A stretch of DNA of 64,000 nt from Nannocystis sp. RBIL2 (GCF_026626745.1 NZ_JAPNJW010000001.1:588311-652310); one strand, 5' to 3'; numbered from the stretch's first letter, positions 1 to 64,000 are shown. The notes: a model not told the origin generated them from the sequence alone. A program made the numbers and translations.

Positions 1-2193
1 GCGATCCTCTACCGCGCCCGCAACGGCTTCGGCCACCGCCACGTCGCCCTCGCGGTGGTCGTCCAGCGAATGGTGGTACCCGAGGCCAGCGGCATCCTCT
101 TCACCGCCGACCCCGTCACCGGCCACCGCGGCACCCTCACCATCGACGCCGGCTACGGCCTCGGCGAGGCCCTCGTCAGCGGCCTCGTCACCGCCGACCT
201 CTACCGCGTCGATCGCCGCACCGGCGCGCTCGAGGAGCTGCGCGTCGGCGACAAGCAGGTCGCCATCCGCCCCGTGCCCGGCGGCGGCACGGTCACCGAA
301 GATGTCCCCGAGGACAGGCGGCACGCCCGCGTCCTCGACGACGCCGCAGTCGCCGCGCTGGCCGACCTCGGCGCCCGCGTCGAGGCCCACTACGGCGGCG
401 TCCCCCAGGACCTCGAGTGGTGCCTGGTGGGCCAACAATTGTGGCTCGTCCAGGCGCGCCCGATCACCTCGCTCTATCCATTGCCCGCGCCCGGCCCCGA
501 CGACGGCAGCGTCCACCTCTACCTCAGCTTCGGCCACGCCCAGAACATGATCGACCCGATCACGCCGATGGGCCGCGACCTGTGGCGCGCGGTGTTCCCG
601 TTCGGCAAGACCCGCCTCGACGAGATCCCGCGCGGCACGACGACGATGGTCGACGCGGGCAGCCGGATCTACCTCGACATCACGCCGGTGCTGCGCCTCG
701 CGCCGACGCGCCAGCTGATGTTCCGGATCTTGCGCGCGGTCTACCCCGACGTGGCAGCGCGCCTGGCGACTCTGGTCGACCGCCCCGAGATCCAGGCCGC
801 CGCCAAGCCCCGCCCCGCGGCTCTGCGCCTGGCCCTCGGGATGATGTGGCGCGTGCCGTTCGACCTCGCCTGGCTGCTGCTCGGCGCTCGCCTCGACACC
901 CAGACCGCCTGGGCCGACCGCATGGTCGCCGAGCGCGTCGCCGACTTCCGCGCCGCCGTCGAATCACAGCCGCCCGGCGTCGCCCGCCTGCGCGCCGCCC
1001 GGCACCAGCTCACCGGCGTCTTCCAGGTCATGCCGAAGATCGCCCCGCGCCTCGTCTCGGGCCTCTTGAGCCTCGGCCGCCTGCGCCGCCGCTTCGCCGA
1101 CACCCCGCACGCCGCCGACGTCGAGGCCCTCCAGCGCGGCCTCGTCGGCAACGTCACCACCGAGATGGACCTGCGCGTCGGCGACCTCGCCGACCTCGCG
1201 CGGCCCTACCCCGAGCTGCGCACCGCCCTCGAGCACGTCCGCCCCGGCGAGCTCCACCGCCTGCGCGCGCTCGCCGGCGGCCCCGCCTTCGTCGACGCCC
1301 TCGCCGCCTTCCTCGAGCGCTTCGGCATGCGCGGCCAGGCCGAGATCGACATCGGCCGCCCGCGCTGGGCCGACGACCCCGGCCTGCTGCTCACCAGCAT
1401 CCGCGGCATGGCGGACCACGGCGACGCCCCCGGCGCGCACCGCAGGCACTTCGCCAACCTGCAGGCCGAGGCCGAGGCCGCCGGCGGGCGCCTCGTCGCC
1501 GCCGCGCCCGCCCTGGCGCGCTGGATCGTCCGCCGCCAGGTCCAGTGCGTGCGCCACTGCCTCGGCGTCCGCGAGCACCCCAAGTTCCTCTTCATCCAGT
1601 GCTTCGAGCTCGTGCGCAGCAACGTCCTCGCCGCCGCCGACGCGCTCGTGCACGCCGGTCGCCTGGCCGCGCGCGGCGACGTGTGGTTCCTGACCTACGA
1701 CGAATTGCTCGAGCTCGCCGCCGACCCTTACGCCTTCGATCCGCGCCCGCGAATCACCGCTCGCCGCGCCGACTATGATCATTCGCGCCACCTGAGCCCC
1801 CCGCTGGTCGTCACCAGCGAGGGCGAGGTCCCCGCGCGACCTGTCCCGAAGGACCTGCCCGAAGGTGCCATCGCCGGCCTCGGCGCCAGCGCCGGCGTCG
1901 TCGAGGGCATCGCCCACGTCGTCCTCGATCCCGCGGCCCAGGTCCTGCGCGCCGGCGAGATCCTCGTCGCTCCCTACACCGATCCCGGCTGGACCCCGCT
2001 GTTCGTCCACGCCGCCGGCCTCGTGTGCGACGTCGGCGGCATGATGACCCACGGCTCCGTCATCGCCCGCGAGTACGGCATCCCCGCGGTCGTCGGCGTC
2101 GGCGACGGCACCAAGCGGCTCAAGTCGGGCCAGCGCCTGCGCGTCGACGGCAGCCGCGGCATCGTCGAGGTCCTCGCGGAGGCCGCCCCGTGA
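1..2193 (+). CDS. PEP-utilizing enzyme family protein (PEP synthase / rifampicin-phosphotransferase-like), 5'-partial
   Basis: The ORF is open to the window start. It begins with an ATP-grasp-like PEP/pyruvate-binding region (VAVVVQRMV, DLEWCLVGQQLWLVQARPIT). It ends with the PEP-utilising mobile His domain (GGMMTHGSVIAREYGIPAVVGVGDGT). This architecture is typical of rifampin phosphotransferase / PpsA-like proteins. Confidence 0.75.
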   Translation, partial: AILYRARNGFGHRHVALAVVVQRMVVPEASGILFTADPVTGHRGTLTIDAGYGLGEALVSGLVTADLYRVDRRTGALEELRVGDKQVAIRPVPGGGTVTEDVPEDRRHARVLDDAAVAALADLGARVEAHYGGVPQDLEWCLVGQQLWLVQARPITSLYPLPAPGPDDGSVHLYLSFGHAQNMIDPITPMGRDLWRAVFPFGKTRLDEIPRGTTTMVDAGSRIYLDITPVLRLAPTRQLMFRILRAVYPDVAARLATLVDRPEIQAAAKPRPAALRLALGMMWRVPFDLAWLLLGARLDTQTAWADRMVAERVADFRAAVESQPPGVARLRAARHQLTGVFQVMPKIAPRLVSGLLSLGRLRRRFADTPHAADVEALQRGLVGNVTTEMDLRVGDLADLARPYPELRTALEHVRPGELHRLRALAGGPAFVDALAAFLERFGMRGQAEIDIGRPRWADDPGLLLTSIRGMADHGDAPGAHRRHFANLQAEAEAAGGRLVAAAPALARWIVRRQVQCVRHCLGVREHPKFLFIQCFELVRSNVLAAADALVHAGRLAARGDVWFLTYDELLELAADPYAFDPRPRITARRADYDHSRHLSPPLVVTSEGEVPARPVPKDLPEGAIAGLGASAGVVEGIAHVVLDPAAQVLRAGEILVAPYTDPGWTPLFVHAAGLVCDVGGMMTHGSVIAREYGIPAVVGVGDGTKRLKSGQRLRVDGSRGIVEVLAEAAP

Positions 2194-2681
2194 AGCTCGC
2201 CCTCCTCCTGCTCGCCGCCGCCCTCGTCGTCCTCGGCGCCCTCGCGGCCGTCCAGGGTGTGTTCGTCGACGGCCTCCAGCGGTCCGGCCGGACCTTCCTG
2301 GCGATGATGCCGATCCTCGTCGTCGCCTTCCTGCTCGCCGGCATGGCCGAGGCCCTCCTCCCGACCGGCTTCGTCGAGCGCTGGCTGAGCGACGGCGCCG
2401 GCGTCCGCGGCCACCTCCTCGCGTGGGTGGCCGGCGCCCTCACCCCCGGCGGCGGCCTCCTCGGCATGCCCCTCGCGGCCGGCCTCCTCAAGGCCGGCGC
2501 CGGCATCGGCGTCCTCGTCACCTACCTCACCAGCATGGCCCTCCTCCCGCTCCTGCGCCTGCCCATGGAGCTCGGCATCTACGGCGGCCGCCTGGCCCTC
2601 CTGCGAATCGCCGCCTCCTGCCTCCTCCCCTTCGCCGCCGGCGCCACCGCCCACGTCATCGTCCGCCTGACGCGATTGTGA
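2190..2681 (+). CDS. small integral membrane permease-family protein
   Basis: The GTG start overlaps the stop of the upstream gene. The 163-aa product is highly hydrophobic with multiple predicted TM helices. Confidence 0.55.
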   Translation: MKLALLLLAAALVVLGALAAVQGVFVDGLQRSGRTFLAMMPILVVAFLLAGMAEALLPTGFVERWLSDGAGVRGHLLAWVAGALTPGGGLLGMPLAAGLLKAGAGIGVLVTYLTSMALLPLLRLPMELGIYGGRLALLRIAASCLLPFAAGATAHVIVRLTRL

Positions 2682-2720
2682 ATGTCTCATAGAACATGTC
2701 CAAGGAAACATGGACGATAG
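2682..2720. repeat. palindromic intergenic repeat cluster (ACATGTCC / ACATGGAC modules)
   Basis: Lies immediately after the permease stop. Sequence is aaTGTCTCAtagAACATGTCCaaggaaACATGGAC. It is a member of the dispersed GGACATGTCC family. Confidence 0.6.
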
Positions 2721-2912
2721 GACAGCACCCCACTCGGACCTGAGCACCCGCTCCGCCGGGCACGTGGCCTCCGGTGCGAGGACCACCACCGAGCGGCCTC
2801 TGGAGGAGTGAGCTCGGCGAGTCCCGCAGGGTGGCTCACGCGGACCGCCGCGACCGTCCGCATTTCCGATCGACGTCTGTCAGGCTTCCGCCGCGCCGGG
2901 CAACTCCCGGAC

Positions 2913-4403
2913 ATGCCCCTTCGCACGCCTTCGCTTCGCACCCTGCTCGGTTTCGCCTTCACCCCCGCGCTCCTGCTCGCGAGCGGCGCGGCCTGTGACG
3001 TCGAGCCCGAGGCCGACATCGACGAGCTCGCGGCAGACGACGAGATCGCGCCCCGCTCGCTGACCCTCGAGCCCAACGATCCGCTCTACCATTCGGGACA
3101 GAAGTGGCACTACGGCGCCATCTCCTTGCCCGAGGCCTGGTGGCTGACCACCGGCTCGCCCGCGGTCACCATCGCCATCGCCGACAGCGGCACGCTCCCT
3201 CACTCGGAGCTCACCTGGTCGAGCGGCTACGACTTCTTCGTCGGCGACCCCGACCCGACCGATCCGGGGGACTTTCACCACGGCATCCACGTGGCAGGCA
3301 CCCTCGCCGCGGCCGCGAACAACGGCGTCGGCGGCGCGGGCATCTGCTGGGGTTGCAAGCTCCGTCCGATCCGCGTCAAGCAATCCGGCGGCGGCGCCCA
3401 GGTCGGCGACCCCGGGATGAACGAGCCGACCACCACGCTGCTCGCCCGCGCGATCCGCTACGCGGCCGGCCTGCCGACCGACAACGGCCGAGGCGAGACG
3501 GTGCAGGCCAGCTCGCGCGCCGATGTCATCAACATCAGCATCGGCAACCTGGCGCAGCCGTGCCCGGCCGACCTCAAGGACGCCATCGACAAGGCCTCGG
3601 AGGCCGGCACCGTGGTGGTGGTCGCGGCGGGGAACGGCGACTCCGGGACCACCTGGCCGCCGAGCCCCGACTTCAACGCCTCCAATTATCTGTGGCCGAG
3701 GTGCCAGAACCCCGACCTGATCGTGGTCACCGCGGTCGACGCATTCGGCAACGCCGAGCCTTACGCCCTGCAGTCCAACCCCCTCGCCAAGTACCCCGGC
3801 ATCACGATCGCCGCCCCGGGCGGCTCGGCGGTGAACGGCCAGGCCGGCAACGGCGCCCTCCTCGGCTGCCCCTCCGATCCGACCCAAACCGGCACCCACG
3901 GCGTCGTGTCGACGTGGATCCCCTACGCGCAGACCGGCCCGCAGTGCCACCGCCACTGGGCCGGCACGTCGATGGCGGCGCCGCACGTGAGCGGCGTGGT
4001 CGGCCTGATGCGCGCCCGCAACCCCGCGCTGACGGCGTCGCAGATCAAGCAGATCCTCGTGAAGACTGCCAAGCCCATCCCGTGCACGAACTGCGGCGCC
4101 GGTATGGTCAATGCCTTCGGCGCCGTCCAGGCCTCGACCTTCACCCTGTCGATCACGTGTGAGTCGACCGGCGGCGGCGGCTATGCATGCACCTCGTCGC
4201 CGACCGGGCTCGGGCCGTGGACCGCCACCTGGCAGGGCGTCCTGAACGCCGCGGTCAACCCGGCCTACGCCAACAACCCCACGACCACCCACGGCACCTG
4301 CACCGTGAACACACAGGCGCGGGTGCGCGCGACCCTCACCGACGCGCTCGGCCGCACCGCGATCGCCGAGGACTCCTTCCTCTGCAGCCAGCTCCCGCCG
4401 TGA
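2913..4403 (+). CDS. S8 family subtilisin-like serine protease, lipoprotein
   Basis: A signal peptide plus lipobox (LLASGAAC) is present. The catalytic triad is seen in D (AIADSG), H (HGIHVAGT) and S (GTSMAAPHVSG). Confidence 0.85.
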   Translation: MPLRTPSLRTLLGFAFTPALLLASGAACDVEPEADIDELAADDEIAPRSLTLEPNDPLYHSGQKWHYGAISLPEAWWLTTGSPAVTIAIADSGTLPHSELTWSSGYDFFVGDPDPTDPGDFHHGIHVAGTLAAAANNGVGGAGICWGCKLRPIRVKQSGGGAQVGDPGMNEPTTTLLARAIRYAAGLPTDNGRGETVQASSRADVINISIGNLAQPCPADLKDAIDKASEAGTVVVVAAGNGDSGTTWPPSPDFNASNYLWPRCQNPDLIVVTAVDAFGNAEPYALQSNPLAKYPGITIAAPGGSAVNGQAGNGALLGCPSDPTQTGTHGVVSTWIPYAQTGPQCHRHWAGTSMAAPHVSGVVGLMRARNPALTASQIKQILVKTAKPIPCTNCGAGMVNAFGAVQASTFTLSITCESTGGGGYACTSSPTGLGPWTATWQGVLNAAVNPAYANNPTTTHGTCTVNTQARVRATLTDALGRTAIAEDSFLCSQLPP

Positions 4404-4404
4404 T

Positions 4405-4455
4405 GAGTCTCTAAGGACATGTCTATTTCAACATGTCCTCATGGACATACCTCTA
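4405..4455. repeat. palindromic intergenic repeat cluster (GGACATGTC modules)
   Basis: Sequence is TCTCTAAGGACATGTCtatttcaACATGTCCtcATGGACAT. It sits directly after the protease stop and abuts the left end of the IS630 element. Confidence 0.65.
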
Positions 4456-4569
4456 GTACAGCCTGCCCAAAGTTTTCCAGGGGTTCATGCGAGCTGCTCC
4501 CGTCCTGGATCCACCGCCAGCACGGTCTGGGCGTCGGAATAAGCGAGGCGCGAAAACGATCTCGTCGGT

Positions 4570-5676
4570 GTGCCAGCCCCGCGAGCGCAACGGCTTCGGG
4601 TGGCGCCTTCGGTCCGGGAGGAGCTGAAGGCGCTGGCTCGGAGTGGGCGCAGCGAGGCGCGCCTCGTGCTTCGGGCGAGGCTCGTGCTCCTCGCCGCCGA
4701 GGGTCACTCGAACCAGGAGATTGCGCGGAGATTGGGCTGCCACGTGGATACGGTGAGGGTGTGGCGTGGGCGCTTCGCGCGTGATGGGCGGCTCGTGACG
4801 CTCGAGGATCGTCCCCGAAGTGGGCGACCTCCTCGGGTATCGCCGGCGACGCGCTGCAAGCTCATCAAGCTCGCCTGTGACAAGCCTGCCAGGCATGGTC
4901 AACAGACTCGTTCGACATGGACATACGCGACGTTGGCGAGGCGCCTGCTTCAGGAGACAGGTATCGGGCTCAGCGTGTCCGAGGTGGGGCGAATCCTGCG
5001 CAACGAGGACTTTCGGCCGCACAAGATGAGGCTCTGGCTGCACAGCCCCGATCCCGATTTCTGCCGCAAAGTTCAGCGCATCTGCGACCTCTACCATCAT
5101 CCCCCAGACGGAGCTCACGTGCTCTGCGTCGACGAGAAGACCGGCATGCAGGCGCTCGGACGGAGATTTCCCAGCAAGCTCCCCGCGCCCGGTCGCGCGG
5201 GCCGTTTCGAGTTCGAGTACGTCCGCCGCGGTACCTGGTCGCTGTTCGCGGCCTTCGACATCCGCACCGGCGAGGTCCTCGGCGAGTGCAAGCCGCAACG
5301 ACGAGCCGAGGACCTCATGGACTTCATGGAGGGCCTTGCCCGCAAGTATCCTACCGGCCAGATCTACGTCGTCTGGGACAACCTCAACATCCACTACGAC
5401 GGTGCGGACTACCGTTGGACCCGCTTCAACCGGCGCCACGGCGACCGCTTTCACTTCGTGTACACGCCCATCCATGCCTCGTGGGTCAACCAGATCGAGA
5501 TCTGGTTCTCGCTACTGCAGCGCCGCGTCCTCCGCTACGCCGACTTTCCCTGCGCCGGAGCCATGCCCCGCGCCGTGATGAACTTCATCCGGCGCTGGAA
5601 CCGCGACGAAGCGCACCCGTTCAACTGGACCTTCCGCGGCCACTTCGTCCACACTCAGCGGCGGCACGCCGCATGA
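4570..5676 (+). CDS. IS630 family transposase (HTH + DDE_3 domain)
   Basis: N-terminal HTH (HSNQEIARRLGCHVDTVRVWR). DDE region motifs: DEKTGMQAL ... VVWDNLNIH ... WVNQIEIWF. Confidence 0.9.
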   Translation: MPAPRAQRLRVAPSVREELKALARSGRSEARLVLRARLVLLAAEGHSNQEIARRLGCHVDTVRVWRGRFARDGRLVTLEDRPRSGRPPRVSPATRCKLIKLACDKPARHGQQTRSTWTYATLARRLLQETGIGLSVSEVGRILRNEDFRPHKMRLWLHSPDPDFCRKVQRICDLYHHPPDGAHVLCVDEKTGMQALGRRFPSKLPAPGRAGRFEFEYVRRGTWSLFAAFDIRTGEVLGECKPQRRAEDLMDFMEGLARKYPTGQIYVVWDNLNIHYDGADYRWTRFNRRHGDRFHFVYTPIHASWVNQIEIWFSLLQRRVLRYADFPCAGAMPRAVMNFIRRWNRDEAHPFNWTFRGHFVHTQRRHAA

Positions 5677-5993
5677 GCCGTCCACGCACCACCCGCAACG
5701 CCGCTGCGAAGTCGGACGACGACGCTCGCGCTGTCGAGCAGTTCCTGCGCCAACACCAGGATCTCGCACACCTCCGCGTCCGCCATCGCGCCCCGCTCAT
5801 CACCCTCGAGTCCGGCCCCGCTGACGATCCGGTCCTCCACGCGCGCCTGCGCCGCCTCGCCGCCAACTTGTGGCAGCTGGAGATGGCCACCCACACCGGG
5901 CGCTGGGAACCAACCCCCTTCCGCGCCTCCCGCGAGGAGCTCCTCGAACTGCTCCTCGGAAACTTCGGCTGGACCCTCGCCGAGAGGGCCTAG
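5673..5993 (+). CDS. hypothetical protein encoded inside the IS630 element
   Basis: Its ATG overlaps the transposase stop in an ATGA arrangement. The 106-aa product shows non-random composition. It lies between the transposase and the right IR. Confidence 0.4.
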   Translation: MSRPRTTRNAAAKSDDDARAVEQFLRQHQDLAHLRVRHRAPLITLESGPADDPVLHARLRRLAANLWQLEMATHTGRWEPTPFRASREELLELLLGNFGWTLAERA

Positions 5994-6029
5994 CAACTCC
6001 TGGAGAACTTTGGGCCGGCTGTACGCCCG

Positions 6030-6395
6030 TCATGACGGCTGCCGGGGTCCCAGCTTCGCCGCGCACTCAGGCTCCCTGACGTCACAACAGGTACACGTAG
6101 CCTCCCCGTTCCACTCGCCGCACGTCCCCTCCCACAGCGGCGTCTCGTCGATCGACGTCCTGTCGCGGTTCCAGGACCGACAGTGCTCCTGGCAGTCGAT
6201 CGTCGTATACTTGCCGCTCCGGCACGTGTTCAACGTGTGGCCCTTGCAAAGGCTCAGCCAGCACGACGACTCGACAGTCGTGCGCGACTCGGGCGTCGAA
6301 GCGACGGGAGCCGCGGGCTTCGGCGCCTCCACGGCGGCCTGGCGCGTACAACCGACCGCGAGCGCCATCACCTGTGCGATTTTCCCGATTCGCAT
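6030..6395 (-). CDS. small cysteine-rich lipoprotein
   Basis: Signal peptide plus lipobox (LAVGC). Eleven Cys residues in 121 aa. Confidence 0.45.
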   Translation of the reverse strand: MRIGKIAQVMALAVGCTRQAAVEAPKPAAPVASTPESRTTVESSCWLSLCKGHTLNTCRSGKYTTIDCQEHCRSWNRDRTSIDETPLWEGTCGEWNGEATCTCCDVREPECAAKLGPRQPS

Positions 6396-6511
6396 CGTCG
6401 AACACTACCACGCCCGACCCCTCGGCATTCCGGACCGCGAGCGTTCACAAGCCGTAGCGCGGGACCCCGGGAGGACTTCGGACCGGCAGTACTAGCCTGC
6501 GCCGACGGGAT

Positions 6512-6550
6512 CGGCGGCAGCTGTCTTCAAGGACAGCTTCCGCCGCTCCC
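6512..6550. repeat. CTGTCTTC..GGACAG palindromic repeat, copy 1
   Basis: Sequence is CGACGGGATCGGCGGCAGCTGTCTTCAAGGACAGCTTCCGCC. It is a direct repeat of the copy at 7410-7460 and flanks gene 6601-7233. Confidence 0.6.
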
Positions 6551-6600
6551 CGCGACCTGGCGCTCGCCTCCGCGGTCCGCCCGCACGAGCGGGGCGATTC

Positions 6601-7233
6601 TCACAGCTTGCTCCACTCCTCGGCGGGCGTCGGCGCGGGGGCCGTGGGCCAGTAGTAACGGTCGGGGCGCGCGGTCATGTCGAGGCGGAGCACGCCGGTC
6701 ACGGTGGCCCTGACGCCGCGGCGGGTGTTGTCGAGCGGGCGCGTGAGCTCGGAGCCGTCGGTCTTCACGTCGACGACCCGGCCGCCCTCGAAGGTCACGC
6801 GCATGGCAGTGTCGTACTCGTCGTTGCACTTCTCGGTGCCGGCGATCTGGTCGGGAAAGACCCGGCCGTCAGCGAGCGTGAGGTCGAACAGGAACCAGTT
6901 GTACTTGTTGGAGGCGCCGTAGCGGCAGTGCGTCACGACCTCGCGCACCTCGCCGAACCACAGACGGGCGTTGGCGGCGGCCTGGGGGATGATCCCGGGC
7001 CACCAGCTCGAGTCGAGCTCGCCCGTCTCGTTGCCGTGGCCCTTCTCGAGCCCGTCGATCCGCTCGTTGAACAGCGCCACGATCTTGGGGTTGGACGTAT
7101 CGCCGGGCATCTTCGGCGGATAAAACTGCGCCGGCAACTTCATGCTGCCAGTCATCACCAGCACCGCGCCACCGATCGCTATCACCGCGAGGCTGGCGAC
7201 GATGCCCACGACGATCTGCGTACCCTGCTTCAT
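6601..7233 (-). CDS. membrane-anchored hypothetical protein
   Basis: A GGAGG RBS lies 7 bp upstream of the ATG. N-terminal TM helix (IVVGIVASLAVIAIGGAVLV). The 210-aa product is otherwise non-repetitive. Confidence 0.7.
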   Translation of the reverse strand: MKQGTQIVVGIVASLAVIAIGGAVLVMTGSMKLPAQFYPPKMPGDTSNPKIVALFNERIDGLEKGHGNETGELDSSWWPGIIPQAAANARLWFGEVREVVTHCRYGASNKYNWFLFDLTLADGRVFPDQIAGTEKCNDEYDTAMRVTFEGGRVVDVKTDGSELTRPLDNTRRGVRATVTGVLRLDMTARPDRYYWPTAPAPTPAEEWSKL

Positions 7234-7354
7234 GAATCCTCCCCCCGTCCGGAGGCGGGAGAATAGTCAGCCGGGCGAAGCGGCGCCAGCGGCCCGGACG
7301 GGGCTATTTCGCCCGCCTGCGCGGCCTGCGGAGCTCTTTGGCGGCGCTCCCTCG

Positions 7355-7526
7355 CGCGACCATGTCCCAAAAGACATGTCCACATCGTCCTACCACGGGA
7401 CCGCGCCGGCTCGACGGGCCTCGGCGGAATCTGTCTTCCGGGACAGATACCGCCAATCGCCGCAACGGCCGCCTTTGGCGTGAGCGGTCTCTCGGCTCGG
7501 GATCGACATGACATGTCCATTGGGAC
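7355..7526. repeat. composite palindromic repeat cluster
   Basis: GACCATGTCCcaaaaGACATGTCC at 7355-7388. Perfect-arm palindrome ATCTGTCTTCCGGGACAGAT at 7429-7448. GACATGACATGTCCATTGGGAC at 7505-7526. Confidence 0.6.
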
Positions 7527-7541
7527 GGTCGATGGGCGCGC

Positions 7542-8348
7542 TCACGCCTCGCGCACGGTCCAGATCGCCAGCAGCGCCAGCGCGGCCGCCGGGACGGCGT
7601 GCGTCAGCGCCATGCGCGCCGCGGCGCGGACCCACGCGAGCTCCCCGGCCGCGCGGACGTCGAGCGTCTGCACCGCAGCCGCGACGGCGACGAGAACCGC
7701 CAGCACCAGCACGCCGACGAAACCGCATCGGAACCGCGGGCGGCCCGAGGTCGCGGTGAGCACGGCGATCGCCGGCGCGAACCACACCGCCGCCAGGTAC
7801 GACGCCCGGCTCAGCGTGCTGCCGCTGCCGAGCAGCCACGCGAGGCCGAAGGCCAGCGCAGTCACGGCCGCGCCCGCGACCGCGAGCGCCCGCCCGCGGC
7901 TCACCAGCGACGCGCACCACAGCAGCGTCGCGGTCACGCCGAGCGCGAGCGCGGTCGGGCGGCCGAGGACCGGCGTGAGCGCCGGCGTGAGCACATCGCT
8001 ATGCTCGACGGTGAGCCGCGTCGCGGGCTCCGTCACCAGAGTGCGCGCGACCGCGTCGACAGTGGGCTCGTCGGACAGCCCCGCGAAGTTCACCTGGCAG
8101 CGCTCCCCCGCTGCCTCCAGCGCGTACACGAGGTCCGGGTGGCGCGCCTGCAACACCGCGTCGACCTCTCGCGGATCGCAGCGGCCGTCCTCGGCCAGCG
8201 TCGCGAGTGACAGCATCGCCCCGCCCTCGAAGTCGAGCCCGATCGCATCGCCTCCGCGGGCGACGCTCACCAGCGCCGCGACGCTCACGCTCAGCCACGC
8301 GGCAGCGGCGAATGGATGCACCCGTCGACGTCTCGGCGAAGCGATCAC
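7542..8348 (-). CDS. polytopic membrane protein (hypothetical)
   Basis: The 268-aa ORF has 5 or more hydrophobic helices and sits between repeat clusters. Confidence 0.5.
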   Translation of the reverse strand: MIASPRRRRVHPFAAAAWLSVSVAALVSVARGGDAIGLDFEGGAMLSLATLAEDGRCDPREVDAVLQARHPDLVYALEAAGERCQVNFAGLSDEPTVDAVARTLVTEPATRLTVEHSDVLTPALTPVLGRPTALALGVTATLLWCASLVSRGRALAVAGAAVTALAFGLAWLLGSGSTLSRASYLAAVWFAPAIAVLTATSGRPRFRCGFVGVLVLAVLVAVAAAVQTLDVRAAGELAWVRAAARMALTHAVPAAALALLAIWTVREA

Positions 8349-8720
8349 GGCCCTCTGCTCACACTCGGCTCGCCATGAGCCATGGTCGCTTGACCATACG
8401 CCCTATCGACGGCGCTCACCATCGTGTCGCCATGTCCCGAGCGACAGCATGATGCCGAATGCATGCATGTGCGTCTCCGGCGAGGCCGGGGAGCGAAGAT
8501 GACCCGCCGGGCGAGCTGTGACGGCGGGACCGGACGATCTTGCTGCGACCCGGTGCAAGGCGATCGGCGCGAGAGAATCCGCGTCCAGCCGCGCCCTCGC
8601 CGAGCGCACAATCGGCGGCGGACATGGTAGCCAGGGCCTCGCCATGCACGACGACGCCCGGACGCGTACGCCCGTGAGATCGGGCGATCGGGGCATGGAT
8701 GCAGTCGCAGTGGGAGCGGA

Positions 8721-9806
8721 GTGAGCGTGAGCGGCGTGAGCGTGCTGCTCCTCCTCGGCGCGCTCGCGCAGGTCCCCGAGCCGCCCGCCGACCACGTGAC
8801 CTGGAGCGCTCCGGCACGGTGCCCTGGGCGGGATGCCCTGCTCGCCGAGGTGGTTGCCCGTCGAGGCCGCGCCCTCGAGCCCGGACAGGCGCGGATCGTC
8901 GGCCGCGCGACCGTCGTCGGGCCGCGCCGCTACCGGCTCGACCTCGACCTCGAAGTCCGCGGACGGCGCGACAGCCGGACCCTCTTCGCGCACAGCTGCG
9001 AGGCGCTGGTCGACGCGGCCGTCCTGGTCATCACGCTCGCCCTCGACGCCGACCGCGAGCCCGCCCCAGGCTCACCGGAGTCCCCCTCCTCGGAGCCGAC
9101 CCCGGACGCGACCGTGCCGGAGCCCGCCGCTCCGGTCGAACCCGCGCCGGAGCCCGCCGCGCTGCCCATCGCCGACGCTCCGCCGAGCACCGGCGCACCC
9201 GCGCCTTCCGGCCCCCTCGCTCCCACCCACGGGGCCGCCCCGGCACGCGAGCTCGCGCCGCCGATCCCGGCCCCGCGGCGCCGCCCCGGCGGCTTCCTCC
9301 GCCTCCACGGGCTCGCGGAGATCGGCGCCTTGCCCGGCCCGACCGGCGGCGTCGGGCTCGCCGGCGGCCTCCTGTGGAGCAGATTCCGCCTCGAGCTGCA
9401 CGCCACCTACCTGGCCCCGCGGACCGCCGACCGCTCGGGGACCGAGGTCCGCGCCTCTCTCGTCGCCGGCGCCGCGCTCGGCTGCGTCCGCCTGGGCGAC
9501 CGGCGCGTCTTCGAGCTCCCGCTGTGTCTCGGGCTCGAGGCCGGCGGCATTCCCCTGGCCGCCGACGGGCCCGTGGGGCACAAGGCCGCGGTCGGGCGGT
9601 GGCTCGCCGGCACCGTGGGCGTCGGCGCGGCCGTGCGCGTGCACCCGCGGGTCGCCCTGTTCGCCATGCTGCAGGGCCTCGCGGCGTTTCAGCGCGGCAC
9701 CTTCGTCGTCCGCAGGGGCGGGACCGACGTCGTCCTCTTCGACCCCGGCGTCGCCTCGGCCCGGCTCGCCCTCGGCGTCGAGGTGCGCCTCGGCGAGTCA
9801 CGGTGA
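8721..9806 (+). CDS. secreted hypothetical protein with Pro/Ala-rich linker and beta-rich C-terminal domain
   Basis: GTG start, signal-like N-terminus (VLLLLGALAQVP). It lies directly upstream of the ECF sigma gene and is codirectional with it. Confidence 0.5.
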   Translation: MSVSGVSVLLLLGALAQVPEPPADHVTWSAPARCPGRDALLAEVVARRGRALEPGQARIVGRATVVGPRRYRLDLDLEVRGRRDSRTLFAHSCEALVDAAVLVITLALDADREPAPGSPESPSSEPTPDATVPEPAAPVEPAPEPAALPIADAPPSTGAPAPSGPLAPTHGAAPARELAPPIPAPRRRPGGFLRLHGLAEIGALPGPTGGVGLAGGLLWSRFRLELHATYLAPRTADRSGTEVRASLVAGAALGCVRLGDRRVFELPLCLGLEAGGIPLAADGPVGHKAAVGRWLAGTVGVGAAVRVHPRVALFAMLQGLAAFQRGTFVVRRGGTDVVLFDPGVASARLALGVEVRLGESR

Positions 9807-9852
9807 GACTATTGAGGGGCATCCGGAGACAACACTGAGGCCGGCGACCGCC

Positions 9853-10995
9853 ATGCACTCCGAACCCGAGGACGACGCGCGCAAACGCGCCTTTCGTGAG
9901 CTCTACCGCAGCGAATTCGCGTTCGTCTGGACCGTCGCGCGCCGGCTCGGCGTCCCGCCGCCGCTGGTCGAGGACGCGGTCCAGGACGTGTTTCTCACCG
10001 CCTACCGCCGCCTCGACCAGGTCCGCTTCGAGGTCTCCGCGCGCGCCTGGCTGCACGGCGTGACCCGCAGGATCGCCTCGCGTTACCACCGCTCGGCCGA
10101 GCGCCGGTCGCGGCGGCTCGCTGCGGTCGCCGCCGTCTCGCCCGGCCCCGCCGACCCGCCGCAGGAGCGCGTCGACTCCGCGGAGCAGCTCGAGCGGCTC
10201 CTCGCCCAACTCGGCGCGAACATCCGCGCCGCCTTCGAGATGTCCGAGCTGTTCGGCATGAGCGGCCCCGAGATCGCCAGCGAGCTGGGGATCCCCGTCA
10301 AAACCGTCTACTCGCGGGTTCGGCTGGCGCGCGAGCAGCTCATCCGCGAGTTCGGCGAGGCCCGACTCGAGCGCGAGTTCGCCGGCGCACGCAAGCGCGA
10401 CGCCCCGCCGCCCGCCGCCGCCCAGCGCTCGTGGGCCGCCCTGGCCCCGGGCCTGATGTCGACCCACGCCGGCGTCGGCCTCGCCACCCTCGTCACCGCC
10501 CGCGCGGCCGTCATGACCACCCTCGTGCTCGCCGCGGGCCTCGTCGCCGTCACCGGGTCGCGCCAGCCGGCGGCCGCTCGGCCCGGCGCTCCCCCGTCCG
10601 ACGCCGCGCCGGTCGCCGTGAGCGTCGCCGAGCCGGCTGCTCCGGCCGTCGTCGTCGAGGCGGCCTCGCCCCCGCCGGCGCCGCCGACTCCGCCGCCCGT
10701 CGCCTCGCCGCGGATGGAGGATGCCGACCGCCTGGCCGCCGAGGTCGCGGTGCTGGAGCGCGCCCAGGCCGAGCTCGCGCGCGGCGACCTCGAGGCAGTG
10801 CAGGCGCGCCTCGAGGAGCACGCGCGCCGCTTCCCCGCCGGCGCCTTCGGCGACCTGCGCGGCGTCCTTGCGATCGAGCTCCTGTGCCGCGGCGGCCGGC
10901 GGGACGAGGCCGCCGAGCGGGCAGCCGCCCTGGTCGTCGCCTACCCGCGCTCCGCCGCCGCGCAGCGGTTCGAAAATTATTCGTGCCCCGAGTGA
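9853..10995 (+). CDS. ECF (sigma-70 family) sigma factor with fused C-terminal TM + TPR-like extension
   Basis: Region 2 (DAVQDVFLTAYRRLDQ) and region 4 (MSELFGMSGPEIASELGIPVKTVYSRVRLAREQL) are both recognisable. No stop follows the sigma domain. The ORF continues through a TM helix (GVGLATLVTARAAVMTTLVLAAGLVAV), a Pro-rich segment and a helical TPR-like C-terminus. Confidence 0.65.
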   Translation: MHSEPEDDARKRAFRELYRSEFAFVWTVARRLGVPPPLVEDAVQDVFLTAYRRLDQVRFEVSARAWLHGVTRRIASRYHRSAERRSRRLAAVAAVSPGPADPPQERVDSAEQLERLLAQLGANIRAAFEMSELFGMSGPEIASELGIPVKTVYSRVRLAREQLIREFGEARLEREFAGARKRDAPPPAAAQRSWAALAPGLMSTHAGVGLATLVTARAAVMTTLVLAAGLVAVTGSRQPAAARPGAPPSDAAPVAVSVAEPAAPAVVVEAASPPPAPPTPPPVASPRMEDADRLAAEVAVLERAQAELARGDLEAVQARLEEHARRFPAGAFGDLRGVLAIELLCRGGRRDEAAERAAALVVAYPRSAAAQRFENYSCPE

Positions 10996-11045
10996 GACGA
11001 GTCGGTCGAGGCGGAGACTAGCAGCAGTAGAGCGCCCGCCTGTTC

Positions 11046-11732
11046 ATGCACCCCGGCATCCGCGTCGCATCTCCCTGTATTCGCGCCGCGTTCGCGGCTG
11101 CGCTCGCGCTCGCCACATCGGCCTGCACGTATCCGAAGTTCCTCGGCGAGGAGCCGACCGACGGCGGATCCGCCACAGAAGACATCGTCACCGCGAGCGC
11201 GTCGAGCCAGGGCTCCGCCTCGAGCACCGGCGTGGTGACCGGCGACGCGACCTCGAGCACCGGCGTGGTGACCGGCGACGAGACCGCGACCGACGCGACC
11301 ACCTGCGCGACCGGCTGCCCGGGTGGCGCTCCGGGCGGGCCGCTCGAGAAGTGCCTCTCGGAGTTCAACGAGGAGTACTGGTGCGAGTGCACCGAGGGCG
11401 ACAGCCACCCGTGCGGCGACGGCCGCGTCAGCTTCTGCCTGGCCCAGGACGCCGTCGTCTTCACCCACACCCGGTGGACGCCCTGCGGCACCTGCGAGCC
11501 CGGGCAGCAGCGGGCCTGTGACGCCCCCGCCGGGCCGGGCCGGCAATTCTGCAACCTCCACGACCTGTGGATCGACGACATCGAAGACCTGCCGACCCTC
11601 GAGTGGGGCGCCTGCCTCCGCGAGCAGGACATCGCCTGCGAGCCGGGTGAATCGAGGCCGTGCGAATCCGGCATCGCCATCGAGCAGTGCGACGTCGATC
11701 TGCAGGGCATGCCTCACTGGACCGGCTGCTAG
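11046..11732 (+). CDS. cysteine-rich lipoprotein
   Basis: Lipobox LATSAC, Thr/Ser-rich linker, 16 or more Cys in the C-terminal domain. Confidence 0.65.
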   Translation: MHPGIRVASPCIRAAFAAALALATSACTYPKFLGEEPTDGGSATEDIVTASASSQGSASSTGVVTGDATSSTGVVTGDETATDATTCATGCPGGAPGGPLEKCLSEFNEEYWCECTEGDSHPCGDGRVSFCLAQDAVVFTHTRWTPCGTCEPGQQRACDAPAGPGRQFCNLHDLWIDDIEDLPTLEWGACLREQDIACEPGESRPCESGIAIEQCDVDLQGMPHWTGC

Positions 11733-11783
11733 CTCGCGCTGGCGCCCAATACGTGCTTCGTCCTTTCGACCGATCGAGTACCC

Positions 11784-12497
11784 ATGCGATATGTAGAGCA
11801 TCTCAGAAGCGCCCACGTGAAGACCATTTACCTCGGGTTCGCCGTCGTCCTGGCGTCGGCGGCCTGCGGCGACAGCGGGGGCAATGGCAGCACGTCGAGC
11901 CCGGGCACCGGCGGGGACACGAACCCGGGCCCGGGCAGCAGCGACGGCGAGACGATCCCGCAGGCCGACTGCACCTCGCGCTGCGAGGCCCACGCGACCG
12001 CGTGCGACGTGCCCGAGGCCATGGTCTCACAGCTCTGCGGCAACATCTGCGCCGATTCGCTCACCGAGGCCGCCATTCAATGCATCGAGGCGCTGCCTTG
12101 CACGGCCGGCGAGGACGAGCTCGACGAGTGCACGAGCAAGAACCCGCCGGGCGGGTCCAGCGAATCGGACGGCCCCACCGACACTGGAGGCCCCTCCGCC
12201 GGAGGATTCGGCGACCCCTGCACGTGCGGCATGACGAGCGGCGAGTGGGAGTGCTCCGGCTCGAACATCTGCGCCACGGGCCTCGTGTGCGTCGGCGTCG
12301 GCAACGACGCCGGCACCTGCAGGGGCCCTGTCTGCTGCGACAGCGAGAGCGATTGCGCCGAGAGGCTCGGCAAGCAGGCGAACTGCGACACCGGCCAGAA
12401 GTGCGCCTGCCAGGGCGGCAACCTCGAGTGCGTCGGCGAGGCCTGCACCTGCGAAGGCGGCGCCCTCACGAATCGCGGCCTCTGCTACCCCGAGTGA
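11784..12497 (+). CDS. cysteine-rich lipoprotein
   Basis: Lipobox LASAAC, Gly/Ser linker, about 26 Cys in the C-terminal domain. Confidence 0.65.
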   Translation: MRYVEHLRSAHVKTIYLGFAVVLASAACGDSGGNGSTSSPGTGGDTNPGPGSSDGETIPQADCTSRCEAHATACDVPEAMVSQLCGNICADSLTEAAIQCIEALPCTAGEDELDECTSKNPPGGSSESDGPTDTGGPSAGGFGDPCTCGMTSGEWECSGSNICATGLVCVGVGNDAGTCRGPVCCDSESDCAERLGKQANCDTGQKCACQGGNLECVGEACTCEGGALTNRGLCYPE

Positions 12498-12637
12498 CCG
12501 GAGCGACGACCGAGGAGAAATCGCAACGGCGCGATTCGATCGTCGCCGACCCGTCGCACGAGTCGGCGCATGTGCGGTCATTTCGACCAATACTCGCGCT
12601 CTGCAGCCTGCAGACTCGCATGCTTTGAAAGTGGTGT

Positions 12638-13105
12638 ATGAAACACGCAGCTTCACGCGGGCTCGGCCTTCTCATGCTGTTCGCTCTGACGATCGCGTCC
12701 GGGCCGGCTTGCTTCCTCCCACCGCCGATCGTGCGAGGACCGGACGGACGGCCGACCTTTCGCGGGGAGTACCTGATTCACCCGCAGGCGGGCCCGTACT
12801 TCTGTTTCGGCGGGATCACGCCGCTCGGCGCAGAGACGTCCCGCTGCCAGGGGACCCAGGACACCTGCGCCGGCCTGCTCGACACCTGGCAAGAGGCGGG
12901 GCAGAGTCTGCTCAGCGGCTGTCACCCGACGTCGACCATCTACTGCACCCAGGGCTTCAGTAACAACTGGATGTGCGCGCAGACCCTGGAGGCGTGCGAG
13001 GTCGAACGCGCGCGTCGCGTCCAAGAATACGCGAGCGGGCAGGATCTCGGGTACGCGACCTGCACCGAGGTCGACGAGTCCAAAGTGTTCCCGCCGCCGA
13101 CATAG
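12638..13105 (+). CDS. cysteine-rich lipoprotein / secreted protein
   Basis: Signal peptide LFALTIASGPAC, followed by a Cys-rich 155-aa product. Confidence 0.55.
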   Translation: MKHAASRGLGLLMLFALTIASGPACFLPPPIVRGPDGRPTFRGEYLIHPQAGPYFCFGGITPLGAETSRCQGTQDTCAGLLDTWQEAGQSLLSGCHPTSTIYCTQGFSNNWMCAQTLEACEVERARRVQEYASGQDLGYATCTEVDESKVFPPPT

Positions 13106-13310
13106 ACGTGCCCCGGAGCGGGCTCCGACGAAGCGCCTCTCGCAGAGGCGAGGGCGTCGTCGCCGACATCAGGGCTCCGCTCCCGCTCACCGCGCCCTTC
13201 ACCTGTCCCATCGGCCATCTCATCGGGAGCGAGACCATCCGCGATCGCCGGCCGAGGCGCGCAGCTTCGCGCGCACCGACGCCGCCCCTGTCATGCAGTA
13301 CCATCGCGCG

Positions 13311-14570
13311 ATGTCTCGCCTCGAAGCGCTCCTCCTGTGTGCCCCCTTGCTGGCAGCCTGCGGCGACAGCGGGCGGCCCCAGGACACCGCGAACGCCACC
13401 CTGACCACCAGCGGCCCCGGCCCGACCTCGACCGTCGACCCCACCGACGGCGCCGTCACCGACGGCACCACCACCGGCGAGCCGACCACCTCCACCACCT
13501 CGACTTCGGGCCTTCCCAAGCTCGACCTCGGCGCCCAGCCGGACCAGGGTGAGATGGCCACCACCGGCGAGTGTGCCGCCCAGATGTTGGAGCCGCAGGT
13601 CCAGTCGGTCGGCGTCGACATCGTCGTCGTCGTCGACACCTCCAACTCCATGCAGGCTGCGATCGCCGCCGTCGAGGCCAGCATCAACAACGATTTTGCC
13701 GCCATCCTCGGCGCCAGCAACGTCGATTACCGCGTCATCGTCATGGGCGACTACCCGCCCGGCGAGCAGCTCGACATCTGCATCAGCGCCCCGCTCTCCG
13801 GCACCGACTGCAACCCCCCACCGGCGGTCCCGGCGGTCACCGAGCGCTACAAGCACTACGACGGCATCACCGGCTCGGGCGCCTTCCTCGCCAACATCCT
13901 CGCCTGGTACACCACCCCCGATCCGCACGGCCTCGCCCCGAACGGCTACCGCGACTTCCTGCGCGACGGCACGCGCAAGGTCATCCTCGCCATGACCGAC
14001 GGCACCAGCGCCTCGGGCACCGACGCCGACGGCGACGCCTTCGACGCCGCCCTGCTCGCCCTCGACCCGCCGCACTTCGGCACCCCCGGCGCGCGCGACT
14101 ACGTCTTCCACACCATCATCACCATGGGCGCCAACAACCCGCCCGACGCCCCGTGGTTGCCGGGCGACCCGCTGCAGGGCGAGGGCGACTCGATCCAGCG
14201 GGTCAGCGTCATCAGCGGTGGTTGGCGCTTCCCGCTGTCGCAGACCGACGCCTTCGACGTCCTCTTCCAGGAGATCGCCAAGGACGTCGTCATGACCACC
14301 CCGATCGCCTGCTCCTTCCCGATCCCCGAGCCGCCGATGGGAACCATCGATCCGAACACCATCGAGATCGACTACCAGGTCGGCGGCGTCCCGCCGGTCA
14401 AGGCATTTCATCAGGTCGTCGACCTCGCCGCCTGCGAGGCCGACGCCTTCTACATCGAGAACGCCACGGTCATCCTCTGCCCCGACGCCTGCGGCCAGGT
14501 GCAGGCCGACCCGGCCGCCAAGCTCGACGTCCGCTACGGCTGCGACGTCGGCTTCGATCCTGCTGGTTGA
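13311..14570 (+). CDS. von Willebrand factor A (vWA) domain lipoprotein
   Basis: Lipobox LLAAC, Thr-rich linker. A MIDAS-like DxSxS motif is present (VVVVDTSNSM). Confidence 0.7.
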   Translation: MSRLEALLLCAPLLAACGDSGRPQDTANATLTTSGPGPTSTVDPTDGAVTDGTTTGEPTTSTTSTSGLPKLDLGAQPDQGEMATTGECAAQMLEPQVQSVGVDIVVVVDTSNSMQAAIAAVEASINNDFAAILGASNVDYRVIVMGDYPPGEQLDICISAPLSGTDCNPPPAVPAVTERYKHYDGITGSGAFLANILAWYTTPDPHGLAPNGYRDFLRDGTRKVILAMTDGTSASGTDADGDAFDAALLALDPPHFGTPGARDYVFHTIITMGANNPPDAPWLPGDPLQGEGDSIQRVSVISGGWRFPLSQTDAFDVLFQEIAKDVVMTTPIACSFPIPEPPMGTIDPNTIEIDYQVGGVPPVKAFHQVVDLAACEADAFYIENATVILCPDACGQVQADPAAKLDVRYGCDVGFDPAG

Positions 14571-14591
14571 ACGGCCCGGGCTCGACGTCCG

Positions 14592-15581
14592 CTACGGCTG
14601 CGACGTCGCCTCCGACCCCGCCGGCGGAGCCTCGCCCGGGCCTTCCGCCGGCCCCTCCGTCGCGTTCCCCGTCGCCATTCGGCGCCACACCGCCGGCAGC
14701 CCGATCTCGAGGAACACCGGGAAGCGATAGCCCTCGTAGCGGCGCTCGAGCGCCGCGCGCACCCGCAGCACCGCGGCGGGGTCCGGCGGCAGCGTCGGCT
14801 TCTCGGCCGCCACCAGCGACAGCACCGTCTGCAGGTACTCGCGCTGGTTCGCCACCAGCTCCGGCCCGCCCGAGCGGCCGCGGCCCGGATGCACGTGCTT
14901 CGGCTGCATCGCCTCGATCTCCGCCAGCCGCTGCAGCCACGCCTCGGGCTCGCCGATCTCGAGCCACGCGTGGGCCTTGTTGGCCACCAGGTCGCCGACG
15001 AACACGTGGTCCTCCCATTGAATCACCACGTGGGCCGGGCTGCAGCCTGGCCCGAGCACGTGCGCCTTCAGCTCGAGGCCCGCCAGCTTCAGCGTCGTCG
15101 TCGCCGCCCCGAAGCTGCGCGGCTGCGGCACCGCGGTCGGCCAGTCGGGCGCGTAGCGCTCGGCGAACGCCTCCGTGCGCTTCGCGAACACCTCGGGGAT
15201 CTGCGCCAGCACCTGCTCGGCGGTCCACACCTCGATCCCGCGGGCCTGGAACGTCGCGGTGCCGTTGAACTTGTCGGGGTTCGCGTGCAGCACGATCGCC
15301 GCCACCACCTTCTTGCGGGTCACGCGCTCGGCCGCCGCGATGACCTCGGCCGCGACCGACGGCAGGAACTGCACGTCGATCACCACCACCCCGTCGGGCC
15401 CTTCGATCCAGAAGCTCGACGTGTCGAACGACCAGCCCGACGAGATGTACTGCCCGATCCGCCGCTCTGAAAGCGGCACCTCCACCCGGCCCGTCATCGG
15501 CGTCGACGAGTGGCTCACGCAGGCGAGCCCCGAGGTGACGAGCGACGCGAGGGTGACGAGCTGAAGCGCGCGAGCGAACAT
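14592..15581 (-). CDS. lipoprotein, possible MBL-fold-like hydrolase
   Basis: Lipobox LVTSGLAC. The 329-aa product has His-containing motifs (VLHANPDKF, AHVVIQWEDHVFVGDLV) that weakly resemble a metallo-beta-lactamase fold. Confidence 0.5.
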   Translation of the reverse strand: MFARALQLVTLASLVTSGLACVSHSSTPMTGRVEVPLSERRIGQYISSGWSFDTSSFWIEGPDGVVVIDVQFLPSVAAEVIAAAERVTRKKVVAAIVLHANPDKFNGTATFQARGIEVWTAEQVLAQIPEVFAKRTEAFAERYAPDWPTAVPQPRSFGAATTTLKLAGLELKAHVLGPGCSPAHVVIQWEDHVFVGDLVANKAHAWLEIGEPEAWLQRLAEIEAMQPKHVHPGRGRSGGPELVANQREYLQTVLSLVAAEKPTLPPDPAAVLRVRAALERRYEGYRFPVFLEIGLPAVWRRMATGNATEGPAEGPGEAPPAGSEATSQP

Positions 15582-15858
15582 CGGCTGCGAAGGCTAGTGC
15601 CCTCGCCGCGCCGTGTCCACCGGCGGCGCGCATGTCTCGAAGGACATCCGCACGCGCCGAACCCTCCCACGGCCGCGCCCAGGCCCCATCTCCGGCCGGC
15701 GCGCGCAGCACCGGGCGCAGTCACGCCCGGGGTCCCCGGCTAGCGCGCCGCGTGGCTCTCGGGCCGACCGGGGCGAGCCCGCCCGGGCATCCCCGGGCGC
15801 CGCGCGGAGCGTCGCGTGGTATGAGATCGTAGGCTGGCCCAGCCCGCGCGGGAGTCTT

Positions 15859-16818
15859 ATGCGACATGTCTTCAAGTACAGCTTCACCGTCTCTGCCCTC
15901 GTCCTCGCCGCCTCCGCCTGCGGCGACTCCGGGGCCGTTCAAGGCAGCTCCGCCACCGACGCGACCACCATCAGCAGCCTGAGCGCCGGCACCATCGAGC
16001 CGGGCACCACCGAGCCCGGCACCACCGACCCCGGCACCACCGATCCGGGCACCGCCGCGACCACCGTCGAGCCCACCACCGCCGAGCCCACCACCGGCCC
16101 CGTCGATCCCTCGACCACCACTACCACCACCGAGCCCGGCACCACCACCACCACCACCACGGAGACCAGCACCACCACCACCACCGGCGAGCGGCCGCCG
16201 GAGTGCGTCTCGGTGCTCAAGGCCACCGTGCGCGACTTCAAGGCGAGCCATCCCGACTTCGAGAGCTACGGCGGCACCGTCGACGGCCTCGTCCAGGCCG
16301 ACCTCGGGCCCGACAAGAAGCCGGTCTACGCCCACGCCGGCGGCACCTCGGTCACCACCGGCCCGGCGGAGTTCGCCCAGTGGTACAACGACGTCGCCGA
16401 CGTCAATCAATCGTTCGAGATCGAGATCATGCTGACCGAGACGATGCCCGGTCAATACACCTACCAGAACAACGACTTCTTCCCGATCGACGATCAGGGC
16501 TGGGGCAACCAGGGCAACAACCACAACTTCCACTTCACCACCGAGATCCACACCGACTTCACCTATGCGGGCGGCGAGGTGTTCACCTTCACCGGCGACG
16601 ACGATCTGTGGCTGTTCATCAACGGCAAGCTCGCCATCGACCTCGGCGGCGTCCACGGCGCCCTCAGCGAGACCATCGACATCGACAGCAACGCCGGTTA
16701 CTTCGGCATCCAGCTGAACGGCACCTACTCGATGGACATCTTCCACGCCGAGCGTCACACCACCCAGTCGAACTTCCGCATCGACACCAGCATCAACTGC
16801 TTCATCGTCCCGGGCTGA
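15859..16818 (+). CDS. fibro-slime (PA14-like) domain lipoprotein
   Basis: Lipobox LAASAC and a Thr/Pro-rich linker. The C-terminal domain carries DFFPIDDQGWGNQGNNHNFHFTTEI...FTFTGDDDLWLFINGKLAIDLGGVHG. This is characteristic of the fibro-slime / PA14-related domain. Confidence 0.65.
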   Translation: MRHVFKYSFTVSALVLAASACGDSGAVQGSSATDATTISSLSAGTIEPGTTEPGTTDPGTTDPGTAATTVEPTTAEPTTGPVDPSTTTTTTEPGTTTTTTTETSTTTTTGERPPECVSVLKATVRDFKASHPDFESYGGTVDGLVQADLGPDKKPVYAHAGGTSVTTGPAEFAQWYNDVADVNQSFEIEIMLTETMPGQYTYQNNDFFPIDDQGWGNQGNNHNFHFTTEIHTDFTYAGGEVFTFTGDDDLWLFINGKLAIDLGGVHGALSETIDIDSNAGYFGIQLNGTYSMDIFHAERHTTQSNFRIDTSINCFIVPG

Positions 16819-16930
16819 CGTGAAGCTCGTCGATGCGCACTCGGCGTGGACGCAGCCTCGCCCCGGCGCTCGCGTCGCTCGGCGCGCGTCGGCTTGACGC
16901 CCGCGGCCCGCACGTACGATCGTCCCACTC

Positions 16931-17683
16931 ATGCGGAGCCACGCCCCCGTCGCAGCCGTCCTCGCGCTGGTCGCCTGTGCGAGCGATTCGTCGCCCAGCC
17001 CCGCGTCGCCAAACCAGGCTCCTCCGGCGGCAGCGTCGGTCGCTGCGCTGGCCGACGCCGCGGCCCCGCAGACGCCTCAGCACTGGCTCGATCTGCGGCC
17101 GGGGCGCCACACCGCGGTCCCATTTGCGATGTCGATCCCGACGGAGCTCGCCGGCGTGCAGACGCGGTTCGTCCGGGCCGTGGCGACGCAGGAGGCCTGG
17201 GTGCAGCAGTACCTCGCGGAGCTGCGATTGCCGCCCGGCGCCCCGTTGCCGTACCACCCGAACCTCGGGGTGAGCGAGGCCGAGTACCAGCAGCTCCTCC
17301 ATGCGTATGAGCACCCGATCGTCGTCGAGGCTGACAAGCGCGACCTCGAGGTCCGGATCGAGCGCGGCGCGTTGCGGTTCTCCGCGCCTGAGCCCCTCGC
17401 GGCCGTCGATCTGCTGACGCTCGAGGCTGGCGGCCGCGCGCGTTACGGCGACGACGTGGTCGTCGACGGTCCCGAGCGGATCGAAGGGCTGCAAGGGAGC
17501 TTCGGCACGTGGTCGGGCTTCGCCTGGCGGCACGACGCCTCGAGCCTCGTCTCGCGCACGATCGACGTCCTCGACGTCGAGCTGGGCCGAGTCGCTGGCC
17601 GGCGATTCCTCCACCTCGCCCGCCGACGCGGCGACGGCACCGCCATGACCGAGGCCACCGAGCTGTTGGCCTGGATCGATTGA
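16931..17683 (+). CDS. hypothetical lipoprotein
   Basis: Lipobox LVACAS. The 250-aa product has non-repetitive composition. Confidence 0.55.
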
Positions 17684-17867
17684 CGTCCGAGGTCTCCGTC
17701 CGCTTGCAATGTATGCCGCGAACGCCTCGTCCGCGGCCCGCTCTGCGCACGCGGGCCGGGTGGTCTCGCGCGCATCTGCCTGCGCGAAGCGCCGGGCGTC
17801 GGCGGCGCCGGCTCTGCGCTGCGAGGCGGCTCCCCGGCCTGCGATCCGTTCGCGTACCATCCCCCCC

Positions 17868-19535
17868 ATGAAACTGTTTGTATGGGGGAGCAGGGGTGCA
17901 TTTGCGACGGTGCTCGTCGCGGCGGGGTGCGGAGACAGCGGCGTCGCGGTCACCACCGACACGGCCACGACCGACACGGCCACGCAGGCGACGACCAGCG
18001 GCGACAGCAGCAGTGAGCCGGCCCCGACCACCGGCGTACCGACCACCGGCGACAGCACGCTCGGCACCGGCGACGCCACTGATTCGACCACCACCACCAC
18101 CGGCGACACCACCACGACCTCGACCACCACCACCTCGGTCGACACCACCGACGCCACCACCACCTCGGTCGACACCACTGATTCGACCAGCACCGGCCCC
18201 GCCCCGTTCTGCGGCGACGGCGACGTCGACGACGGCGAGGCCTGCGACGACGGTCCGGCCAACGCCGACGACGGCAACTGCACCCTCGCCTGCGCCGAGG
18301 CCGTGTGCGGCGACGGCCTCGTCCACGCCGGAGTCGAGGCCTGCGACGACGCCAACGACGACGACGACGACGCCTGCAGCAACACCTGCGCCCTCGCCAC
18401 CTGCGGCGACGGAGCGGTCCAGAACGGCGAGGCCTGCGACGACGGCAACGCCGACGACACCGACGCCTGCCTCTCCACCTGTCTCGCCGCCAGCTGCGGC
18501 GACGGCCACGTCCAGGCCGGCGTCGAGCAGTGCGACGACGGCAACGCCGACGACACCGACGCCTGCCTCTCCACCTGCCAGGCCGCCAGCTGCGGCGACG
18601 GCCACGTGCAGGACGGCGTCGAGGCATGCGACGACGGCAACCCCGACGACGGCGACGCCTGCCTCTCCACCTGCCAGGCCGCCATCTGCGGCGACGGCCA
18701 CGTGCAGGCCGGCGTCGAGCAATGCGACGACGCCGACGCCGACGACAGCGACGCCTGCCTCGCCGATTGCAAGGCCGCCACCTGCGGCGACGGCGTCATC
18801 CACGTCGGCGTCGAGCAGTGCGACGACGGCAACGACATCGACGGCGACGGCTGCACCAGCGCCTGCACCGTCCCGACGACCTGCGAGGACCTGCAAGCGG
18901 CCGTGCCGATGCTGCCGAGCGGCGTCTACGTCGTCGACCCCGACGGCGTCGGTGTCCAGGCCGGCTACCCCGTCTTCTGCGACATGGTCACCGCCGGCGG
19001 CGGCTGGACCTTGCTCGAGCGCAGCCCGCTCGGCGCCCAGACCATCGGCAAGGCGCTCTACAACGACCTCCCCATCAACCCCGCCGACCCCGCCAACGCC
19101 CGCCATCGCCTGTCCAAGGCGCAGATGACCGTCCTGCGCGACCTCTCGGCAGACATGCGCATCGACTGCCGCGGCGACGACTATCTGCTGACCGCTGCCG
19201 GCAACCTGTTCAATGGTCAAGGCGGACCGAACAGCTGCTTCAATTGGTCGCAGGTGCTCTACAAGGAGGCCCGCCTCAAGGGCAACTTCGTGCAGAACAA
19301 GACCATCTGCACCTGGCACGTCGGCACCTCCGAGGGCTGCGCCGGCGCCTGGCACATCGACGAGGTGGCCCAGAACCAGTACGGCTGCGGCCTCGTCAAC
19401 TACCCGTGGAAGGGCGCCGCGGTCGTCAGCCCCTCCGCCGACACCTTCGCCACCGACCCCAACACCCTCGACGCGGTAGGCCCGATCCACGACTGTCACA
19501 AGCCCGGCGCCGCCCGCTGGCTGATGGTCCGCTGA
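17868..19535 (+). CDS. lipoprotein with 7 Myxococcus cysteine-rich repeats and a C-terminal fibrinogen-related-like domain
   Basis: Lipobox LVAAGCGD. Seven tandem CGDGxVxxGxEACDDGNxDDxDACxxxC repeats are present. The C-terminal domain contains [21 protein letters not shown], resembling the fibrinogen-related domain (FReD) CDM-TDGGGWTV motif. Confidence 0.75.
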
Positions 19536-20538
19536 TCGCCGGGTTTCCTGCCGAACGCCGTACCACGCGGCGTTCGGCCGGTCTCCTCAATGGGCCTCGC
19601 GCCGCCCCCACGCCCCGTCACATCGATCACACATTCGTAGCCGGCGGTGCCCATTGCGAATGGGGCCTCACGGTCGAGGTCGGCGCTCCTCGCCCGATTC
19701 CAATGATAGCCTGTCGCCCTCGCCCTCCGGGTCAGTCGGCCCGCACTCGCGGCGCCGCAGCCGACCCTCGACCACGCGCCCGGCCCGCAGGCCCATCGGC
19801 GGGGCGCGCGCCGCGTCCGCCTCGCGAATGCGCACCCGGCCCTCCGGCCGAGTCGCGGCGCCGCGCCCGGCTCGCCCTCGTCCGCGTTTCGTCGGACCTG
19901 GCCGCGACCTTAACAAAGGAGTTCGCCACCGCCGCGGGAACAGCGTACTGACCGCGCCCACGCGCCCTGGCGCGGCATTGCGCGTCGATGCGACAGTGCC
20001 GACCCGCGCCGTCGCATCGCGCGAGCGGTGCATTTGCCGCGCGGACACAATGGCCATTGCCAGCCCGCGGGCCGCGTGCGGGCCCGCGCGGCGCGGGAAT
20101 CGGCACAGACCGCCGTCACGCCTTTCCGAACCCTCCCGCGTCGTCGCCAACCATGTGCATTTCGCCTGCGCTGCGAATCAGCCGCTGATCGGAATCGCCA
20201 CTTCCTGCGCTCGTCGGGCCCTCCGCCCACATCGCGGCACCGGTAGCGAATAGAACACGCATCATTTCCCCGCATGGCAGTTCGGGGCTCGCTTCGAATC
20301 GCGCGACCCGGCGCAGCGTGGTTTTCCTGGCCCTCCGCGCGCTGGGTCGCGCATTCCTCAGTCACGAATGCATCGTTTAATTAATCTTCGTTCCCCGAAA
20401 TTGTCTTGACGCCTCGCGATGACGGAGCGTAACCTCCGCCCGCGAGCTCGAACCGCGAAGGGCCGAATTTCGCCGACACGGCCCCCTGTCGAGCAGAATT
20501 GGAAAACGGCAGCAGAGCTGTCGGTGAAAAGGATAGTC

Positions 20539-21936
20539 ATGTCGATCGCAGGAAAGCCGGGAAATGATCAGCAGACCAGCCTCTCGACGGCTGCAGCGCG
20601 CCAGCTCGCCACGACGACGAAGTCCCCGCCGCAGATGCAGGGAATCTCGTCCCGCTGGCTGCTCAAATTGTTGCCCTGGGTGCACGTCAACGGCGTCTTC
20701 CGCCTCAATCGTCGCCTGAGCTACGCCGTCGGCGACGGCCGCGTCACCTTCTACAACACCGGCGCCAAGATCCAGGTCGTGCCGCTGGAGCTGACCGAGC
20801 TGCCGCTGTTCCGCGGCTACGAGGACCTCGAGGTGCTCAATGTGCTCGCCGGCCGCTTCGTGCAGAAGGAGTTCAAGGCGGGCGACGTGCTGACGCAGAA
20901 GGGCAACGAGGCCAACGAGATGGTCCTCATCGCCCATGGCAAGGTCAACAAGATCGGCACCGGCAAGTACGGCGACGAGAGCGTCCTGGAGACCCTGGCC
21001 GACGGTGATCATTACTCGTACCAGGCGATCCTCGAGTCGCAGGACTACTGGGATTTCACCGCCAAGGCAGTGACCGCCGGCAGCGTCCTGACGCTGTCGC
21101 AGGCGTCCTTCGAGGAGCTGGTCGCCCAGCACCCGTCGCTGCGCAAGCACGTCGACGAGTTCAAGGCGCGCTCGCAGAAGAAGCAGGACAACAGCGGCCA
21201 GGCCGCGATCGAGGTCGCCTCCGGCCACTCGGGCGAGCCCGTGCTGCCCGGCACCTTCGTCGACTACGAGACCTCCCCGCGGGAGTTCGAGCTCAGCGTC
21301 GCCCAGACCGTCCTGCAGGTCCACACGCGCGTGGCCGACCTGTTCAACGACCCGATGAATCAGACGCAGGAGCAGCTGCGCCTGACCGTCGAGGCGCTGA
21401 AGGAGCGCCAGGAGCACGAGCTCATCAACAACCACGAGTTCGGCCTGCTGCACAACGCCGACCTCAAGCAGCGGATTCACACCCGCAGCGGCCCGCCGAC
21501 GCCGGACGACATGGACAACCTGCTGGCGCTGGTGTGGAAGGAGCCGGCCTTCTTCCTCGCCCACCCGCGGACCATCGCGGCGTTCGGCCACGAGTGCAAC
21601 CGCGCGGGCATCTACCCGACGCCGATCGACCTGGGCGGCCATCACGTCCCGTCGTGGCGCGGCGTGCCGATCTTCCCCTGCAACAAGATCCCGATCTCCG
21701 ACACGCGCACCACCTCGATCCTGCTGATGCGCGTCGGCGAGAAGAACCAGGGCGTCATCGGCCTGCACCACAAGGGCATCCCCGACGAGATCGAGCCGAG
21801 CCTGTCGGTGCGCTTCATGGGCATCAACGAGAAGGCGGTCATCTCGTACCTGGTCAGCCTCTACTACTCGGCCGCCGTCCAGATCCCGGACGCGCTCGGC
21901 ATCCTCGAGAGCGTCGAGATCGGCCGCGCCGACTGA
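20539..21936 (+). CDS. family 2B encapsulin shell protein with inserted cNMP-binding domain (Cnb-like), paralog 1
   Basis: An AAGGA RBS lies 7 bp upstream. A CAP-like cNMP-binding domain is present ([46 protein letters not shown]). It is about 60% identical to the next gene. The gene sits immediately upstream of a GPP-methyltransferase / terpene-cyclase pair, as in cnb-mibS-gppmt operons. Confidence 0.7.
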
Positions 21937-22017
21937 GGCCCTCGTCGCACCCATCGGCGCTCCGGTCCTCGCGGCCCGGGGCGCCTCCGTCCGTGATGCC
22001 AGCCTGGAGACGTTGAC

Positions 22018-23421
22018 ATGTCGATTTTCGAGAAGTCCGGCCGTGATGGCGACGGACAGCAGCCGATGAGCCTCGGGACCCGAGCCGCGCGGCAGCTGGC
22101 GACGACCACCAAGACCCCGCCGCAGAACCAGGGGCGCACGCCTCGCTGGCTGTTGCGCTCGCTGCCCTGGGTCGACGTCACCGGTGGCACGTTCCGCGTC
22201 AATCGCCGCATGAACGTCGCGGTCGGGGACGGGCGGATCGAATTTACCAACATCGGCGCCAAGGCTCAGGTGATCCCGGCCGAGCTCACCGAGCTGCCGC
22301 TCCTGCGCGGATTCGCCGACGACGAGGTGCTCTCGCACCTCGCCAGCCGGTTCGTGCAGTCCGAGTTCAAGCCGGGCCAGCTCATCGCCGAGCGCGGCAA
22401 GCCGGCCGACCACGTGTACCTGCTGGTCCACGGCAAGGCCAACAAGCTCGGCGAGGGCCCCTACGGCGACGAGATCATGCTCGAGGTGATCGCCGACGGC
22501 GCGCACTTCGGCGATCACGCGCTCGTGCAGGACGACGACGCCTGGGACTACAGCGTCAAGGCGGTCACGCCGTGCATCGTCCTCGCGCTGCCGCAGACCG
22601 TGTTCGAGGAGCTGATCGGCCGCTCGGCCGCCCTGCGCGCGCACGTCGAGCGCTACAAGGAGCTGCTGAAGACCCCGCAGGACAAGCACGGCCAGGCGGC
22701 CATCCGCTTGACCGCGGGCCACCACGGCGAGGTCACCCTGCCGGGCACCTTCGTCGATTACGAGGCCTCGCCGCGCGAGTACGAATTGAGCCTCGCGCAG
22801 ACCATCCTGCAGCTCCATTCGCGGGTGTCGGATCTGTTCAACGATCCGATGGACCAGCTCGAGGAGCAGCTGCGCCTGACCATCGACGCCCTGCGCGAGC
22901 GGCAGGAGCACGAGCTCGTCAACAACCGCGACTTCGGCCTCCTTCACAACGCCGACTACAAGCAGCGGATCAACACCCGCAGCGGCCCGCCGACGCCCGA
23001 CGACATGGACGAGCTGCTGTGCCGGCGCCGCAAGACCCGGTTCTTCCTGGCCCACCCGCGGACGATCGCCGCCTTCCGCCGCGAGTGCACCCGCCGCCGG
23101 CTCGATCCGCCGAACGTCGAATACGAGGGGTCCATCGTCGCCGGCTGGCGCGGCGTGCCGATCCTGCCGTGCGACAAGATTCCGATCTCCGAGACGCAGA
23201 CCAGCTCGATCCTCGCCATGCGCGTCGGCCAGGACGCGCAGGGCGTCATCGGCCTGTATCGCAGCGGCCTCCCCGACGAGCGCGAACCCGGCCTGTCCGT
23301 CCGCAGGATGGGCACCAACGAGAAGGCCGTCGCCTCGTACCTCGTCAGCACGTATTACTCCGCAGCGGTCCTGATCCCGGACGCGCTCGGGATCCTGGAA
23401 AACATCGAGATCGGGCGCTGA
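22018..23421 (+). CDS. family 2B encapsulin shell protein with inserted cNMP-binding domain, paralog 2
   Basis: Collinear homology with 20539-21936 ([34 protein letters not shown]). Contains a cNMP-binding domain. Confidence 0.7.
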
Positions 23422-23475
23422 GCGCCCCCGCCGAGCGAGGCGCCACCTTGGGGCGCCTCGTCACAGTGCAACGAA

Positions 23476-24332
23476 AGAGAACCAACGATCACGAACACGC
23501 CCACCACGGCCAATAGCGTCCTGCGCAGCGAATACCAGAAGTCGGTCGCCAACTACTGGAACACCAACCAGAACGACCCCGTCAATCTTCTGCTCGGCCA
23601 CGTCGACGGCTACTACCACCACCACTACGGAATCGGCGCCGTCAATTGGTCGGTGCTGGAGCAGCCCGAGGCCACGCGCGACGACGCCATCATCCGCGAG
23701 CTGCACCGCCTCGAGCACGCGCAGGCGGAGCATCTGCTCAAGAAGCTCGGCCCGATCAAGCCCGAGAGCCGCCTGCTCGACGCCGGCTCCGGCCGCGGCG
23801 GCACCAGCCTCATGGCCCACGAGCGCTTCAAGTGCCAGGTCGACGGCGTGTCGATCTCGGAGTACCAGGTCGGCTTCGCCAACGAGCAGGCCGCCAAGCG
23901 CGGGTACACCGACAAGCTGAAGTACCACTTCCGCAACATGCTCGACACCGGCTTCGAGACCGGCTCGATAGACGCCATCTGGACCAACGAGACCACGATG
24001 TACGTCGACCTGTACAAGCTGTACGGCGAGTTCTCGCGGCTGCTGAAGGACGGCGGGCGCTACGTCTGCATCACCGGCTGCTACAACGACATCACCGGCG
24101 CGACGCCCAGTACATCTGCAACATCCACCCGCGCAGCGAGTACTTCGAGGCGATGGCGGCCAACAACCTCGTCCCGATCGAGGTCACCGACCTGACCCCC
24201 GACACGATCCCGTACTGGGAGCTCCGGACCCGCTGCTCGGTCGCCACCGGCGTCGAGGATCCGTTCCTGCGGGCCTACAAGGAGGGCAGCTTCCACTACC
24301 TCCTCATCGTCGCGGACCGCATCGTCCGCTGA
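23476..24332 (+). pseudogene. geranyl diphosphate 2-C-methyltransferase (SAM-dependent), apparently frameshifted and lacking a canonical start
   Basis: SAM motif I is LLDAGSGRGGTS, and GHVDGYYHHHYGIGAV...ELHRLEHAQAE is conserved. The reading frame switches near 24100-24116 between CYNDITGA and QYICNIHPRSEYFEAMAANNLVPIEVTDLTPDTIPYWELR, across ORFs 23653-24195 and 23646-24332. There is no ATG/GTG/TTG between the upstream stop at 23421 and the conserved N-terminal region. Confidence 0.55.
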
Positions 24333-24425
24333 CCATGACGGCGCCGGCCGGGGGTATGATCATACCTGCCGGCCGCTGCGATTTTCGCCGCCGCTCCTCG
24401 GCGGCCGCTGCAACAGAGGCGAGCG

Positions 24426-25573
24426 ATGACTGAGGCCAAGCGCACGACGGACCCGAACGATGTATCCGCCCTCCTCGCCGGACCGACCGGCCTGGGGACG
24501 CACGCCGCTCGCCTCGCGCAGCTGCTGAATCGGGCCGCGCCGGCGTTCTCGACCCGCCGCAGCCGGCCCTCGATCCCGCGTACGCCTGGCGGCGCTGGGG
24601 CGACGGCAGCGGGTCGTCGCTGTACTGCCCGATCACCGAGCGCATCAACGAGCCGCTGGCCGACGAGGTCGACGAGCGGCTCGCGGTCTGGGCCAAGGAC
24701 TGCGGCTTCGACGACGACGAGATCGTCAAGATCCGCAAGACCCGGTTCGGGCGGCTGGTGATGCTCACCCACGCCGATTGCGACGATCCGGACCGGCTGC
24801 TCATCGGCGCCAAGATGAACGCCGCGTGGTGGGCCGCCGACGACTACTACGCCGACGACAGCGCGCTCGGGGCGGTGCCGGAGCAGCTGCCGCCGCGCCT
24901 CGTCCTGGCGATGGCCGCCATGGATCCGCTGCCGCGCGCCGGCGAGTTCAGCGTCCCGCTCGAGCAAGCGATCGAGGCCGAGCGCGTGCTCGTCGCCCTG
25001 CGCTCGGGCCTCGAGCACATGGGCCGCTACGCCACGCACGAGCAGGTCCAGCGCACCTGCTACTCGACCTTCGCCATGTTCGTGTCGTGGAGCGCCTACG
25101 CGGCGTGGCGCCACACCGGCGAGTACCCGCCTGCCTGGAACTACCTGGCCGCGCGCCAGCACGACAGCTTTTACACCTCGATGACGCTGTGCGACGTCAT
25201 CGGCGGCTACCGCCTGCCCCCCGAGCTCTTCTACGACGCGCGGATCCGCCGCGCCGCGTTCCTGGCCGGCACGACGGTCGTCCTCGTCAACGACCTCTAC
25301 TCGGTGGCCAAGGACCTCGAGGACGCGAAGCCGCCGTGCAACATGGTCCTGCAGGTCGCGGCCGATCGCGGCTGCTCGATCGACGAGGCGACCGAGGTCA
25401 CCGTCCAGCTCCACAACGACCTCGTCCGCGACTTCGAGGCCAGCCACCGCGAGCTGCAGGCCGTCCCCAGCGTCGAGCTGCAGCGGTTCCTGCGCGCCCT
25501 GCGGGCGTGGATGGGCGGCGCGTTCGAGTGGCACGACAGCAACCCGCGCTACAAGACCGGCCGCAAGCCGTAG
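24426..25573 (+). CDS. class I terpene cyclase, 2-methylisoborneol-synthase-like (N-terminal region shows an apparent frameshift near 24540)
   Basis: Metal-binding motifs are DDYYADD and the NSE triad NDLYSVAKDLED. The conserved upstream helices (LYCPITERINEPLADEVDERLAVWAKDCG...FGRLVMLTHADCDD) are in frame with the body. They lack an in-frame start before the ATG at 24758. The only upstream ATG (24426) is in another frame. Confidence 0.6.
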
Positions 25574-25736
25574 GCCCTGCGCGCGTGCGCTGAATCGCCG
25601 CGCCGCGCGAGTGAGGAACAAGGGCGCCCCGCCCGCGCGCGCTCGGCATTCACGCCGCGCGGTCGATCACTACATTCACGGCTGGGCTCGCTGGCGGCGC
25701 TGCTTGCATGTGCAGCCATCTCGGCCATCTTCAGGC

Positions 25737-28700
25737 GTGACCGGCGATCCGCTCGCGTTCCTCCACCCGGCCGCCCGGGCGTGGTTCGAGGCCTGCTTTG
25801 ACGCGCCGACTTCCGCGCAGGTAGCAGGCTGGCCGGCGATCGAGGCCGGCGAATCGACGCTGCTGCTGGCGCCCACCGGCTCGGGCAAGACGCTGGCGGC
25901 GTTCCTCGGCGCGATCAACCGCGTCATGTTCGCGCCGGTGCCGCCGTCGGCGGAGCGCTGCCGCGTGGTCTACGTCTCGCCGATCAAGGCGCTCGGGGTC
26001 GACGTCGAGCAGAACCTGCGCTCGCCGCTGGCCGGCATCGCCGCGACCGCGGACCGGCTCGGCATGACCGTCCACACGCCGACTGTGGCGATCCGCAGCG
26101 GCGACACCCCGCAAAAGGCGCGTGCGCACATGCAGCGCCACCCGCCCGACATTCTCATCACCACGCCCGAATCGCTGTACATGCTGCTCACCAGCGAATC
26201 GCGGGCGATGCTGCGATCGGTCGACACCGTGATCGTCGACGAGATCCACAGCCTCGTCGCCAGCAAGCGCGGCAGCCACCTCGCCCTCTCGCTCGAGCGC
26301 CTCGAGTGGCTCCGCGCCGGCGCGGAGCCGCTGCAGCGGATCGGCCTGTCCGCGACCCAGCGCCCGCTCACCGAAGTGGCGCGCTTCCTCGGCGGCTCGG
26401 TCGTCGACGGCGACGCGATCGCGCCGCGGCCAGTGACGATCGTCGACGCCGGCCAGGTCAAGCAGCTCGACCTGCGGATCGAGATGCCCGTCGAGGAGCC
26501 CGGCGCGAGCATCGAGGACGTCCCGCCGGCCGCGAACGAGGGGCCGACCGCGATCTCGGGGCTCCCGCGCTCCAACCTCACCGCCCTGCACCCGCGCCTC
26601 GTCGAGCTGATCCGCGCCCACCGCTCGACCATGCTGTTCGTCAACAGCCGCCGCCTCGCCGAGCGGCTCGCTGCGGCGCTCAACGAGGTCGCGGGCGAGC
26701 CGCTGGCGCTCGCGCACCACGGCTCGATGGCCAAGGACGTGCGCGCCGGGGTCGAGGAGCAGCTCAAGCGCGGCACCTTGCCGGCGATCGTCGCCACCTC
26801 CTCGCTCGAGCTCGGCATCGACATGGGCGCGGTCGACCTCGTGATCCAGCTGGCCTCGCCGCCGTCGATCGCCGCCGGCATGCAGCGCGTCGGCCGGGCC
26901 AACCACCACGTCGGCGGGCGCTCGCGCGGCGTCATCATCCCCAAGTTCCGCGGCGACCTGCTGCCGTGCGCCGCGGCGGCGCGGGCGATGCTCGCCGGCG
27001 AGGTCGAGTCGTCGCGTTACCCTCGCAACCCGCTCGACATCCTCGCCCAGCAGGTCGTCGCCGCGGTGGCGATGGACGACTGGGCCGCCGAGGCGCTGTA
27101 CGACAAGCTGCGCGCCGCCGCCCCGTACGCCGAGCTGCCGCGCGACGCCTTCGAGGGCGTGCTCGACATGCTCAGCGGCCGCTACCCGAGCGAGGACTTC
27201 GCCGACCTGCGCCCGCGCGTCAACTACGACCGCGTCACCGGTCAGCTGTCGGCGCGCCACGGCGCCCGCCGGGTGGCGATCGGCAACGCCGGCAGCATCC
27301 CCGACCGCGGCCTGTTCGGCGTGTTCCTCGCCGGCAGCGGCGAGGGCGGCCGCCGCGTCGGCGAGCTCGACGAGGAGATGGTGTTCGAGTCGCGGATCGG
27401 CGACGTATTCGTGCTCGGCGCCTCGTCGTGGCGCATCGAAGAGATCACCCACGACCGCGTGCTCGTCTCGCCAGCCCCGGGCGAGCCCGGCAAGCTGCCG
27501 TTCTGGCGCGGCGACGGCCCCGGGCGCCCGCTCGAGTTCGGCCAGGCGATCGGCGCCCTGATCCGCGAGCTCGGAGCGCTGTCCGACGCCGACGCCGAGG
27601 CCCGCCTCGTCCAGCAGCACTGCCTCGATCCGGCCGCGGCCCGCAGCCTCCTGCAGTACGTGCGCGAGGAGCAGGAAGCAGCCAAGACCTTGCCGACCGA
27701 TCGCACGATCGTCGTCGAGCGCTTCCGCGACGAGATCGGCGACTGGCGCGTCTGCATCCTCTCGCCGTTCGGCGCCGCCGTGCACGCCCCGTGGGCGATG
27801 GCGGTGCGCAGCGCCCTGCTCGAGCGCTACGCCGCCGAGCTCGACGTCGTCTGGTCCGACGACGGCATCGTGTTCCGCCTGCCCGAGGCCGAGCGCGCGC
27901 CCGACCCGACGCAATTCTTCCCGCGCGCCGACGAGCTCGAGGACCGCGTGGTCGCGCGCCTCGCCGAGACCTCGCTGTTCGCCACCCGCTTCCGCGAGAA
28001 CGCCGGACGGGCGCTGCTGCTGGTCAAGCGCCGACCCGGCCAGCGCACCCCGCTGTGGGCGATGCGGCGCAAGTCGGCCGACCTGCTGGCCGCCGCCTCG
28101 CGCTTCCGCGACTTCCCGGTCGTGCTCGAGACCTACCGCGAGTGCCTGAAGGACGTGTTCGACCTGCCCGGCTGCGTCGACCTGCTGCGCCGCGTCGAGC
28201 AGCGCGCGATCAAGGTCGTCGACGTCGAGACGCGCAGCCCGAGCCCGTTCGCCGCGGCCCTGCTGTTCAACTACGTCGGCAACTTCATGTACGAGGGCGA
28301 CGCCCCGCTGGCCGAGCGGCGCGCCCAGGCCCTGACGATCGACCACGCGCGTCTCAAGGCGCTGCTCGGCGAGGCCGCCCTGCGCGACCTGCTCGACGCC
28401 GACGCGATCGCCGAGCTCGAGGCGACCCTGCAGCGGCGCGCTCGCAAGCTCAACCACCCCGACGAGATCCACGACCTGCTGCTCGCGCTCGGCGATCAAG
28501 AGCGCGACGACCTCGTCGCCCGCGCCGGCGTCGCCGAGGACGAGATCGATCGCTGGCTGGCCGAGCTCACGCACACCCGCCGGATCGTCAGGGTCAAGCT
28601 CGGCGGTCGCTGGCGCTACATCGCCGCCGAGGACGCCGGCCGCTACCGCGACGCGCTCGGCGTCGTCTCGCCGCCGGGCCTGCCGGCAGTGTTCCTCGAG

Positions 28701-30212
28701 TCGGTCGAAGATCCGCTGGCCGACCTCGTCGCCCGCCACGCCCGCACTCACGGCCCGTTCCGCGCCGAGTGGCTGGCCCAGCGCTTCGCTGTCGGCACCG
28801 CCCTGGTCATCGGCGCGCTGCGTCGCCTCGCCGCCCGCGGCAAGGTCGTCGAGGGCGAGTTCATCCCCCGCGGCGCGGGCCTCGAGTGGTGCGACGACGA
28901 GGTCCTGCGCCGGCTCAAGCGCATGTCGCTGGCGCGCCTGCGCGAGGAGGTCGAGCCGGTCGAGCAGGCGGTGCTCGGCCGCTTCTCGCTCGCGTGGCAG
29001 GGCATCGGCGGCGAGCGCGAGGGCCCCGAGGCGGTGCTGCAGGCGATCGAGCAATTGCAAGGAGTCGCGATCCCGGCCTCGGTGCTCGAGGGCGAGGTCT
29101 TGCCGGCGCGGGTCGCCAACTATCGTGCCACCGATCTCGACGTTTTGTGCGGCGCCGGCGACGTCGTCTGGCGCGGCGTCCGGCCGCTCGGCCAGGCCGA
29201 CGGCTACGTCGCGCTCTACCTCGCCGACGACGCCGCCTGGCTCACGCCCGACCCCACCCCGGCCGCCGGCGAGCTCGCCGCGCGCGTGCGCGAGGCCCTG
29301 CAGGCCCGCGGCGCCTCGTTCTTCGCCGAGCTCGTCACCCAGGTGCACGCCCCGACCGACGAACTACTCGAGGCGCTGTGGGACCTCGTGTGGGCCGGCG
29401 AGGTCACCAACGACACCCTCACCTGTCTGCGCAGTCGCCTCGCCGGCGGCGATCGGGGCCCGCGCCCGCAGCTGCGCTTCGGCGTCGACGGCCGCGGCCG
29501 ACGCAGCGGCCCGCCGGGCAGCGAAGGTCGCTGGTCGCTCGTCACTCCGCGCCCCGTCGACGAGACCGAGCGCCGGGCCGCCCGCGCCCGCCAGCTGCTC
29601 GCGCGCCACGGCGTGCTCACCCGCGAGGCGGTCGCCGCCGAGGATCACGACGGCGGCTTCGCGGCCGTCTATCCTGTCCTCAAGGCCATGGAGGAGGCCG
29701 GCCGGGTGCGCCGCGGCTACTTCGTCGCCGGCCTCGGCGCGACCCAGTTCGCCCTGCCCGGCGCCGAGGATCGCCTGCGCGACGTCCGGGACATCGACGA
29801 GGACGCGCCCTTCACCGTCCTGCTCGCCGCCACCGATCCAGCCAACCCGTACGGCGCCGCGCTGCCGTGGCCGGATGTCCCCGAGGCCAGGTTCGAACGA
29901 GCCGCCGGCGCCCGCGTGGTCCTGCGCGACGGCCGGCTCATCGCCTTCCTCAGCCGCGGCGCCCGCTCGCTCGTCACCAACCTCCCCGACGCCGAGCCGG
30001 AGCGCGGGCGCGCCACCACGGCCCTCGCCGAGGCCCTCGCGCTGCTGCCCGAGGTCACCGGCCAGCGCTACGTCCTGCTCGAGCAGATCGACAATCAACC
30101 GGCCCCCGCCTGGCCACAGGTCGCAGCATTCACCGCCGCCGGCTTCCGCCCCACCCACGACGGCCTGATCCTGCGCCGCGACGAGCCGCGCCTCGGCGCG
30201 AGGAGGCGCTGA
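25737..30212 (+). CDS. lhr: ATP-dependent helicase Lhr (large helicase-related, DEAD/DEAH box)
   Basis: Walker A (APTGSGKT), DEIH box (VIVDEIHSL) and helicase C motifs. Total length about 1490 aa with the long Lhr C-terminal extension. Confidence 0.85.
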   Translation: MTGDPLAFLHPAARAWFEACFDAPTSAQVAGWPAIEAGESTLLLAPTGSGKTLAAFLGAINRVMFAPVPPSAERCRVVYVSPIKALGVDVEQNLRSPLAGIAATADRLGMTVHTPTVAIRSGDTPQKARAHMQRHPPDILITTPESLYMLLTSESRAMLRSVDTVIVDEIHSLVASKRGSHLALSLERLEWLRAGAEPLQRIGLSATQRPLTEVARFLGGSVVDGDAIAPRPVTIVDAGQVKQLDLRIEMPVEEPGASIEDVPPAANEGPTAISGLPRSNLTALHPRLVELIRAHRSTMLFVNSRRLAERLAAALNEVAGEPLALAHHGSMAKDVRAGVEEQLKRGTLPAIVATSSLELGIDMGAVDLVIQLASPPSIAAGMQRVGRANHHVGGRSRGVIIPKFRGDLLPCAAAARAMLAGEVESSRYPRNPLDILAQQVVAAVAMDDWAAEALYDKLRAAAPYAELPRDAFEGVLDMLSGRYPSEDFADLRPRVNYDRVTGQLSARHGARRVAIGNAGSIPDRGLFGVFLAGSGEGGRRVGELDEEMVFESRIGDVFVLGASSWRIEEITHDRVLVSPAPGEPGKLPFWRGDGPGRPLEFGQAIGALIRELGALSDADAEARLVQQHCLDPAAARSLLQYVREEQEAAKTLPTDRTIVVERFRDEIGDWRVCILSPFGAAVHAPWAMAVRSALLERYAAELDVVWSDDGIVFRLPEAERAPDPTQFFPRADELEDRVVARLAETSLFATRFRENAGRALLLVKRRPGQRTPLWAMRRKSADLLAAASRFRDFPVVLETYRECLKDVFDLPGCVDLLRRVEQRAIKVVDVETRSPSPFAAALLFNYVGNFMYEGDAPLAERRAQALTIDHARLKALLGEAALRDLLDADAIAELEATLQRRARKLNHPDEIHDLLLALGDQERDDLVARAGVAEDEIDRWLAELTHTRRIVRVKLGGRWRYIAAEDAGRYRDALGVVSPPGLPAVFLESVEDPLADLVARHARTHGPFRAEWLAQRFAVGTALVIGALRRLAARGKVVEGEFIPRGAGLEWCDDEVLRRLKRMSLARLREEVEPVEQAVLGRFSLAWQGIGGEREGPEAVLQAIEQLQGVAIPASVLEGEVLPARVANYRATDLDVLCGAGDVVWRGVRPLGQADGYVALYLADDAAWLTPDPTPAAGELAARVREALQARGASFFAELVTQVHAPTDELLEALWDLVWAGEVTNDTLTCLRSRLAGGDRGPRPQLRFGVDGRGRRSGPPGSEGRWSLVTPRPVDETERRAARARQLLARHGVLTREAVAAEDHDGGFAAVYPVLKAMEEAGRVRRGYFVAGLGATQFALPGAEDRLRDVRDIDEDAPFTVLLAATDPANPYGAALPWPDVPEARFERAAGARVVLRDGRLIAFLSRGARSLVTNLPDAEPERGRATTALAEALALLPEVTGQRYVLLEQIDNQPAPAWPQVAAFTAAGFRPTHDGLILRRDEPRLGARRR

Positions 30213-30215
30213 TCC

Positions 30216-31055
30216 ATGCCCGAGGGCGACACCCTCCACAAAGTCGCCGCCCGCCTGCAGGTGATGGTCGGCCAGGCCGTCACCCGCTTCGAATCGGTGA
30301 TCCCGGAGCTCGCCCTCGTCGGCCGCACGATCACCGCAGTCGAGGCCCGCGGCAAGAACCTCCTGATCTGGTTCGACGGCACCCACGCGCTCTACACCCA
30401 TTTACGCATGGAGGGCAGCTGGCACCTGTATCAGCCGCACAGCCCGTGGCGTAAACCCGCCACGGCCGCGCGCGCGGTGATCGCCACCGAATCGTGGCTC
30501 GCGGTCTGCTTCTACGCCCCCACCGTCGAGTGGCTGAGCGCCTGGGAGATCGAGCATCACCCCGTCCTCTCCGCCCTCGGCCCCGACCTGCTCGGCCCCG
30601 ACGAATCGGACCAGCCCCTCGCCGAGGCCCTGCAACGCCTGCGCGCCGACCCGCGGCGCCCGCTCGGCGAGGCCATCCTCGATCAGCGAATCGTCGCCGG
30701 ACTCGGCAACGTCTACAAGAGCGAGCTACTCTTCATGGAGCGGCTCGACCCGTTCAAGCCGGTCGGCGACTACGACGATGCGACGCTCCTGCGATTGCTC
30801 GCGGCCGGCCGCAAGTGGCTGCGCCGCAACCTCGTCGGCGCAGGCCCGCGCAAGACCCGGTGGGACGTCGGCCGCGCCAACACCTGGGTCTACAACCGCT
30901 CGGGCGAGCTGTGCCCGCGCTGCAACACCCCGATCGCCATGCGCCGCCAGGGCACCCTCGGCCGCACCACTTATTATTGCCCGCGCTGCCAGCAAGCGGG
31001 CGCCGGCGCCGAGCCCCCGCGCGGCCGCGTCCTCGTGCGCGGCCCGGCCCGCTGA
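30216..31055 (+). CDS. nei: Fpg/Nei family DNA glycosylase (endonuclease VIII-like)
   Basis: N-terminal MPEGDTLH catalytic motif, H2TH region, C-terminal zinc finger (CPRC...CPRC). A GAGGAGG RBS is present. The start is 4 bp after the lhr stop. Confidence 0.85.
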   Translation: MPEGDTLHKVAARLQVMVGQAVTRFESVIPELALVGRTITAVEARGKNLLIWFDGTHALYTHLRMEGSWHLYQPHSPWRKPATAARAVIATESWLAVCFYAPTVEWLSAWEIEHHPVLSALGPDLLGPDESDQPLAEALQRLRADPRRPLGEAILDQRIVAGLGNVYKSELLFMERLDPFKPVGDYDDATLLRLLAAGRKWLRRNLVGAGPRKTRWDVGRANTWVYNRSGELCPRCNTPIAMRRQGTLGRTTYYCPRCQQAGAGAEPPRGRVLVRGPAR

Positions 31056-31059
31056 CGCC

Positions 31060-32388
31060 TCAATCGCGAATCAGCGCCCGCCAGCGCCCGCGGTCGTCCA
31101 CGTATGCGACGATCTCCTCGATCGAGATCGCCACCCCGCGCAGCAGCCAATCTTCATTCCACGCCGGGTTCATCAGGTCGAACGGTCCCACCGCCGGACT
31201 CAACATCACCGTCTCGCCCTCCACTTCGAGGATCGTTCCCTCGTAGATCGTCCGATCGTCGAGCCGGAGCGCCACCCGCTCGCCCGATTCCTCCACCTGT
31301 GCCAGCCACGCGCGCCGACGCGTCGTCGCCGGCAGCACCTGCGGCAGCACGCGCACGCGCAGCTCCTCGAGGAATTCCTGGGGCCGGGTGAACGCCGCGA
31401 AGTGCCCCGCGTCGCGGATGGCCGCGAACTCCTTGTGCGGCGCCTCCACCTCGGCGAAGAACTGCTGCGCCGGCTCGCTCTGCGTGAACACGTCGTCGTC
31501 GCCCTGGAACAGGAAGAACGGCAGCTCGAAGCGCGTCCCCTCGCGGCGCACGTCGTAGCGAATGAACTCGCCGTACAGCTGCGCCGCCGAGAATTCCATC
31601 CCGCGCTGCAGGTCGAACACGTCGCGCAGCGTGTAGCCCGGCGCAGTCAGGATCGACGGCATCAACAGCGTCCGCCCCACCTCGCGCATGCGCGGGTCCG
31701 TCTTCAAGATCCATCGCTGCTTGCGCTGCCACGCCTGCAGGTCCCAGCGCCAGGGCTCGGCCCCGATCGCCTCCAGCTCCGCCACCCCGCGGCGGTTCCC
31801 CGCCTCGCGCAGGCGCGCCAGCGTCTGCGCGTACGACCGCGCCTCGTTGTCCCGCCCGACCCCGAAGTCGGTCGCCACGTAGGCCGCGAACAGGTCAGGC
31901 CGGCGGCGGGCCAGCGGCGCCCCGATCATGTTGCCCATCGAACCCGCCAGCAGCACCAGCGGCACCTGTAGACGCTCGCGCACGTGCTCCGCCACCCGGG
32001 CCGCGTCGTCGATCAGCCGCGCGAAGCTCAGCGGAGCGCAGGCCGCAGCGCCGTTGCGCCCGAACGTCTTGCCCGCCCCCGGCTGGTCCCACTGCACGAT
32101 CGTGAACTCGCGCTCCCACGCCCGCATCACCGGCGTGAACATCGAGAACGGCGCCCCCGGCCCGCCGTGCAGCACCAGCAGCGCGGGGTTCGTGCGGTCC
32201 TCGCCGCGGATCCCGATCCACTGGTCGACAGACCCGACCCGCACGAACCCCTCCTCCACGATCCCCCCCGGCCCGGCGATCGCCAGCCCCTCCGCCGCCC
32301 GCCGCTGCCCCTGTCGCCGCCAGCCCAGACCTGCAGCCAGCGCCGTCGCGGTCACGCCCGCCGCGCCCGCCAAGATGCTCCCGATCAT
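31060..32388 (-). CDS. alpha/beta hydrolase fold protein (proline iminopeptidase / epoxide hydrolase-like) with C-terminal extra domain
   Basis: HGGPG oxyanion motif and GSMG nucleophile elbow (LLAGSMGNM). An AGGAGAGG RBS is present. Confidence 0.75.
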   Translation of the reverse strand: MIGSILAGAAGVTATALAAGLGWRRQGQRRAAEGLAIAGPGGIVEEGFVRVGSVDQWIGIRGEDRTNPALLVLHGGPGAPFSMFTPVMRAWEREFTIVQWDQPGAGKTFGRNGAAACAPLSFARLIDDAARVAEHVRERLQVPLVLLAGSMGNMIGAPLARRRPDLFAAYVATDFGVGRDNEARSYAQTLARLREAGNRRGVAELEAIGAEPWRWDLQAWQRKQRWILKTDPRMREVGRTLLMPSILTAPGYTLRDVFDLQRGMEFSAAQLYGEFIRYDVRREGTRFELPFFLFQGDDDVFTQSEPAQQFFAEVEAPHKEFAAIRDAGHFAAFTRPQEFLEELRVRVLPQVLPATTRRRAWLAQVEESGERVALRLDDRTIYEGTILEVEGETVMLSPAVGPFDLMNPAWNEDWLLRGVAISIEEIVAYVDDRGRWRALIRD

Positions 32389-32404
32389 CTCGCCTCTCCT
32401 TCAT

Positions 32405-32440
32405 TGTGTATCACGTACACAATTTTGTGTATGCTATACA
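32405..32440. promoter_or_regulatory. putative TetR operator pair in divergent promoter
   Basis: Two inverted repeats lie between the divergent hydrolase and tetR starts: TGTGTAtcacgTACACA and TGTGTATgctATACACA. Confidence 0.5.
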
Positions 32441-32450
32441 CAGTCCGTCC

Positions 32451-33224
32451 GTGCCCGTCAACAAGCCCGCCCGCAAGCCCGCCTCTCGCCCGCGCCGCCC
32501 GCCCGACCCGTTCGGCGAGCAGGCGCGCAGCGTCGACCTCCTGTGGGGCGAGCGGCAGCGCCCGACCCGGGGGCCGCGGCCGGGGCTCAGCGCCGAGAGC
32601 ATCGCCCGCGCCGCCATCGCGGTCGCCGACGCCGAGGGCCTCGACGCGGTGTCGATGCAGCGCGTCGCTAGCGAGCTCGGCTTCACCACCATGGCCCTGT
32701 ACCGCCACGTCCCGGGCAAGGACGAGCTCGTCGATCTCATGGTCGACATCGGCGTCGGCCCGCCGCCCGACCTCGCCGCCTCGCCGGGCTGGCGCGAGCG
32801 CCTGGCCGCCTGGGCCCGCGCGTTGTGGGCCGTGTTTCACCGCCACCCCTGGTCGCTCGCCGCCACCAACCGCCTGCGCGTCATGGGCCCGCTCGAGCTC
32901 GCGTGGGCCGACGCAGCCCTCGCTGCCCTCGCCGACACCGGCCTGCCCCCCGGCGAACGCCACCGCGCCTTCCTCGTCGTCCTCGGCCACGTCCGCAGCG
33001 CCGCCCAGTTCAGCGTCCGCAGCAACCGCGCCCGCAGCCTGTCCGGCCCGCAGTGGGCCGCCGCCACCGGAACCCTCGTCGCCCGCGACCCGGCCCGCTT
33101 CCCGGCCCTGCAGGAGGTCCTGAGCGCCGGCACCGGCCCCGGCGACGGCGACGGCCTCGAGTTCGGCCTCGGCGTCGTCCTCGACGGCATCGCCGCCCTC
33201 GTCGCCCGCCGCGCCCAAACCTGA
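32451..33224 (+). CDS. TetR family transcriptional regulator
   Basis: N-terminal HTH (SMQRVASELGFTTMALYRHVPGKDEL) and a helical C-terminal ligand domain. The GTG start is downstream of the operators. Confidence 0.8.
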   Translation: MPVNKPARKPASRPRRPPDPFGEQARSVDLLWGERQRPTRGPRPGLSAESIARAAIAVADAEGLDAVSMQRVASELGFTTMALYRHVPGKDELVDLMVDIGVGPPPDLAASPGWRERLAAWARALWAVFHRHPWSLAATNRLRVMGPLELAWADAALAALADTGLPPGERHRAFLVVLGHVRSAAQFSVRSNRARSLSGPQWAAATGTLVARDPARFPALQEVLSAGTGPGDGDGLEFGLGVVLDGIAALVARRAQT

Positions 33225-33239
33225 CCCTCTCGCCATGAC

Positions 33240-33290
33240 CGAAGGAGCATGCCCATGCAGACATGCCCAAAAGAACATGTCCCGAGTTAC
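33240..33290. repeat. palindromic intergenic repeat cluster
   Basis: Sequence is CATGCCCATGCAGACATGCCCaaaagAACATGTCCcgag, located between the convergent tetR and GST ends. Confidence 0.55.
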
Positions 33291-33919
33291 CGCGGCGCGT
33301 CCGGCTGCAATTCCGCGTGGCTCACTTTAAAAAATTCCAGCTCGACGCAGTTCGCCTCGACGCGCAGCAGCGTCGGCAGCCCCGTCACGTCGACGCCGAA
33401 CCGACGGGCGAACGCCAGCTGGGGCACCAGCGCCAGGTCGGCGAACGACAGCGCATCGCCGACGCTGAACCGCCCGGCCAGGGGCCGCGTCATCGCCTCG
33501 AGCGCCGCCAGCCCCGAACCGACGAACCGGTGAATCCACGCCCTCGAATCAGCCCCGAGCGACTCCACGTGCCGCTGCACCCCCGTGTTTTGAAGCGGCT
33601 GGATCCCCGCGTTGATCACCTCCGTCAATTGCCGCACCCGCGCGCGCGCCAGCGGCTCGCGCGGCAGCAGCGGCGGCGTCGGCCAGCGCTCCTCGAGGTA
33701 TTCCAGGATGGCTATCGACTGCGTCAGGTACAGCCCCGCCTCGACCTCGAGCACCGGCACCTGCGCCATCGGGTTGAGTCGGCGGTGCTCGGGCGAGTGC
33801 TGCGCCCCCGCCCCGGTCAGCAGGTCGACCGCCACGGTTTCGTAGGTCAAGCCCTTGTACGCCAGAGCGATCCGCACCCGCCAAGTCGCCGTGCTGCGCC
33901 AAAATCCGTGGAGCTTCAT
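33287..33919 (-). CDS. glutathione S-transferase, zeta class / maleylacetoacetate isomerase-like
   Basis: The product begins MKLHGFWRSTATWRVRIALAYKGL, with the GST N- and C-terminal domains following. Zeta-class motif around AQVPVLEVEAGLYLTQSIAILEYLEE. Confidence 0.75.
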   Translation of the reverse strand: MKLHGFWRSTATWRVRIALAYKGLTYETVAVDLLTGAGAQHSPEHRRLNPMAQVPVLEVEAGLYLTQSIAILEYLEERWPTPPLLPREPLARARVRQLTEVINAGIQPLQNTGVQRHVESLGADSRAWIHRFVGSGLAALEAMTRPLAGRFSVGDALSFADLALVPQLAFARRFGVDVTGLPTLLRVEANCVELEFFKVSHAELQPDAPR

Positions 33920-34195
33920 GGGCGGCACGATAGCCCGGGTCCGCGGATCCGACCACTCACCGCGCGCGCGTGAATGGAACGAGGCCGGTCGGCGCGAACT
34001 TGAAGCAGGGGCCCTGAAGCGCCCGCACGGTTGCCGCAGGTCCGCTCGACCGGCGGCGCGACGGCGAAAATGTGCGTCACCGGCAATTGTTTGGCCCCGG
34101 CCGAGCACCTACCGAACAAAGGCGCTCGTCATCATGGGGTCGGCGCGCATCGCCGGTCCAGGCGCCCTGCACTCATCTTTCTCAGGAGTTTACCC

Positions 34196-34693
34196 ATGCA
34201 ACGACATCTACTTCTCATCGGATCTGCCCGGCGTGCCCGGGCTTCGGCGCTCGCCGGGCTGTTCGCCGTGGCGCTCGCCGGCTGTGACGACCCCGCGCTG
34301 GAGGCCGAGCTCGCGGCCGAGGACGCCGAGCTCGCCGACGACGCCGAGGACGCCGAGGACGCGCCCGCGGGGCCGGCCCGCGACGAGCTCGCTCTCGCCG
34401 CGGCCGACGAACCGTCGCTCTATCCGCCGGAATCGGTGTGCTGCTCGATCGACTGGCAGATCCTGTTCCAGCCGCGCGTTCGCCTGTCGACGATGAGCGC
34501 GGAGGGCTGCAGCGTCTACAATTGGCCCCCGTCGGTCACGGCGCGCGTGGCATGGACGGTGTATCACACGGGAGGGTACGCGCCGCGCAATGGCCTGTCG
34601 GCTTGGATGGCGCCCAATACGGTCACCTTCGTGCCGCTGTCGGGCGAGAGCGCGCTGTACTCCTCGTATTGCACCGCCTACACGATCGATTAG
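34196..34693 (+). CDS. small lipoprotein (acidic N-terminus, Cys-containing C-terminus)
   Basis: AGGAG RBS, lipobox LAGC, 165-aa product. Confidence 0.5.
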   Translation: MQRHLLLIGSARRARASALAGLFAVALAGCDDPALEAELAAEDAELADDAEDAEDAPAGPARDELALAAADEPSLYPPESVCCSIDWQILFQPRVRLSTMSAEGCSVYNWPPSVTARVAWTVYHTGGYAPRNGLSAWMAPNTVTFVPLSGESALYSSYCTAYTID

Positions 34694-35008
34694 CCGAGCC
34701 ACCGCCCGGGAATCAGCGGCCTCCAGACCGACGCAGCCGCTCGCTCGCCCTCCATCGAGGACGAGCCGGCGAGCTCCCGGCGCCGACCGATCGCGTAGTG
34801 CCGACGACGTCGCCCGGCTTCGCAAGCGCGCGCCTCAGCCCCGCGCACCTCGTGGTCCACATCCGGCCGTCGGTCCGGCCATTCCGCCGTGATTCGCCGC
34901 GGCGATCGTCCGCGCTCGCCCGCGCCGCGCACATCCGCGCCGGGGGCCCATGGCCCCGCGCGCCTCGCCGCGTGATCGGCTACGGTGCCGCGCGGAGATT
35001 TTTGTTCA

Positions 35009-36709
35009 ATGACGCCAGTGCTTCGACTGCCCACAATGGGGCTCCTCGCCGCCGCCGCGTGCCTCTGCGCGGCCTGTCCCGGCGATTCCGGCGCCACCAC
35101 CGACACGGCCGCCGGCACCGACCCGACCACCGATTCGGGCCCGACCACCGGCGCACCGACGGGAGTCGCCACCGACGATCCCGCGCCGACCTCCTCGACC
35201 ACGAGCGAGCCGCCGGACACCACCGACGGCCCGACCACGGACCCCACTGACGGCCCCGTCACCACGACGACCGCCACCGACGAGACGGAGACCGGCGACA
35301 CCACCACCGGCGGCCAGACCGTGAATGTCGTCGTCCACCTGATCCCGCAAGAGGGCGTCGGCGGCGAGCAGCGGATCAACTTCGCGGTCCCCCTGGCGCC
35401 CGGCGTCCTCGCCGACGACACCCAGGTCCAGGTCCACCACGCCGGCACCGAGCTGGCCACCGCGCTCCGCGGCCTCGCGCGTCACCCCGACGGCAGCTGG
35501 CGCAGCGTGCAGATCCAGCTCGACCTCGCGATCGAGGGCGAGACCGACCTCGACGTCGCCCTCAATGCCGCCCCGGCCGCCGGATCGATCAACCCGGTCC
35601 CGGTCGCCGACACCCTCGTCGACACCGGCCCGAACGTGTGGGCCTTGCTGCCGGCCGAGTGGCTCACGTCCAGCAAATTCGCCGGTCCGCTCGGCACCAC
35701 CGCCGCCGCCGAGGGCACCCCCGGGCAAGCCTGGGCCGACAAGTGCGACTACGACGAATGGAACGTCGAGGCATTCCTCGGCGCCAACGACTCCGCCGAC
35801 GTCTGGCTGTACGATCGCGGCACGACCCACTGGCGCGGCCACGCCCGCCGCGGCGACCTCTCGACCCTGCGCTCCGCCTACCTCGAGACCACCATCTACC
35901 GCGACGGCCTCAGCGGCCAGGGCCCCGACACCGCCATCGGCGTGCCCGGCAAGACCGGAGACGCCAAGTACTATTATACGCAGAACATGGCCCTGCATTA
36001 CCTCATGACCGGCGACGACCGCTTCCGCGAGAGCGCCGAGGACGTCGCCGAGGCCTACGCCGACCTGTGGGACCCGGTCTACGAGGGCGGCGCCAGCTTC
36101 TGGACCGAGCGCCACGCCGGCTTCGGCCTGCTCGCCTACGTGTGGGCGATGAACGTCTCCGACGACCAGGCCCAGCAATTCCGCGACCTCGCCGACGACG
36201 CGGTCACCGCCTACCTCGACGTGCAGGCCAGCTACCCCCCCGGCTACGACGACCCCGACGCCCGCTGCTTCGCCCACACCGACGTCGCCGCCGACGAGGA
36301 ATTCGGCTTCTGGGGCTGCTCGCCGTGGCTCAGCGCCATCCTGGCCGACGGCCTCGAGCAGTACGCCACCGAGTCGCCGGGCGCCCAGGCCGACGCCGCG
36401 CGCGCCTCGATCGTCAAGCTCGGCCGCGTCATCGCCCGCGACGGCCTCGACCCCGACGGCAAACCCTTCTACTGGATGGGCGTCGGCGACGGCAACGGCG
36501 CGGTCGACGACTACGACGAGCACTGGGGCGAGAGCGCCTACGTCATCGCCATGGCCTACTACCACGACGGCGCCGCCGACCCCGAGCTGCGCCAGACCGC
36601 CGAGGACCTGGCCGCCGGCTTCGGCGACCTCGGCGAGGTCCCGCACATGCGCAGCTTCAACTGGCAGTGCCGCTCCGCCGTCGCCACCCCGTGGTTCCTC
36701 GCACAATGA
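35009..36709 (+). CDS. large hypothetical lipoprotein (Thr/Pro-rich linker + ~400-aa acidic domain)
   Basis: Lipobox CLCAAC and a T/P-rich linker. The body is Asp-rich and aromatic-rich. A strong hairpin follows the stop. Confidence 0.6.
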   Translation: MTPVLRLPTMGLLAAAACLCAACPGDSGATTDTAAGTDPTTDSGPTTGAPTGVATDDPAPTSSTTSEPPDTTDGPTTDPTDGPVTTTTATDETETGDTTTGGQTVNVVVHLIPQEGVGGEQRINFAVPLAPGVLADDTQVQVHHAGTELATALRGLARHPDGSWRSVQIQLDLAIEGETDLDVALNAAPAAGSINPVPVADTLVDTGPNVWALLPAEWLTSSKFAGPLGTTAAAEGTPGQAWADKCDYDEWNVEAFLGANDSADVWLYDRGTTHWRGHARRGDLSTLRSAYLETTIYRDGLSGQGPDTAIGVPGKTGDAKYYYTQNMALHYLMTGDDRFRESAEDVAEAYADLWDPVYEGGASFWTERHAGFGLLAYVWAMNVSDDQAQQFRDLADDAVTAYLDVQASYPPGYDDPDARCFAHTDVAADEEFGFWGCSPWLSAILADGLEQYATESPGAQADAARASIVKLGRVIARDGLDPDGKPFYWMGVGDGNGAVDDYDEHWGESAYVIAMAYYHDGAADPELRQTAEDLAAGFGDLGEVPHMRSFNWQCRSAVATPWFLAQ

Positions 36710-36710
36710 T

Positions 36711-36830
36711 GGTACCTGTCCGAACGGACACCCTCCGTTCGGACACGCCCTGAACCTCATCCGCCTGCCCGGTGGGTTGTCTCTCAAGACATGTCCATTA
36801 ACACATGTCTCGGAGGCCACGTCATCGCCT
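36711..36830. repeat. terminator-like hairpin plus palindromic repeat cluster
   Basis: Hairpin GTCCGAACGGAcacccTCCGTTCGGAC at 36722-36748. Then GTTGTCTCTCAAGACATGTCCattaACACATGTCTCGG at 36776-36812. Confidence 0.6.
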
Positions 36831-37180
36831 CACCCGAGGTACACCCCGCCGCCCTCGGCTCGCGCCAGGCGGACCGCCTCGAGGATGTTGAGCAGGCGGA
36901 AGCGCAGCTGGTCGAGCCCGATCTCCGGCCAGCGGGCCGCGTTGCCGAGCAGCACCTGCACCTCGCGCTCGAGCACCTCGAGGTCCTCGTCCTCCGCGTG
37001 GATGTCGTACGTCGCCAGCGACGGCAGCAGCGTCAGCCCCAGCGCCCACGCCGCGGCCGAGCCGTACACCTTCACCCGCCAGCTCTCCGGCCCCGCGAGG
37101 TCGTTGCGGGGCGGCGCCGCGTCCAGCGTCCGCATCTCGCCGTCGGCCGTGCGCACATAGGCGTGCGTGATGAGCGTCAT
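36830..37180 (-). CDS. hypothetical small protein
   Basis: ORF of 116-125 aa with ordinary (non-junk) composition. No homology recognised. Confidence 0.35.
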   Translation of the reverse strand: MTLITHAYVRTADGEMRTLDAAPPRNDLAGPESWRVKVYGSAAAWALGLTLLPSLATYDIHAEDEDLEVLEREVQVLLGNAARWPEIGLDQLRFRLLNILEAVRLARAEGGGVYLG

Positions 37181-37284
37181 CGGACCTCCGACCCCAGTGT
37201 CGCGCATTCGCCCGCCGCGCGCACCCTCGCGCCGACAGTCCGGCGCGCTCGAAATGCCGCGCCCTTCGGCCCTACTCTCGACGC

Positions 37285-37668
37285 ATGCACGTCCTCGACC
37301 TCGTCGGCCCCGACTGGCAGCTCGTCCCTTTGCGGGTCCCCGGCGGCTGGGCAGTGCGCCACAACGGCCTGCACGCCCGTCGCCTGCCTGACGGCAGCCT
37401 CGACATCAACGACAGCGAGGACCTGCTGTGGCTCGTCAAGCTGCCCCCGCCCGGCGGCGAGTACCGCCCGGGGGCCGATAGCCCGTGGCGCGAGCTCAAC
37501 CTCGACGCCGGCTTTTACGGCACCGCCTACCGCGTCGTCCTGCTCGACCCCGGCTGGGATCACGAGCTCGCCAGCTTCACCACCGAGAGCTTCGCCGAGC
37601 TGCTGGCCTGCATCGAGAAGTGGCTCATGAACGCCCCGCTCGGCGACCTCTCGCCGCCCACGTCCTAG
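37285..37668 (+). CDS. hypothetical small protein
   Basis: 127-aa ORF with a balanced amino-acid composition. Function unknown. Confidence 0.4.
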   Translation: MHVLDLVGPDWQLVPLRVPGGWAVRHNGLHARRLPDGSLDINDSEDLLWLVKLPPPGGEYRPGADSPWRELNLDAGFYGTAYRVVLLDPGWDHELASFTTESFAELLACIEKWLMNAPLGDLSPPTS

Positions 37669-37761
37669 GCGCTTCCCCGGGCGCTCGCCTGCAGACGCGC
37701 AAGCCGCTGCGCAGACGCTGCCCGCCGCGATGCGGTACCCTGCGCGACCGCGGAGGAGCTT

Positions 37762-39183
37762 GTGATGGTGATGCGAGGGATCGGCATGTTCGTGTTGTTC
37801 GGCGCGGTGCTCGGTGGTTGCGGCGACGACGGCGGGCGCACCAGCGACAGCGGTTCGGCGACGCAGGCGACGACCACGACCACCAGCCCCACGACGACCA
37901 CCACCACCGGCAGCGCCACCGACGAGCCGACCACCACCGCCCCGACCGGCACCGCCGGCGAGACGATGACCGGCACCAGCGACGCGACGTCCACCACCGA
38001 CGTCGCCACCGACACCAGCACCACCACCGGCCCGGGCGTCAATCAGCCGCCGACGTGGGAGTCCGAGCCGGGCACCGAGATCGTCATCGAGGAGCTCTTC
38101 AAGAGCAACTTCGCCCCCGGCCAGATCTTCCTCGCCTCCTCGCGCACCGACGAGATCCGCGTCTACGACGGCAACAGCCTCGCGTTCATCCAGGCCTTCA
38201 CGCACCCGGTGTTCAGCGAGGTCGACTCCCCGCTCTACACCTACGGCCCCAACGGCGCCTCCTTCAATTCGCGCGGCAACCTGGTCGTCGCCGGTTACAG
38301 CAGCTTCGTCGAGTTCAGCGACTACGGCGTCGAATACGCGGTGTACCCCAAGGTCGCCAGCGAGGCGACCGAGAACGTCATCTTCGACCCGCGCGGCAAT
38401 CTCTACACCACCACCGCCACCGGCGGCACCGACAAGCTCAATCAGTACGACGCGATGGACTACGCCTTCTCGCAGCAGATCGCGCTGCCGGCCGGCGCGG
38501 GCCAGCTGACCGGCATCACCTTCGACGGCAAGGGTCGGCTCTACCTCGCCAGCCAGACCGACAACACCATCCACGTCGCCGACTTCGACGACTTCGCCCA
38601 GTTCCCGTGGATCGCCACCCTCAGCGGCGCCGGCAACCCCGGCAACTTCGAGGGCCTGCAGTTCAACGCCAACGGCGAGCTCGTCGCCGCCGCCGGCGAC
38701 CTCGTGCGCTACGACGTCGGCACCGGCCAGAAGCTCGGCACCTTCGATCAGCCCAACGACGCCTTCCCCGTGCCGCTGCGCGTCGACAACGAGGGCAACA
38801 TCTACACCGCCGACTACGAGAACGGCGGGGGCACCCTGCCCGCCGACATCTTCAAGTTCGCGCCCGACGGCCAGCCGCTCACCTCCGCCAACGATCCCGG
38901 CCTGTTCGGCCCGTTCGGCCTCGCCATCTCCGGCACCGTCCTCGCCGGCGACCCGCCCGTCGCGTGGTTCTACCAGCTCGTCGCCACCGACCCCGACGGC
39001 GACGCGCTCACCTACGCGATCGTCTCCGGCCCGCCCGACATGCTCCTCGACCCCGTCACCAACGTCCTGTCGTGGTCGGTCACCAGCGAGGACATCGGCG
39101 AGCACCCCGTCGTCCTCAGCGTCGACGACGGAAACGGCGGCGTCACCGAGCAGATGTTCACCCTGATCGTCGCCTCCGCGTGA
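37762..39183 (+). CDS. beta-propeller (NHL-like) lipoprotein with C-terminal cadherin-like domain
   Basis: Lipobox LGGCGDD and a Thr-rich linker. Repeated RGNLY / GKGRLYLA / NEGNIYTAD propeller blades are present. A C-terminal Dystroglycan-type cadherin-like motif is present (ATDPDGDALTYAIVSGP). Confidence 0.65.
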   Translation: MMVMRGIGMFVLFGAVLGGCGDDGGRTSDSGSATQATTTTTSPTTTTTTGSATDEPTTTAPTGTAGETMTGTSDATSTTDVATDTSTTTGPGVNQPPTWESEPGTEIVIEELFKSNFAPGQIFLASSRTDEIRVYDGNSLAFIQAFTHPVFSEVDSPLYTYGPNGASFNSRGNLVVAGYSSFVEFSDYGVEYAVYPKVASEATENVIFDPRGNLYTTTATGGTDKLNQYDAMDYAFSQQIALPAGAGQLTGITFDGKGRLYLASQTDNTIHVADFDDFAQFPWIATLSGAGNPGNFEGLQFNANGELVAAAGDLVRYDVGTGQKLGTFDQPNDAFPVPLRVDNEGNIYTADYENGGGTLPADIFKFAPDGQPLTSANDPGLFGPFGLAISGTVLAGDPPVAWFYQLVATDPDGDALTYAIVSGPPDMLLDPVTNVLSWSVTSEDIGEHPVVLSVDDGNGGVTEQMFTLIVASA

Positions 39184-39189
39184 GCCCGG

Positions 39190-39340
39190 CGCGCGCGATG
39201 ATCTTTCAGGACATGCACCTCGAGGCATGTCCTGAGAGACAGACAATCGGTCCGTCCTCACGGCAACGACATGCCTTCAGGACATCCCCAAGCGCCCCCT
39301 GTTCCGCCGAACACATGTCCCTAAAGACATATCACTAAAG
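39190..39340. repeat. largest palindromic intergenic repeat cluster (≥6 GGACATG modules)
   Basis: Contains CAGGACATGCAcctcgaGGCATGTCCTGAGAGACAGacaatcggtccgtcctcacggcaacGACATGCCTTCAGGACATCC...ACACATGTCCctaaaGACATAT. Confidence 0.65.
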
Positions 39341-39398
39341 CCGTTCGCAGCCCCGGAGCGCAGTCGAGCGCGCCCCCTCTTGCCCGCGGCGACCGCTC

Positions 39399-40220
39399 GT
39401 GGTCTCCTCGGCGCGCGTGACCAGCTCCTCCGATCGCACCGCCTTCGTCCACAAGTACGGCCCCTGGGCGGTCGTCGCCGGCGCCTCCGAGGGCCTCGGC
39501 GCCGCCTTCGCGCGCGGCCTCGCCGACCGCGGCCTCAACCTCCTCCTGCTCGCGCGCCGGGCTGACGCCCTCGAGGCCGTCGCCGCCCCCCTGCGCGCGC
39601 GCGTCGAGGTGCGCACCGCCGCCCTCGACCTCGCCGCCCCCGACCTCGCCGAGCAGCTCGCCCGCGTCAGCGACGGCCTCGACGTCGGCCTCTGCGTCTA
39701 CAACGCCGCGCTCTCGCGGATCGGCCCGTTCCTCGACGTCCCGCTGGCCGACAAGCTCAAGATCGTCGACGTCAATTGCCGCGGCCCGCTGATCGCCGCC
39801 CATGTGTTCGGCGAGCGCCTCGTGCAGCGCGGCCGCGGCGGCCTGCTCCTCATGTCCTCGCTCACCGCCTTCTGGGGCTCGCCGCTGGTCGCCACCTACG
39901 GCGCCACCAAGGCCTTCAACCTCTCGCTCGGCGAGGCGCTGTGGTACGAGCTCGGCCCGCGCGGCGTCGACGTCCTGGTCTGCTGCGCCGGCGCCACGCG
40001 GACCCCCGGCTTCGAGCGCTCGAGCGGCCCCGACGGCCCGCGCGCCATGACGCCCGACGCCGTCGTCGCCGAGGCCCTGCAGGCCCTGGGCGGCCCACCG
40101 AGCGCCGTCCCGGGCGGCCTCAACAAGCTGGCCGCGTTCGTCCTCGGGCGCCTATTCCCGCGCCGGCGGGCGGTCGCCCTCATGGGCTCGCAGACCGCCC
40201 GCCTCCACGCCCGGGACTGA
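39399..40220 (+). CDS. SDR family short-chain dehydrogenase/reductase
   Basis: Cofactor motif (AVVAGASEGLGAAFA) and catalytic YxxxK (YGATKAF). Confidence 0.8.
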   Translation: MVSSARVTSSSDRTAFVHKYGPWAVVAGASEGLGAAFARGLADRGLNLLLLARRADALEAVAAPLRARVEVRTAALDLAAPDLAEQLARVSDGLDVGLCVYNAALSRIGPFLDVPLADKLKIVDVNCRGPLIAAHVFGERLVQRGRGGLLLMSSLTAFWGSPLVATYGATKAFNLSLGEALWYELGPRGVDVLVCCAGATRTPGFERSSGPDGPRAMTPDAVVAEALQALGGPPSAVPGGLNKLAAFVLGRLFPRRRAVALMGSQTARLHARD

Positions 40221-40801
40221 CGCGAATCAGTACACCACGCCCCAGCCGAGCGCGTTGACGAAGTTGTTGTAGTCGGCCACGAACGCGTTCACCACCGCGG
40301 TCGGCGTGCCGTCCCCCTGCGCTCGACGGCGACCTGCGCATCACCCCGTGACGAGGCCACCGAACCTCGTCGCTACACACGCTCTCCACGCGAGCACCCG
40401 CGCCTCCGCGCGGGTTCCCCGGCCCGAGCCCCGCGCGAAGGCCTTCAGGGCTCGGCCCCGCTCCACAGCAGTGCTCGTCGCTCGCGCGCGAGCCGTCGCC
40501 GTCAAACGCGAGCTTCTCGTGCAACCGCCCGAGAGTGAGTAGACCCGCAATCGACGCGTTCACAAAGTCGCCTGGGCTCTCCTCGAAGAAAATTGCCCAT
40601 GACGCGAGCGAGACAGGGAGCCTCGCTGATTCCACGCTCATGCCAATCCTCCCTGCGAACATTGGGCGACCACCGCGACCTCGCCCTTCACGCGGCAAAG
40701 CCCGACCTGGATCATCCGTGGGCCCCTGACGAGGCTGCGATCGAGTATGGCAGCACCGACACGGGTGTAAGCCCGGGCGCATCGCCAGCGTACGGTCGGC
40801 G

Positions 40802-41314
40802 ATGCGCCTGTTCGCTCTTTGCTTGTCCCTCTTCGCTTGCCACCCCGACACAGCAGGGCCGACCCCCGCCGCGACGCCCGCCGCGCCCACGTCCGCGCCC
40901 ACGTCACCGCCCGTGTCCGCACCCGCGCCCGCGCCCGAGCCCGCCGCGCAGCCACCCGGATCGGCCGGATCGATCCCTGTCCTGCCGGAGCTGCGCGAGA
41001 CCAGCAACTCGTTCATGGAAGCCCTGCTCTCGGGCACTCTGATCGAGCAGTCCGGCTGCCTTCGCGTCAGCCCCGACGGCAAGCAGCCGGGTCACCTGCT
41101 GATCTGGCAGCCGGGTTACGGCGCGCGCCGCACGGGCGACCGCCTCGAGATCGTCGACAGCACCGGCAAGGTGGTCGCGCGCGTCGGCGAGCCGCTGCGC
41201 ACCGGCGGCGGCGAGGTCCGGCTGACCGACGCATTGCGCAAGCAGTTGAAGGCGCCGCTCGACGCCGCCTGCGTCGGTCCTTACTGGCTCATGGGCCAGC
41301 TGCAGACACCCTGA
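40802..41314 (+). CDS. small hypothetical lipoprotein (paralog A)
   Basis: Lipobox LSLFAC and a Pro/Ala-rich linker. It has a conserved 45-bp leader shared with the next gene. Confidence 0.55.
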   Translation: MRLFALCLSLFACHPDTAGPTPAATPAAPTSAPTSPPVSAPAPAPEPAAQPPGSAGSIPVLPELRETSNSFMEALLSGTLIEQSGCLRVSPDGKQPGHLLIWQPGYGARRTGDRLEIVDSTGKVVARVGEPLRTGGGEVRLTDALRKQLKAPLDAACVGPYWLMGQLQTP

Positions 41315-41354
41315 GCGGGTGTAAGCCGGGCGTGTCGCAGACGTAGGGTCGGCG

Positions 41355-41798
41355 ATGCGCCCCGCCTTCATCGCCCTGCTGCTCCTCGCGTGCCGCCCCG
41401 ACACCACGGAGCCGCCCGCGACCGCGGCCGCCCCTCCGCCGAACGCCACGCCCGAGCGCCCTGCATCGCCGCCCCCGGCGAACACAATCCAGCCCGATCG
41501 CCTGTGCGTCGTCACCACGCCGGAGCGTCACGGCTTGATGGCAGAGTTCGATTGCACCTGCGGCGAATCATTCGCCTGCAGGACCGCTCGCCGCGGTGAC
41601 ACGCTCGAGCTCGCCTTCGAGCGAATGCCCAGCCCGGCGATCTGCGACGAATGCTTCCCGAGCCGGACCCCTTGCGCGCTCGATCGACTGGCGCCCGGCG
41701 AGCACGTGCGCGTAACGCTCGACGGCCGCGAGCTCGGCGCTCTGACGGCCAAGGCGGCTGGCTGGCTGCCAGCCGGCACCTGTCTGCAGGGCAGCTGA
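41355..41798 (+). CDS. small hypothetical lipoprotein (paralog B, Cys-rich)
   Basis: Lipobox LLLAC. The same 45-bp upstream leader as the previous gene. Confidence 0.55.
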   Translation: MRPAFIALLLLACRPDTTEPPATAAAPPPNATPERPASPPPANTIQPDRLCVVTTPERHGLMAEFDCTCGESFACRTARRGDTLELAFERMPSPAICDECFPSRTPCALDRLAPGEHVRVTLDGRELGALTAKAAGWLPAGTCLQGS

Positions 41799-41839
41799 GC
41801 GCCACACTGACGGCACAGGCCCACCGTCAGCGGGTCCAA

Positions 41840-42910
41840 TTAATAGATCCCGGGCACGATCCGCCAGCGCACCCGTCGCTCGTATTGATGCCACAGCGCC
41901 CCGTACTTCGCGCGGCAGCGGCGGTCGTCGTCGATCTGCCGCGGCACCAGCAGCACCAGATAATAAAGCGGGTACAGCCACGGCCCCAGCTCGCCCGGGT
42001 GGCCGAGCGACAGCGCCAGCGCCGTCGCCATCGTGATCTCGCCCAGATAGTTGATGTGCCGCGACAGCCCCCAGAAGCCGTTCACCAGGATCTGCTTCTC
42101 GCCGTCGCTCAGCACCTCCGGCTTGATGGTGCCGAACGCCAACTTCTCGGGCTGCGTCTTGAACCAGAACTTCTGCATGTTGGCTCCGCGGGCCAGCATC
42201 CAGCCGGTGAAGAACAGCAGCGCGCACAGGCCCAGCAGCGGCGCCGGCGTGTGCGGGTTCGGCAGCGCGGCCGTCGTCCACAGCCCGACCGCGTAGAAGA
42301 ACGGGTAGAACGTCAGGCAGCCCCACCCGAGCTTGAAGCCGACGCGCTCGGCCACGAAGTCGTAGGTGTAGAGGTGGACCTCTTCGAAGTTGAGGTACTC
42401 CCACAGGAAGAACGAGAACAGCGCCACGTGCAGCAGCACCCCCGGCGACGGATCGTGCGGGTACAGCAGCAGGTGATGGGCCGCGAACGACAGCAGGTTC
42501 AGCTGCAGCATCACCGCCCCGATCAAATACAAGAACATCTTGGCGTCGATGTGGCCCTCCAGCCATTGCGGGTTGGCCAGCCGCCCGAGGTACAGGTCGG
42601 CCAAGAGCCCGCGCCGCGGCGCCGCCGGCAGCACGATCGCCAGAGTGAACAGGAGCCCCAGCCCGCACGCGGTCGCCAGCGTCTCTACCCGGTGGACGTA
42701 CAACCAGTCCCACGGCACGAGGCCGGTCGCCCCCGCCACGAAGTACAGCGCCACGGTCAGCGCCATCACCCGCACCCCGTTGAGGCGGTAGCGCAGCGGC
42801 GCGCCGGTGGCCTCGTCGCGCACGTAGCCGGTCACGCGACGGGCCGGCACGATCAGGTGGAGCACGAACACCAGCCCATACAGGGCGATCAGCGCGAACA
42901 CGGACGACAC
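41840..42910 (-). CDS. sterol reductase family protein (ERG4/ERG24 / 7-dehydrocholesterol reductase-like)
   Basis: Eight or more TM helices. C-terminal family signatures GFWGLSRHINYLGE and DDRRCRAKYGALWHQY. Confidence 0.75.
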   Translation of the reverse strand: MSSVFALIALYGLVFVLHLIVPARRVTGYVRDEATGAPLRYRLNGVRVMALTVALYFVAGATGLVPWDWLYVHRVETLATACGLGLLFTLAIVLPAAPRRGLLADLYLGRLANPQWLEGHIDAKMFLYLIGAVMLQLNLLSFAAHHLLLYPHDPSPGVLLHVALFSFFLWEYLNFEEVHLYTYDFVAERVGFKLGWGCLTFYPFFYAVGLWTTAALPNPHTPAPLLGLCALLFFTGWMLARGANMQKFWFKTQPEKLAFGTIKPEVLSDGEKQILVNGFWGLSRHINYLGEITMATALALSLGHPGELGPWLYPLYYLVLLVPRQIDDDRRCRAKYGALWHQYERRVRWRIVPGIY

Positions 42911-42990
42911 GCCCGCAGGCTACGGGCCGGGCCGGCGGCTGTAAAGCCTCGTGCGCGTGCGTGTCGCCGCGACTCGTGCCAAGCTCCGGC

Positions 42991-43497
42991 ATGCCCTGGC
43001 TCCGCGCCCCTGTCCCCGTCCTCCTCGGCCTGCTCCTCGGCGCATGTTCCAAAGGCCAGGTGGAGCCCACCGACCCCGGCGGCGGCGGCAAGGTGTGCAC
43101 CGAGATCGGCTGCATCGGCGGCCTGCGGATCGAGCTGCAGCCGAACGCCGCCTGGCCGGCAGGCGACTACACGTTCACCTTCGCGCTCGACGGCGTCCCC
43201 GTCACCTGCAAGGGCGCCCTGCCGCTCAAGGCCTGCGACGCCGGCCCCTCGCTCACCTGCGACGTCGCCGACCGCGTGCAGATCGGCGAGTCCGGCTGCG
43301 CCCTCCCGCCCGAGCAGCACGGCTTCGCGGACATCCAGATCCCGAGCAGCCCCGCGGCCGTCGAGCTGAAGATCCAGCGCGGCGAGGAGACCATCTACAG
43401 CGGCAACATCAGCCCCACCTACGTCGAGTCGCGGCCCAACGGCCCCGGGTGCGAGCCGGTCTGTCGCGGCGCCTCCGCCCAGGTCGCCATCCCGTGA
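42991..43497 (+). CDS. hypothetical lipoprotein (Cys-containing)
   Basis: Lipobox LLLGACS. 168-aa product. Confidence 0.55.
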   Translation: MPWLRAPVPVLLGLLLGACSKGQVEPTDPGGGGKVCTEIGCIGGLRIELQPNAAWPAGDYTFTFALDGVPVTCKGALPLKACDAGPSLTCDVADRVQIGESGCALPPEQHGFADIQIPSSPAAVELKIQRGEETIYSGNISPTYVESRPNGPGCEPVCRGASAQVAIP

Positions 43498-43550
43498 CCT
43501 GGCCCGAAGACCAGCTTGTCGTCGCCGCCGGCCTGCGCTAGCGTCGGGCA

Positions 43551-44825
43551 GTGGACCCGCGCCCCCTCGTCGAGGCACCCGCGCTGTCCCACCGCGCGGC
43601 CGGCCCCGAGGTGGCGGGCGACCTTTACGACAACCGCCTGATCCGCGGCGACAACCTCGCGGCCCTGCGCGCGCTGGGGCCCGAGTTCGCCGGCAAGATC
43701 CGCTGCGTCTACATCGACCCGCCGTACAACACCGGCCGCGCCTTCGCTCACTACGACGACGGCATCGAGCACGCGCGCTGGCTGGCCGACATGCGCGCGC
43801 GGCTCGCTGTCCTGCGCGACCTGCTGGCCGCCGACGGCACCCTGTTCGTCCACATCGACGACAACGAGCTCGGCTACCTGATCGTCCTGCTCGACGACAT
43901 CTTCGGCCGGGCCAACCGCGCCTCGGTCGTCACCTTCAAGCAGGGCGCGCCGACCGGCCACAAGGCGATCAACCCCGGCTGCGTCTCGACCTCCAACTTC
44001 GTCCTCGTGTACTGCAAGGACCGCGCGCGCTGGGCCCCGCAGCGGCTGTACACCGCCCGCGAGCGCGACCCGCGGTACGCCCAGTTCATCGTCGACCGCG
44101 CCGCGCCGCACGCCGAGTGGCGGCTCGTCACCCTGATGCGCGCCTTCGCCGACGCCTGCGGCCTGGGCGAGCGCGCGGCCCAGCGGCTGGCGCGGGCCGA
44201 GCCGGAGCGCCTCGACGAATTCGTGCTCGCCCACGCCGACGCCGTCGTCCGCCTCGCGCGGCCCGACTACAACGCAGTCAGCGCGGCCGCGCGGGCCATG
44301 ATCGACCGCTCGAAGGCCGAGCCCGACGTCGTCCTCCGGTTGGAGCGCGACGACCACGACGACTTCTACTTCGTCCGCGGCGAGCGGATCCTCTTCTACG
44401 CCGCCAAGCTCAAGCTCATCGACGGCCAGCGGATCGCCGGCGAGCCGCTCACCACCATCTGGGACGACCTGCTGTCCAACAACCTGCACAACGAGGGCGG
44501 CGTCGCCTTCCCCAAAGGCAAGAAGCCCGAGGCCCTGCTGCGCCGCGTGCTCGAGCTGTCGACGCGCCCGGGCGACTGGGTCCTCGACGTCTACGCCGGC
44601 TCGGGCACCACCGGCGCGGTCGCCCACAAGCTGCGGCGGCGCTGGATCCTCGTCGAGCGCGGCGAGCACTGCGACACCCTGATCGCCCCGCGCCTGCGCG
44701 CGGTCGTCGACGGGCGCGATCCCAGCGGCGTCACCGCGGCGGCCGGCTGGACCGGCGGCGGCGGCTTCCGCTACTTCCGGATCGAGGCTGACGAATCGGA
44801 CATGTCCCCGGAGCCATGTCCCTGA
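43551..44825 (+). CDS. beta-class DNA methyltransferase (N6-adenine / N4-cytosine), orphan
   Basis: Motif IV IDPPYNTG comes before motif I VLDVYAGSGTTG. No restriction endonuclease gene lies adjacent. The last ~11 codons lie inside a palindromic repeat. Confidence 0.8.
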   Translation: MDPRPLVEAPALSHRAAGPEVAGDLYDNRLIRGDNLAALRALGPEFAGKIRCVYIDPPYNTGRAFAHYDDGIEHARWLADMRARLAVLRDLLAADGTLFVHIDDNELGYLIVLLDDIFGRANRASVVTFKQGAPTGHKAINPGCVSTSNFVLVYCKDRARWAPQRLYTARERDPRYAQFIVDRAAPHAEWRLVTLMRAFADACGLGERAAQRLARAEPERLDEFVLAHADAVVRLARPDYNAVSAAARAMIDRSKAEPDVVLRLERDDHDDFYFVRGERILFYAAKLKLIDGQRIAGEPLTTIWDDLLSNNLHNEGGVAFPKGKKPEALLRRVLELSTRPGDWVLDVYAGSGTTGAVAHKLRRRWILVERGEHCDTLIAPRLRAVVDGRDPSGVTAAAGWTGGGGFRYFRIEADESDMSPEPCP

Positions 44826-44860
44826 GAACCGGTCTCAGGGGACATGTCCCTTCAGCGCGT
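44795..44860. repeat. palindromic intergenic repeat cluster (hairpin ATGTCCCTGAGAaccggTCTCAGGGGACAT)
   Basis: Sequence is CGGACATGTCCCCggagCCATGTCCCTGAGAACCGGTCTCAGGGGACATGTCCC, at the convergent ends of the MTase and lipoprotein genes. Confidence 0.65.
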
Positions 44861-45465
44861 CAGCAGGGGTCGGCCGACTGGACCCCGCCCCACTGCTCGG
44901 CGCACGGAGTGCTGTTCGGGTTGTAGCTGTCGGGGCTCCACTCGGAGCAGTCGAGCTCCGACATGCAGGCGCCGAACTCGTCGAGCGCCGCCTTGCGCGA
45001 CGCGCAGTCGCCCCAGTAGTCGTAGGTCGCGTCGAGGCACTCCTGCTGGTCGCCGTAGTAGGTCCCGCCGCACTCCTTGTAGCGGCGGCAGAACGCCTGC
45101 ATGCCGTCCTCGCCGGGCAGCACGCCGGGCCCGTCGGTCGGGGCCGGCTCGCTCGTGCTCGTGGTCTCGGCCGCGGTCGTCTCGGCCACGGTCGTGCCGG
45201 CGGTCGGCTCACCCGTGGTCGGCCCGGTCGTCTCGTCGACGCCGGTGTCCGTCGCCACGGTCGCGGCGGTGCCGTCGGTGCTGTCGGTGCCGTCGGAGTC
45301 GTCGGTGCCGTTGCTGGGGTTGGATGCGTTGGAGGCGTTGCTCGCGTTCGAACCGTTGCTCGGGTTCGTCGTCGTCGCCGCCGTCGGGTTGGTCACCGAG
45401 TCGAGCGGGTCCTTGTCGTCGGAGCAGGCCATGCTCAGGCAAGCGGCCAGAGCGATGCATGGGGG
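44860..45465 (-). CDS. cysteine-rich lipoprotein with Asn/Ser/Thr-rich linker
   Basis: Lipobox IALAACLSMAC, probably a GTG start. Repetitive NASNASNASNPSNG linker and a Cys-rich C-terminal domain. Confidence 0.55.
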   Translation of the reverse strand, partial: PPCIALAACLSMACSDDKDPLDSVTNPTAATTTNPSNGSNASNASNASNPSNGTDDSDGTDSTDGTAATVATDTGVDETTGPTTGEPTAGTTVAETTAAETTSTSEPAPTDGPGVLPGEDGMQAFCRRYKECGGTYYGDQQECLDATYDYWGDCASRKAALDEFGACMSELDCSEWSPDSYNPNSTPCAEQWGGVQSADPC

Positions 45466-45672
45466 GATGAAATCGCGGAGGGTCACGCGGCGCGGAACAT
45501 AGGGAAACGAGGCTCGAATGACCAGCCGCGCAATCGACGCGACAACCGCCGCCACCATCGCTGTCCGCGACGTGGACACAGGTCCGCCGATACGACCGGC
45601 GACGCATCGACGACCCGTACACCCCTCGCGGCCCCCCCTGGGCCCGCGCGCGAGCCCGGCGTATCCTGCGCC

Positions 45673-47760
<2,088 letters not shown>

Positions 47761-47793
47761 CCGCTGGTATCATCGCCCGCAACCAGGAGCGCC

Positions 47794-48174
47794 ATGCCCA
47801 AGGGATCTTGCCTCTGCCGCGCCGTGACCTTCGAGGTCACCGGCCCGTTGCCCCCGCCGAACGCGTGTCATTGCTCGCAGTGCCGCAAGCAGTCGGGCCA
47901 TTACTGGGCGTCGACCGACGTCGACCGCGCGGCCCTGACGATCCGCGGCGAGGACCGCCTGACCTGGTTCCGCTCCTCGGACAAGGTGCGCCGCGGCTTC
48001 TGCTCGACCTGCGGCTCGTGGCTGTTCTGGGACCCGATCTTCGCCGCGAAGATCGCCGTCGCCATGGGCGCCTTCGATGCGCCGACGCACGCCCGCCTGG
48101 CCATGCACATCCACGTGGCCGACAAGGGCGACTACTACGACATCGCCGACGACCTGCCGCAGCACCCGCATTGA
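47794..48174 (+). CDS. GFA family protein (glutathione-dependent formaldehyde-activating / CENP-V-like Zn-binding)
   Basis: Conserved Cys pattern: CLC...CHCSQC...CSTCGSWLFW. AGGAG RBS. Confidence 0.8.
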   Translation: MPKGSCLCRAVTFEVTGPLPPPNACHCSQCRKQSGHYWASTDVDRAALTIRGEDRLTWFRSSDKVRRGFCSTCGSWLFWDPIFAAKIAVAMGAFDAPTHARLAMHIHVADKGDYYDIADDLPQHPH

Positions 48175-48266
48175 CGCCGCTGCGCACCCGCGACCGCCTC
48201 GTGCGGCCCGGCCTCGATCGGCGCCGCGAGTCCGGGCGGCGGGCCCCGTGCTACGTTGACTCGCGC

Positions 48267-49199
48267 ATGCGTCGTCCGCCCCTGCTCCTCGCCCTCGCCT
48301 GCCTGCTCGCCTGCAAGACCTCCACGTCGGGCCGGGCCAAGGCTCCCGCGGCGACCGAGTCGGGCGCCTTCGGCACCCCCATCGCCGGGGCGGACGCCTC
48401 GCCGCTCGATCCGACCACCACGACGTCGGGCGCCTTCGCCAACCCCGGGGGCCCGCGGCCCGGTCGCACCGACGAGCGCGAGCGGATCGGCGACGTGCGC
48501 GCCCCCGAAAACGCCGCCCCGCTTGGGCCGCCCGGCTCCTCCAAGGACCGCCCGCTCCTCGCCTGCGGCACCACCGGCTCCTACGTCGCGGTCGCCGACG
48601 CCGAGTGCGAGGACGGCACCCGCCCGTTCGACGGCGACATCCCCAGCGGCATGAAGGCCCGCCGCGGCAACGTCGGCGCCAACAAGGACGGCCACGTCAT
48701 CGACCTGTACGAAGTGCCATGTCCCGAAGGCCCGCAGAAGATCTTCGTCGACATGTACGCCTGCGACCGCGCCCAGCCGTCGCGCTCCGAGTTCGAGCGC
48801 GACACCTACGTGCGCGACGCCTTCCTCGCCGGCGACCACGCCCGCTTCAGCGAGCGCTGCTTGGCCGAGCAGGCCCGCGGCCCCGACCGCGTGTCGCTGA
48901 TGCTGCAGAGCTGCCTGCCGGCCATGCCCACGGCCCTGCGCGAGCAGGGCAAGGTCGCCGAGGCCCACGGCTGGCTGGCCCGCTACTGCGGCGGCACCCC
49001 GCCGCCGACCGCCGAGCAGCCCAAGCGGTGGGTCTACTTCCGCAACGTGCTCGAGGCCCTCGACGCCCTGCGCGAGCAGCAGAACCGCGCCGCCAGCGAC
49101 CGCGCCTACGAGCGCAAGACGGTCGCCGCCGAGTACGCCAAGGTCTGCGACGTCGACCTCAAGGCCTACGAGCGCTGGCTCAAGGCCAACCCCGAGTGA
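48267..49199 (+). CDS. hypothetical lipoprotein
   Basis: Lipobox LLACKTS. 310-aa product. Confidence 0.6.
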   Translation: MRRPPLLLALACLLACKTSTSGRAKAPAATESGAFGTPIAGADASPLDPTTTTSGAFANPGGPRPGRTDERERIGDVRAPENAAPLGPPGSSKDRPLLACGTTGSYVAVADAECEDGTRPFDGDIPSGMKARRGNVGANKDGHVIDLYEVPCPEGPQKIFVDMYACDRAQPSRSEFERDTYVRDAFLAGDHARFSERCLAEQARGPDRVSLMLQSCLPAMPTALREQGKVAEAHGWLARYCGGTPPPTAEQPKRWVYFRNVLEALDALREQQNRAASDRAYERKTVAAEYAKVCDVDLKAYERWLKANPE

Positions 49200-49250
49200 C
49201 ATGTCGCTCGGGACATGTCACTTAGAGCATGTCCCTCCGGACATCACCAC
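49195..49250. repeat. palindromic intergenic repeat cluster
   Basis: Sequence is TGACATGTCGCTCGGGACATGTCACttagaGCATGTCCCTCCGGACATCAC, at the convergent ends of the lipoprotein gene and rpiA. Confidence 0.65.
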
Positions 49251-49885
49251 GACCACGGCGGGTCGTCGCCGACGATCACGAGATCGGCGGGCCGGCGGGC
49301 GAACAGGCCGACGCTGACGACCCCGGCGATCTGGTTCAGCGCCGCCTCGAGCGCCTCGGGCTCGTCGATCACGAGGCCGTGGACGTCGACGATCCAGCCG
49401 CCGTTGTCGGTGACCACGCCCTCGCGCCACACGGGCGTGCCGCCGGTCATCGCGGCGATCGTGCGGGCCACCAGTTCGCGCGCCATCGGGACGACCTCGA
49501 CCGGCAGCGGGGAGCCGCCGAGCCGCGGCACCCGCTTGCCCGGGTCGATGATGCACACGAACCTCTCCGACGCCGCCGCCACGATCTTCTCGCGCGTCAG
49601 CGCCGCCCCGCCCCCCTTGACCAGGCGGCGCTGCGGGTCGCAGGCGTCGGCGCCGTCGACGTAGAGCGGCAGCGGCCCGGTGGTGTTGAGGTCGAGCACC
49701 ACGATCCCGCGGGCCCGCAGGCGCGCCGCCGTCTGCTCCGAGCTGGCGACCGCGCCGGCGATCCTGGTCGCAGGCAAGCCGTCGATGAAGTGGGCCACGG
49801 TCGAGCCGGTGCCCACGCCGATCACCGTGCCTTCGGGCACCAGCTCCAGCGCCGCGCTGGCGGCCCGCTGCTTCGCGTCGAGCAT
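49244..49885 (-). CDS. rpiA: ribose-5-phosphate isomerase A
   Basis: Motifs [20 protein letters not shown] and [11 protein letters not shown]. Confidence 0.9.
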
Positions 49886-49892
49886 CGCCTGC

Positions 49893-51077
49893 TCACATCG
49901 GCAGCACCGGCGCGCACGTCGACACCCCGGCGCCGACCACCAGCAGCGGCGCGTCCTGGGTCAGCACGGTGAGGTCCTGCACCCCGTTCATGTCGCTGTC
50001 GTCGTAGTCGAGGTGCGTGACCTCGGAGTTGAACAGGTCGTTGTCGCTGTCCGTGAAGAAGTAGAAGTCGCCGGCGAAGAAGGCGAACGCGAACGCCCCG
50101 TTGTTGATCTCGAGCCCGTTGAGCGGCAGCACGTCCAGCGCCGCGCCGGTGTTCTTGTCGGCCTCGACCAGCTTCGACGGGAACTGCCCGCCGAAGATGA
50201 ACGCCCGCCCGTCGCCGGTGCCGGTCAGCTCGGCGCCGTCGAAGTTGGTCTTGCCGAGCTTCGCCAGGCCGAGGTCGTCCGGATCGATGGTGAGGAAGTC
50301 GCCGACGTTCACGCCCTCGGAGTAGCCGCCGAAGCCGCTGTACGTGTTGCCGTAGATCCGGTCGCACTTGTCGCTGTCGCTGTTCGACACGAACGCCATG
50401 CCGAAATTCTTGACCCCGTTCTGGTTGGGCAGAAAGCCCGGGTTGCTGCAGTCGCTGACGTTGGTGACGTCGACCTTGCGCAGCTCGCCGGTTCCGTTGA
50501 ACTGGACCCACGCGTAGCCGAGGCGGTCGACCGCCATCGAGAAGGTGTTGGTCATGCCGCAGCCGATCGCGCCCAGCATCGTGAAGCTGTTGGTCTCGGG
50601 GAAGTACTTCCACAGCTCGGCGTCGTCGGACAGGACGAAGATGCCGTCGTCGAGCGGCACCTCGATGTCGTCGGGGCAGGCGCACGCCTCCGGCTCGCCG
50701 GTGGTCGTGTCGGTGGTCGTCTCGCTCGTCGTGGTCGTCGAGGTCGACGTCGTCCCGGTGGTGGTCGTGTCGATCGGGTCCGTCGTGCCCGTGCTCGTGC
50801 TCGTCGTGGTGTCGGGCTCCGTGGTGGAGCTCGTGCTCGTGCTCGTGCTCGTGCTCGTCGGCGCAGTGGTCGTCGGCGTCCCCGACTCCGACTCGCCCGC
50901 CGTCCCGGTGTCTTCCGAGGTCGCACTCGTCGGCCCGAGGGTCGTGGAGGTCGGCGTCGCGTCCGTCATGGTTGTGTCACTGGCCGACAGGGAGACCGTA
51001 TCGGTCTGGGCCGCGCCGTCGTCGCCGCAAGCGAGCAGACAGGAGAGGGCGATAGCGGGCAAGGGCGAAGTTCGCAT
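49893..51077 (-). CDS. hypothetical lipoprotein with long Thr/Ser-rich linker
   Basis: Lipobox LLACGDD and about 110 aa of T/S-rich linker. The stop lies 7 bp upstream of the rpiA start on the same strand. Confidence 0.6.
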
Positions 51078-51256
51078 GGACGGCAGAATAACCCGCCGGC
51101 GCGGCCACCCTGGCCTGTGCGGCGGCGGGCCCGGCGGAGGTCTCTCATCACTGTCGAGCCCGGGCCTCGGCGCAGGGGCGGAGGACCCGACGTGCGTCGA
51201 CGCGCACCGTCGCTCCCGGGCCGGCCGCTGTGACCTGCGCTCGCCGCTGGTAGCCT

Positions 51257-52138
51257 TTGGAGGCCTTGTCCACGGCAGTCGAAGTCGAAGATATCGTCCC
51301 TCCGCCGGCCACCAGCTCGCCCGCAGTCGGCGGACTCATGTGGAGTCACGTGATCGGCGCCGGGCTGATGCACCTGGTCTGCATCGCGGCCCCGTTCACC
51401 TTCTCGTGGAGCGGCCTCGGCGTCGCCGCCGCGCTCTGGTGGCTCGCCGGCGGCGTCGGCATCTGCCTCGGGTATCACCGCCTGTTGTGTCACCGCAGCT
51501 TCGCGGTCCCGCGGTTCTTGACGTACGTCATCGTCCTGCTCGGCACCTTGAGCTGGCAGGGCAGCCCGGTGCTGTGGGTCGGCAAGCATCGCCTGCACCA
51601 CCGCTGGTCCGACCAGGAGCACGACCCGCACTCGCCGCGGCGCGGCCTGTTGTGGGCCCACATGTTGTGGGTCTTCATGCGCGCCGACGAGGACACCGAG
51701 CGCGCGTTCGCCCGCGACCTCCTGCGCGACCCGGTGATGCGGTGGTTCGACCGCTGGCACTACGTCCCGCAGTTCGTGCTCGCCGTCCTGCTCTACGTCG
51801 TCGGCGAGGCGTGGCTCGGCCAGGGCTGGAGCTGGGTCGTGTGGGGCATCCCCGTGCGCCTGGTTTTCACGTATCACGCGACCTGGCTCGTCAACTCCGC
51901 CGCGCACCGGTGGGGCTACCGCAACTACGAGACCCGCGACGACTCGCGCAACAATTGGTGGGTGGCCCTTTTGACCTTCGGCGAGGGCTGGCACAACAAC
52001 CACCACGCCCACCAGCGCGCCGCGGCCCACGGCCGGCGGTGGTTCGAGCTCGATGTCACCTACCTCATGATCCGCGGCCTCGCGCTCGTCGGCCTCGCGC
52101 GCGACATCGTCGCCCCGCGCGAGCCGCTGAAGTCCTGA
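51257..52138 (+). CDS. acyl-CoA/acyl-lipid delta-9 fatty acid desaturase
   Basis: Three His boxes (HRLLCH, HRLHHRWSD, HNNHHAH) and TM helices. Confidence 0.85.
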   Translation: MEALSTAVEVEDIVPPPATSSPAVGGLMWSHVIGAGLMHLVCIAAPFTFSWSGLGVAAALWWLAGGVGICLGYHRLLCHRSFAVPRFLTYVIVLLGTLSWQGSPVLWVGKHRLHHRWSDQEHDPHSPRRGLLWAHMLWVFMRADEDTERAFARDLLRDPVMRWFDRWHYVPQFVLAVLLYVVGEAWLGQGWSWVVWGIPVRLVFTYHATWLVNSAAHRWGYRNYETRDDSRNNWWVALLTFGEGWHNNHHAHQRAAAHGRRWFELDVTYLMIRGLALVGLARDIVAPREPLKS

Positions 52139-52250
52139 GCAGCCGTCTGCGCGCCTGCAGACGGCGCCGGCCCCGGGGCCTTGCGTGGGCTCGCATCGCA
52201 CCGGGGATCTCCGTGTAGCCGCGGCCGGCGATCTTCGCTGTAATCGCCGC

Positions 52251-54350
52251 ATGCGTTGGAACTTTGTGGCGCTCCTCTCGGCCGCCGGCCTGCTCGCCTG
52301 CGGCAACCCCGATCGTCCGGCCGAAAGCGACAGCTCCGTCATCTCCGCCTCCACCTCGCTGAGCACCGGAAACACCGGCAACGGCAGCGACACCACCGAC
52401 ACCGCGACGCCGACGAGCACCGATCCGAGCGGCAGCGGCACGATGGGCGACCCGACCGACGGACCGGTCACGGGCACCACCAACGGCACCACGGTCGATC
52501 CGGCGACCACTGCGACCACGGGCGACGACCCGGGCATGGTCGTCTCGATCGAGATCGATCCGCTCGACGCGATCATCACCGTCGTCGACGGCGTGATCCC
52601 GCCGAGCACCCAGTACAGCGCCGTCGGCGTCACCGACAAGGGCATCAAGATCCCCGTCACCGGCACCTGGTCGTACGACAAGCTCGACCTCGCCGGCATC
52701 GGCGATCTCTCGGGCACGTTCACCGCGACTGGTTTCGCCGGCGGCGTCGGCACCGTCACCTTCGAGGGCGCCGGCGAGCTGCCCGCGGCCACCACCACCG
52801 CCACCGTCAAGCTGCTGTTCAACGCCGAGCCGAACCCGGTCCCGCCGGAGACCAAGGACCTGTTCCCGATGGCGGTCGACCCCGACCCGTCGATGGTCCT
52901 GCTCTACCCGTACGACAAGACCGTGTTCCCGCGCGGCCTCATCGGTCCCACCATTCAGTGGGACGGCGGCGGCGCCAACGACCTCTATTACATCCACGCC
53001 TACAGCGAGTTCTTCGAGTACAAGGGCTGGCACAACGTGCCGCCGCCGTCGCGCTTCGACTTCCCGAAGCTGCCGACCGACATCTGGCTCAAGCTGACCG
53101 CCTCGACCGAGGGCGACGTCAAGGTCGACATCGCCCGCTTCGACGGTCAGAAGGCCTACCTCGCCAAGACCCAGACCTGGACGATCGCCCCGGCCAACCT
53201 GACCGGCACCGTCTATTACTGGGAGGTCAACAACGGCAACGTCGTGCGCCTCAACATCGGCGCCACCGCGCCCGAGCAGTTCATCCAGAAGCCGCCGGGC
53301 GTCACGTGCGTCGCCTGTCACAGCGTGTCGAAGGACGGCTCGCGGATCGCCGCCAGCTTCCACGGCGGCTACAGCCCGTGGAGCACCATCGACGCCGCCT
53401 CCGGCAACGTCCTGTACTTCCCCGACATCGCCTCCGGCTTCCAGGCGATCGCGCCCAACGGCTCGCACGTGGTGTGGGGCCAGTCCGACGAGAGCGGCGC
53501 GCTCAAGCTGACCAACTTCGACAGCTCCACCGTGCTCGCGCAGCTCACGGTGCCCGGCGGCAAGCCGCAGCACCCGGTGTGGTCGAGCGACGGGACCAAG
53601 GTGGCCTTCGCGCGCAAGACCGACGGCAACTGGCTCGACTTCAACAACAGCGAGCTGTGGCTGGTCGACATCGACCTGATGACCAACTCGTTCGCCAACG
53701 CCCACCAGATCGTCGACAAGATCCCCGGGCTCACGACCACGACGTTCCCGACCTTCTCGCCCGACTCGCAGTGGATCGCGTTCAACCGCCTCAACCAGGC
53801 CCGCACCCGCGCCGCGGTCACCGAGGTATGGCTGACCAACCTCGACGGCTCCGCGGTGGTGCGCCTCGACAAGGCCAACGGCTTCGGCATCGTCGAGCCC
53901 GGCCAGGACCAGACCACCTACGAGCCGACCTTCCTGCCCGTGTCGGTCGGCGGCTACTCGTGGCTCATCATCGGCTCCGAGCGCAAGTACGGCAACACGC
54001 TCACCGACATGAACCCCAACACCCGGCGCAAGCAGCTGTGGGTGACCGCCATCGACGGCAACATCACCCCCGGCACCGACCCGAGCCACCCGGCCTTCTG
54101 GCTGCCCGGCCAGGAGCTGAACAACTCGAACATGCGCGGCGAGTGGGCGCTGTCGCCGTGCAAGCAGCTCGGCGAGGGCTGTAACGCCGGCTTCGACTGC
54201 TGCGACGGCTTCTGCTACGGCGACCCGGCCGTGTGCTCCGACAAGCCCGACACCTGCTCGCACATCGGCGACTCGTGCGAGGTCGACGCGGCCTGCTGCG
54301 AGGGCGAAGGCACCTGCATCGCCGGCTACTGCTCGATCCAGCCGGGCTGA
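52251..54350 (+). CDS. TolB-like beta-propeller lipoprotein with Cys-rich C-terminal tail
   Basis: Lipobox LLACGNPD and a T-rich linker. WD40-like/TolB blades (PVWSSDGTKVAFAR, PTFSPDSQWIAFNR). A single CVACH motif. The C-terminal ~60 aa carry 14 Cys. Confidence 0.65.
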   Translation: MRWNFVALLSAAGLLACGNPDRPAESDSSVISASTSLSTGNTGNGSDTTDTATPTSTDPSGSGTMGDPTDGPVTGTTNGTTVDPATTATTGDDPGMVVSIEIDPLDAIITVVDGVIPPSTQYSAVGVTDKGIKIPVTGTWSYDKLDLAGIGDLSGTFTATGFAGGVGTVTFEGAGELPAATTTATVKLLFNAEPNPVPPETKDLFPMAVDPDPSMVLLYPYDKTVFPRGLIGPTIQWDGGGANDLYYIHAYSEFFEYKGWHNVPPPSRFDFPKLPTDIWLKLTASTEGDVKVDIARFDGQKAYLAKTQTWTIAPANLTGTVYYWEVNNGNVVRLNIGATAPEQFIQKPPGVTCVACHSVSKDGSRIAASFHGGYSPWSTIDAASGNVLYFPDIASGFQAIAPNGSHVVWGQSDESGALKLTNFDSSTVLAQLTVPGGKPQHPVWSSDGTKVAFARKTDGNWLDFNNSELWLVDIDLMTNSFANAHQIVDKIPGLTTTTFPTFSPDSQWIAFNRLNQARTRAAVTEVWLTNLDGSAVVRLDKANGFGIVEPGQDQTTYEPTFLPVSVGGYSWLIIGSERKYGNTLTDMNPNTRRKQLWVTAIDGNITPGTDPSHPAFWLPGQELNNSNMRGEWALSPCKQLGEGCNAGFDCCDGFCYGDPAVCSDKPDTCSHIGDSCEVDAACCEGEGTCIAGYCSIQPG

Positions 54351-54364
54351 GCGACCGATCTGTC

Positions 54365-54520
54365 CCTCGGGACAGCCATCATGCGACCGTCCCCGCGGCG
54401 CCTCGACGAGGCTCGCCGGGGACGCGGCGTTTCAGGCTCCGCCAGCGCCTCGGGACATGCTCTCGGAGGCATGTCCCTTCAAACATGCGCTGAAGGGCAT
54501 GTCCGAAGCGCCATGCCCCG
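54365..54520. repeat. composite palindromic repeat cluster
   Basis: ATCTGTCCCTCGGGACAGCC at 54371-54390. Then GGGACATGCtctcggagGCATGTCCCTTCAaacatgcgcTGAAGGGCATGTCC at 54457-54510. Confidence 0.65.
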
Positions 54521-54526
54521 GGCTTC

Positions 54527-57500
54527 TTACTTCGGGTACCCGGCCAGCCAGACCCGCATCGTGGCCTGCTCGGGCAGATACGCGGGGCCGAGGCTCTGCA
54601 GGGTGAGCAGGGCCTGGTCGACCAGGCCGCGGCCTTCCGGGGCGAGCACGCCGGACACGGCGGCGCGGGCGCGGGCGAGGCCGAAGCGGGCCAGCGCGAG
54701 CTCGAGGATGTCGCTGTCGCTCACCGCCGAGTAGATGGCGATGGCGCGCTCGTAGTGGCCGATGGCCGTCCTGGGGTCGTTGCGCGCGAGAGCGAGGTCG
54801 CCGAGGCGGAGGCGGATCAGCGCGGCCTCGCTGCTCTCGACCTTCGGATCGCGCTCGCGCAGGCTCTGGGCCTGTTGCAGCCAGCTCGCCGCCTCGTCGA
54901 GGCGCCCGGCGAGGCGGTGGGCCTCGGCGATCCGGCGCATCGAGTCGGCCAGCAGCGGGATGTCGGAACGCATGCGGGCCTTGCGGATCTCCAGGGCGCG
55001 CTGGAACTGCGCCAGCGCGCCCTCGGGGTCGCCGGCGCGCAGCAGCATGTCCCCGTGCTGGTCGTCGACGTCGGCGCTGCGCAGCGCGTCGGCGCCGAAG
55101 CTCTGCTCGGCGAGCACGTGCGCCTGGCGGAAGTGGCGCTCGGCGGCGGCGAGGTCGCCCCGGCAGGTAGCCGCCTTCCCGAGGCCGAGCACGGGCATGA
55201 AGGCCGCCGAGTCGAGCGAGGTCTCGCTCGCGCCCAGCACCTGCAACGCGCGGCGGTAGCTGGCGTCCGCGTCGTCGCAGCGGCGCTGGTCCACCGCCAG
55301 ATCGCCGATGCCCGACAGCACCCAGTGCAGGTCGGGGGCGTTCGGCCCGAGCAGCTCGCTCTGCAGGGCCAGGGCCCGCTGGAAGTAGCCGGCGGCCTCG
55401 CGGAAGCGGTGCAGCCCGGTGAAGCCGATGCCGAGGTTGATCGCCAGCAGGGCGACGTGCGGGTGCTTGGGCCCGAGGCTCGACTCGGCGGCGGTGAAGG
55501 CCGCGCGCAGCTGGCGGACGCCCTCGAGGGCGTTGTCGCTGCCGACCAGGGCCAGGCCGAGGTTGCCGAGCGCGTAGACGACCTGGGGGTGGTCCTCGCC
55601 GAGGACGGCCCGACGCGCGTCGATCGAGGCGACGAAGTACTCGCTCGCCCGCTGGATCTGGCCGAGCACCGCGTAGGCGATGCCGATGTTGTTGAGGTGG
55701 TCGCCGCGCAGCTCGCGGCCCTCGCGGGTGGTCTCGACGCGGGCGACGAGGCCGTCGATCAGCGGGGCGTCGCTCAGGACCTCGCGGCTCTGCTGCAGGC
55801 GGGCGGCGCGGACGAAGTCGCGGCGGGTGGCGAGCGCGGCGGCGACGACGTCGTGGCCGCTGGCGAGCGCGGTCTGCAGGGCCCCGGTGAGCAGGTCGAG
55901 GGCCTCGGTGTGGCGACCGGCCTCGCTGAGCAGGCTGCCGCGGCGCAGGCCGATCTCGGCGACCAGCGGCGGATAAGCGAGGTCGCCGAGCTCGATGCCG
56001 TCGACCAGCGCGAGGCCCTGGTTGAACTGGCCCGCGAGCTCGTGCGCCTGGGCCTCGGCCAGCACGCCGCGCAAGCCGGCGACGCGCGCGGCGCTGGCGG
56101 GATCGTCGGGCGGCGGGACGGCCTCGGTGAGGGCGCGAGTGTCGTCGCAGCCGACCAGCGCCGGCAGGTTGGCCGCCGCGGCGCCGGCGTTGCCGACGAC
56201 CTCGGCGTCGGCGCGCTGCAAGATCGCCACGAACGCCGCGAGGCTCTTGTGCCGCTGGTCGAGGCACGCGGTCCGCAAGTCGAACAGGTGCATCGAGGCC
56301 CGGCCCTGCTGATGGGCCCGACAGGCGTCGACGCGCATGCCGACGAGCTCGCCGGCGTAGGCGTCGAGGCGGGCCTTCACGCGCGTCCAGGTGTCCTCGG
56401 CGTACGGCACGCCGGTGTTCAGCAAGCCCGCGCGCGCGGCCGCGGCCGCGGGCCCGTCCCACAGCCCGGCGAGCTCGTCGTCGGCGCCCTCGCAGGCGTC
56501 GCCGGCCGGGTAGTACGCGGCCGCGGTGACGCCGGCGGCGGTGAGCAGGCCGGCAAGGCCGAAGGTCGCGATCCACGGGACGCTCCGGCGCTCGAGCGTG
56601 CGCTCGATCGCCGCCAGCAGGGCGGGCATCGACGGGAACCGGCGCTTCGGATCGACCGCGAGGCCGCGGGTGACGATCTGAAGCAGGGCGGCCGGGACGT
56701 GGCTGCCCGACGGCGGCTGGCGGATGGCCCCGCGCGTCACGGCGTCGGTCAGCGCCAGGAGGCTGCTGGTGTCGAACGGCGAGACGTCGTAGAGCGCCTC
56801 GTAGAGGCTGACGCAGAAGCTGAACTGGTCGCTCTTCTCGGTGGCCGGCTGGCCGAGGAGCTGCTCCGGGGCCATGTACGCGGGGGTTCCGACGACCGCG
56901 CCGGTGTGCGTGAGGTGGTTGTCGAGCGAGCTCGTCAGGGTGCTGTGCAGCGCCGGCGGCGGCTCCTCCTCGACCTCGCGGTCGACCGCGCGGGCGAGGC
57001 CGAAGTCGAGGACTTTGACCACGCCGTCGCTGCCGACGATCACGTTGGCCGGCTTGAAGTCGCGGTGGACCAGGCCGGCGGCGTGGGCCACCGCGAGGCC
57101 GCGGCCGGCCTGCAGCAGCGTCTCGGCGCGCGCGCGCCAGGGCCGGGCCGCCTTCAACCAGTTGGCGAGGTTCTGCCCGCGCACGAACTCCATGGCGATG
57201 AACACCTCGCCGTCGTGGTAGCCGACCTCGTGGACCGCGACGATGTTGGGATGCGAGACGCGGGCCATCGCCTGGGCCTCGCGCAGCAGGCGTTCACGCG
57301 CCTGCGGCTCGCGCTGGTTCGAGTCGTTGCGCAGGATCTTGACGGCGACCTTGCGATCGAGCCGGTCGTCGTAGGCGGCATAGACGATGCCCATCGCGCC
57401 CTCGCCGAGCCGCTCGAGGATGGTGAAGCGACCGATGTGGGCCAGCAGCGAGGGGATCGGGCTGGTGATGGGACGCGCGGGCGGTTCGTGGACCGGCGGT

Positions 57501-57619
57501 TCGGCGCGCTGCGTGACGACGAGGTCGGCGAGGTCGGAAGACCCGGGCGGCTGAGGTGGCGCGACCTGGGTGACCGGAGCGATGACGGTTCGATCGAGTG
57601 CGGTCTTCGACAACGCCAT
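54527..57619 (-). CDS. Ser/Thr protein kinase with C-terminal TPR repeats
   Basis: Kinase subdomains (GEGAMGIVY, VAVKIL, HRDFKPANV, DFGLA, GTPAYMAPE) are followed by about 600 aa of TPR-like repeats. Confidence 0.85.
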   Translation of the reverse strand: MALSKTALDRTVIAPVTQVAPPQPPGSSDLADLVVTQRAEPPVHEPPARPITSPIPSLLAHIGRFTILERLGEGAMGIVYAAYDDRLDRKVAVKILRNDSNQREPQARERLLREAQAMARVSHPNIVAVHEVGYHDGEVFIAMEFVRGQNLANWLKAARPWRARAETLLQAGRGLAVAHAAGLVHRDFKPANVIVGSDGVVKVLDFGLARAVDREVEEEPPPALHSTLTSSLDNHLTHTGAVVGTPAYMAPEQLLGQPATEKSDQFSFCVSLYEALYDVSPFDTSSLLALTDAVTRGAIRQPPSGSHVPAALLQIVTRGLAVDPKRRFPSMPALLAAIERTLERRSVPWIATFGLAGLLTAAGVTAAAYYPAGDACEGADDELAGLWDGPAAAAARAGLLNTGVPYAEDTWTRVKARLDAYAGELVGMRVDACRAHQQGRASMHLFDLRTACLDQRHKSLAAFVAILQRADAEVVGNAGAAAANLPALVGCDDTRALTEAVPPPDDPASAARVAGLRGVLAEAQAHELAGQFNQGLALVDGIELGDLAYPPLVAEIGLRRGSLLSEAGRHTEALDLLTGALQTALASGHDVVAAALATRRDFVRAARLQQSREVLSDAPLIDGLVARVETTREGRELRGDHLNNIGIAYAVLGQIQRASEYFVASIDARRAVLGEDHPQVVYALGNLGLALVGSDNALEGVRQLRAAFTAAESSLGPKHPHVALLAINLGIGFTGLHRFREAAGYFQRALALQSELLGPNAPDLHWVLSGIGDLAVDQRRCDDADASYRRALQVLGASETSLDSAAFMPVLGLGKAATCRGDLAAAERHFRQAHVLAEQSFGADALRSADVDDQHGDMLLRAGDPEGALAQFQRALEIRKARMRSDIPLLADSMRRIAEAHRLAGRLDEAASWLQQAQSLRERDPKVESSEAALIRLRLGDLALARNDPRTAIGHYERAIAIYSAVSDSDILELALARFGLARARAAVSGVLAPEGRGLVDQALLTLQSLGPAYLPEQATMRVWLAGYPK

Positions 57620-57729
57620 GGAGGGCAGGCGCCGGGGGGCGCGTCCCGAGGATAAAGGACGTGGGAAGGTTCGCCAGGAACGTCTTGTCGTTCGCCCCCA
57701 CGATTGGTCGGCGGGCAATGCGGTAAATT

Positions 57730-57900
57730 TTCAGCGCGTTCTCGCGCTAGCTAAAAACTTTTATAGTTAACGTAATTTTTAGCAGCTAAACCGAAAATAG
57801 TCTTGAAAATAAAGTGTCATTTCATATTAATCAGACTAAAAAATGTTGTTTTCAGAAGTTTAAAAAAAAGAGTCTTCGGACCACCGATTTTCGCTGGCCG
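57730..57900 (+). promoter_or_regulatory. AT-rich island with sigma70-like promoter (TTGAAA-N16-TATTAA) and two hairpins
   Basis: About 170 bp at roughly 30% GC sits in a 70% GC background. TTGAAA at 57803-57808 and TATTAA at 57825-57830. Hairpins are AGCGCGttctCGCGCT and GCTAAAAA..TTTTTAGC. Confidence 0.5.
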
Positions 57901-57951
57901 AGCTCCGGGGACGCCACATGCACAGGCCACGAGCCGGAGCCGAGAGCCGCC

Positions 57952-58959
57952 ATGAACATCCGCAACCTTGTTCCCTTCGTGATCCTGAGCGTCGCCTGTG
58001 TCACTGCCTGTGACGATATGGACCAGTACGACGCCGCCGATGAGGACCTCGGCGAGGTTGCGCTGCGCCCGGGCAGCGGGCCCGCGGGCGGCGTGTGGCT
58101 GAACACCAGCTCGATCGGCTCGACCCCCTTCTCCGAGCTCGACCTCTCGGGCCTGGTCCACAAGGGGGCGCAATTCACGGGCGCCAAGCTGCTGCGCCCC
58201 GGCAACGTGTGGGTGAACGTCACTAACGGCGCGGTCAAGGACGGGATGCTCGAGGCGAAGGTCGGCACCGTGATCTACAGGGGCGCCGACCTGGTCGGTT
58301 CGCGCTGGGAGCTGACGCTCTTCAACGCCGACACCGACGGCGACGGCGACCACGACGCGGACGACGAGCCCGAGGTGGACGTCGAGCTCCGGATCGCCTC
58401 GTTCCAGCAGATCTCGCCGAAGGAGGCCCACTACACCTTCGAGACCGTCGACGACGAGGGCAACGTCGTCCCGGTGTGCGACGCCGACACCGACGGCGTT
58501 CACACGATGGTGCCGATCAAGGACCTCACCGTGAACGAGGTCACCGGGCGGATGGGCAAGCGCAGCAACACGCTCTACCTCGCGTGTACCTCGGGCGCGG
58601 TCGGCAAGGCGGTGCAGTGGGGCTACAAGCCGTGGGAGCGGCCGATCGACGAGTTCGAGGTGGCCACCCGCATGGTCCGCGCCGACTACTGCTTCGACGG
58701 CACCTCGTACACGCAGACCGGCACGCACCTGCAGGTCCAGGACAAGTACAAGATCAACACCTTCCTGCGCTCGGACGACCCGACCGAGGCGGTGTGGTCC
58801 AAGTCCGGGGTCCGCTGCATCAACACGCCCCGCAACGCCACGTACTCGGCGCCGCAGGTGGTGTGCGGCGGCCAGACCCTGCCGCTCTGCTCGAGCTCCA
58901 CGAGCATGACGACCTACTCGGACGCGCTGTTCTGGACCAAGATCGACGCGTCGATCTGA
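57952..58959 (+). CDS. hypothetical lipoprotein
   Basis: Lipobox ILSVACVTAC. The 335-aa product has an acidic linker and a conserved ADYCFDGTSYTQTG segment. Confidence 0.6.
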   Translation: MNIRNLVPFVILSVACVTACDDMDQYDAADEDLGEVALRPGSGPAGGVWLNTSSIGSTPFSELDLSGLVHKGAQFTGAKLLRPGNVWVNVTNGAVKDGMLEAKVGTVIYRGADLVGSRWELTLFNADTDGDGDHDADDEPEVDVELRIASFQQISPKEAHYTFETVDDEGNVVPVCDADTDGVHTMVPIKDLTVNEVTGRMGKRSNTLYLACTSGAVGKAVQWGYKPWERPIDEFEVATRMVRADYCFDGTSYTQTGTHLQVQDKYKINTFLRSDDPTEAVWSKSGVRCINTPRNATYSAPQVVCGGQTLPLCSSSTSMTTYSDALFWTKIDASI

Positions 58960-59271
58960 GGTCGGTCGCAGCGGCGCGGGCCGCCCACCGGGTGCGTCGC
59001 CTCGACGTGCCGCGCACCCGGTGACGAGCGGCCGGCCTTGCGTGCGGACGCGAGTGCGCGCGGCGGACAGCCTTCGCAAGCCGCGAGCCCGCCCCGGTGC
59101 GCGACGCGGCGGCCCGACGCGACGGGGGCGACGACTCGCTCGCTTGCCTCGGTCGAGCTCGCCGGCCGCGGCGCTGCCGGCGACGTGCATTGTGACGTGA
59201 CCCGTCTATGGTTCGCGCGCCCGTCGTCTGTGGCACCCTGAGCGGCCGCAGCGTCGCGCGCCCCGAGCACC

Positions 59272-60597
59272 ATGAACGCAGTCACGTCGACCTCCGGAGG
59301 CCCCACCTCACCGCCGCCGCAGGCCGACGCCGCGGAGCGACGCCATCGCATCTTCGCCATCATGGCGGCGTCGTCCGGCAACCTGGTCGAGTGGTTCGAC
59401 TTCTACGTGTACGCCTTCGCCGCGCTGTACTTCGCGCCGGCGTTCTTTCCCCAGTCGGATCCGACCGCCCAGCTGCTCAACACCGCCGGCGTGTTCGCGG
59501 CCGGCTTCTTGATGCGACCGATCGGCGGCTGGCTGTTCGGGCGGATCGCCGACCGCCTGGGTCGCAAGACCTCGATGCTGCTGTCGGTCATGATGATGTG
59601 CGCCGGCTCGCTCGTGATCGCCTGCCTGCCGACCTACGCGCAGATCGGCATGTGGGCCCCGTTCTTGCTGCTGGTGTGCCGGCTGTTCCAGGGCCTCTCG
59701 GTCGGCGGCGAGTACGGCACCACCGCCACGTACATGAGCGAGGTCGCGCTCAAGGGCCGGCGCGGCTTCTTCTCCTCGTTCCAGTACGTCACGCTGATCG
59801 GCGGCCAGCTGCTCGCGGTGCTCACGCTCGTGGTGCTCGAGCACCTGCTGAGCGAGGCCGAGCTCAAGGCCTGGGGCTGGCGGATCCCCTTCGTCCTCGG
59901 CGCGGTGGCGGCGGTGGTCGCCCTGCTGCTCCGCCGCACCCTGCACGAGACGCAGAGCGCCGCGGCCAAGGCCGACGCCGAGGCCGGCAGCGTGGCCGGC
60001 CTGCTCCGTCACCACCGCGCCGCGTTCTTGACCGTGCTCGGCTACACCGCCGGCGGCTCGCTCTTCTTCTACACGTTCACCACGTACATGCAGAAGTACC
60101 TGGTCAACACGGTCCACCTGCCGATCCGGACCGCCAGCTACGTGATGACCGGCGCGCTGTTCGTCTACATGTGCCTGCAGCCGGCCTTCGGCGCGCTGTC
60201 GGACCGGATCGGCCGGCGCACCTGCATGCTGCTGTTCGGCAGCCTCGGCGCGGTGGCCACGGTGCCGATCCTGACCGCCCTGCAGCGCACCGCCAGCCCG
60301 GTGACGGCCTTCTTCCTGATCCTCGCTGCGCTGGCGATCGTGAGCCTCTACACCTCGATCAGCGGCATCGTCAAAGCCGAGATGTTCCCGCCGGAGGTGC
60401 GCGCGCTCGGGGTCGGCCTCGCCTACGCAGTGGCGAACGCGATCTTCGGCGGCTCGGCCGAGTACGTGGCGCTGGCGCTCAAGTCGCTCGGCCACGAGAC
60501 GTCGTTCTTCTGGTACGTGAGCGCGATGATGGTCCTCACCGCGCTCGTCAGCCTGCGCCTGCCGCGGCATCCGAGCTACCTGCAGCACGATCCGTGA
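59272..60597 (+). CDS. MFS transporter, metabolite:H+ symporter family (KgtP/ProP-like)
   Basis: 12 TM helices. MHS family motifs [18 protein letters not shown] and [12 protein letters not shown]. Confidence 0.85.
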
Positions 60598-60609
60598 CGC
60601 GCCGCCGAG

Positions 60610-60700
60610 CGCGGCGAATCACATGTCTCTCGGGACAGCCTCGCGCGACATCGTCCGCGTCTCTCCGTTCCTGTCCCCGAGAACAGGTCGATCCTCGCGC
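60610..60700. repeat. palindromic/direct repeat cluster
   Basis: ACATGTCTCTCGGGACAGCC, then two copies of CTCGCGCGACATCGTCCGC. An inverted pair CTCGGGACAG / CTGTCCCCGAG is also present. Confidence 0.55.
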
Positions 60701-60819
60701 GACATCGTCCGCAACGACCCGTCTCCAGGCGCAGGCCGATACTCTTGCTCCATCCCCCCGCGCGGCATCGCCGACCGCACCAGACCCATCGGCCCGGCGC
60801 GTGCGTGCTCTACCGCTGC

Positions 60820-61785
60820 ATGCACCGCCGAGATTTCGCCCTCGGGCTCGTCGCCGCCGGCGCCTGGGCTTGCGGCGAGCGCCCCACCCCCGCGCCGCCC
60901 CCTCCTCGCCGCGCGCTCGCGCCCGAGCCCGAGCCCGAGCTCCCCGCGCCCGGTCCGCCCCCGCCCCCGGTCGCAACTTCGGCCCTCGGCCCGCCCGTCA
61001 TCACTCGCGCCGCCCTCGACGCCCGCGCCGACGAATTGCGCGAGCGCCACGCCGGCCGCGGCTTCACCGTCCTCGTCGAGCCGCCCTTCGTCGTCATCGG
61101 CGACGAGTCGCCCGCCGACGTCCAGCGGCGGGCCGATCGCACGATTCACTGGTCGGTGCTGCGGCTCAAGCAGGACTACTTCGCCCGCGACCCGGCGCGC
61201 ATCATCGACGTCTATTTGTTCGCCGACCGCGCCAGCTACGGCCGCAACACCCGCGAGTTGTTCGGCGAGGAGCCCGACACCCCCTATGGCTATTACTCGC
61301 CGCGGCACGCCGCATTGATCATGAACATCGGCACCGGCGGCGGCACCCTCGTCCACGAGATCGTCCACCCGTTCATGGCCGCCAACTTCCCCGCCTGCCC
61401 CGCCTGGTTCAACGAGGGCCTCGCCTCGCTCTACGAGCAGTGCGGCGAGCACGGCGGCCGGATCGTCGGCTACCCCAACTGGCGCCTGCCGCACCTGCAG
61501 GCCGCCATCCGCGCCCGGCGCCTGCGCTCGTTCGCCGAGCTGTGCGCCACCGACTCCGACGAGTTCTACGGCGCGCGCTCCGGCCTCAATTACGCCCAGG
61601 CCCGCTACCTCTGCTATTATTTACAGGAGCACGATCGCCTGCGCGACTACTATCATGCCTTCGTCGCCGGCGCCGACCTCGATCCCGGCGGCTACGCCAC
61701 CCTGCAGAAGATCGTCGGTCACCGCGACATGCCCCGCTTCGAGCGCGAGTGGCGGCGCTTCGTCCTCGACCTGCAGTGGAGCTGA
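60820..61785 (+). CDS. putative zinc metallopeptidase-like protein (HExxH), possibly lipoprotein
   Basis: HEIVH motif and a signal-like N-terminus (LGLVAAGAWACGE). An alternative upstream start at 60745 is possible. Confidence 0.5.
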   Translation: MHRRDFALGLVAAGAWACGERPTPAPPPPRRALAPEPEPELPAPGPPPPPVATSALGPPVITRAALDARADELRERHAGRGFTVLVEPPFVVIGDESPADVQRRADRTIHWSVLRLKQDYFARDPARIIDVYLFADRASYGRNTRELFGEEPDTPYGYYSPRHAALIMNIGTGGGTLVHEIVHPFMAANFPACPAWFNEGLASLYEQCGEHGGRIVGYPNWRLPHLQAAIRARRLRSFAELCATDSDEFYGARSGLNYAQARYLCYYLQEHDRLRDYYHAFVAGADLDPGGYATLQKIVGHRDMPRFEREWRRFVLDLQWS

Positions 61786-61794
61786 GCCGCGCGG

Positions 61795-62922
61795 CTACAG
61801 CCCGGCCGCCGCCGCGACCGCCGCAGTCGTCGCCTTGAGCACGTCGGTAGCGAACGCGTGGTCGAGCTTGTCCGGAGTGTCGAGCCCGAGCGTGCAGTGA
61901 TAGGCCGGGTTGCGGAACACCCCGGTGTCGAACACGTGCAGCGCCGGAAATCCGCGCTCCCAGAAGCTGCGGTGGTCCGACATGCTCAGCACCCCGAATG
62001 CGTCGTCGTCGAGCTTCTCCGCGTCCGTCAGCGTCATCACCCCCGTCAGCCGGCCGAGGCCCTCCGCCTGCGCCTCCAGCTCGAGCGCGAACGGCTCCGC
62101 CGACGCGTCGGCGACCACCGCGATGAAGTCGGCGCGCCCCTTGTTGGCGGTCAGCTCGTCGGCCAGCCCGGGGAACCGCTCCGCCAGCGGCCCCGGGAAG
62201 ATCTGCGAGTGCTCCGCCGCGCTCGCATAGCCGATCATGTCGAAGTTGAACGCCACCGCCAGCTTCGCGCCCGTGAACGTCTGCGCGAACGCCCGCGAGC
62301 CGCGCAGCCCCGACTCCTCCTCGTCCCAGCAGGCCACCATCAGCGTGCGCGGCAGCTTCGCCTGGCCGAGCACGCGCGCCACCTCGAGCGCCCCGGCCAC
62401 CCCGCTCGCGTTGTCGTCGGCGCCGGGGCAGCCGCTGACATGATCGTAGTGGGCCGCCAGCAGCACCACCTCGGACGCCGCCGCAGTGCCCTCGCGCGTC
62501 CCGATCACGTTGATCCCGCTGCCGTAGTCCTGGCGCTGCACCACGAAGCCCGCCTGCTCGAGCTCCGTCGCGCAGCGGTCCTGCACCTTCTGCCAGTGGA
62601 TCGATCCGGGCGGCCGCGACTGGGCCATGAACGCGACGTCCTCGGCCCAGCGAACCGGGTCGACGCAGTCCATCAGCGCCTCCGGGCTGTCGTGACCGCA
62701 GCGGGACGCGATCCCGGCGTCGGGCCCCGGCCCCGTGGTCGTCGGCGCCGCCGTCGTCCCGCTCGAGCTGCTCGAGCTGGTCGAACTGCTGATCCCGCCC
62801 GGCGCGCCCGTCTCCGTCGAACCACTCGTCGTCGCCGCGTCGCTCTCGCCGCTCGTCGCCGGCGAGGGGCACGCACCGAGTCCGAGCCACATCACCCCGA
62901 CCGCACCGCGGACCGCTCGCAT
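61795..62922 (-). CDS. M28 family zinc peptidase (aminopeptidase), lipoprotein
   Basis: Lipobox LGLGACPS. M28 metal ligands are HYDHVSGCPGADDNASGVAGALEVAR and DEEESGLRGS. The start may be at 63003. Confidence 0.8.
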   Translation of the reverse strand: MRAVRGAVGVMWLGLGACPSPATSGESDAATTSGSTETGAPGGISSSTSSSSSSGTTAAPTTTGPGPDAGIASRCGHDSPEALMDCVDPVRWAEDVAFMAQSRPPGSIHWQKVQDRCATELEQAGFVVQRQDYGSGINVIGTREGTAAASEVVLLAAHYDHVSGCPGADDNASGVAGALEVARVLGQAKLPRTLMVACWDEEESGLRGSRAFAQTFTGAKLAVAFNFDMIGYASAAEHSQIFPGPLAERFPGLADELTANKGRADFIAVVADASAEPFALELEAQAEGLGRLTGVMTLTDAEKLDDDAFGVLSMSDHRSFWERGFPALHVFDTGVFRNPAYHCTLGLDTPDKLDHAFATDVLKATTAAVAAAAGL

Positions 62923-62982
62923 CACCGTCACTATAGCACTCGCCCGGCCCCACGCCGGTGGATCGCCCGCCGCCGATCGCTT

Positions 62983-63444
62983 ATGACCGGCGTCATGGCC
63001 CACCCCCTCACCGAACTCACAGGCTCATGGACCGGCCCCGCGCGCACCTGGCTCGACCCGACTGGCGGCGAGCCGGACGTCGGCGACTGGCGCGTCCAGA
63101 TCGAGTCGCTGCTCGACGGCCGCTACGCGCGCCTCCGCTACGACGGCGTGTGCACCGGCAAGCTGCACCACGGCGAGATGACCCTCGGCGTCGACGACCA
63201 CGAGCACACCCTGTACTGGATCGACACCTTCCACACCGGCGCCTCCCCCTTGTGGTCGACCGGGCCCGCGGGCCCCGCCGTCTCGGTCCTCGGCAGCTAC
63301 CGCGCCGGCGACCAGCGCTGGGGCTGGCGCACCGCCTTTCGCCGCGACGGCGACGAGCTCGTGATCGAGGCCACCAACATCGAGCCGAGCGGCGAGGAGA
63401 CGCGCGCCATCGAGGTCCGCCTCACCCGCGTCACAGCTGCCTGA
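62983..63444 (+). CDS. hypothetical protein (small beta-rich, DUF1579-like)
   Basis: 153-aa ORF with a non-random sequence. Confidence 0.5.
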   Translation: MTGVMAHPLTELTGSWTGPARTWLDPTGGEPDVGDWRVQIESLLDGRYARLRYDGVCTGKLHHGEMTLGVDDHEHTLYWIDTFHTGASPLWSTGPAGPAVSVLGSYRAGDQRWGWRTAFRRDGDELVIEATNIEPSGEETRAIEVRLTRVTAA

Positions 63445-63500
63445 TCGACCATGCCCCCCGGGACATGCCCGTTCGGCCATGCCCGCACGGACATGTCCCT
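63445..63500. repeat. palindromic intergenic repeat cluster
   Basis: Sequence is CATGCCCCCCGGGACATGCCCgttcgGCCATGCCCGCACGGACATGTCCCTCAAGGGCAGG, lying between convergent gene ends. Confidence 0.6.
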
Positions 63501-64000
63501 CAAGGGCAGGCGACCACCTGCACGTCGTAGCTGAACGGCTGCGGCACCCCGTTCACCGCCACCGTGTAGGTCTTGCCGGCCTCCGAGGTCCAGCCCTGCG
63601 GCGTCATGGCGATCGCGCTGGCCGAGCCGAACCCGCCCATGAGCGCCGTCGTCTTCACCGGCCGGTCGACCCCGCCCTCGCTGATCGTCACCTGCGCCGC
63701 GCCGAGGTCGATCGCGTCGCTCTGGATCGTCCAGCCTGTCTCGTCGACATTGGACCACGGCACCTCCGGCACGTGGATCGCGTCGATCGGCACCACCCCG
63801 GGCGGCGGCCAGGCCGTCCACGCCGCGTCGCCGCCGCCCTGCCCGCCGAGCACCCACATGCACGAGTTCACGGCCGTCGAGCCGAGCCCGACCGGCCCGA
63901 GCCCGTTCGAGAGGATCCACCGCCGGTGGCCGAAGGTCGTGGCGTTGCCGGGGTCGACCATGTAGAGGTCGACCGCGACCACGCCCGGCGTCGACGAGAT
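63500..64000 (-). CDS. secreted protein with CAP/SCP-like motif, 5'-partial (continues beyond window)
   Basis: The ORF is open at the window end. The C-terminal portion contains FGHRRWILS...NSCMWV, which resembles CAP-domain motifs. Confidence 0.4.
   Translation of the reverse strand: MSSTPGVVAVDLYMVDPGNATTFGHRRWILSNGLGPVGLGSTAVNSCMWVLGGQGGGDAAWTAWPPPGVVPIDAIHVPEVPWSNVDETGWTIQSDAIDLGAAQVTISEGGVDRPVKTTALMGGFGSASAIAMTPQGWTSEAGKTYTVAVNGVPQPFSYDVQVVACP

Follow-up and report, generated by a model that had tools for sequence, protein, structure and literature searches.

Lesions in both 2-methylisoborneol biosynthetic genes beside intact shell genes in a Family 2B encapsulin operon of Nannocystis sp. 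RBIL2

The locus described here is the Family 2B encapsulin 2-methylisoborneol (2-MIB) operon of Nannocystis sp. RBIL2. Judging from the lesions in their DNA, both of its biosynthetic genes have probably become pseudogenes recently, by ordinary gene decay. In the ancestral operon type, as known from the family literature, GPP 2-C-methyltransferase (GPPMT) methylates geranyl diphosphate (GPP), and a shell-loaded cyclase, the 2-MIB synthase (MIBS), turns 2-methyl-GPP into 2-MIB. On the lesions found, the GPPMT gene is almost certainly a pseudogene and the MIBS gene is probably one. The two shell genes are still intact and appear to be constrained, which would fit either a recent loss of the cargo or some retained use. 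An initial annotation of this DNA had offered gene decay, local sequencing errors and programmed frameshifting as three readings, without choosing among them. Decay is the reading favoured here, by the derived state of the lesions, by the GPPMT product of a second isolate, ILAH1, and by the replacement-enriched substitutions in the cargo genes.

Results

Organization of the operon and its shell genes

The window, which is the whole stretch of 64,000 nucleotides that was analysed, was examined by six-frame translation and ORF listing. It contains four co-directional genes on the + strand, in the order shell 1, shell 2, GPPMT and MIBS, whose identities were assigned by Pfam, NCBIfam and PDB sequence searches (Table 1). 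The operon is followed on its 3' side by genes for an Lhr helicase and an Fpg/Nei glycosylase, and the genes on its 5' side are likewise unrelated to terpenoids. A stem-loop between GPPMT and MIBS does not exceed shuffled sequence in stability (z = -1.4), and a terminator scan of this intergenic region found none.

Table 1 Features of the encapsulin operon in the window.
Feature	Position	Strand	Basis
Family 2B encapsulin shell gene 1, 465 aa, intact	20539..21936	+	Pfam, NCBIfam
Family 2B encapsulin shell gene 2, 467 aa, intact	22018..23421	+	Pfam, NCBIfam
GPP 2-C-methyltransferase, probable pseudogene	23491..24332	+	frame 1 to 24099, frame 0 from 24102
Lost GPPMT start codon, ACG for ATG	23491..23493	+	DNA alignment with L001-L003
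Junction of the 25-nt deletion in GPPMT	24100..24101	+	gap only in the window (four-way alignment)
2-MIB synthase, terpene cyclase cargo, frameshift after codon 37	24426..25573	+	translation, Pfam Terpene_syn_C_2
ATC start codon of the public MIBS annotation	24464..24466	+	frame-2 translation
Cargo-loading-domain motif GPTGLGT, frame 0, 5' of the frameshift	24480..24500	+	motif scan
C run minus one base (ancestral CCC)	24535..24536	+	gap only in the window

Both shell proteins match PF19307 (SrpI-like) and PF00027 (cNMP_binding) in Pfam, and thus have the HK97 type of shell protein with an inserted cNMP-binding domain. The NCBIfam model encap_f2b is covered from position 1 to 450 of 450 by each, with 751 bits for shell 1 and 746 bits for shell 2 (cut-off 400). 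These full-length matches, together with gene lengths equal to those of the orthologues, bear out the initial description of the shell genes as intact. The protein of shell 1 is identical to MCY1063590.1 and MCY0994502.1, and that of shell 2 to MCY1063591.1 of Nannocystis sp. RBIL2. The conserved start of shell 1 is at 20539 and not at 20419, as in the ORF listing; 5' of 20539, the indels among the relatives do not come in multiples of 3.

Orthologous loci in other Nannocystis species

A scan of a genome collection for orthologous loci in other Nannocystis species gave three, from N. pusilla Na p29 (L001), N. punicea FL3 (L002) and N. bainbridge BB15-2 (L003), with nucleotide identities over the operon of 95.5%, 89.6% and 88.9%, respectively. 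They share with the window the gene order and the flanks, including the Lhr helicase and the Fpg/Nei glycosylase on the 3' side. In all three, both enzymes are encoded by single continuous ORFs of 288 aa for GPPMT and of 377-384 aa for MIBS, and the enzyme lengths become equal once the window genes are repaired. The comparison with related genomes that the initial annotation had called for therefore yields three species with plain single ORFs. The relatives have the ATG, the 25 nt and the CCC, whereas the window has none of these three. The three lesions are each specific to the window, both against the three loci and against 6-7 orthologous proteins, and are thus derived.

Lesions in the GPPMT gene

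The N- and C-terminal parts of GPPMT lie in different frames, as had been noted initially. The frame of 23653-24195 (frame 1) aligns to residues 26-229 of PDB 3vc1_A and the frame of 23646-24332 (frame 0) to residues 244-312; the PDB GPPMT structures 3vc1 and 4f84 were both matched in two frames. In the four-way DNA alignment, the 25 nt GCCGCTCGCGCGCCGTCAGCGAGAT are present in the three relatives and absent only from the window, between 24100 and 24101. The gap relative to homologues that the initial annotation had placed here is a genuine deletion, but its size, given as about 26 nt, is exactly 25 nt. An A-to-C substitution is found at 24108, 8 nt 3' of the junction. The deletion leaves the C-terminal ~75 residues out of frame, with the frame-1 stop at 24193-24195.

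At the other end of the gene, the codon at 23491-23493 is ACG in the window and ATG in all relatives, and all orthologous GPPMT proteins open with MN[T/M]P at this codon. There is no in-frame ATG, GTG or TTG between the stop at 23419-23421 and 23653, where the next canonical start, a GTG, is found. The absence of a canonical start after the stop at 23421, already noticed in the initial annotation, is thus due to the change of ATG into ACG. When repaired conceptually, GPPMT scores 458 bits on the NCBIfam GPPMT model (cut-off 400), and the annotated 187-aa fragment scores 262 bits. What stands beside the shell genes, in the place of the functional GPPMT of a Family 2B 2-MIB operon, is a homologue that is frameshifted and lacks a start.

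The consequences for the enzyme can be read from the GPPMT of S. coelicolor (ScGPPMT), in which the diphosphate of GPP is held by R34, H49, Y51 and R260, and the prenyl groove is formed by W29, H49, Y51, E173, M176, Y177, I218, F222, C224, I226, F273, Y277, F282 and Y284 (PMC9800250). The numbering of the PDB GPPMT chain includes a 20-residue tag, which was allowed for in the mapping of residues. The deletion removes the codons for the equivalents of ScGPPMT residues ~211-218, including I218, and from residue ~219 on the equivalents of F222, C224, I226, R260, F273, Y277, F282 and Y284 are out of frame. Any available downstream start would drop the equivalents of W29, R34, H49 and Y51. GPPMT is predicted to be dead on two independent counts, because the groove residues are deleted or out of frame and because the downstream starts drop the N-terminal binding residues.

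Lesion in the MIBS gene

The only ATG of MIBS (24426) and the GPTGLGT motif share frame 0, whereas the cyclase body is encoded in frame 2. The frame-0 reading extends over 24426-24536, and from 24536 on the gene continues in frame 2, within a frame-2 ORF that is open from 24434. This split is caused by a 1-nt deletion in a C run, where the ancestral GGGCCCG reads GGGCCG in the window (24532-24537); the base is absent only from the window. Close to it, an AC-to-TT change at 24546-24547 turns an invariant Asp into Val. In frame 2, no canonical start precedes the GTG at 24758, and with this start the protein would lose 43 residues, which align to residues 119-161 in the ordered part of the 2-MIB synthase 3v1v_A. 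On all three points, namely the two frames, the missing canonical start before 24758 and the loss of a conserved N-terminal stretch if translation began there, the initial annotation was right. The catalytic domain thus appears to be left with no canonical start that would preserve the fold.

MIBS belongs to a family that NCBI calls 'family 2 encapsulin nanocompartment cargo protein terpene cyclase'. The conceptually repaired MIBS scores 459 bits on the NCBIfam model f2_encap_cargo2, over positions 2-366 of 366, and only after this repair are the cyclase and its GPxGLGT loading domain one polypeptide. From the ancestral ATG, the gene now gives a 111-aa product, of which only 37 residues are native; a protein search with this frame-0 product gave no match.

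Public annotation

The public annotation masks the damage in both genes through ATC starts. For GPPMT, it begins at the ATC at 23632 and gives a 187-aa fragment; the enzyme is recorded as two unrelated small proteins. For MIBS, it begins at the ATC at 24464 and gives the 369-aa protein MCY1063594.1, which opens with MRPPRRTDRPG... and is named cargo protein terpene cyclase. This product lacks positions 1-19 of the NCBIfam profile, which hold the loading motif.

The isolate ILAH1

ILAH1 was sequenced and assembled separately in the same study as RBIL2. Its GPPMT products share the out-of-frame tail ITGATPSTSATSTRAAS... / …ITGATPSTSATSTRAASTSRRWRPTTSSRSRSPT, and both the GenBank and the RefSeq products agree with RBIL2 in their downstream starts and in the 59-aa C-terminal fragment. 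The two isolates differ in one GPPMT residue (V to L) and in one of the 467 residues of shell 2, that is, in 2 of 1119 residues when the shell proteins are taken together with the GPPMT fragment. Since the tail is the same and yet residues differ, ILAH1 is a distinct genome with an inherited GPPMT deletion. The cyclase protein of ILAH1 is absent from the protein database searched, which indirectly fits a pseudogene there too, because an intact 382-aa protein would join the 90% cluster of the relatives. The metagenome contigs scanned contained no match to either deletion junction. In a published list, 2-MIB clusters are given for FL3 and NCELM and not for RBIL2 or ILAH1 (PMC10435759), which is weakly consistent with loss.

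Substitution pattern

The N:S of the cargo genes on the window branch is 15:9 (omega ~0.52), compared with 18:50 (omega ~0.13) for four intact neighbours, the two shell genes, Lhr and Fpg (Fisher p = 0.003). Taken alone, the shell genes show 5:13, which also differs from the cargo genes (p = 0.03), and shell 2 by itself has 4:8. On the branch of Na p29, the N:S of the same cargo genes is 9:10, with no significant difference from the window branch (p = 0.37). For this reason, relaxed selection on the cargo genes of the window is suggestive and not proven. Window-unique replacements at otherwise invariant positions are F to Y in DLFKLY and K to E in YFKAMA for GPPMT, and D to V, P to S, A to V, K to N and A to P for MIBS. 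The low omega of the shell genes is a value for the whole window branch and is not assignable to the time after cargo loss.

Discussion

In the proposed course of inactivation, the change of ATG into ACG would have removed the start of GPPMT, and the 25-nt deletion would have taken codons and shifted the frame of its C-terminal part. The loss of one base after codon 37 would have uncoupled GPTGLGT and the only ATG of MIBS from the catalytic domain. The strain would then be unable to make 2-MIB from this locus, a prediction that concerns the locus only, as the window covers 64 kb of a ~12-Mb genome and a second intact copy could lie elsewhere.

The high GC content (about 68-71%) and the long-read assembly could suggest that the two disruptions arose in sequencing or assembly and that the whole pathway is intact. 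This is extremely unlikely. Neither a 25-nt deletion nor the T-to-C change in a start codon is an error type of PacBio consensus, the surrounding genes are clean, and the same frameshifted GPPMT product in the separately assembled ILAH1 means that the GPPMT deletion is not an assembly error, which in practice refutes the artefact for this gene. Errors of the platform type are not scattered through the assembly: in about 17 kb that was compared with two or three related outgroups, no coding indels are specific to the window other than the GPPMT and MIBS deletions. Against N. pusilla Na p29 there are numerous 1-nt differences, but these are specific to the Nanopore R9.4.1 assembly of that strain, which has five coding indels of its own, one of them in its first shell gene; the idea of a generally indel-prone window assembly was rejected on these grounds. 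Of the local sequencing errors considered in the initial annotation, those in GPPMT fall away, and the 1-nt deletion in MIBS, the only lesion that fits PacBio errors, stays a candidate. GPPMT could accordingly be dead while the MIBS frameshift is a homopolymer miscall, CCC read as CC, in what is really an intact gene for a 382-aa cargo cyclase. A 1-nt deletion in a 3-base run is the one type of error that PacBio consensus can make, the RBIL2 assembly was built with HGAP from long reads of a PacBio Sequel (PMC10435759), and the MIBS deletion site is known from the RBIL2 assembly alone. We nevertheless consider a miscall rather unlikely, as no other 1-nt coding indel is specific to the window in the same 17 kb, six window-unique replacements are found at positions invariant in six relatives, the missing ILAH1 cyclase fits a pseudogene, and the partner enzyme is already inactivated.

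Two further readings would rescue enzyme activity at the level of translation. Programmed -1 ribosomal frameshifting or other recoding could restore full-length enzymes, given that a -1 shift is what either gene would require and that open frame overlaps exist at 24102-24195 in GPPMT and at 24434-24761 in MIBS. However, no X XXY YYZ heptamer is present in any register in 24060-24195 or 24434-24761, and the orthologues, from three species and among six or more proteins, are plain single ORFs that need no shift, so the two-frame layout is new and unconserved. Even a shifted GPPMT would be without a start codon and without 8-9 conserved residues. Programmed frameshifting, which had been raised initially, was rejected on the absent slippery site and the unsplit orthologues, and recoding is hardly conceivable here. 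Alternatively, the cyclase body could be made from a non-canonical start, such as the ATC at 24464, as a free enzyme outside the shell, without its cargo-loading domain, acting on GPP or another substrate. PGAP annotates the 369-aa product from this ATC, and the frame-2 ORF is open from 24434. According to PMC10520479, 2-MIB synthases do not require their N-terminal proline-rich domain, which lowers activity, and are still active in vitro without it; a cyclase translated in this way could thus be active. Against this stand the window-unique replacements at invariant cyclase positions, the absence of a Shine-Dalgarno-like sequence 5' of the ATC, and the substrate, as 2-methyl-GPP could not come from a dead GPPMT. 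ATC is a very poor initiator. Synthesis from such a start is very unlikely, and the decay of both biosynthetic genes is the reading we retain.

The initial annotation had suggested that decay downstream of intact shell genes would mean that the compartment has a different role. Nothing in the data calls for such a role, since the inactivation may be too recent for shell decay, as the near identity of RBIL2 and ILAH1 at the locus suggests. It is improbable, on our assessment, that the shell genes were kept by selection after cargo loss for a use that is independent of cargo or that depends on cargo in trans. If they were, the shell may load a cyclase whose loading domain is encoded elsewhere in the genome, or may act through its externally displayed cNMP-binding and metal-binding domains, and RBIL2 and ILAH1 would be natural 'cargo-less shell' strains. 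An alternative cargo within the 64-kb window was considered and rejected: the only plausible GPxGxGT motif is that of MIBS, and the neighbours (Lhr helicase, Fpg/Nei glycosylase, a hydrolase and others) are unrelated.

RBIL2, which has been described as an N. pusilla subspecies (PMC10435759), and ILAH1 are both near N. pusilla and are predicted to be 2-MIB-negative from this locus, whereas Na p29, FL3 and BB15-2 carry intact genes. This prediction of non-producers bears on the tracking of off-flavour sources and on genome mining, and surveys of encapsulin cargo that rely on the public records will miscount. Close strains with and without a functional cargo pathway, and with identical shells, would offer a natural experiment on the cargo-free Family 2B shell. 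The practical consequences are modest.

A close counterpart is the Family 2B system of Streptomyces griseus (Andreas and Giessen, Nat Commun 2024, PMC11550324), in which the shell (Sg Enc, formerly EshA) encapsulates 2-MIB synthase via a disordered cargo-loading domain at the N-terminus of the enzyme, in which only GPxGLGT / GPxGxGTxxL is conserved. The two systems are alike in the SrpI-like HK97 fold with a cNMP-binding-domain insertion in the shell protein, in a 2-MIB synthase cargo with a GPxGLGT N-terminal domain, here split by the frameshift, and in the presence of GPPMT in the cluster. The locus of the window differs in being myxobacterial, in its two tandem shell genes and in its short cargo-loading domain (about 65 residues). 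It also differs in that both pathway enzymes are disrupted, which would leave a shell without locally encoded functional cargo. Two paralogous shell genes adjoin a terpenoid cargo gene in the two-component Family 2B shells as well (PMC11071501; geosmin preprint 10.64898/2026.07.21.739788); in the window, however, the cargo appears inactivated. Cyanobacterial 2-MIB clusters (cnbA-mtf-mtc-cnbB; PMC12159092) similarly have GPPMT and MIBS flanked by cNMP-binding-domain proteins, although in a different gene order, and cyanobacterial GPPMTs are 74-76% identical to the GPPMT of the window. The locus is thus a decayed member of a known operon type and not a new kind of system, and it leaves the understanding of encapsulins unchanged.

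Public records of the operon genes

PGAP chose ATC as the initiation codon of both damaged genes of Nannocystis sp. RBIL2, the GPP methyltransferase (GPPMT) and the 2-MIB synthase (MIBS). As a result of this choice, the cyclase is recorded as an intact cargo protein, and yet the product lacks the loading motif. The GPPMT fragment has been re-annotated in RefSeq with a CTG start instead of ATC, giving 201 aa.

The start of shell gene 1 also differs from its longest ORF, which opens at the ATG at 20419. Because the segment 20419-20538 carries indels among the relatives whose lengths are not multiples of 3, and because the start at 20539 is common to all relatives, the true length of this protein is 465 aa, not 505 aa.

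The orthologous locus of N. pusilla comes from the type-strain assembly Na p29, which was made with Nanopore R9.4.1. This assembly has 1-2-nt deletions of its own within the first shell gene, the Lhr helicase and a downstream hydrolase, and the one in the shell gene accounts for the truncated RefSeq entry of 419 aa (WP_276603213.1). These deletions look like homopolymer basecalling errors of the Na p29 assembly rather than biology.

Features of the operon and its surroundings (positions in the window, or their equivalents for Na p29)
Feature	Position	Details
DUF4215-repeat protein	17709-19535	
Na p29 deletion	20678	first shell gene, GGG to GG
GPPMT fragment	23632 (start)	187 aa, MCY1063592.1, PGAP ATC start
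Cyclase product	24464 (start)	369 aa, MCY1063594.1, PGAP ATC start
Lhr-type large helicase, directly followed by Fpg/Nei DNA glycosylase	25611-31055	
Further Na p29 deletions	28441, 29059, 31529, 32115	

Sequence around the deletions and flanking genes

Each deletion in RBIL2 is accompanied by a window-specific substitution, A to C at 24108, 8 nt downstream of the 25-nt deletion in GPPMT, and AC to TT at 24546-24547, 10 nt downstream of the 1-nt deletion in MIBS. These pairs could be the trace of error-prone repair; the junction of the 25-nt deletion has no microhomology. The GPPMT-MIBS spacer, which is strongly variable across relatives, contains a 13-bp GC-rich stem-loop (24345-24375); this structure has the palindrome TGATCA at its centre and GAUUUUCG after it. 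The stem-loop is no more stable than expected from shuffling (z = -1.4) and was not called in the scan for terminators.

Upstream, the DUF4215-repeat gene shows offset self-similar BLAST matches with register shifts of about 96 nt, from 18210 to 18854, and numerous small indels relative to the relatives, which suggests that it holds a variable tandem-repeat region. Downstream, the 1533-aa Lhr-type helicase carries all four Lhr winged-helix domains. In each of the three other Nannocystis species, the helicase and the glycosylase likewise lie in synteny downstream of the 2-MIB operon.
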